A stretch of 32,000 bases of DNA from Anaerosporobacter mobilis DSM 15930 (GCF_900142955.1 NZ_FRCP01000006.1:232583-264582), one strand, 5' to 3'. Positions 1 to 32,000 are shown, numbered from the stretch's first letter. Numbers and translations are program-made. The notes: generated by a model not told the origin, from the letters alone.

Positions 1-2135
1 AAGTATTTTCTTGAATTTTCTTCTACTTCATACTCTTGTTGTTTTACCATACTATAAGCAAAACCAGTTACATCCTCTGCACTATAACGTGGTATGATAA
101 TTCGATGTGTAAAGAATCTACGAAGCGTTTCTTCTTTCATCATTAATTCTTCCATATTTCTTGTACTATCCTCAAACAATACAAGAATTCTTCCATCAAA
201 ATGTTCTATCATCTGTATAATTGACTTCACTGAATTAGCATTCAATACGCTTGCATTCTCAATAACCAAAGATCCATCTGCTAATTGTTCCATCTTCTCA
301 AGCAAATTAATTTGATTCAACTTCAATGCACTAATCTTAGCCACTTTCTTTGTCGGAATACGGTTTAGTTTCCACATAGCAATTGCTATCGCTCTTGCTA
401 ATGAAGTTTTACCCGTTTGGATATCTCCACAAACCATAAAGTTATTACATTGCTTGCTATTATCCATATTTTCTAAGATCGAAAGTAATTGTTTTTTGAT
501 GGACTCATTATAGATGAAGTTTTGAAAAATAGTATTCAGATTAATACCATATGCATATGTGTTTTCACCATCTTCATAGATATCTTGGGAATCATGACGG
601 TAAGTCTTAGTAACATCATTCTCTTGTAATTGTCGCATTCTTTCTTTCATCTTATGCAACTCTTCTTTAGTAAGAGTATGTGCAGGCTCAGTTTGTGGCG
701 TCTCCTTATTATCTTCTGGTAATTCCTCTGTTGACTCCTGTGTTAATTCTTTTGCTTCTACTAGAGTTTCATCTTCTGGTAATATTTTGTCTTCCGATAG
801 CCTTTCTTCTTCCGATATCGTTTCTTCTTCTGATAGCGTTTTGTCTTCTGCTCCAACTTCTTCGAGTTTCTTAGTTTTCTCAGAAGTAATATCTTCTTGG
901 GAATCATTCATATCTGTAGGTGTTAATATAACTCCTACTTCCGTTACTGCATCTTCTAACCCTTGTACACTTTCAACGGCTTGTGTTAGATCCGCAGGAC
1001 TTTCCTCTTGAACAGTATCTTGTAGTTTGTCCTCTGCCTTCTCAAGTTCTTGTTCATACTCTTTAACTTTCACAACTGCATTCTCACGTGCATTTACTCG
1101 TGCTCTGACCTTATTAATCACCTCTGGTGTAAGAACATAATTTGTAGATTCTTCTTCCACTGTAGATTCTTCTATTGTAAGTTCTTCTGCTGCAGTAGTT
1201 TCTTCTGCCAATGCAGTTTCTTCTGCTAAAGTAGTTTCTTCTTCCCAAGTAGTTTCTTCTGCTAAAGTAGTTTCTTCTGCCAAAGATTGCGTCTCTACCA
1301 CCACATCTTCCTTAATTTCAGGCTCAATTTCTACTTCAGCTAAGTTAGTGTAATCACTTTCTATATTAGTTACTTTACCATTATCAGAATATAACGCTTC
1401 GCTATCCGTTTGACTGCTACCTAGGACAGTACTATCCATATCGCTTGGTGATGATACCGTAGATGGTTGGCTTACACCTCTTTGCATTTTTACCTGTCTT
1501 ATTACCTCTTCTAGACTTCTAGTAGCATCAAATTCACCAGCTCCTAGATTATCCGTAATGTTAAATCCACTTGTATAGTGTTCCTTTAATAATCGTGCTT
1601 TCTCAACCACGATTCCTTGTCCAAACCACAGAATAATATCACTACATTCATCTACACATTTATCTACTTGACCTGTTTTATGATATAACTTGGCGAGTTC
1701 ATAGGCCCATTCTTCCATATAATCTTCTTGCTTAAGCTGTTCAAGTGTTTCAATTCTCTGTGCATACGGCGTATGATTCGCTTTTTCTATTCGATAGCGT
1801 AACACCAAACGATAGGGATCTCTTGGAGCAATACGAAGATATTCATTATAAAACTCCTTCGTCTCCTCCATGTTTTTCATCACAATTGACAAGTCAATTA
1901 GCTGTTCGACAATCCTTCTAGAACAAGATTTTTCGTAAATCCTTAATAATATCTCCATGGCATCTTCATATTCATCATTGTGAATAAGAATCTCTGCTAT
2001 AACAGATAAGTCAGACATACTTCTAATCTTATCCACATTCATAGATTCAAGAATCTTCATTGCTTTCAGGTACTGCTTTTCCTGTGCAAGTCTCTTTATT
2101 TCTTTGATTTTCAGACTGGAAGCATAACGTTCCAT
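1..2135 (-). CDS. Helical-repeat (TPR-like) / acidic-repeat / AAA+ ATPase (CbbX-SpoVK-like) protein; its 3' end runs off the window
   Basis: Absent from the ORF track because there is no in-window stop. I read an uninterrupted minus-strand frame from ATG 2135-2133 (GGAGGT 7 nt upstream) down to position 1: MERYASSLKIKEIKRLAQEKQYLKAMKILES... The centre carries Glu/Thr-rich repeats (AEETTL-like x5, SEEE[TR][IL]). The C-terminal part has the P-loop FMVCGDIQTGKTSLARAIA (about 403-429), then GSLVIENASVL where a Walker B would lie. Confidence 0.8.
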   Translation of the reverse strand, partial: MERYASSLKIKEIKRLAQEKQYLKAMKILESMNVDKIRSMSDLSVIAEILIHNDEYEDAMEILLRIYEKSCSRRIVEQLIDLSIVMKNMEETKEFYNEYLRIAPRDPYRLVLRYRIEKANHTPYAQRIETLEQLKQEDYMEEWAYELAKLYHKTGQVDKCVDECSDIILWFGQGIVVEKARLLKEHYTSGFNITDNLGAGEFDATRSLEEVIRQVKMQRGVSQPSTVSSPSDMDSTVLGSSQTDSEALYSDNGKVTNIESDYTNLAEVEIEPEIKEDVVVETQSLAEETTLAEETTWEEETTLAEETALAEETTAAEELTIEESTVEEESTNYVLTPEVINKVRARVNARENAVVKVKEYEQELEKAEDKLQDTVQEESPADLTQAVESVQGLEDAVTEVGVILTPTDMNDSQEDITSEKTKKLEEVGAEDKTLSEEETISEEERLSEDKILPEDETLVEAKELTQESTEELPEDNKETPQTEPAHTLTKEELHKMKERMRQLQENDVTKTYRHDSQDIYEDGENTYAYGINLNTIFQNFIYNESIKKQLLSILENMDNSKQCNNFMVCGDIQTGKTSLARAIAIAMWKLNRIPTKKVAKISALKLNQINLLEKMEQLADGSLVIENASVLNANSVKSIIQMIEHFDGRILVLFEDSTRNMEELMMKEETLRRFFTHRIIIPRYSAEDVTGFAYSMVKQQEYEVEENSRKY
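1185..1285. repeat. In-frame tandem repeat of about 18 bp (5 units, one of 15 bp) encoding (A/L)EETT(L/W/A)
   Basis: Direct reading: agtagtttcttctgc[c/t]aa recurs with period 18 within the minus-strand CDS. A second, looser Ser/Glu repeat lies at about 770-850. Confidence 0.8.
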
Positions 2136-2399
2136 TTCCCGCACCTCCATATGCATACCGCAGAACCTCATACCAGTCATTTAGTATATTTTCTCTACAT
2201 GTTCCACGTTGTTACATCTATCCTTGTATAGTATAACAAAATCTACCATTTTATATATTTCATAGTTCTCCTTGTTATTATAGCATTTTTTGTCTACATA
2301 AGACAAGATAGCATTTCATTCAACTATAAATTTCATTATAAAATACTATATACTGATTTTCATCATGAAGTAATTTACACTACCAAAGTAACCAGCTTC

Positions 2400-2451
2400 T
2401 AAATCAAAAGAAGTCTTCGACTCTACAACACTAGTAGATGAAGACTTCTTT
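2400..2451 (-). terminator. Rho-independent terminator after the GH5 gene
   Basis: Perfect 12-bp stem, aaagaagtcttc (2407-2418) with gaagacttcttt (2440-2451), and a 21-nt loop. On the minus strand it is followed by TTTGATTT. Confidence 0.65.
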
Positions 2452-2465
2452 ATTTCAGTTATATA

Positions 2466-3500
2466 TTAGTTAACTGCCTTAACAATTGCCTCTTTAAGAT
2501 TAGGGGTAAACCATGTGAGATCACTACGATTGAATATTCCAAAATATTCATCTCCACTATTGTAATATCCATTATCCCACCAGATACAAGGTACTCCAAT
2601 GCCTGATGCCTTCTCTAAGTAATACGTTGCCCACTTGATTACTTCTTCCTCATTTGACACTTCCTTACCTTCTGCATTCACATGAGTTTTATTCACAGCA
2701 CCATATTCGGTAATGACTACAGGAATACCCTTCTTAATGAAAGCATCATTGATTAGCCCCATAACTTCATCAATTTCTTTATTCAGAGAGCCGTCCCAAA
2801 CCTCTAGACTTCCAATCTCATCTTTCGAATAGCAGAAATGATGCGGTGTATACGGATGTAGCGATACCGCTATATGACTATCTTGTGGAACACGTAATCC
2901 CTGTATCGCTTCTTCTGATACAGAAGCTCCTACTGTAGTTACTAGCAGACTTCTCTCCTGATTATTTCCACCAGTACTTCGTACCGCTTCCACAAAAGCT
3001 GCATCTAATTGATTCACATATTCACGATTTTCCTTAGAACCTCCAGTCCATTCGTTCTCACTGAACTCAATCCTTGGCTCATTAAGCGCCTCTAGTAATA
3101 GATGGTCATCATAGCAGGAAAGATATGATGCAATCTGTTTCCACATGATTTTATACTGTTCTAGTACTTGTTCAAATCCCTCTTTCTCCGGCTTAATCCA
3201 TTTGTTTTCATGATGCATATTAACAATTACATACATCTGATTATCATACGCATAATCCACTAACTCTTTCACTCTTGCTAGCCAAGTATCTGCAATCTTA
3301 TATTCAGGTGAAGGGCCAGTTTGCTCATGCCAAGTGACAGGAATACGAATTGTATTAAATCCAGCTGCTGCCACTACATCAATCATCTCTTTTGTTGTCT
3401 TCGGATTTTTCCATGCAGTCTCTCCACCAAAACAATCCATAGAATTTCCAAGGTTCCAACCTGCTTTCATAGCTTGTACTATATCCTTTGTACTTCTCAT
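2466..3500 (-). CDS. Glycoside hydrolase family 5 endo-beta-1,4-glucanase/mannanase-type enzyme, no signal peptide
   Basis: 344-aa ORF. GH5 hallmarks are GWNLGNSMD, RIPVTW, the acid/base motif LEALNEPR and the nucleophile motif VVITEYGA. The N-terminus MRSTKDIVQAMK has no hydrophobic leader. RBS AGGAGG sits upstream of the ATG. Confidence 0.85.
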   Translation of the reverse strand: MRSTKDIVQAMKAGWNLGNSMDCFGGETAWKNPKTTKEMIDVVAAAGFNTIRIPVTWHEQTGPSPEYKIADTWLARVKELVDYAYDNQMYVIVNMHHENKWIKPEKEGFEQVLEQYKIMWKQIASYLSCYDDHLLLEALNEPRIEFSENEWTGGSKENREYVNQLDAAFVEAVRSTGGNNQERSLLVTTVGASVSEEAIQGLRVPQDSHIAVSLHPYTPHHFCYSKDEIGSLEVWDGSLNKEIDEVMGLINDAFIKKGIPVVITEYGAVNKTHVNAEGKEVSNEEEVIKWATYYLEKASGIGVPCIWWDNGYYNSGDEYFGIFNRSDLTWFTPNLKEAIVKAVN

Positions 3501-3642
3501 AAAATACCTCCTAGAATGACAAAATGTGTCCCCAATTCTTAGTTCATCTATATTTATACATGTATTATACTATTGAGGGGCAACTATGAATATTGCAGTT
3601 ATTCTAGATGTTGTACTTGCAATAATAGTTATATTCATCGGT

Positions 3643-6600
3643 CTATTCGAACAAGCTTGTCTGTTCATACTGTAGCGGAATATATTCCATCTCCGTTGTA
3701 TCTACATTGCTGTGATACTCCACTACTACTGTTTGTTGTTTCTTATCGTTTAAACATTGTCCTAGTATATAATTCACATCAAACTTACCTGTTATAGCAG
3801 GTGTCGTACCTCTAGCAGGTACGATTAACTGCACCTTGTTCATCTTAAGTAGTTCAAAAATTGGTTCCCAGATGTAGACGTCTTTGGCAGCACCGAATGG
3901 GTTATCGATAAAGATAACTTTACGAAGTCCTTTATTATCGATATTGCCTGAATTCATATACGTAATATAGTTGATAATTGCGATCAAGAACTGAATATAG
4001 ATACCTTGTGATTGTCCCGTACTTCCTACTGCTTCTTCATAACGAAGGTGTCTACTTTGTTCTTTGATACGCTCTCTTTTATATAACGTCAACTTGATTC
4101 GATTCATATCCGTTACAATAACCGAGAAGAGACGTTTTAAAGATAACGATTCTCTGATATACTTAATCTTTTCGTTCGGTGTTTCATATTTATCAACACC
4201 AGCTACGATTGAATCAATATAGTCTGACATTCTCTGTCCTTGTAATTCCTCATTCACATATGGAATACTGAGACCAATCATCTGAATCTGTTCATTATCT
4301 AACATAATCTTTGAAAGCTTTGGTAGACGTTCTAGTGCCGCTTTCACATTATCACAACGTTGTAAACATTGATTCTCAAAGCTTTGCTTAATTCTCTCCA
4401 TATCCTCAAGGCCTTGTTCTATACGCGCTCTCTCCAAACGTATACAATCACATACTCCCTCTAGATTGCTCTTTAAGTCATTGGATTCTTCTAACGTTCC
4501 AGGCACTGTTACCGCAGTACGTAACTCCTGTGCAAGCTCATATGCCTTCAGAAGTTCTAATGTCTGTGCAGTCTTTTGTAATTGCTGATAGAATTCTTCA
4601 CGTTTTCTATTCGTATCTTTTACAATCGACTCTAAATCTCTAGAAAGCATCTTCACGAACCCTTCTATATCCTCTATATCTATACTTTCAACTTCTTTGG
4701 ACTTAACTAGTTCCATCTGACGATAGATTCTCTCCATATCGTCTTTGGCATTCTCGCAGACCTTAATAGCTCTTTCACTAAGTGCGAACTCCTCTTTCAT
4801 ATTCTGCTTCTTCTGTAGTATAACCTGAAGGGCAGCTTTTTGTTCCTCGATATTCGTATCTGCAGTTACTCGTAGAAGTGTCTCTTTGAATACATCACCG
4901 AACTTTTCTTCTGCTACATTTCGGGCTTGTTCTATTTTACCACCTAACTGATGCTTCAGTGCTTTCTTCTCATCCATACTTTCTCGGAGCTTGCTAAGAA
5001 TCGCTTCCCCATGAACATAATCGGCATTCTCACTCTGTATAATATCTTCACTTATAGCTACTAGCGAATGATTATTCTTCATCTCTTCTAACGTAGCTAA
5101 GCTGATCTTACGTTTTGCGATTGCTTTTAAACTTCGGTTCATGGCATTGATATAAGAATTAAGAAGACGTTCCTTATCTCCTAAATCACTGTATTCCTTC
5201 TCGAAAGCATCCTTCTTCCCTAAGAATCTTGCATCTAATTCCTCTTCTAATAGAGAAAGTACATCAAATTCTCCCTCCTTGTAGTACGGAAGGAAGAGAG
5301 TTGTCCACTGCTCTTTGCAAAATTTCAGTTGCTTATCCACAGAATCCACTTGCAGTTTCCACTGGTCATGTTTTGTTTTCCACTCGTCTCGTAATTGGCA
5401 GATTCGTTCATAACGACTCTGTAGTTCCTCACACGCGTTACGTAGTTGCGTACTCTCTTTTTCTAGTCCACGCTTTTGTGTAGTCACAGCTTCGATTTCT
5501 ACCAAACGTACGCGCTCTTGTTCATTTTCTTTCATAGTTGCAGTGATGGTAGTGATTTCATCAGACATCTGCTTCACAGACTGCTCTCTATTCATATAAT
5601 CAGAAGCTAGTTCCTGAATCTCTCTTGATAGAGAAGAGAGCTCCTGTTTGCTCTTCATATGATTTTGTTCCACTTCTGCACATTTTTTTCTATCTTCACC
5701 AAGATAATAACGGACTTTGTCCATATCCTTTTTGAGAATTTCTTCTTGCTGTTCTAATCTTCTAAGCTGTTCTTTTTCATCTTCTACTTCTCCACGAACA
5801 ACACTCTCTTCTTCCGCCATACGCTCTTCACGGTAGAATAACTCTTCTTCTCTCATTGCAAAGGTTATAGACTTCTTAGCGAAGCTTATGGTTCCTTGCT
5901 TGATTTCTTCTAGATTTAAAATCGGTATTGCATATGCACCAAAATCCTTACGCTTAAAATAACGGTCTTCCAACAATGACTCATACTCTTCCATAACAAT
6001 CAATCCATATGGTAGAATTGGTATCTTACGTAATATACGTTCTCTTTCCTTTTCAGGTAGCGTATGAAGATACGCGGTTCCCGTCATTACTTTGTCTTTA
6101 TATCTCTTCTCTAAGTATTCTTTTACCTTGGTTAACCCTTCACTCTCTACATCAAGATTTCGCTCCACAAGCTGCGTCAGATATCTTTCATTTATCTGGA
6201 TATGCTCTTTACACTTGACTAATTTTGTTACAAGTGCCTTATATTGCTCCTCTAACTCTTGTAAGCAATTATCTTTGGATACTATATGGTATACCTCTAA
6301 TAGCTTCTCATACTCCGCCTGGCGTATCTTATAACCTTCTAGCCAATCCTCGTATTCCTTAATTGTAGTAGTTATCCTAGTCTTCTTCTCTTCTTTGATC
6401 TGTAGACTGGTTTTAAGCATTACCATTGTCTCTTGACAAGAGTCTAGTTCCTGTCTGATTGCCTGCAACCTTCCTTCAGAAGCTTTGTTCTCTTCTTCTA
6501 CTTGGCTGATTGCCTCTGTAATCTCCTCAAAGAACAATAGACTTACATTCTTACGCATCTGGTTTAGTTTCTGTTGTAGTGCTACTACCTTTTCTTCGAC

Positions 6601-8037
6601 CATTGTAAATGCATTCTCTTTGATGGCACGTTCAATATCAAGATTTCTTTCCTCTTCGCCTGAATCACTTAGAACTTCGTCTGCTTCTTTTAATTTATCA
6701 AGTAATTCTGCCTTTGCAGTTTCTAAGTCCTGTACCTTCTTATCTACATGTACCTTTTTATTAAAAGCAAGCTGATTTAGTTCCTGAATCTCAACTTTAT
6801 TTCCACCTTTAATTGCTTCTAAGGACTCCTTTAATTCATCTCGATTACTTTTTTCCCTCAAATATTCAAGATAATCATTCATACTCTCTTTTAACGAGAT
6901 GTCCTTTTGCTTTCGTGCTAACATATCTTCTTGTAATAAAATTTCCCTTGTTAGTCGTTCTATCTCCTTATTGATTTGTGCAAGGTGTGTTTCGTTTTTT
7001 TGAAGTTTTGCCGCTTCTACAATAATCTCCAGATGCTTCATCTTCTGGTCTAAATCATCTTGTTCCTTACAAAGTTGCTCATAATGTGCTTGTTTACTAG
7101 CAATACATCTCTCATTATAGGTATACGCTTGGTGTAACTTCGTCTTTAGTTCTTTATCTCTTGTATAGACATGGTCAAGTATACTTAGCTGTTCTTTTAA
7201 TCCATCAATAATCTCGATCTGACGATCATAGAAATTAACAGTCGCCTTCTTCTGCGATAACTCAATTAATTTATCTTTGATACTTAGTAATGCCTGGGCC
7301 ATGGAATCTTCACTATCGTTCCCACCATCTAGATAACGGTTGTAAGCTTTTTGAATTATCTCTTCTATCAGAAGATCTTCTACCACCTTACGTGTTGTCT
7401 TATAATTGGTCTCAAAATACGTACGAACATGACCTTCTGTCTTATTAATTCCACGAATGATCTCCCATTCACTTTCATAGATGCCATAATTACTTATGAA
7501 TTGTTGATATTCTCCCTTACGATCGAACACTTCTACACGAAGTCCTGGATTTCTTTGTAATTCTTTTAAATATTGTTTGAGACCCGAATACGTAACGCGC
7601 TCATTCTCATTGATAAGTGGTAAATTACGAATATCATTCTCATTGTACTCACGGTAGAAGATACAGTAATTGAAATAATCAATGGAAGCAGTATCTTTCT
7701 CTTCCTGCGCCGTACCTTTTTTTGCACAGAAACCTGTTGTCATGTACTGAAAACCATCTTTTATGTTGTTATCATTTAACTTCCACTCAATCAAGGAATG
7801 AATGGTTGTACTCCCTCCTGATGTACGGAACAACTTCTCCACTGGTTGTTTATCATCTAATGTACAATTTGGGATTACCGTCTGCAATAACAGCAGCATA
7901 AGTACACTCTTACCACCGCCATTGGCAAGATCGTACAACATATTCTTGCCATATGGCTTCATCATGAAATCATCATAATATTGCGTACCGAAATTATATT
8001 TAACATTGTTTACACGCAATCTATTAATATGAGGCAT
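3643..8037 (-). CDS. Giant SMC-family ATPase, MukB/MksB/JetC-like (about 1464 aa)
   Basis: The track ORF is 3643..8091. I prefer ATG 8037 (MPHINRLRVNNVKY) because AAGGAGGA lies 8 nt upstream.
- N-terminal head: P-loop LANGGGKS (7907-7930) followed by VLMLLLLQTVIPNCTL, which parallels the MukB segment [25 protein letters not shown].
- Arm: about 1000 aa of E/K/Q/L-rich coiled coil, interrupted by a non-coiled hinge-like segment VMTGTAYLHTLPEKERERILRKIPILPYGLIVMEE (about 5850-6095).
- C-terminal head: signature-like GSTGQSQG (about 4003-4031), Walker B-like VIFIDNPFG (3891-3919) and QLIVPARG, which parallels MukB LSTGE...LLFLDEAARLD...QLIIAAPE. Confidence 0.75.
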   Translation of the reverse strand: MPHINRLRVNNVKYNFGTQYYDDFMMKPYGKNMLYDLANGGGKSVLMLLLLQTVIPNCTLDDKQPVEKLFRTSGGSTTIHSLIEWKLNDNNIKDGFQYMTTGFCAKKGTAQEEKDTASIDYFNYCIFYREYNENDIRNLPLINENERVTYSGLKQYLKELQRNPGLRVEVFDRKGEYQQFISNYGIYESEWEIIRGINKTEGHVRTYFETNYKTTRKVVEDLLIEEIIQKAYNRYLDGGNDSEDSMAQALLSIKDKLIELSQKKATVNFYDRQIEIIDGLKEQLSILDHVYTRDKELKTKLHQAYTYNERCIASKQAHYEQLCKEQDDLDQKMKHLEIIVEAAKLQKNETHLAQINKEIERLTREILLQEDMLARKQKDISLKESMNDYLEYLREKSNRDELKESLEAIKGGNKVEIQELNQLAFNKKVHVDKKVQDLETAKAELLDKLKEADEVLSDSGEEERNLDIERAIKENAFTMVEEKVVALQQKLNQMRKNVSLLFFEEITEAISQVEEENKASEGRLQAIRQELDSCQETMVMLKTSLQIKEEKKTRITTTIKEYEDWLEGYKIRQAEYEKLLEVYHIVSKDNCLQELEEQYKALVTKLVKCKEHIQINERYLTQLVERNLDVESEGLTKVKEYLEKRYKDKVMTGTAYLHTLPEKERERILRKIPILPYGLIVMEEYESLLEDRYFKRKDFGAYAIPILNLEEIKQGTISFAKKSITFAMREEELFYREERMAEEESVVRGEVEDEKEQLRRLEQQEEILKKDMDKVRYYLGEDRKKCAEVEQNHMKSKQELSSLSREIQELASDYMNREQSVKQMSDEITTITATMKENEQERVRLVEIEAVTTQKRGLEKESTQLRNACEELQSRYERICQLRDEWKTKHDQWKLQVDSVDKQLKFCKEQWTTLFLPYYKEGEFDVLSLLEEELDARFLGKKDAFEKEYSDLGDKERLLNSYINAMNRSLKAIAKRKISLATLEEMKNNHSLVAISEDIIQSENADYVHGEAILSKLRESMDEKKALKHQLGGKIEQARNVAEEKFGDVFKETLLRVTADTNIEEQKAALQVILQKKQNMKEEFALSERAIKVCENAKDDMERIYRQMELVKSKEVESIDIEDIEGFVKMLSRDLESIVKDTNRKREEFYQQLQKTAQTLELLKAYELAQELRTAVTVPGTLEESNDLKSNLEGVCDCIRLERARIEQGLEDMERIKQSFENQCLQRCDNVKAALERLPKLSKIMLDNEQIQMIGLSIPYVNEELQGQRMSDYIDSIVAGVDKYETPNEKIKYIRESLSLKRLFSVIVTDMNRIKLTLYKRERIKEQSRHLRYEEAVGSTGQSQGIYIQFLIAIINYITYMNSGNIDNKGLRKVIFIDNPFGAAKDVYIWEPIFELLKMNKVQLIVPARGTTPAITGKFDVNYILGQCLNDKKQQTVVVEYHSNVDTTEMEYIPLQYEQTSLFE

Positions 8038-8761
8038 TGTCGTTATCCTCCTTTGACATAATTTCATATAAGCGACCACGCTCTTCTTCAAAATACCTAG
8101 TGATAATAATACGGAAACGGTCGGTTATATAGTAACGTTCTTCACTCTCAAGAAACAAGGCTTGCGACAATAAGAAGTTGAATACAAGCTTCATATAGCC
8201 ATATCTTGATCCTCTTGATGCCTTCCCAGTCATATTCTCTTCATTAGACACACTAGGAAGTTCATCCCACAGATTTGCTATTGCTTCAAAACTATTTTCT
8301 TCCAGTTCGTTCAAGCGGAACTGTTCCATACCAGCTATTACATTATGTAACCCAGCATCGACTGCCTTCATAACATCTTCAATTCTCACGTACTCCGTAT
8401 ACGTATAGGTACCTGATCCCGTATAAAACTTGGTGATAATCTGATAGATAATAAAATAACATAGATATAGTTCCTTATTCAAACGTACACCAATTAAACG
8501 ACGTAGTTCCTCATTCGTATATCCAAACACTCGATTTTGATTCCCTGCTGTAATGAATAAAGTCTCATTGTATTCATAAAGCTTAAGATTCATCTGGGTT
8601 AACATCGTATCTAATAGATTCGCTACTTCAGCATGATCACGGTATTCTTGATATAGTTCCACATTCTTCGATGTCCTCATACTAACCTCTTCTAAAGCAA
8701 TTAGTTTTCCGAACAACTCCATGGCTTTCTCTAAACTACGGTTATCCATATTAATCCACAT
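8024..8761 (-). CDS. Putative MukE/MksE/JetB-like accessory subunit (function inferred from position and size only)
   Basis: 245-aa ORF, or 241 aa from the alternative ATG at 8749. Its start overlaps the stop of the upstream gene, and its stop overlaps the start of the SMC-like gene by 14 nt (ATGCCTCATATTAA). It is the middle gene, about 240 aa, with an acidic C-terminus, as in MukE/JetB. I recognise no catalytic motif. Confidence 0.55.
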   Translation of the reverse strand: MWINMDNRSLEKAMELFGKLIALEEVSMRTSKNVELYQEYRDHAEVANLLDTMLTQMNLKLYEYNETLFITAGNQNRVFGYTNEELRRLIGVRLNKELYLCYFIIYQIITKFYTGSGTYTYTEYVRIEDVMKAVDAGLHNVIAGMEQFRLNELEENSFEAIANLWDELPSVSNEENMTGKASRGSRYGYMKLVFNFLLSQALFLESEERYYITDRFRIIITRYFEEERGRLYEIMSKEDNDNASY

Positions 8762-10313
8762 ACTCCTTCCTTACAAATTCAATATTCGAAGTAAAGAAAC
8801 TAGCCTTATCTCCACCAGATACAATCTGAATGTTCTCTATCATTTCTTCGCTTAATTCCTTTGACATAACAATTTCAAAATGTAACTTCCTATATTTTTC
8901 ATTCTCTGGTGACCGTAACATATCGGAAATAATGCCTTCAAGGAACGTGTCAGGTTCTTTCTCGATTTCCCATATGCGATATTCTTTCTTCTGGCATAGA
9001 TGCACTAAGAACGAATAGTAATCACTGTTCTTGAAAATCTCATCAAAATATTTCACTTCAAGCTTACGGTTAAAAGAAACCAAATCAAATTGTTTCTTTG
9101 CAATTAGCAACTCAAATAAGGTTCTGGCAATTGATATGAAATTGCTCCTAATACGTTCGTCTTCTTTCTCATCTTCATATGCATACGTAGTTATTTCAAT
9201 TTCTTCTACTTTCTCAGCCTGTTCTTCTGCACTCTGCGGATACGTAGTAAGTTCATCGATACTAGCCAGATTCCAGGTCTTTCGTATATTCGGTAATAAA
9301 AGCGGTTCAATCATGGCTTTTAGTAAACTCGTATCTTGCTTCAAACGGATCTTAGATTCATAATCTCTAAAATCAAAAGACGCTCGTAACCTACCTAATT
9401 TGGCAGTTCTAAGCATCTCATCCGCTTTCTTTTGCAGGTCCATACAATCTACTAGTAACTCATTGTGTTTTCCAATCGCTTTTAACAGCTCCTTCTCTAA
9501 CTCATGTATCTCTTGTAGAGATTGTATATAAGAGTCTGTTTTCCCATCTTCGTCATTACCTAACTCCGCTTTTTCTACCGCTTTACGAATCAATTCTGTA
9601 TTCTTTGAAAACAACCTTTGTTCTTCTTCAAACCATTTCATCCCCGTCTTCACGAAACTATCATAGGCTTTCATACCTTCGAATACGTCATTACTTAGTA
9701 CTTGAATCACTTCATTCTTACGAAGGCTAAGCATATTCACTTCATGATTAATACGACGAACAACTTGAATTCCCGATCTAAAATCCTGCGAACGAATCAT
9801 CTTCTCTAATAATAGTTGTTCAATATTAATCTTACTTTCATCTTTAATTTCCTTCGTATCAAGATAGAATTCAATTGCATCAGAAGTAAGGGTATATGTA
9901 ACTTGATCCCCCTCTAACTGGCTATTAATTAACTTTACACGAGTTACATTCTTCTTACGCGTGGCTGGATCATAATAATCCATATAGAACGGTTTTCCCT
10001 CGTTGTGAATCTTATCGAATATATATCCAATTAATTCCTTAGTCTCTTCAGATAATGAAGGTATACCAAAATCTCTTTCTAATAACGAGGCCAAAAAAGC
10101 AGCATATCTTGCATATGTCACTTCCATATTATTAAAATTATTCTCTTCTATAAAAAAGCGTAATACCGCCATTAGCACATAACCCATGTCGATATCCGCA
10201 TATTTCCCTTCTTTATACTGTGTGAGGGAGTACTCTTTAATTCTAAAAAACGGGTAGTATTTCTTTAGATTTTGCATACGTTCATAATGAAAATCTACAA
10301 CTTCTTGTATCAC
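8751..10313 (-). CDS. Putative kleisin-like MukF/MksF/JetA subunit (function inferred from position, size and architecture)
   Basis: 520-aa ORF with a GTG start at 10313 preceded by AGGGAGGG (6-nt spacer). It has a globular N-terminal region, a central coiled-coil/acidic linker (EEQAEKVEEIEITTYAYEDEKEDER) and a globular C-terminal region. It is the first gene of the triad, as with mukF/jetA. Confidence 0.55.
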   Translation of the reverse strand: MIQEVVDFHYERMQNLKKYYPFFRIKEYSLTQYKEGKYADIDMGYVLMAVLRFFIEENNFNNMEVTYARYAAFLASLLERDFGIPSLSEETKELIGYIFDKIHNEGKPFYMDYYDPATRKKNVTRVKLINSQLEGDQVTYTLTSDAIEFYLDTKEIKDESKINIEQLLLEKMIRSQDFRSGIQVVRRINHEVNMLSLRKNEVIQVLSNDVFEGMKAYDSFVKTGMKWFEEEQRLFSKNTELIRKAVEKAELGNDEDGKTDSYIQSLQEIHELEKELLKAIGKHNELLVDCMDLQKKADEMLRTAKLGRLRASFDFRDYESKIRLKQDTSLLKAMIEPLLLPNIRKTWNLASIDELTTYPQSAEEQAEKVEEIEITTYAYEDEKEDERIRSNFISIARTLFELLIAKKQFDLVSFNRKLEVKYFDEIFKNSDYYSFLVHLCQKKEYRIWEIEKEPDTFLEGIISDMLRSPENEKYRKLHFEIVMSKELSEEMIENIQIVSGGDKASFFTSNIEFVRKEYVD

Positions 10314-10395
10314 ACTTATCCCTCCCTAATCTAAAATGCTGCCCTTTATCATACCATATTTCTATCAAACTGCATATAACAAAATGTGACAAGAC

Positions 10396-10442
10396 ATAAT
10401 AAAAAGACAACTATTATCGCATTCCAGTCGATAAAAATTGTC
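10396..10442 (-). terminator. Rho-independent terminator after the 779-aa gene
   Basis: Minus strand reads GACAATTTTTATCG-ACTGGAATG-CGATAATAGTTGTC, a 14-bp stem with 12 Watson-Crick pairs and 1 GU pair, followed by TTTTTATTAT. It lies about 75 nt after the stop at 10517. Confidence 0.6.
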
Positions 10443-10516
10443 CTCTTATTACCAACGGATGTTTCAACCCGCTAGGCTACTACTATAGTAAACTTGCATA
10501 TTTTAAACCAATATAA

Positions 10517-12856
10517 TTATAACTCATTATAGTATGCTCTCGTCTCAATTAACTCTTGCGTTAATTCTATACCTTCTTTTTCTAACGCTTTATAACGAAG
10601 GTCGATTTCATGGATCTTCTTACTATTCTCTCTGTTGAATCGCGTCATGGCTTCTGCGAATAAAGGTTGATTCATAAGACGCTCGCGAATTGGTTTCTTG
10701 AATGGGCAGTACATGGCAAGTAATTCTCTTACATACTTATTCAAGCGTATAGCACCCTTTGATTCATTCTTAATCCAATTCACATAATCAATAACAAAGA
10801 TTTCTCTAGAATTACTCTTTCCTTTTTGAATCTGCGACTTAATTCTCTCTTTTGTTTCTGGTGATAAATCACGATTCTTCTTATAAAACTGAATATAGTC
10901 AACATACTCTGATGTGAGTGATTTGTATTTGATATTATTCCAAGCAGTTCCTTGAATACTTCTGCAAAGTTCCCAGTGAAATCTTCCAAAAACCTTAATT
11001 AGCATATCCTCTAATTCAACTTCAGCAAAGCAAGGTAATAGGAATCGACCACTAGTGTCTCTCTTCTTACCTGAAATCTCTTGCCACATAACACCGTTAA
11101 TACCTGCTGTTGGTAAGAGAATAATATCCGGAAAAACTTCCTTTTGAATATATTCTTTCTCTATATTCTTTTCCGCATCATAATAAAGAGCTTCACGATA
11201 GAATACGGAATAATCAATCTCTCTTAATTGATTAATAACGTAATTAACCTTAGCTGCTGTTACATAGGTTGAGCGTAAACTCTTTACAAACATATCTTGG
11301 TGAAGAATAGGTATGAACGAATAAACTTGTCCATTAACAAGGCGATTATTACATTGGAACATGTTAATAATTTCATAATTTAACTTTTTGAGGGAGTCAT
11401 TTAACAATGCCTTCTCTTCTTCCGCAGACATACGAATAGACCTCTTCATTTCACGAATTGATTCTGTATAGTCTAAATCAAATTCACTCTTTGAAGGCTC
11501 CCTACGTCCTTCATAGATCTCAACCAACCAATCTCTAATATTATAAACTTTACATGGTATACTTTCATCTATCTGAGTATCTAGGTAATATAATTCTACT
11601 AATTGTTGTTTTGTTAATAATGTTTCATCAAAAAAACCATAGCGTAAGAAAAGATCAATTACTTTATCTGTATTCTTTTCATTATAGGCTCTTAAAAACA
11701 CAGTTTGATACATCGGATAAAACATCTTAGATATGCCTCTACGAATTGCTCTTGCTTCATCTGAGGAATCGTATTTATCTGTAAGGTTCCTAAACATGGC
11801 AACATATTTCTTAAGTTCAACCGTTTCGTCAGATCCAAGCTGTGCATACTCAATAATTTTTCTCATAGAGTCTTGTAACTCATTCATTACCTTCATCTCA
11901 TCGACTTCTTGCAACTGATCATTATCCGTATCCTTCTTATCGATTTCAACCGATGTCCCTGTAAGTAAAACAGAATATAGCTGTTCCATTCTATCGCGAT
12001 TAATATATAATGCTCTAGCAGTTTTAGTTGAAAGTAATTTCTCCGCGCTATTAATCTCTTCAATTATTTGATCAATTAATACATCTAGTTCCTCATTCTT
12101 CTTTCCAAGTTTATGCACTTCAATTGCAATATTAATTGCTTGGTAGAAGAGTGAATCCCCCGTCTCACTTATCATATATTCAAGTAATTGACTAACATAA
12201 ACTGCTCTTTCTCTTGTCTCTGTGATGTATGTAATAAAATCTGCCGCGATTTCATTAACATGACGTGTCGTAAGTGCTTCGCCGCAGGCAAAAAAGGCTT
12301 TCTGTATATCAACAGGTACTTTACTAAGCACGCTGTAATAGTCCATATTAACACGATTTCGTAATACTTCTGCCGGGAATGGCTCAAGAGTTTCTAAAGA
12401 GTCCATAGGATTCACACGAAATCCTACCTTCGCTGCTAACGTTTTGAACTCTGAATATGCATAACATAAAAACTCATACAACTTTTTTGCTTTTAGATCA
12501 AATTCAACATAGGTCTTACTTACCTCAACTAGATATCTTGATAAGCTAGCTACTAACAATCCTGAATAATCCTTATTCCCTTCTATAATTGCTTTGATAC
12601 TGTCCTTATTCGTCACCTCAAAAGGGAACAATACTACATCATCAAAAGCTATGTAACTACTAACAAATCTCCCCGCGTATAAATCAGTAACCCCTATAAA
12701 ACTTCCCGAACCAACCACCACTCTAGATCCATCATTCTGAATTAATACTCTCCCCTTAAGTACTAAACAAATGGTAGATAAACTCTCGTTCTCTCCATAG
12801 ATTTCTGTCCCTTTTATTAGCTGGTTGACTGTGTGTGGATTAAGACTCACTCCCAT
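10517..12856 (-). CDS. Large uncharacterised protein with an N-terminal cyclic-nucleotide-binding-like (CAP beta-roll) domain
   Basis: 779-aa ORF with RBS GAGGTG upstream. Residues about 10-110 (LIKGTEIYGENESLSTICLVLKGRVLIQNDGSRVVVGSGSFIGVTDLYAGRFVSSYIAFDDVVLFPFEV) fit the cNMP-binding beta-roll pattern. The phosphate-binding cassette looks degenerate: FIGV instead of FGE, and SSY instead of R[ST]A. I recognise nothing in the remaining 650 aa or so. Confidence 0.7.
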   Translation of the reverse strand: MGVSLNPHTVNQLIKGTEIYGENESLSTICLVLKGRVLIQNDGSRVVVGSGSFIGVTDLYAGRFVSSYIAFDDVVLFPFEVTNKDSIKAIIEGNKDYSGLLVASLSRYLVEVSKTYVEFDLKAKKLYEFLCYAYSEFKTLAAKVGFRVNPMDSLETLEPFPAEVLRNRVNMDYYSVLSKVPVDIQKAFFACGEALTTRHVNEIAADFITYITETRERAVYVSQLLEYMISETGDSLFYQAINIAIEVHKLGKKNEELDVLIDQIIEEINSAEKLLSTKTARALYINRDRMEQLYSVLLTGTSVEIDKKDTDNDQLQEVDEMKVMNELQDSMRKIIEYAQLGSDETVELKKYVAMFRNLTDKYDSSDEARAIRRGISKMFYPMYQTVFLRAYNEKNTDKVIDLFLRYGFFDETLLTKQQLVELYYLDTQIDESIPCKVYNIRDWLVEIYEGRREPSKSEFDLDYTESIREMKRSIRMSAEEEKALLNDSLKKLNYEIINMFQCNNRLVNGQVYSFIPILHQDMFVKSLRSTYVTAAKVNYVINQLREIDYSVFYREALYYDAEKNIEKEYIQKEVFPDIILLPTAGINGVMWQEISGKKRDTSGRFLLPCFAEVELEDMLIKVFGRFHWELCRSIQGTAWNNIKYKSLTSEYVDYIQFYKKNRDLSPETKERIKSQIQKGKSNSREIFVIDYVNWIKNESKGAIRLNKYVRELLAMYCPFKKPIRERLMNQPLFAEAMTRFNRENSKKIHEIDLRYKALEKEGIELTQELIETRAYYNEL

Positions 12857-12918
12857 TATATCACCTCGAAATTCAAATTTTATCCTATCATTATAGACTG
12901 TCTAAATATATTGAATCT

Positions 12919-12947
12919 ATTATAATGCAAAATGCGTCTAACATCAA
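12919..12947 (-). promoter_or_regulatory. Candidate sigma-A promoter for the 779-aa gene
   Basis: Minus strand: TTGATG (12947-12942), 17-nt spacer, TATAAT (12924-12919). It lies about 60 nt upstream of the start codon. Confidence 0.5.
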
Positions 12948-13008
12948 AGTAAATTTCTTACCTTTTGTAGAATTAGCGCGAATTTAAAGCGTTTTGGGAC
13001 TATATTCC

Positions 13009-13048
13009 TAAAAAAGAAAACAAAAAAGACCATTCGATTAAAATGGTC
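13009..13048 (-). terminator. Rho-independent terminator of the SRP RNA
   Basis: Stem GACCATT/AATGGTC (13028-13048), followed on the minus strand by TTTTTTGTTTTCTTTTTT. Confidence 0.7.
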
Positions 13049-13073
13049 TGCAAAATATCTATATTATATTAAT

Positions 13074-13336
13074 CCGTGCGCCTCGCTTCGAATATTCTTC
13101 ATAAACGTTACCTTTCTAGTTAACTCGGCCCAGGCACCCTTACGGCACACAAGAGGTTTCGCTTAGTGCTGCTTCATTCCTGACCTGACACGGTTCACGA
13201 ATTCCTGTTGCGTAAGACCCAGACGTCAACATCACTTTTAAAGGGCAGCTCTACAATAGAATACCCTCGGACAAGACATCACCCCTGCTGTAGCGGATTG
13301 CAGGTACAGGGCACCGCTATCTCCCCGGCTGCACGG
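13074..13336 (-). ncRNA. ffs: Signal recognition particle RNA, long Bacillus type with Alu domain (scRNA / 4.5S homologue)
   Basis: The minus strand reads CCGTGCAGCCGGGGAGATAGCGGTGCCCTGTACCTGCAATCCGCT... and later ...GTGTCAGGTCAGGAATGAAGCAGCACTAAGCGAAACCTCTTGTGTGCCGTAAGGGTGCCTGGGCCGAG... Together these closely match the B. subtilis scRNA 5' Alu-domain segment and the universal helix-8 motif (E. coli GUCAGGUCCGGAAGGAAGCAGCCAAGGC). It lies immediately downstream of tadA, as in Bacillus. Ends are accurate to about +/-10 nt. Confidence 0.9.
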
Positions 13337-13415
13337 AAATTTTATGACAAATTAAATATATCTATTATGAAATTATATGATTCACAGTAACAATTTGTAC
13401 TGCATTCAGATATTC

Positions 13416-13444
13416 AGTATACACAAATCCCTTGTACTTGTCAA
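13416..13444 (-). promoter_or_regulatory. Candidate sigma-A promoter for an SRP RNA precursor
   Basis: Minus strand: TTGACA (13444-13439), 17-nt spacer, TATACT (13421-13416). It lies about 75 nt upstream of the mature-like 5' end, which fits a processed precursor. Confidence 0.5.
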
Positions 13445-13463
13445 TATATTTTGACTGCTACAA

Positions 13464-13925
13464 TTATCCTTTTTTCTTTTCCTCTCGTAGTCTTTTGAAA
13501 AATTCCTTAAGCATTCGACTGCATTCCTCTTCCATTACACCAGTTTCTAATTCCACCTGATGATTAAACTGATTCATCTGCAAGAGATTCAGTACAGAGC
13601 CCGCACATCCAGCTTTCGGATTCATACTCCCGACAACCACTCTCTTAATTCTTGCTTGTACAATTGCACCTGCACACATCTGACAAGGTTCCAGCGTTAT
13701 ATACATGGTACAGTCCTCAAGTCTCCAATCACCAAGCACCTTACTAGCCTTTTTAATTGCTAACAATTCTGCATGCGCCAGAGTATTCTTATCTGTGTTT
13801 CTTCTGTTGTAAGCTCTCGCTATAATTCTATCTTCATATACTATGACGCAACCTATTGGCACTTCATCGATTTTATCCGCTTTTTTCGCTTGTTTCAAAG
13901 CTTCTCTCATATATTTTTGGTCCAT
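13464..13925 (-). CDS. tadA: tRNA-specific adenosine-34 deaminase
   Basis: 153 aa. It has the CDA-fold zinc motifs HAELLAI and TLEPCQMCAGA. Size and position next to the SRP RNA are typical of tadA. Confidence 0.9.
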   Translation of the reverse strand: MDQKYMREALKQAKKADKIDEVPIGCVIVYEDRIIARAYNRRNTDKNTLAHAELLAIKKASKVLGDWRLEDCTMYITLEPCQMCAGAIVQARIKRVVVGSMNPKAGCAGSVLNLLQMNQFNHQVELETGVMEEECSRMLKEFFKRLREEKKKG

Positions 13926-13969
13926 ATTTAGCCAACATGCTCCTTTAATCTATTCTAGTAGTTAGGAAA

Positions 13970-14013
13970 TTGCCAAACTCTTTGTAATGGCGACAAGGAA
14001 AAGAGTTTGGCAA
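13970..14013. promoter_or_regulatory. 14-bp perfect inverted repeat in the divergent tadA / radical-SAM intergenic region (possible operator or 5'-UTR hairpin)
   Basis: ttgccaaactcttt (13970-13983) pairs perfectly with aaagagtttggcaa (14000-14013) across a 16-nt loop. There is no flanking T-run on either strand and no gene ends here, so it is not an obvious terminator. Confidence 0.4.
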
Positions 14014-14108
14014 ATAATAAACGTACTAATCTAATTTGTTTATTCTAATTATATATGCTATTATAATAACATAAAATATACTGTTGTGAAAGGAGCACGT
14101 TTACTTCT

Positions 14109-14810
14109 ATGCAAATCCATGGATTCAACAAAACCACTTTGCTTGATTATCCTAAGCATCTGGCTGCAACTATTTTCTTAGGATGTTGCAACTTCCGTTG
14201 TCCCTTCTGCCACAACTCTTCTCTTGTACTATCTACAGATACACAACCATCACTTACTGTTTCTGAAGTACTTGATACCTTAAAGAGTCGTAGTAGTATC
14301 TTAGAGGGAGTATGCATTACTGGTGGCGAGCCAACCTTGTCTAAAGATTTGCCTGAATTCATACAAGTTATCAAGAATATTGGATTAAAGGTCAAACTAG
14401 ATACAAACGGTAGTAATCCACTTATGTTGCAGTACTTATTGTCACAGCAATTACTCGATTATATTGCCATGGACATAAAGAATTCCCGCGCTCGATACAT
14501 AGAAACAATTGGTGTCCCTGGATACTCCTTAGATGCCATCGATGCTTCAATCTCACTTATACAAAACAGCGGTATTCCATATGAATTCAGAACTACAGTT
14601 GTTAAGGAATACCATTCCCTAGAAGACATGCTGGCTATTGGAAGATGGTTAGAGGGTTCCAAGGAATATTATCTTCAGTTATTCTTAGATAGTGGAGATA
14701 TTCTATCGCCAGGTCTTCATGCACCTACCCAGGAAACAATGGTAGAATATCAAGAAGCTTTACAACCATATTTTAATACTGTAGGAATTCGTGGAATGGA
14801 AACGAATTAA
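14109..14810 (+). CDS. Radical-SAM glycyl-radical activating enzyme, NrdG-type (anaerobic ribonucleotide reductase activase family)
   Basis: 233 aa. It has the CNFRCPFCHN cluster motif (CxxxCxxC), ITGGEPTL and KLDTNGSNP. RBS AAAGGAG sits upstream. Confidence 0.7.
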   Translation: MQIHGFNKTTLLDYPKHLAATIFLGCCNFRCPFCHNSSLVLSTDTQPSLTVSEVLDTLKSRSSILEGVCITGGEPTLSKDLPEFIQVIKNIGLKVKLDTNGSNPLMLQYLLSQQLLDYIAMDIKNSRARYIETIGVPGYSLDAIDASISLIQNSGIPYEFRTTVVKEYHSLEDMLAIGRWLEGSKEYYLQLFLDSGDILSPGLHAPTQETMVEYQEALQPYFNTVGIRGMETN

Positions 14811-14830
14811 TAAAGGAGTAGTCTATTATT

Positions 14831-15382
14831 ATGAAGTCATATTATGAAACAGAACGTCTACAACTTAGAATAATAACAAGCTCTTACGCAGCTGAAGTAC
14901 TCAATTTTTATGAACGTAATAAAAATTTTTTTAACTATTGGGAGCCAGATCGCGTTCGCTTGTTCTACACAAAAGACTTTCAACGAGCAAATCTTGTATA
15001 TGAATATAATGAAACGGTTAAATTACATTTTCTGCGTTTTTGGATCTTTGAGAAGTCCAATCCTGAACATATAATTGGCTGTGTATGTTTTCAGAATCTT
15101 CAAAAAGGTTCCCTTATGACTTGTACCGTTGGGTACAAATTAGACCAGGATTATGTTGGATATGGTTACGCATCGGAATCTTTAGAAAAAGCCGTTGAGG
15201 TAGTCTTTAATGACCTCAATTTTCATAGAATAGAAGCACTTATTCATCCGATGAACGCTCCTTCCATTCACTTAATCGAGAAACTAGGTTTTGAATTTGA
15301 AGGCATTGCAAAATCCTGTATTCGTCTAAACAACAAATGGACTGATCATTTGCGTTACGCACTGATCAATCCATCTCATTAA
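14831..15382 (+). CDS. GNAT family N-acetyltransferase (RimJ/RimL-like)
   Basis: 183 aa. The N-terminus has the ETERLQLR motif typical of the RimJ/RimL subgroup, and the core reads GYGYASESL...FHRIEALIHPMN. RBS AAAGGAG; 20 nt after the preceding gene. Confidence 0.75.
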   Translation: MKSYYETERLQLRIITSSYAAEVLNFYERNKNFFNYWEPDRVRLFYTKDFQRANLVYEYNETVKLHFLRFWIFEKSNPEHIIGCVCFQNLQKGSLMTCTVGYKLDQDYVGYGYASESLEKAVEVVFNDLNFHRIEALIHPMNAPSIHLIEKLGFEFEGIAKSCIRLNNKWTDHLRYALINPSH

Positions 15383-17074
15383 TCACATATTAATCTTGAG
15401 ATACCAATACCCGAATTCTCCAGTCTTTTGTTCTACATTCTTAGAACATTTAAACTGTGCAAATCCGAACATCTTTGCCATAAACTTCTCACGATTTTGG
15501 AAAACTCCAGGCACACCAAGGATATATTCTTCACCATCTATTACTTTCCGCTTTGCAAAAATTAGGTGGCGGAAGTTATAGTATCCATGAAGTAAAAAAC
15601 TATTGTTTCCAAGGACCCAATTTTCTATTGGAAATAATCCAATATCTCCCGGCTCTATTCTAACACATGCAACAATCTCATCGTCCTCAAAAGGATAAAT
15701 AGCTGGGTACTTCTGTAAGATTCTTTCAGCTGTTGAGGTTTTCTTCTTCGCTACCTCTTCAAGACGCTCATTCCATTCCTTCTCAGTATTCGCTTCATAG
15801 AAGGATTGTTCCTCTTCAAACAGAGTTTTTCCATATTCCTCACTAGTCAATGTTGCCGCGACTTCTTCCTCTTCGTTCTCTTTTTGGTCTTCCTGTTCAT
15901 ACATCTTTGCACCAATATCATTTGCTTCATTAACTAGAATTTCTTCGTTTTCAAATTCTACATTTTCTTCGATTTCTACATTTTCCTCGAGTTCTATATT
16001 CTCTTCAAGTTCTATATTCTCTTCAAGTTCTATATTCTCTTCTACTTCTACATTTTCTACTAGTTCTACAGCCCCTTCTTCATTATCAACTCCTTCTGTC
16101 ACTCTTGCTTCTTGTTGAAGGTATTGATTATCGGCATTCGCAACATTAACCTTGGCATCTACAACCGGAAATCCAGTTTCTTGGCTCCGATACCAATTGA
16201 TAAACCGATACCCCACTAATTTGGCTGTCTCTGGTGTTATACTATCCTCTATCTCATTAATTATATTCGTCGTAGTCTTAGGCTCATCATCTAACTCTGC
16301 TCCCTGCAACTCTAATTTTGCTTTCTTTTTTGTGTTTGTCTTTCGTTTTGTTTTCGTATCATTCTGACTATTACAAAAAAGTTCCCACCCACTATCAATA
16401 CTCTTCAATATACTTTGAACGATTTCTTCCTGGCTCTTACTAATTGCGTCTTCGGCTTCTTTTTTTTGTCTAATATATGTAATTTCATCTCTAGGAACCT
16501 CAATAATCTTCGGCTCTGGCATTACCTCTTTGATTACTTTTTTGTTTGTTCCCTTATTAAATTCTATATTAACAACTTTTTCATTCAGAGAATTCTCTTT
16601 TTCTGCTATCTTCATGTTGTCTTTGTTTTCTTCTGTAACAGTATCCTTACCTTTAGTTTTCCAACTTTCCATCTCGTCCCATTCATATAGGTGTGTCAGC
16701 ATAATTGGTTGGTCGTCCCATTCAGTCGCAAAATACTTATCCTTAGAGTAATATAAAAGCACCCCACCTAACTGGTCAAAATTGTGTCCCGTATTCATAA
16801 TATTACTTGCACTCGTGATTCCCTTCCACTCAAATCCCCCATTCTTAACCCCTGATTCTGCTAATAGGATTTGAATCATTTTCTTATTTTCACGATAGAA
16901 TGCATATATCCGTAACTTCTGTCCATTTAGGCTGGCTGCCTTTATGTTAATTGAAATCCTACATTGACCGTTCCTGAGTTCAATCTTAGCAAAGCCAACA
17001 TTACTCTTTTTTATACCCTTTTCATAATTATAAATATACGAAATCAGTCGTTTATATTCTGACATCCCACTCAT
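15383..17074 (-). CDS. Uncharacterised protein with conserved-looking N- and C-terminal globular domains and an acidic repeat linker
   Basis: 563-aa ORF. The second ATG at 17065 is better spaced from the RBS GGAAGG. The middle of the protein is Lys/Glu-rich and contains (EN[IV]E[LIV]E)n. Its stop codon TGA (15385-15383) abuts the TAA of the convergent GNAT gene (15380-15382). Confidence 0.75.
   Translation of the reverse strand: MSGMSEYKRLISYIYNYEKGIKKSNVGFAKIELRNGQCRISINIKAASLNGQKLRIYAFYRENKKMIQILLAESGVKNGGFEWKGITSASNIMNTGHNFDQLGGVLLYYSKDKYFATEWDDQPIMLTHLYEWDEMESWKTKGKDTVTEENKDNMKIAEKENSLNEKVVNIEFNKGTNKKVIKEVMPEPKIIEVPRDEITYIRQKKEAEDAISKSQEEIVQSILKSIDSGWELFCNSQNDTKTKRKTNTKKKAKLELQGAELDDEPKTTTNIINEIEDSITPETAKLVGYRFINWYRSQETGFPVVDAKVNVANADNQYLQQEARVTEGVDNEEGAVELVENVEVEENIELEENIELEENIELEENVEIEENVEFENEEILVNEANDIGAKMYEQEDQKENEEEEVAATLTSEEYGKTLFEEEQSFYEANTEKEWNERLEEVAKKKTSTAERILQKYPAIYPFEDDEIVACVRIEPGDIGLFPIENWVLGNNSFLLHGYYNFRHLIFAKRKVIDGEEYILGVPGVFQNREKFMAKMFGFAQFKCSKNVEQKTGEFGYWYLKINM
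15950..16057. repeat. In-frame 18-bp tandem repeat, 6 units (three central units identical), encoding EN(I/V)E(L/I/V)E
   Basis: The unit ttcaagttctatattctc occurs at 16004-16021 and 16022-16039. A near-identical copy lies at 15986-16003, and diverged copies lie at 15950-15985 and 16040-16057. Confidence 0.9.
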
Positions 17075-17165
17075 CCTTCCTTTTTGGCCATCATAAAGAA
17101 AAGCGCAATTACTTATGCTTTATATATATTCAAAAAGGTTGTCCTTTATGTTAGGAATCTATTAA

Positions 17166-18047
17166 TTAACTGCGATATAGTCGACTAATTATATTACTTA
17201 ATTCTGCAAATTGTTCCAAATCAAGTGCTTCCCCACGAATTGTCGGCGAAACTCCAAGCTCTTCGATTGCTTGTGCAATGACTTCTTTTGGTAGATGAAT
17301 CTCTGGAGAATTGTTAAGTCCATTCACTAGAGTCTTTCTTCTTTGATTAAAAGATGCACGAATTAAGCGAAACATTAACTTCTCATCTTCAACATGTACT
17401 GGTATTTCCTTATGGGTTGTAAGACGTATTACTGCCGAACCAACATTAGGTCTTGGGATAAAGCAGTTAGGGGGCACATTCGCTACGATATATGGTTCTG
17501 CATAATATTGTACCGCAAGGGATAACGCTCCATAATCCTTTGTTCCTGGACCAACTTGCATACGATCCGCAACTTCCTTTTGTACCATTACTGTGATATT
17601 GTCAATTGGTACATGACTTTCGAATAACCCCATAATAATCGGTGTTGTTATATAATATGGTAGGTTCGCTACTACTTTAATTGGTCTTCCTTGGTTCTTC
17701 TCCATTGCAAGTTGATTAATATCAACTTTAAGGATGTCTTTATTTATAACTGTTACATTATCATACTCTGATAACGTATCTTTAAGAATAGGTATTAACG
17801 CTGTATCAATTTCCACAGCAATAACTTCTCTGGCATTCTCACATAAGTACTGAGTCATAGATCCAATACCAGGTCCGATCTCTAATACCAAATCGTCTTT
17901 TGTTACACCAGCAGCTGTCACAATCCTTTCTAGCACATGTGTATCAATTAAGAAATTCTGTCCGAATTTCTTCTGGAATGCGAAATTATACTTCTTTATT
18001 GCTTCTATCGTATTCTGTGGATTTGCTAATTTGTTACTGTGATCCAT
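17166..18047 (-). CDS. rsmA: 16S rRNA (adenine1518/1519-N6)-dimethyltransferase
   Basis: 293 aa. It has the FGQNFL motif, the SAM-binding motif LEIGPGIGSMT, and NLPYYITTPI. Confidence 0.92.
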   Translation of the reverse strand: MDHSNKLANPQNTIEAIKKYNFAFQKKFGQNFLIDTHVLERIVTAAGVTKDDLVLEIGPGIGSMTQYLCENAREVIAVEIDTALIPILKDTLSEYDNVTVINKDILKVDINQLAMEKNQGRPIKVVANLPYYITTPIIMGLFESHVPIDNITVMVQKEVADRMQVGPGTKDYGALSLAVQYYAEPYIVANVPPNCFIPRPNVGSAVIRLTTHKEIPVHVEDEKLMFRLIRASFNQRRKTLVNGLNNSPEIHLPKEVIAQAIEELGVSPTIRGEALDLEQFAELSNIISRLYRS

Positions 18048-18068
18048 TCAATTATCCTCTTTGCTTTC

Positions 18069-18833
18069 TTATAAACGATATAATTTTGTTGCGTTTTTCC
18101 TTGTAAGTTCAATTACTTCATCTGTCTCAAGACCTTTGATTCTTGCGATTTCTTCTACGACATTGGGTAGATATAGAGAAGAATTTCTCTTACCTCTGTT
18201 TGGTTCTGGTGCTAGATAAGGGCAATCGGTCTCTAATACAATACTATCTATCGGTGCATACTCTACAACTTCTTTTATTATCCTAGCATTTTTAAACGTT
18301 ACCACGCCACCAATGCCAAGGTAAAATCCCATATTAAGATATTCTCTCGCCATATCCACGGAGTAAGAGAAACAATGAATTACACCTGAGATATCGCCCG
18401 CATGAGCTGCTTTCATCATATCGAATGTATCTTTCGCAGCATCTCGACTATGAATGATTATAGGCAATTTAACTTCTCTTGCTAATTCCATCTGACGATC
18501 AAACCACCTTTTTTGCGTATCACGATCAGGTTCATCCCAGTAATAGTCTAATCCGATTTCTCCTATAGCAACTATTTTCGGCATATTTGCTAATTCTTTC
18601 AAACGTTCTATTTTCGTTTCATCTAATTCCATCGTACTACTTGGGTGAACCCCAACAGCACCATAAACAAAAGGAAATTGTTCCGTAAGTTTAAGAGTCT
18701 GCTCCGAAGTCTTCATATCTGCGCCTACATTCACTATCAACTCTATTCCACTATCTTGCATTGAATTCAAAATCTCTTCTCGATCTATATCAAATTGTTC
18801 ATCATCATAATGTGCATGTGTATCTATTATCAT
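18069..18833 (-). CDS. tatD: TatD-family metal-dependent DNase/hydrolase (YabD-like)
   Basis: 254 aa. Motifs are IDTHAH, GEIGLDY, IIHSRDA and LETDCPYL. It ends 21 nt upstream of rsmA, so the two are probably an operon. Confidence 0.88.
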   Translation of the reverse strand: MIIDTHAHYDDEQFDIDREEILNSMQDSGIELIVNVGADMKTSEQTLKLTEQFPFVYGAVGVHPSSTMELDETKIERLKELANMPKIVAIGEIGLDYYWDEPDRDTQKRWFDRQMELAREVKLPIIIHSRDAAKDTFDMMKAAHAGDISGVIHCFSYSVDMAREYLNMGFYLGIGGVVTFKNARIIKEVVEYAPIDSIVLETDCPYLAPEPNRGKRNSSLYLPNVVEEIARIKGLETDEVIELTRKNATKLYRL

Positions 18834-18990
18834 TATTAGCCTCCATCGACTTTAGCTGACGGCACTAAGTTCCATTATTCATCGTCTTAGGTCAACAGCT
18901 TCGTTAACTTTTCCTACGTAATTTTCATTCCTTATTATAACCAAGTAACCTATAAGTTACAAGTAAATTAGGAAACAAAGCAGATTAGCA

Positions 18991-19026
18991 GAAAAAAGAA
19001 GAGACCATTTAATAAGTCTCTTCTTT
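18991..19026 (-). terminator. Rho-independent terminator after metG
   Basis: Minus strand: AAGAAGAGAC-TTATTAAATG-GTCTCTTCTT followed by TTTTTCTGC. Confidence 0.75.
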
Positions 19027-19041
19027 CATTACAAACTAACA

Positions 19042-21003
19042 TTAGCAGATTTCTGCTCCTGATGGCATCTTCTTCTCAGGTATCATAAGTGCTAATTCGC
19101 CATTCTCATCTTCTGCGCATAAAAGCATACCTTCCGATAATACACCTGCTAATTTAGCTGGTTTTAAGTTTACTAATACCATAACTTTCTTACCAACCAT
19201 CTCTTCTGCTGTGTAGTGTGCTTTAATTCCTGATACAATTTGTTTTACTTGGCTACCAATCTTAACTTGTGAACAAAGTAGTTTCTTTGATTTCTTCACT
19301 TCTTCACATGCAATGATTTCTCCAACTTGGAATTGCATCTTCATAAAGTCATCGTATTCTATTTCCGCTTTTGCCTCAATATCAATCACTGGTTCTTCCT
19401 CTTTTTGTGGAGAAACCTCTTTCAACTGTGCTTCTTTCATCTCTTCTACTTTCTTCATAACTTCTTCTAAATCAAGTCTCATAAATAAGATTTCTGGAGC
19501 ATCAGTAACCTTATTACCCGATGGATATTTACCATACTCTTTCATCTCTTCTATTGAACGCACACTGGTATTTAATTGGCTAAGAATCTTTGATGCTGTT
19601 TCTGGCATGAATGATTCTAATAAACTTGCACCAATACAGATAGATTCTACTAAGTTATATAAAACTGTTTCTAATCTTTCTTTCTTACTTTCCTCTTTCG
19701 CAAGTGCCCAAGGCATTGTTTCATCAATGTATTTGTTACAACGTTTGAATAAAGTGAAGATTTCAGAAATTGCGTCCGCAACACGTAATTTATCCATCTT
19801 CTCTACAACCTTATTCGGAGTTTGTAAAGCTAGCGTAATTAACTCATCATCAACATCTTCTTTTACGTTTGTATTCGTAACTACACCGCCAAAGTATTTG
19901 TTTGACATAGAGATCGTACGGTTAACTAAGTTACCAAGTGTGTTAGCTAGATCAGAATTCATTCTCTCAACCATAAGTTCCCATGTAATAACACCATCAT
20001 TATCAAATGGCATCTCATGTAAAACAAAATAACGAACCGCATCTACGCCAAAGAAATCAACTAGATCATCTGGATAAAGTACATTTCCTTTGGATTTACT
20101 CATCTTACCATCACCTTGTAATAACCAAGGATGACCAAATATTTGCTTTGGTAATGGTAATTCAAGTGCCATTAACATGATTGGCCAATAGATTGTATGG
20201 AAACGCAAGATATCTTTACCAATTAAGTGAAGATCTGCTGGCCAATACTTACCATAGTTCTCTTCATTGTTACCATCTACATCATAACCAAGCCCTGTGA
20301 TATAGTTGCTTAGTGCATCAAGCCATACATATACCACGTGTCTATCATCAAAATCTACTGGGATACCCCATTTGAAGGATGTTCGAGATACACATAAATC
20401 TTGAAGCCCTGCTAAGATGAAGTTGTTCATCATCTCATTCTTTCTTGATTCTGGTTGGATAAATTCTGGATGTGTATTAATATGCTCTATTAAACGGTCT
20501 GTGTAATTGCTTAATTTTAGGAAATAGGCTTCTTCTTTGGCTGGTTGACATTCTCTTCCACAGTCAGGACATTTCCCATCTACTAATTGAGAAGAAGTAA
20601 AGAAAGATTCACATGGAGTACAATACATACCTTCATAGAAACCTTTATAGATATCCCCTTTGTCATATAATTTCTTAAAAATCTTCTGTACTTGTTTCTC
20701 GTGATCCTTATCCGTTGTACGAACGAATTTGTCATAAGAAGTATTCATAAGATCCCAAATTCCTCTGATTTGGCCAGCCACACCATCTACGAACTCTTGT
20801 GGTGTGATACCTGCATCTTCTGCTTTTAACTCGATTTTTTGACCATGTTCATCTGTTCCTGTCTGGAAGTACACATCAAATCCCTGTGCACGTTTGAATC
20901 TTGCGATACTATCTGCTAATACGATTTCATACGTATTACCGATATGTGGTTTTCCTGATGTGTAGGCAATTGCAGTACTAATATAATACGGTTTTTTACT
21001 CAT
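19042..21003 (-). CDS. metG: Methionine--tRNA ligase with a C-terminal Trbp111/EMAP-like tRNA-binding domain
   Basis: 653 aa. It has the class I motifs GKPHIGN and KMSKSKGN, the zinc knuckles CTPCESF...CPDCGRE, and a C-terminal OB-fold (VGEIIACEEVKKSKKLLCSQVKIG). RBS AGGAGG. Confidence 0.95.
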   Translation of the reverse strand: MSKKPYYISTAIAYTSGKPHIGNTYEIVLADSIARFKRAQGFDVYFQTGTDEHGQKIELKAEDAGITPQEFVDGVAGQIRGIWDLMNTSYDKFVRTTDKDHEKQVQKIFKKLYDKGDIYKGFYEGMYCTPCESFFTSSQLVDGKCPDCGRECQPAKEEAYFLKLSNYTDRLIEHINTHPEFIQPESRKNEMMNNFILAGLQDLCVSRTSFKWGIPVDFDDRHVVYVWLDALSNYITGLGYDVDGNNEENYGKYWPADLHLIGKDILRFHTIYWPIMLMALELPLPKQIFGHPWLLQGDGKMSKSKGNVLYPDDLVDFFGVDAVRYFVLHEMPFDNDGVITWELMVERMNSDLANTLGNLVNRTISMSNKYFGGVVTNTNVKEDVDDELITLALQTPNKVVEKMDKLRVADAISEIFTLFKRCNKYIDETMPWALAKEESKKERLETVLYNLVESICIGASLLESFMPETASKILSQLNTSVRSIEEMKEYGKYPSGNKVTDAPEILFMRLDLEEVMKKVEEMKEAQLKEVSPQKEEEPVIDIEAKAEIEYDDFMKMQFQVGEIIACEEVKKSKKLLCSQVKIGSQVKQIVSGIKAHYTAEEMVGKKVMVLVNLKPAKLAGVLSEGMLLCAEDENGELALMIPEKKMPSGAEIC

Positions 21004-21107
21004 GTAATCATTCCTCCTGATAACTTAATAATAATTTTGTTTTAATTGGAGAGGCAAAATACTATTCATAAACTTACTTGTGCTTGTGTATGGACAAAGT
21101 AGTAAAT

Positions 21108-21385
21108 GCAAAACTCTCAATATGTTAAACTGCTTCTTAGCTAACGTACTATAACTAAAAAATGATAGCAAAGCACTGCTAGTACTTCTTAGTGTGTACT
21201 AGATAGTCTAGGAAGGCGAGGCATGGAAGCCGAGCCAGCCAGAGCTGAGGCAGGATGCCGAATCGAAGGCGTTTCCGCACCTATTGCAAAAACCTCTGTA
21301 CACACATAGAAGTACTAAAGTGCTAGCGTGTTTTGTGTTATAGTACGTTAGCTTAGAAGCTCTATTAAAGTGTATCGAGTTTTGC
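21108..21385. repeat. 278-bp long imperfect palindrome (arms about 90 nt) around a 98-nt GC-rich core; MITE-like or a structured RNA insert in the metG leader
   Basis: I compared the left arm with the reverse complement of the right arm.
- The outermost 9 nt, gcaaaactc, pair perfectly: 21108-21116 with 21377-21385.
- gcttcttagctaacgtactataac pairs with gttatagtacgttagcttagaagc at 23 of 24 positions.
- cactgctagtacttcttagtgtgtac pairs with gtacacacatagaagtactaaagtg.
- The core, 21200-21297 (ggaaggcgaggcatggaagccgagccagccagagctgaggcaggatgccgaatcgaaggcg...), is far more GC-rich than its surroundings. Confidence 0.8.
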
Positions 21386-21404
21386 TGTTAACGAATCTAT
21401 TTAA

Positions 21405-21775
21405 GGCAAAAAAAATACGCCCTTAAGGAAATCCTATGATTTCGTTTAAAGACGAGATGAAGTCTCGTGATACCACTTTAATTCTTCTATTTTTCACAAA
21501 ATAGAACTTAACAACTGCTAACTACGCTATACAGGCTTTGTTATCCATTAAGTAATGTTAAACTAGCGTCGATGCCTTAGCAACAGTCTTGCATGGTAAC
21601 GGTTGCAGATTCCCGTCATTCCCTAAAGAGTATACACGTAAAATCCGTATAACTCATTCAGAAACGAAGCTCCAAGACCATCTTCCATACGCTTAGCAAT
21701 TACCCTTTCTCAGCTAACAGGGTTCTCTGTTAATGATTTACGCATGTACTCTTCTCTTCACAGCATTTTCATATT
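21405..21775 (-). promoter_or_regulatory. T-box riboswitch leader (Met-specific candidate) with intrinsic terminator
   Basis: All elements are read on the minus strand:
- AGAGA bulge plus a distal-loop GCTGAGA.
- AUG triplets in the specifier region (GCGTATGGAAG and GAATGAGTT).
- F-box-like CCGTTACCA.
- T-box sequence AATTAAAGTGGTATCACGAG (about 21463-21483).
- Terminator CGTCTTTAAACGAAATC-ATA-GGATTTCCTTAAGGGCG (21418-21454) followed by TATTTTTTTTG. Confidence 0.8.
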
Positions 21776-21782
21776 AATAAGT

Positions 21783-21811
21783 AGTATAGCATTCCCATAC
21801 ATTAATGTCAA
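21783..21811 (-). promoter_or_regulatory. Sigma-A promoter driving the T-box leader and metG
   Basis: Minus strand: TTGACA (21811-21806), 17-nt spacer, TATACT (21788-21783). Confidence 0.65.
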
Positions 21812-22085
21812 AATAATTTTCCTTCCTGTTAGTATCTGTAAAAAACAAATATCTATTCGAATTGTTTCTATTTACTTTCTTTTACTAATATATTAATATA
21901 CACTATGTATGCTAATCTATTGCTAACTATTCAGCTTGACTTTTCTTAAAAGTTTGTGAATAGTCTAGTTTTAATGAAATTCCTGACATACTACAATCAG
22001 GAGTGGATACTATTAATAGTAAGGAACAGGTTTGTGTCTACGCCACAAACTTGTCAAGAAAAACAGCGTAGGCATGGAGGTAACT

Positions 22086-23837
22086 ATGAAGAAATACAAG
22101 AAATTGTATCTACTACTCACACTTATTGTTTTCTTATTCGCCTTGACAGGCTGTGATAAGGGTAAGAGTGCTGCTCAAACACAAGAGGAATTCGACGCTT
22201 TATCGAATGAAGTTTTCTTAGATAATGTACAAAGCGACAGCATAACTCTTAATTATACGTTAGCAAATCCCGAAAAATATGGTATTACCAATTACAAACC
22301 AACCCTTGGTGATTTTACATTAGAAGCCATGAAGGAAAGCCTCGCCAAAAGCGAAAATTACGCAGCACGTTTGAAAGCAATTGATTACAAAAAACTTACT
22401 GATGACCAAAAACTCACCTATGATGTTATGAAGGACTATTATAAGGTCGATGATAATGCAGAAGATTTACTTTTGTATTATGAAGTATTAAGTCCAACTG
22501 TTGGATTACAAGCACAACTTCCTATCTTATATGCCGAATATAGCTTCTACGACAAAGATGATATTGATGCATACCTGGAATTACTACCATGTACATATGA
22601 TTACTTTAATCAAATAATTGAATTTGAGAAACTAAAGTCAGATGCTGGTCTTTTCATGAGTGATCGAAGTGCAGATGATATTATTAAACAATGTGAAGCG
22701 TTAATAGCCGATAAAGAAAACAACTTCCTTATTACCGTTTTCAACGATAAGGTGAAACAATATGATGGCTTAACCAAAGATGAAATCAAAACTTATCAAG
22801 AAAAGAACAAAGACGCTGTAATAAACTATGTAATTCCGGCTTATCAACTAATTATTGACGGATTAAAAAGTCTAAAAGGTACCGGTACAAACGAAGGTGG
22901 TTTATGCAATCTTGATAAAGGGAAAGAATATTACAAATCATTAGTTCGTACGGAAACAGGATCGAATCGTAGTGTAGAGGAATTAATCAAGCTTCTTGAT
23001 AAATACATGGATAAGAATATCGCAAGTATGCAAACCTTACTTGCAAAGGATGCTTCTCTTCTAGATCAGGCAAGTAACCCTTCTTATCCAATGACAGATC
23101 CTGAAGAGATTCTCACTTATCTTCAAGATGCAATTAAGGATCGTTTTCCTGATATGGATAAAGTAAATTACACGATTAAATATGTTCATAAATCTCTTGA
23201 AGATTTTATAAGCCCTGCCTTCTACCTTACTCCTGCTATTGACAATTACGAAGATAATTCAATCTATATCAATGGCAGTGACAAGTTCGACTTATCACAA
23301 ATCTTCACAACGTTAGCACATGAGGGGTACCCAGGACATCTATTCCAAAACGTATATTATGCTCAGCAAAATCCCGCTCCAATCCGTAGCACTATGAACT
23401 TTGGGGGATATTCAGAAGGTTGGGCAACTTATGTTGAAATGATATCCTATCATATGGCTGGTATCGATGATAACTTAGCAAGCCTTCTTGAAGAAAACAA
23501 TGCTGTTATTCTTATGATGTATGCCAGAGCTGATATTGGTATTAACTACGAAGGTTGGTCTAGAAAAGAATCTGATGAGTATCTCAAAGGCATGCTCGGA
23601 ATAACAGATGAAGAAACATTGGATCAATTCTATATCTCTATGGTTGAAGAACCCGCTAACTATCTACAATATACAATTGGATATATTGAACTGATGGAGT
23701 TACGTAATAAAGCTGAAAAAGCATTAGAGGATAAATTCTCAGAAAAAGACTTTCATGAATTCATTCTAAAGACTGGTCCAAGTCAATTTTTTGTAATCGA
23801 TAAATATCTTGATAAGTGGATAAACTCCGCTAAATAG
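22086..23837 (+). CDS. DUF885-family lipoprotein (putative metallopeptidase-like)
   Basis: The track ORF begins at 22032. I prefer ATG 22086 (GGAGG 5 nt upstream), which gives MKKYKKLYLLLTLIVFLFALTGC, a signal peptide with the lipobox LTGC. The AHEGYPGHLFQ motif is characteristic of DUF885. Confidence 0.8.
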   Translation: MKKYKKLYLLLTLIVFLFALTGCDKGKSAAQTQEEFDALSNEVFLDNVQSDSITLNYTLANPEKYGITNYKPTLGDFTLEAMKESLAKSENYAARLKAIDYKKLTDDQKLTYDVMKDYYKVDDNAEDLLLYYEVLSPTVGLQAQLPILYAEYSFYDKDDIDAYLELLPCTYDYFNQIIEFEKLKSDAGLFMSDRSADDIIKQCEALIADKENNFLITVFNDKVKQYDGLTKDEIKTYQEKNKDAVINYVIPAYQLIIDGLKSLKGTGTNEGGLCNLDKGKEYYKSLVRTETGSNRSVEELIKLLDKYMDKNIASMQTLLAKDASLLDQASNPSYPMTDPEEILTYLQDAIKDRFPDMDKVNYTIKYVHKSLEDFISPAFYLTPAIDNYEDNSIYINGSDKFDLSQIFTTLAHEGYPGHLFQNVYYAQQNPAPIRSTMNFGGYSEGWATYVEMISYHMAGIDDNLASLLEENNAVILMMYARADIGINYEGWSRKESDEYLKGMLGITDEETLDQFYISMVEEPANYLQYTIGYIELMELRNKAEKALEDKFSEKDFHEFILKTGPSQFFVIDKYLDKWINSAK

Positions 23838-23867
23838 CAATAAGATTCAATCTATATAAAATTTCTT

Positions 23868-23940
23868 AAAGCACTTAATAAGTAAAAGCATAGTATTTGG
23901 TAATTAGAATACTAATTTTTACTTATTCAAGTGCTTTTTG
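23868..23940 (+). terminator. Long-stem rho-independent terminator after the DUF885 gene
   Basis: aaagcacttaataagtaaaa pairs with ttttacttatt(c)aagtgcttt, with an inner tagtatt/aatacta hairpin, followed by TTTTTG. Confidence 0.75.
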
Positions 23941-24145
23941 TGTATAATCTGTTAGAATTTAATAATCTCCATTTTCTACATCTTTTATCTCCAAATATCT
24001 CACTATTTATGTACGGACTAGTTTGTTATAACTATTATACAAGGTCAATGGGTTGGAGTTAGCAACTTCCCTCCAATTCAAGTGGTTGGATTTGATATTG
24101 TCAATCACTCATTTGCCAAGTACATACTAAGGAGGTATTATACTA

Positions 24146-25867
24146 ATGGGCTATAAAAATTTTAATTCAAGTGTGTATTGTCCTGTGTTTTCTATTGCTA
24201 ACATTCAGGACTTTACTACATTTGAAAAACACTTCGATGAACTTGTAAAACATACTAACGTGGGCAAAGTTTATCTCGAGACTTATCGAGGCGGTAACAT
24301 GTTAATAGAAGAGGAACTACTAAAACTGAAATCATTCTTTGAATCAAAAGGTATGAAACTTGCAGGTGGTATCACTACTGAAGATGAAGACCATGGTGAT
24401 GGTGGATTTCATCCTTTCTGCTACACTTCTAGCCAAACAAGAGAGAAGCTCAAATCTATTGTTACGCTTACTTCCAAACTGTTTGATGAGTTTATCTTAG
24501 ATGATTTCTACTTTACAAACTGTCGTTGCCCAAGATGTATCGAAACAAAGGGAACTCGTTCTTGGACACAATTTCGTCTAGATTTGATGAAAGATATCTC
24601 CGAAAATGCTATCGTTAAGACAGCGAAAGAAGTAAATCCCAATGTCAAAGCAATTATCAAATACCCTAACTGGTATGAGCATTATCAAGATGCTGGATAT
24701 AATCTAGAAGATGAACCACTTATCTTCGATTATATATACACTGGAACAGAAACCAGAAACCCTATGTATTCACAGCAGCATCTACCTAAATATCTTAGTT
24801 ACTTTATCGTTCGCTATTTAGAACATGTAAAGCCTGGAAAAAACCTAGGTGGTTGGTTTGATCCATATGAATGCACCTATAACCTGACTTCTTATCTAGA
24901 TCAGGCTTATCTTACCCTATTTGCCAAAGCGAAGGAAGCTATGTTATTCAATCTATCATCCTTAACCAAAGATCCTACCTTTCATAACTTTGCACCTGCA
25001 GTAGGACGAATGATGGAGGATGTTGACGGATATCTTCAATTATTAGGAACTCCAACAGGTGTGGCAACCTACCTTCCATACCATAGCCACGGCGAAGACT
25101 TTTTACACAATTATATTGGTATGTGTGGTATTCCGCTTGACCCTTATCCAACATACCCTAGCGAAGCTAAGAATATTCTATTAACAGCAAATGCGGCTTG
25201 CGATCCTGAGATTATAGAGAAAGTTAAGAAGAGTTTGATGCATGGTGCTGATGTTATGGTGACTTCCGGTTTTGTAGAAAAACTTGGTGATGACTTCCTT
25301 GAATTCATGCATGTCACTTATACCTCTAGAAAAGCACTTGTAAACTCCTACGCATATTCCCCTAATGGCGGAGTATCTTATGGCGGACATGTAGAGACTT
25401 CTAACAAGATTCTAATACCTCAACTTGAGTTCTTTACCAACGATGTGTGGGAATTAATTGGAGGTTTAGGAACGGATAACAACTTCCCTATCCTATTAAA
25501 AACCAAGTACGGAAACGGTCGTATGTTTATCGTTACTATTCCAGATGATTTTGGCGATTTATACAACTACCCTGAAACAATTCTTAACACAATACGAGAA
25601 TCCATTCAAGATCAGATGCGTGTACGTCTACAATCACGATCAAACGTAACGCTCTTTACGTATGATAATGATACTTTCATCGTCCGTTCATTCAATCCAT
25701 TCATACATAACATCTCTATCGTTATTAACGAGGAAGATGTTGTCCTATATGATTTGGAAAGAGAACGGGAAGTTACTGGTACCTCAATTAATGGAGAAAC
25801 TATCTTTTCAGTTGAAGCATATCCATCTACTAATATGGTATATCAAATCAAGCGATTAAATCCTTAA
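24146..25867 (+). CDS. Uncharacterised cytoplasmic protein; weak resemblance to TIM-barrel glycoside-hydrolase-like proteins (speculative)
   Basis: 573-aa ORF. Strong RBS AAGGAGG is present and there is no signal peptide. It is a monocistronic unit between two terminators. I recognise no confident family motif. Confidence 0.7.
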   Translation: MGYKNFNSSVYCPVFSIANIQDFTTFEKHFDELVKHTNVGKVYLETYRGGNMLIEEELLKLKSFFESKGMKLAGGITTEDEDHGDGGFHPFCYTSSQTREKLKSIVTLTSKLFDEFILDDFYFTNCRCPRCIETKGTRSWTQFRLDLMKDISENAIVKTAKEVNPNVKAIIKYPNWYEHYQDAGYNLEDEPLIFDYIYTGTETRNPMYSQQHLPKYLSYFIVRYLEHVKPGKNLGGWFDPYECTYNLTSYLDQAYLTLFAKAKEAMLFNLSSLTKDPTFHNFAPAVGRMMEDVDGYLQLLGTPTGVATYLPYHSHGEDFLHNYIGMCGIPLDPYPTYPSEAKNILLTANAACDPEIIEKVKKSLMHGADVMVTSGFVEKLGDDFLEFMHVTYTSRKALVNSYAYSPNGGVSYGGHVETSNKILIPQLEFFTNDVWELIGGLGTDNNFPILLKTKYGNGRMFIVTIPDDFGDLYNYPETILNTIRESIQDQMRVRLQSRSNVTLFTYDNDTFIVRSFNPFIHNISIVINEEDVVLYDLEREREVTGTSINGETIFSVEAYPSTNMVYQIKRLNP

Positions 25868-25906
25868 TCACAATAAGTAACAGTAGGTAATAAATACAAC
25901 ATAAAA

Positions 25907-25985
25907 AGACAATCTTTTAAATGGTTTTATACGGTTTCGTGGATATGAAATATCCGCAAATTCGTACAAATCATAAAGATTGTCT
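25907..25985. terminator. Two-tier hairpin between convergent genes (candidate bidirectional terminator)
   Basis: Outer 11-bp stem agacaatcttt / aaagattgtct, flanked by an A-run and a T-run. The inner hairpin is gtggatat-gaa-atatccgc. Confidence 0.5.
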
Positions 25986-25991
25986 GTTTTA

Positions 25992-27326
25992 TTATGCATC
26001 TACAAACCCAGCTTTGGCTCTCCATTTACCACTTGCAAATCTCCACACAAAGAAGCAAACACGGAAAATCCAATCCATAACCATAGCCATCCATACGCCT
26101 AACGCTCCATATCCTAACCATACTCCTAATATATAACTGAATAGAATACGAAACGCAAACATAGAAAAGATTGATAGAATCATGGCGAATTTCACATCGT
26201 TACATGCCCTTAACGCATTCGGTAAGGTGAAGGAAGCTGGCCACAAGAATATCGCCATACCATTATGAATAAAAATTAATATATACGCTAATTTACTAGT
26301 CTCTGGTGATAAGGAAAACAATTGCAAGATCAAAGGTAATGCAAGTAAGATGCAAGTATTCGCCACTGCTGTTATTGCATATGTAATCTTTAATATCTTC
26401 TTCGTATAATATTTAACCTGTTTTTCGTCATGGGCACCTACGCATTGCCCGACTACTGTAATCATTGCAAGACTCATAGCTTGACCTGCTATACAACCCA
26501 TACTATCAATGGTATTAGCAACTCCATTAGCTGCTATCTGTATCGTACCAAATCGTGCAATTATACTAACTACGATTACACGTCCAAACTGAAACAATCC
26601 ACTCTCTATTCCACTTGGAATTCCGATATATAAGATTCTCTTAATCATATACCAATCGGGCCGTATACTTCTACCCACCAGATGTACCTCATTCTTTTTA
26701 TTACATAACAAGAAAAACATAATACCTGCTGCCACCGACCTAGATAGTAACGACGGTATTGCTACCCCCTCAACCCCCATCTTGCAGCCGTAGATAAAGA
26801 TTGCATTGCCAGCTATATTTATTATATTCATAAGAATAGACACCTTCATTGATAACTTCGAGTTACCCATGGCACGGAACAATGCGGCACTAGAATTATA
26901 GATAGCTAGAAACGGGAAGGATAAAGCAGTTACTATAAAATAGGTTGATGCATTGCTCATAACATCTTCCTCTATCGATCCAAACAATACGGATAGTATG
27001 GTTTTCCTGAATAAGATCGAAAGAATCATTACAACTGTTGAAATGGTTAGCGCAATCAACAGTAATTGTTTTGCTGACCTACATGCCTTATCTTTTCTCT
27101 TTGCACCAATAAACTGTGCTGTTACTACAGCTCCTCCTGTCGCTAATGCAGCAAAGACTGCGATAATAAGATTATTGATCATATCAACAAGCGAGACACC
27201 CGATATGGCTGCCTCGCCTACTGTTGACACCATGACTACATCGGCCATTCCAACCGTTACAGCCAGTACCTGTTCAATAATCAATGGTACTATTAATTTC
27301 TTTAAGCTACTTTTTGAAAATAACAT
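25992..27326 (-). CDS. MATE-family efflux transporter
   Basis: 444 aa, about 12 hydrophobic segments, and an N-terminus LIVPLIIEQVLAVTVGMADVVMVSTVGEAAISGVSLV typical of the MATE/NorM-DinF family. Confidence 0.85.
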   Translation of the reverse strand: MLFSKSSLKKLIVPLIIEQVLAVTVGMADVVMVSTVGEAAISGVSLVDMINNLIIAVFAALATGGAVVTAQFIGAKRKDKACRSAKQLLLIALTISTVVMILSILFRKTILSVLFGSIEEDVMSNASTYFIVTALSFPFLAIYNSSAALFRAMGNSKLSMKVSILMNIINIAGNAIFIYGCKMGVEGVAIPSLLSRSVAAGIMFFLLCNKKNEVHLVGRSIRPDWYMIKRILYIGIPSGIESGLFQFGRVIVVSIIARFGTIQIAANGVANTIDSMGCIAGQAMSLAMITVVGQCVGAHDEKQVKYYTKKILKITYAITAVANTCILLALPLILQLFSLSPETSKLAYILIFIHNGMAIFLWPASFTLPNALRACNDVKFAMILSIFSMFAFRILFSYILGVWLGYGALGVWMAMVMDWIFRVCFFVWRFASGKWRAKAGFVDA

Positions 27327-27441
27327 GATATCTCCTACTGTCGTTTTGCAATACGTCTTCTACTTTAGTAAATAGAACTTATCTATTCTATCTCATTCTA
27401 GTCGTATTTTGTCGCTTCCACAATAGTAATCCCCATATTTT

Positions 27442-27693
27442 TTACCAAAAATGCTTTTCACTAGGACAATTGCTTACTTTCTTAGCTGCTCTTACTTCAA
27501 CAAAGCACCCACATTTTCTACACATACCGTTCTCTAGATCGTCACATTGCTTACAAAGAGAAAGCCTTCTTTGGTATTCATTCTCTTCTGTCTTTATATC
27601 GATTGGAAGTAATTCAATATATTCATACATGTTTGCATAATATCTGTCCTTATCAATTTCTGAGAGCAAACATTTCTTACATGCCCAGGTCAT
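27442..27693 (-). CDS. Small cysteine-rich protein (8 Cys; putative zinc-ribbon-like, possibly DUF6171-like)
   Basis: 83 aa with CKKC...CKQC...CRKCGC...NCP. Its ATG overlaps the abfA stop (TAATG) at 27693. Confidence 0.65.
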   Translation of the reverse strand: MTWACKKCLLSEIDKDRYYANMYEYIELLPIDIKTEENEYQRRLSLCKQCDDLENGMCRKCGCFVEVRAAKKVSNCPSEKHFW

Positions 27694-29174
27694 TATTTCA
27701 CCTTAATGGATACTACACTACAAGCAGGTACAGTAAGAATTAACTTATCTCCTTCTACTCTATATCCCTCATAACTTACTGGCTCCACTACATGTCCATC
27801 TTCGAAGGAATTATAGGCATCCATTTTTGATTGTAATATTTCTGCTGAGCAATCGCCTAACGCTTTACCTACAAGATCTAGCGTAACCTCATACTCTTCC
27901 TGCAAATCACAATTGGATATTGTTATAAGAATACTTCCATCTTCTCTTATAGAAACCGATTGGGAAAGCGCAGGCACAATCACTTCTTCACCTGCCTCAC
28001 AACTGTCTATATAACTGTCAAGTAAAGTAGCCTCTTGATGGTCACGGTACATACGAAATACATGGAAGGTAGGTGTCTTAATCATCTTATCGCCTTCTGT
28101 AAGAATAACCGATTGCAATACATTAACTACTTGTGCAATATTAGCCATCACCACACGGTCGGAATGTTGATTAAAGATATTCAGATTAATGGAGGCTGTA
28201 ATTGCATCTCTCATTGTATTTTGTTGATATAAGAATCCTGGATTCGTACCTGGTTCTACATCAAACCAATTGCCCCATTCATCAACAATTAATCCGATTT
28301 CATGGTCTTTATCATGCTTACTCATAATTTCACAGTGTTTAACAATCAGTTCTTCGATTTGGTATGCATTTTGTATTGTCTTATAATATTCTTCTGTAGA
28401 GAACTCCGTAGCACTACCCTTCTTAGACCAATCACCTGTTGGGATAGTATAGTAATGAAGACTAATTGCCTTTGTATGAAACGTATTCAACATAGACATA
28501 AGCTTATCCGTCCAATTATAATCAGCTGCGTTAGGTCCACACGCGATTTTATATAACTCGTTTCCGCTAAAATTCCTACAAAACGTTTGGTATCTTCTAT
28601 ATTCGTGTGCATAATACTCTGGAAGCATACTGCCTCCACAGCCCCAGTTTTCATTGCCAATACCAAGATATTTTAATTTCCATGGTTTCTCTCTTCCATT
28701 CTTCTTACGCAAATCCGCCATAGGAGAGATACCATCAAAGGTCATATATTCAACCCATTCAGCAAGCTCTTGTACAGTACCACTACCTACATTTCCAGAG
28801 ATATATGGTTCACAGCCAATCTGTTCACATAGCTCCATGAATTCATGAGTACCAAAACTATTATCTTCTGTTACACCACCCCAATTGGTATTAACCATCT
28901 TCTTTCTATCTTCTTTTGGTCCAATACCATCTTTCCAATGATATTCATCTGCAAAACAGCCACCTGGCCAACGAAGTACTGGTGTCTTGATTTCTTTTAA
29001 GGCTTCTACAACATCGTTTCTCATACCATTCGTATTAGGAATAGCAGAATTCTCTCCAACATAAATCCCCTCATAGATACATCTTCCTAGATGCTCAGAG
29101 AAATGTCCGTAGATTTCTTTGTTAATTTTACTCTTACGATTTGCTGCGTTTACATATAGTTTCGCTTGTTTCAT
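27693..29174 (-). CDS. abfA: Alpha-L-arabinofuranosidase, glycoside hydrolase family 51
   Basis: 493 aa. Motifs are [41 protein letters not shown] and [11 protein letters not shown] (acid/base Glu in NEN). RBS AGGAGG. Confidence 0.9.
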
Positions 29175-29329
29175 CTTGTACCTCCTAAAGTATCTCCATA
29201 TATTTTTTCATGAATTTTATATCTCAATGTTACATAATTGACAAATTGATTACAATGATATATCTTATTATAAAACTGATATATTCTATTTTTTATTATA
29301 TGAATAATCCCATAATGGAGTGACTTAAA

Positions 29330-30121
29330 ATGAAACTACATAGCATAGGTTATCACTACCGAGAAAATTCAAACTTTTATATTCATCGCCCTCATGGGTC
29401 AGGTGATTATCTACTTCTACTCACCTTAACACCTAGCTTCTTCAAGATTAATGGTGAAACCATCTTAACGAAACCAAACTGTTTGATTTTGTTCAACAAA
29501 ATGTCTCCACAATATTATGGCGCCGTTAGTCAGCCCTTTTGTAATGATTTCATACACTTCGACTTTGAAGACGAAGCTGAACAATCCTATGTTTCTTCCA
29601 TTATCTCCTATGATACTTTATATGAAATTCCAACCATGGAGTTGGTATCGAGAAAGGTTCGTGATTTAAGTTTTGAGCATCTCTCAGCAAATAGCAGAAA
29701 AGAAGATTCCATGCAGCTAATCGTAAAACTTCTATTTCTAAAAATCGAAGAACAACTCAAGGCCAATGAATTAACTACACCTTATTCGCCATATTACCAC
29801 GATTTGCTCTCATTACGTTCGTATATCTATAACTCCGTAGATAAGAAGCACACCACACAGGAATTGGCAAGTAGATTAGACCTTAGTCCTTCTCACTTTC
29901 ACGCCTTATACAAAAAAACCTTTGGAATATCCTGTATTCAGGATGTGATTGTTAGTAAGGTAGAATTCGCCAAATATCATCTTACTCAAACCAATTATCG
30001 GATTAAGGAAATCGCTGCCCTCTGTGGTTATGAAAACGATGTACACTTTATGAGACAGTTTAAGAAACTAACTGGCTACACACCAAAAGAATACAGAAAC
30101 AGGGTATCACATAAGGAGTAA
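29330..30121 (+). CDS. AraC-family transcriptional regulator (divergent from abfA)
   Basis: 263 aa. It has an N-terminal cupin-like sensor and a C-terminal double HTH (IKEIAALCGYENDVHFMRQFKKLTGYTPKEYR). Confidence 0.88.
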   Translation: MKLHSIGYHYRENSNFYIHRPHGSGDYLLLLTLTPSFFKINGETILTKPNCLILFNKMSPQYYGAVSQPFCNDFIHFDFEDEAEQSYVSSIISYDTLYEIPTMELVSRKVRDLSFEHLSANSRKEDSMQLIVKLLFLKIEEQLKANELTTPYSPYYHDLLSLRSYIYNSVDKKHTTQELASRLDLSPSHFHALYKKTFGISCIQDVIVSKVEFAKYHLTQTNYRIKEIAALCGYENDVHFMRQFKKLTGYTPKEYRNRVSHKE

Positions 30122-30138
30122 TCCTTAGTGATACCCTG
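30100..30138. terminator. Bidirectional terminator hairpin overlapping the AraC-family stop codon
   Basis: cagggtatcac(a)taagga - gtaa - tccttagtgataccctg. It has T-rich flanks on both strands and lies between convergent genes. Confidence 0.7.
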
Positions 30139-30146
30139 TTATTCAT

Positions 30147-31223
30147 TTATTTGGTTACGGTAACTTTTGTAGTTAGTTTTTTCACTGTTTTATCAGGCAT
30201 AGTAACAGTGGCTGTTATAGTTGCTGCTCCTTTTGACTTAGCAGTTATTTTACCGGTCTTTGACACCACTACAATCTTCTTATTACTACTCTTCCATTGT
30301 ACACTTGCCTTCTCTGGAATTGGTAGAGTAATTTTCTTACTCTTATTCACCTTTAAGGATAACTTCGACAACATCTTAATATCAGATGTTGTTACTTTAT
30401 AATTCTTTTCTGAAATCGGATATTCTTCCAATATCTCTTCCGTAGCAAATTGATCTGTAGCAATATGATCTTTATTAAACGTATTACTACCTTTTAGAAA
30501 ATAATCATAATAGATCCTAGTTCCTCCAATGGGATCATCCCATGTAGGATCAACAAAATACCACTTATTCTTTAACTTAACTATATTCCATGCATGTAGC
30601 GTCTGTACACCATCTGTCTCGGCTAGTCCCGTAATAACTTTACAAGGAATCCCTGCCTCAGTTAACATCTTATAATATAATAGGGCATAACCATTACATA
30701 CGGTACTATTATTAAACAAACCATCATATGCACTGAATTTCTCTAAGTCTGTATCGTATTCCAAACGATCAACAATATAGTCGTGTATCGTTTTCACTTT
30801 TCCATATGGCGACATGCTCCGTACACCTAGAGATTCTAGTTCTTTCTTAATCTCAGCATCAACTTCATTGGTCTCCTCTAATGTCTCATAATAACTAAAT
30901 TTTATAACGAATAAACTTCCATTAGAAGATACGGTATATGATTTAAGTAATCCTTGTAAATAATCTGCATCACTGGATGTATTTTCATCGTCTATCTGGT
31001 ATGCATCCGTTAACATATCATCAAAGTCCTTAAAAATCTTATCCCCATCTTTTCCTATATAAGTTATTATTACTTTACTTTCACGATTTGTAACTGCCTT
31101 ATACAATTCATTGATGAATTCATCACGATTTTTCGTTGTCGCTGCTGTTACAATCTGCGGAAAGATAAGTGAAATCATTAAAAGGATACATAGTAAAAAT
31201 GTTCTCCGCTTTTTAACATACAT
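30147..31223 (-). CDS. Secreted transglutaminase-like cysteine protease-fold protein with a C-terminal Big_2 (Ig-like) domain
   Basis: 358 aa. Signal peptide is MYVKKRRTFLLCILLMISLIFPQIVTA. The Cys-His-Asp core reads CNGYALLYYKML...LHAWNIV...FVDPTWDD. The C-terminus reads VQWKSSNKKIVVVSKTGKITAKSKGAATITATV. Confidence 0.8.
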   Translation of the reverse strand: MYVKKRRTFLLCILLMISLIFPQIVTAATTKNRDEFINELYKAVTNRESKVIITYIGKDGDKIFKDFDDMLTDAYQIDDENTSSDADYLQGLLKSYTVSSNGSLFVIKFSYYETLEETNEVDAEIKKELESLGVRSMSPYGKVKTIHDYIVDRLEYDTDLEKFSAYDGLFNNSTVCNGYALLYYKMLTEAGIPCKVITGLAETDGVQTLHAWNIVKLKNKWYFVDPTWDDPIGGTRIYYDYFLKGSNTFNKDHIATDQFATEEILEEYPISEKNYKVTTSDIKMLSKLSLKVNKSKKITLPIPEKASVQWKSSNKKIVVVSKTGKITAKSKGAATITATVTMPDKTVKKLTTKVTVTK

Positions 31224-31268
31224 CCTATTTTCCTCCTACCCATTCTTACCCTAACGTTAATTGTCCAG

Positions 31269-31655
31269 TTACTTCTTTCGCTTTTTCAAGTATTTCTTCC
31301 ATTTCTTCCTAGTTGATTTGCTTAAATGGTGCTCCATAAGATCGGCTTCAAGATTAGCAGTTTCTTCGTCAACTTCTAAAACTTCTATTAGAAATTTACG
31401 AATCACCTTATATGACTCATAGATATTATTCGCTGCTTTTTCGCCTTTTGGAGTTAACTTAACTGTTCCATAATGTTCATGCACGATAAATCCGTCCTCT
31501 TTTAGGGTATTAATTGCTCGATTTACACTTGGCTTAGATAACCCTAAATATTTTGCTACATCTGTTACTCTTACCTCTTCATGCTCTCGTGCTAGAATAT
31601 AAATCTGCTTAAGATAATCTTCTTGTGATGCGGTAAGTGTATATTTCTCTTTCAT
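31269..31655 (-). CDS. DtxR/MntR-family metal-dependent transcriptional repressor
   Basis: 128 aa. SQEDYLKQIYIL...VRVTDVAKYLGLSKPSVNRAINTLKEDGFI is the winged-HTH of the DtxR family, followed by a helical metal-binding and dimerisation region. Confidence 0.8.
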   Translation of the reverse strand: MKEKYTLTASQEDYLKQIYILAREHEEVRVTDVAKYLGLSKPSVNRAINTLKEDGFIVHEHYGTVKLTPKGEKAANNIYESYKVIRKFLIEVLEVDEETANLEADLMEHHLSKSTRKKWKKYLKKRKK

Positions 31656-31670
31656 TGTACCTCCAGATTA

Positions 31671-32000
31671 TTAATTATCACACTGGTAACTCTTAAAGAA
31701 CTGATTCAGGTTAGTTAATGCCATTACTAATGTAGTGGTTTCTTGTTCTCCTAATCCCTCTATCATTGCTTTAATCATCTTCTCATGGAAGTTCTTATGA
31801 TGTGCATATGCCTCTTTACCAAGTTCGCTTAGTGATATCAACACTACTCGTTTATCTTTTTCACTGCGAGTTCGATTCACATATCCTTTTTTAACAAGAC
31901 TGTTTATCGCAATCGTTAACGTCCCAACTGTTACTTTTAATGTTTTTGCTATAGAAGACATATTCTTAGCTGCTTTGTCTCCAATTGCTTCTATGATATG
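31671..32000 (-). CDS. MarR-family transcriptional regulator; its 5' end lies outside the window
   Basis: The track starts at Met 31961, but the frame stays open upstream to the window edge (HIIEAIGDKAAKNMSSIAKTLKVTVGTLTIAINSLVKKGYVNRTRSEKDKRVVLISLSELG). This is the MarR wHTH and wing, so the true start is beyond 32000. Confidence 0.8.
   Translation of the reverse strand, partial: HIIEAIGDKAAKNMSSIAKTLKVTVGTLTIAINSLVKKGYVNRTRSEKDKRVVLISLSELGKEAYAHHKNFHEKMIKAMIEGLGEQETTTLVMALTNLNQFFKSYQCDN

Follow-up and report, generated by a model that had tools for sequence, protein, structure and literature searches.

A type III Wadjet jetABC operon without jetD in Anaerosporobacter mobilis: a candidate nuclease-free SMC complex

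The jetABC operon and its gene products

The analysed window, a 32,000-nt stretch of the genome of Anaerosporobacter mobilis DSM 15930 (NZ_FRCP01000006.1:232583-264582), contains three adjacent minus-strand genes. They are almost certainly the JetA-JetB-JetC core of a type III Wadjet system (Table 1). PADLOC profiles of type III matched all three proteins: JetA the profile JetA3 (PDLC00560, E=5.5e-199, residues 1-496 against positions 7-499 of 511), JetB the profile JetB3 (PDLC00571, E=8.5e-96) and JetC the profile JetC3 (PDLC00581, E=0, 1629 bits, residues 1-1462 against positions 1-1470 of 1473). Type I models were absent among the PADLOC matches of the triad. JetB also matched Pfam DUF6063 over its full length (PF19539, E=4.6e-61). 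Neither Pfam nor NCBIfam has a family for JetA or JetC, which were resolved by PADLOC alone; the NCBI annotation lists both as 'hypothetical protein'. A search of a large protein database with JetA stopped short of the distant type III systems; among the 120 matches listed, all were at least 47% identical and 'hypothetical'. The triad is a real feature and not a chance arrangement, since homologous triads are present at more than 100 other loci.

Table 1. Features of the jetABC region. Positions are counted from the first letter of the window.
Feature	Position	Strand	Evidence or remark
jetC, type III SMC-like ABC ATPase, 1464 aa	3643..8037	-	PADLOC JetC3
jetB, type III KITE-position subunit, DUF6063, 241 aa	8024..8749	-	PADLOC JetB3 and Pfam
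AAGGAGGA, jetC ribosome-binding site within the jetB 3' end	8046..8053	-	direct reading
jetA, type III kleisin subunit, 520 aa, GTG start	8751..10313	-	ORF and PADLOC JetA3
203-nt intergenic gap upstream of jetA, followed by X779; canonical jetD position, empty	10314..10516	-	
AGGGAGG, jetA ribosome-binding site	10321..10327	-	direct reading; 7 nt upstream of GTG 10313
X779, 779 aa, cyclic-nucleotide-binding-like N-terminus	10517-12856		upstream of jetA

A preliminary description of this DNA had proposed three coupled genes on the minus strand, of 520, 245 and about 1464 aa. The ORFs and a direct reading of the junctions confirmed them, with 241-245 aa for JetB. The jetA stop codon TAA (8753-8751) lies 1 nt before ATG 8749 and overlaps an alternative jetB frame of 245 aa, which starts at ATG 8761 (ORF 8761..8024, minus strand). 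PADLOC and homologue alignments support ATG 8749 as the probable jetB start (profile position 1 equals residue 5). The longest jetC frame (8091..3643, minus strand) has 1482 aa from a TTG and 1464 aa from ATG 8037. The start of jetC and the stop of jetB share an overlap of 14 nt, and AAGGAGGA is located 8 nt upstream of ATG 8037. The JetC N-terminus MPHINR(I/L)RVNN is kept in all homologues. A consensus scan of positions 3400-10700 for promoters and terminators was uninformative on the operon boundaries, with fewer promoter-like sites than in shuffled sequences, and detected neither a consensus promoter nor a terminator in the gap upstream of jetA. The GC content of the triad equals that of its flanks.

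JetC combines a split ABC head, a long coiled coil and a hinge, which is the architecture of MukBEF/MksBEF-type SMC proteins. The translation contains all motifs quoted in the preliminary description: the Walker A at residues 37-44 (LANGGGKS, followed by IPNCTL), the signature STGQS at residues 1339-1343, the Walker B IFIDN at residues 1375-1379 and QLIVPARG at residues 1403-1410. Further elements are IPILPYGLIVMEE and a conserved P-x-LPY in the middle of the protein (residues 673-677). These motifs, IPILPYGLIVMEE included, are invariant or nearly so across homologues, and the head motifs are invariant whether or not a locus has jetD. The approximately 1000 aa between the head halves gave coiled-coil-type matches (SMC4, SMC6, lamin). 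A likeness to MukB had been seen by eye in both head halves; hhalign reproduced it for the Walker A region (E=1.8e-4) and nowhere else. Asparagine is found at position 1379 (IFID-N-PFG), where the catalytic glutamate of the Walker B is expected. Every type III JetC examined has this replacement, with jetD present or absent. Given this residue, a canonical ATPase cycle of JetC can only be assumed, and how such SMC ATPases hydrolyse ATP becomes a testable question for all of type III.

The AF2 model of JetA (pLDDT 78.8) comprises an N-terminal winged-helix-like domain, a helical bundle, a disordered linker (residues 340-378) and a C-terminal domain. Its best Foldseek matches were MukF (9gm7_C, E=2.4e-4, probability 0.98) and the E. 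coli JetA (8as8_E). MukF or JetA chains made up seven of the eight top matches, at TM-scores of just 0.13-0.23. The model suggests, with moderate confidence, a MukF-like kleisin fold for JetA. Neither the alignment of JetA with E. coli MukF nor that of JetB with E. coli MukE (E=0.15) was significant in hhalign. The single-sequence AF2 model of JetB was unusable (pLDDT 39); membership in the JetB3/DUF6063 family and the operon position point to a putative KITE subunit. The initial proposal of a Wadjet/Mks-type three-gene SMC operon is borne out by the PADLOC assignments and the fold matches of JetA.

Neighbourhood of the triad and the jetD position

JetD is the Toprim nuclease (PF09983/DUF2220) that defines Wadjet. 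The jetD gene was directly upstream of jetA in seven of seven canonical type III loci (L013, L102, L103, L107-L110). In A. mobilis, this slot lies inside the window and is occupied by the unrelated backbone gene X779. Among all window ORFs of at least 120 aa and the edge ORF, none had a PADLOC or Pfam match for JetD. For its own genome, the search covered the 32 kb window, in which tblastn and phmmer with JetD3 (E<=10) detected neither jetD nor a remnant. The same searches in L001-L021 returned the jetD of L013 and nothing else, and JetD3 was present in 1 of 101 related loci. Where enough flank was available (82 loci), jetA was preceded upstream by recR, by X779, by a gene for fructose-bisphosphate aldolase (FBA) or by an unrelated ORF. 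jetD was likewise missing from relatives whose flank extends 10 kb further, and from three further isolate-type contexts. It is very likely that the locus lacks jetD. The preliminary description had named as a refutation a common Wadjet subtype whose jetD lies close by but beyond the window; the subtype is indeed a known one, but jetD is not nearby.

A neighbour-joining tree gave 'jetD-less monophyly 1%' as the first result. With outgroups of 16-24% identity the rooting was unreliable, and the tree was re-examined unrooted. The closest relatives in the tree were canonical jetD-containing defence loci (94% support). jetD was lost once or more, probably at least twice. A lost JetD-docking surface was sought by comparing the proteins of jetD-containing and jetD-less loci; group-specific indels were not found, only scattered single positions.

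The triad is flanked by metG, tatD, rsmA, tadA and the SRP RNA. The conserved neighbourhood is tadA-ffs ... dnaX-recR, jetABC, TPR-AAA. A check of its conservation, advised in the preliminary description, recovered the synteny of dnaX-recR, jetABC and TPR-AAA with short gaps in about 50-60 loci. The distances of recR and the Jet proteins correlated (r=0.89-0.91, Mantel p=0.001), and the evolutionary rate of the Jet proteins is 2-2.7 times that of RecR. Viral contigs contained no relatives of the triad. The plasmid collection yielded four matches only, all from distant Bacillaceae and with jetD, which served as comparators. The triad looks chromosomal and appears to be inherited vertically with the chromosome across gut Lachnospiraceae. 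Its ORFs were all intact and stable in length in about 100 loci. The dN/dS values were 0.04-0.07 for jetA, 0.02-0.07 for jetB and 0.07-0.09 for jetC; the overall range of 0.02-0.09 resembles that of tadA. By these values the triad is under strong purifying selection, and it looks functional. Mobilisporobacter has the same backbone (tadA-X779-TPR-AAA) without jetABC or remnants, hence at least one relative can do without the triad.

Possible function of JetABC without JetD

The favoured reading, at a probability of roughly 0.6 that blends the figures for identity, jetD absence and function, is a nuclease-free, vertically inherited SMC complex that derives from Wadjet III and is analogous to the three-gene MksBEF. 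The lineage would have lost the gene of the JetD Toprim nuclease from a type III Wadjet system. If type I/II JetABC and MukBEF/MksBEF are a guide, JetA, JetB and JetC may assemble into a dimeric SMC motor, which would load on DNA and perform ATP-driven loop extrusion or compaction. Without JetD, canonical cleavage of small circular DNA would not take place, so the triad would most likely be a nuclease-free DNA organiser. It may act on the chromosome, as an accessory condensin like the three-gene MksBEF, or non-destructively on plasmids. The context favours the second chromosome organiser that had been considered from the start, and JetABC may have become a chromosome-handling machine. Judged by analogy, a chromosome-organiser function has slightly less than an even chance. 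A fuller scenario is tentative, with the odds leaning against it: a domesticated Wadjet III motor of gut Lachnospiraceae, which lost JetD once or several times and became a second SMC complex, nuclease-free, vertically inherited and encoded beside the dnaX-recR block, for chromosome organisation or segregation, a Firmicute counterpart of MukBEF/MksBEF with an atypical D-N Walker B. Should the form without jetD work as a chromosomal SMC complex, it would be a natural example of a defence motor turned to housekeeping, or the reverse, in very abundant human gut commensals. It would be a third nuclease-free Muk/Mks-like lineage and a clean system to study a Wadjet motor without its nuclease. In defence annotation, plasmid restriction would be over-called if JetABC matches from Lachnospiraceae were counted as 'Wadjet'.

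The triad may have kept a role in defence, because canonical defence loci with jetD are its nearest relatives in the tree. JetABC would still sense small circular DNA of plasmids or other foreign origin, and killing would be left to a nuclease encoded elsewhere, either a JetD that is not linked to the triad or some unrelated enzyme, or be replaced by non-nucleolytic compaction or silencing. All three proteins belong to defence-system families and lack group-specific remodelling in comparison to their jetD-containing homologues. The absence of the triad from Mobilisporobacter, a close relative with the same backbone, is as expected of an accessory function. However, loss of the nuclease equals loss of the motor in the plasmid phenotype of the studied Wadjet/Mks systems (PMC10123090). 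An unlinked partner would be unusual in view of the tight linkage of jetD to jetA in the canonical type III loci. Lachnospiraceae are not represented among the named JetD3 relatives, whose sources include Clostridium sensu stricto and Acetivibrio. A fixed position among housekeeping genes and divergence in step with recR are also atypical of defence islands. Taken together, continued defence is considered unlikely, though a serious alternative. A takeover of the JetD role by X779, as effector or regulator of the complex, is highly improbable. X779 sits exactly in the slot that holds jetD in the sister clade, still adjoins jetA at 45-50% identity (L105, L111) and is under purifying selection. 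Its residues 647-698 have a weak Pfam match to the nuclease-fold family HSDR_N (E=0.031), which is below the threshold. Yet X779 is located between tadA and TPR-AAA in Mobilisporobacter and so does not depend on the triad, which led to the rejection of this candidate. Moreover, recR and not X779 is upstream in most jetD-less loci, X779 has neither a PADLOC match nor a PDB sequence match, and 203 nt separate it from jetA.

A decaying, non-functional remnant of a Wadjet operon after the loss of jetD would be in line with the missing fourth gene and a Walker B without catalytic glutamate. The selection analysis effectively refuted it: low dN/dS values, invariant motifs and intact ORFs of stable length are at odds with decay. 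The Walker B asparagine, judged by sequence, is no sign of decay, because the canonical jetD-containing type III systems have it as well. The preliminary description had been unable to assign the proteins and saw an anomaly in their MukB-like size. This size is normal for type III, with JetC of 1462-1705 aa in six canonical loci and JetC3 profiles of 1453-1494 positions; a JetC of 1000-1150 aa is that of type I Wadjet. An undescribed SMC-based family, or another coiled-coil ATPase class such as Rad50/SbcC, would agree with the missing Pfam and NCBIfam families and the 'hypothetical' annotation of JetA and JetC. HMMER profiles of JetA, JetB and JetC found coiled-coil or spurious matches only among PDB sequences, and no solved-structure relative. 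The Pfam/NCBIfam models of MukF, MukE and MukB did not match the triad proteins, and JetC scored 17.9 bits with SMC_prok_B (TIGR02168) at a cut-off of 567. Both forms of this explanation are refuted by the very high-scoring, full-length PADLOC type III matches, to which the DUF6063 assignment of JetB adds. RefSeq labels canonical loci that carry the same proteins with 'Wadjet JetD'. Neither JetC nor its neighbours matched an SbcC/Rad50 family in Pfam, NCBIfam or PADLOC, and an adjacent SbcD/Mre11-type partner is absent.

Comparison with known SMC systems

Type III Wadjet reportedly goes back to the classification by Doron et al. in 2018, with a representative from B. thuringiensis; a published mechanism was not found for this type. 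The triad shares with seven canonical loci the gene sizes, the A-B-C order, the translational coupling and the head motifs with the unusual D-N-P-F Walker B. It differs by the missing jetD and by a fixed housekeeping position with apparently vertical inheritance, whereas the canonical examples compared are on megaplasmids or in variable contexts. One canonical type III example adjoins a PhD/ParE toxin-antitoxin pair.

MukBEF replaces Smc-ScpAB in its hosts. The E. coli genes have the same order (F-E-B) and encode proteins of similar size (440, 234 and 1486 aa). MukF chains were the best structural matches of the JetA model, and MukB aligns with the Walker A of JetC and the helix that follows. 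In contrast, JetA and MukF as well as JetB and MukE have no detectable sequence similarity, Muk Pfam matches are lacking, and MukB has a canonical D-E Walker B instead of D-N. Type I and II Wadjet systems (E. coli GF4-3 JetABCD and N. vireti JET-II) cleave circular DNA in a JetD-dependent reaction (bioRxiv 10.1101/2025.03.10.642339). They follow the same logic of SMC motor, kleisin and KITE, and the E. coli JetA is among the fold matches of JetA. JetD is absent from the triad, and the sequences are too diverged to be linked by HMMER.

Three-gene Mks systems have been linked to the organisation of the chromosome and the replisome, and hosts of MksBEF complexes usually have Smc-ScpAB as well (PMC11329512). 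The triad differs from MksBEF without MksG (P. aeruginosa MksBEF; M. smegmatis MksB-MksEF) by its type III instead of type I-like lineage and by a JetC of about 1460 aa, in which the Walker B reads D-N. The likeness lies in a kleisin-KITE-SMC triad of the Muk/Mks/Wadjet lineage without a nuclease gene.

Assignment to the type III Wadjet core

The three coupled minus-strand ORFs of the preliminary description were borne out by ORF calls and by direct reading of the junctions. The jetB stop and the jetC start overlap by 14 nt. Two ATGs come into question as the jetB start. The one at 8761 is overlapped by the jetA stop codon (8753-8751), which ends 1 nt short of the other, at 8749; alignments with the profile and with homologues speak for 8749 as the true start. 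All quoted head motifs were found in the translation and are invariant or nearly so among homologues.

Pfam and NCBIfam know only the middle protein, a member of DUF6063 (E=4.6e-61); PADLOC covered all three. Its type III profiles matched each protein over the full length, and the sequences, previously thought unassignable to a named family, are by these profiles known proteins: the core of a type III Wadjet system, with the kleisin JetA, JetB in the KITE position and the SMC-like ABC ATPase JetC. The divergent or undescribed SMC system of the preliminary description thus gives way to a known family.

Features of the window (matches to PADLOC profiles in the last column)
Feature	Position	Strand	Properties	PADLOC profile match
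TPR-AAA protein	3-2180	-	TPR, acidic low-complexity region, C-terminal AAA ATPase; runs off left edge	
jetC	8091..3643	-	1482 aa from TTG; 1464 aa from ATG at 8037	JetC3, PDLC00581, E=0, 1629 bits; residues 1-1462 vs profile 1-1470 of 1473
AAGGAGGA	8053-8046	-	8 nt upstream of jetC ATG 8037	
jetB	8761..8024	-	245 aa ORF; 241 aa from ATG 8749	JetB3, PDLC00571, E=8.5e-96; residues 5-242 vs profile 1-237 of 239
jetA	10313..8751	-	520 aa, GTG start	JetA3, PDLC00560, E=5.5e-199; residues 1-496 vs profile 7-499 of 511
AGGGAGG site of jetA			7 nt before GTG	
X779	10517-12856	-	779 aa, weak N-terminal cyclic-nucleotide-binding domain	
Bacterial large SRP RNA	13074-13336	-	188.6 bits, directly after tadA	
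TwoAYGGAY RNA motif	21166-21330	+	71.9 bits, upstream of metG	
T-box leader	21445-21770	-	100.7 bits, upstream of metG, adjoins TwoAYGGAY motif	
573-aa ORF	24146-25867	+	no Pfam match	none

Seven canonical loci served as comparators: a Clostridium MAG (L013), C. bowmanii (L107), two metagenomic contigs (L108, L109), Ruminiclostridium cellobioparum (L110) and megaplasmids of Pontibacillus (L102) and Bacillus bombysepticus (L103). Their common layout is jetD, jetA, jetB, jetC, encoding proteins of 346-377 aa (JetD, PF09983/DUF2220), 501-537 aa (JetA, split in L013), 230-252 aa (JetB, DUF6063) and 1462-1705 aa (JetC). The MukB-like size of JetC, first taken as an anomaly, is therefore the type III norm. 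The jetA of L013 (1879-3413) is broken into ORFs of 267 aa and 201 aa, which reflects either a frameshift or pseudogene or a misassembly; its orthologue in C. bowmanii is intact with 511 aa. A PhD/ParE toxin-antitoxin pair follows the R. cellobioparum locus (L110, 18002-18587), accessory-type surroundings that differ from the housekeeping ones of jetD-less loci. Two JetD3-like proteins, P0303 and P0315, belong to Methanosarcina sp. 2.H.A.1B.4, an indication that the nucleases of type III-like Wadjet extend to archaea.

The AlphaFold2 model of JetA (pLDDT 78.8, 51-sequence alignment) is laid out like a kleisin: a helix/β-hairpin domain at the N-terminus and a further domain at the C-terminus, with a helical bundle and then a disordered linker (340-378) between them. 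Against the PDB, Foldseek ranked chains of MukF (9gm7_C with E=2.4e-4 and probability 0.98, as well as 3euh_A, 7nz2_C1 and 9gm9_D) and E. coli Wadjet JetA (8as8_E) best, all at low TM-scores of 0.13-0.23. MukB aligns with the Walker A region of JetC (hhalign E=1.8e-4). JetA and MukF, as well as JetB and MukE, showed no link at the sequence level, and HMMER profiles returned only coiled-coil noise from PDB sequences. The single-sequence model of JetB (pLDDT 39) was too poor to show a fold; a KITE fold is assumed from its family and its place in the operon.

Absence of jetD and its phylogeny

JetD is the Toprim nuclease that performs plasmid cleavage in Wadjet. Its gene lies directly upstream of jetA in 7/7 canonical loci. 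The window has a 203-nt gap in this slot, followed by the unrelated X779. JetD models and PF09983 had no match among the window ORFs of at least 120 aa and the left-edge ORF. Searches with JetD3 by tblastn and phmmer (E<=10) found nothing in the window or in the 21 close loci except the jetD of L013. Contigs with an identical JetB, reaching 10 kb further downstream, were still without jetD. JetD is the one defining Wadjet component missing from the 32 kb window, and for this reason the system was not filed as a complete Wadjet.

A sample of 101 loci comprised 15 genome loci, 6 exact-match contigs and 80 metagenome loci, the best 80 of 392 confirmed relatives and mostly from human gut; jetD was present in one, L013. 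Upstream sequence sufficed in 82 loci to identify the gene before jetA: recR in 37, X779 in 9, fructose-bisphosphate aldolase in 8 and jetD in 1, with a spurious or unrelated ORF in the remaining 27. Three more contexts beyond this sample had no jetD; in two of them, JetA is named by NCBI from the cultured isolates Clostridium sp. Marseille-P299 and Diplocloster agilis. A database search with JetD3 yielded 193 relatives, and those with names belong to Clostridium sensu stricto, Acetivibrio, Ruminiclostridium, Tepidibacter and Methanosarcina, none to Lachnospiraceae. A locus titled 'Bacteroidales bacterium H4' (L007) is near-identical to that of Clostridium sp. CAG:632 (L006); their flanking aldolases share 98.9% identity, and the assignment to Bacteroidales probably stems from a binning error.

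Trees were built by neighbour joining on concatenated JetA, JetB and JetC (about 2190 columns). With the ingroup left unrooted, the four nearby loci that contain jetD grouped in 100% of bootstraps and the X779-linked clade of the window in 92%; both groups were neighbours in 94%. For a single loss, the tree would have to be rooted on the branch that leads to the loci with jetD; distant outgroups, unreliable for rooting at 16-24% identity, put the root there in only 3% of replicates. From these trees, we conclude that jetD was lost one or more times, probably at least twice, and that the window lineage is the jetD-less group nearest to the canonical systems.

The triad did not decay. Against relatives of 69-96% identity, the window gave a dN/dS of 0.04-0.07 for jetA, 0.02-0.07 for jetB and 0.07-0.09 for jetC, compared with 0.04-0.09 for the housekeeping gene tadA. 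The jet ORF lengths are stable over about 100 loci, head motifs are the same with and without jetD, and the proteins of jetD-less and jetD-containing loci are not set apart by any indel or cluster of substitutions. A pseudogenised remnant is therefore ruled out.

Chromosomal neighbourhood

The window is ordinary chromosome with uniform GC content. On it, jetABC and X779 are accompanied by metG and its T-box leader, tatD, rsmA, one DUF6128 gene, a pair of GNAT and radical-SAM genes, tadA, the SRP RNA, a GH5 cellulase and the TPR-acidic-AAA protein. More distant Lachnospiraceae (JetA 45-50% identical) have tadA, then pfkA-dnaX-recR, jetABC and TPR-AAA in this order, with median gaps of 82 nt between recR and jetA (n=48) and 133 nt between jetC and TPR-AAA (n=60). 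RecR distances correlate with those of JetA, JetB and JetC (Pearson r=0.89-0.91, Mantel p=0.001, 15 dereplicated lineages), which indicates that the triad was co-inherited with the backbone. The TPR-AAA gene immediately follows jetC in about 60 loci; the GH5 cellulase gene intervenes in the window. Viral contigs held no relatives of the triad, and plasmid matches were confined to distant jetD-containing Bacillaceae loci.

Mobilisporobacter senegalensis has tadA-X779-TPR-AAA-DHH, with neither jetABC nor remnants of it. X779 and TPR-AAA thus belong to the backbone, and at least one relative can do without the triad. X779 has no further recognisable domain and no PDB relative; it is under purifying selection and has 152 full-length homologues in Lachnospiraceae. 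It takes up the stretch from the SRP RNA to jetA that is occupied by pfkA-dnaX-recR in other Lachnospiraceae. The order of tadA and SRP RNA resembles the classic Firmicute block tadA-ffs-dnaX-ybaB-recR, whereas dnaX-recR is not there in the window lineage. In Bacillus subtilis, tadA-scr-dnaX-yaaK-recR and metS-yabD-ksgA are origin-proximal, and by these gene positions the window locus is presumably origin-proximal as well.

Proposed role of the jetD-less triad

The searchable literature recognises type III as a type, without mechanistic characterisation; it held nothing on jetD-less type III loci and mentioned Wadjet in Lachnospiraceae only in passing. Judged from MukBEF and from JetABC of types I and II, JetC would dimerise, with JetA as the bridge and JetB attached, to form an ATP-driven motor that extrudes DNA loops. 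SMC/ABC ATPases have a catalytic glutamate after the Walker B aspartate, whereas type III JetC has an asparagine in the motif hhhD-N-P-F-(G/S) (JetC residues 1375-1379, window 3898-3912). This applies to each type III JetC examined (the window, L013, L102, L103, L105 and L107-L110), independent of the presence or absence of jetD. Because the asparagine replaces the catalytic residue, ATP hydrolysis may be atypical across the type III class.

With JetD missing, the canonical extrusion-then-cleavage reaction would be left unfinished, and nuclease-free DNA organisation is the most likely role of the triad. The main rival is continued defence, either with an unlinked nuclease or by non-destructive plasmid interference. 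In Corynebacterium glutamicum, mutants of mksG have the same plasmid phenotype as mutants of mksB or mksF (PMC10123090). Nuclease-free DNA organisation has its counterpart in the three-gene Mks systems of M. smegmatis and P. aeruginosa, for which a role in DNA organisation was reported (PMC11329512); nuclease-free Mks triads are already an established kind.
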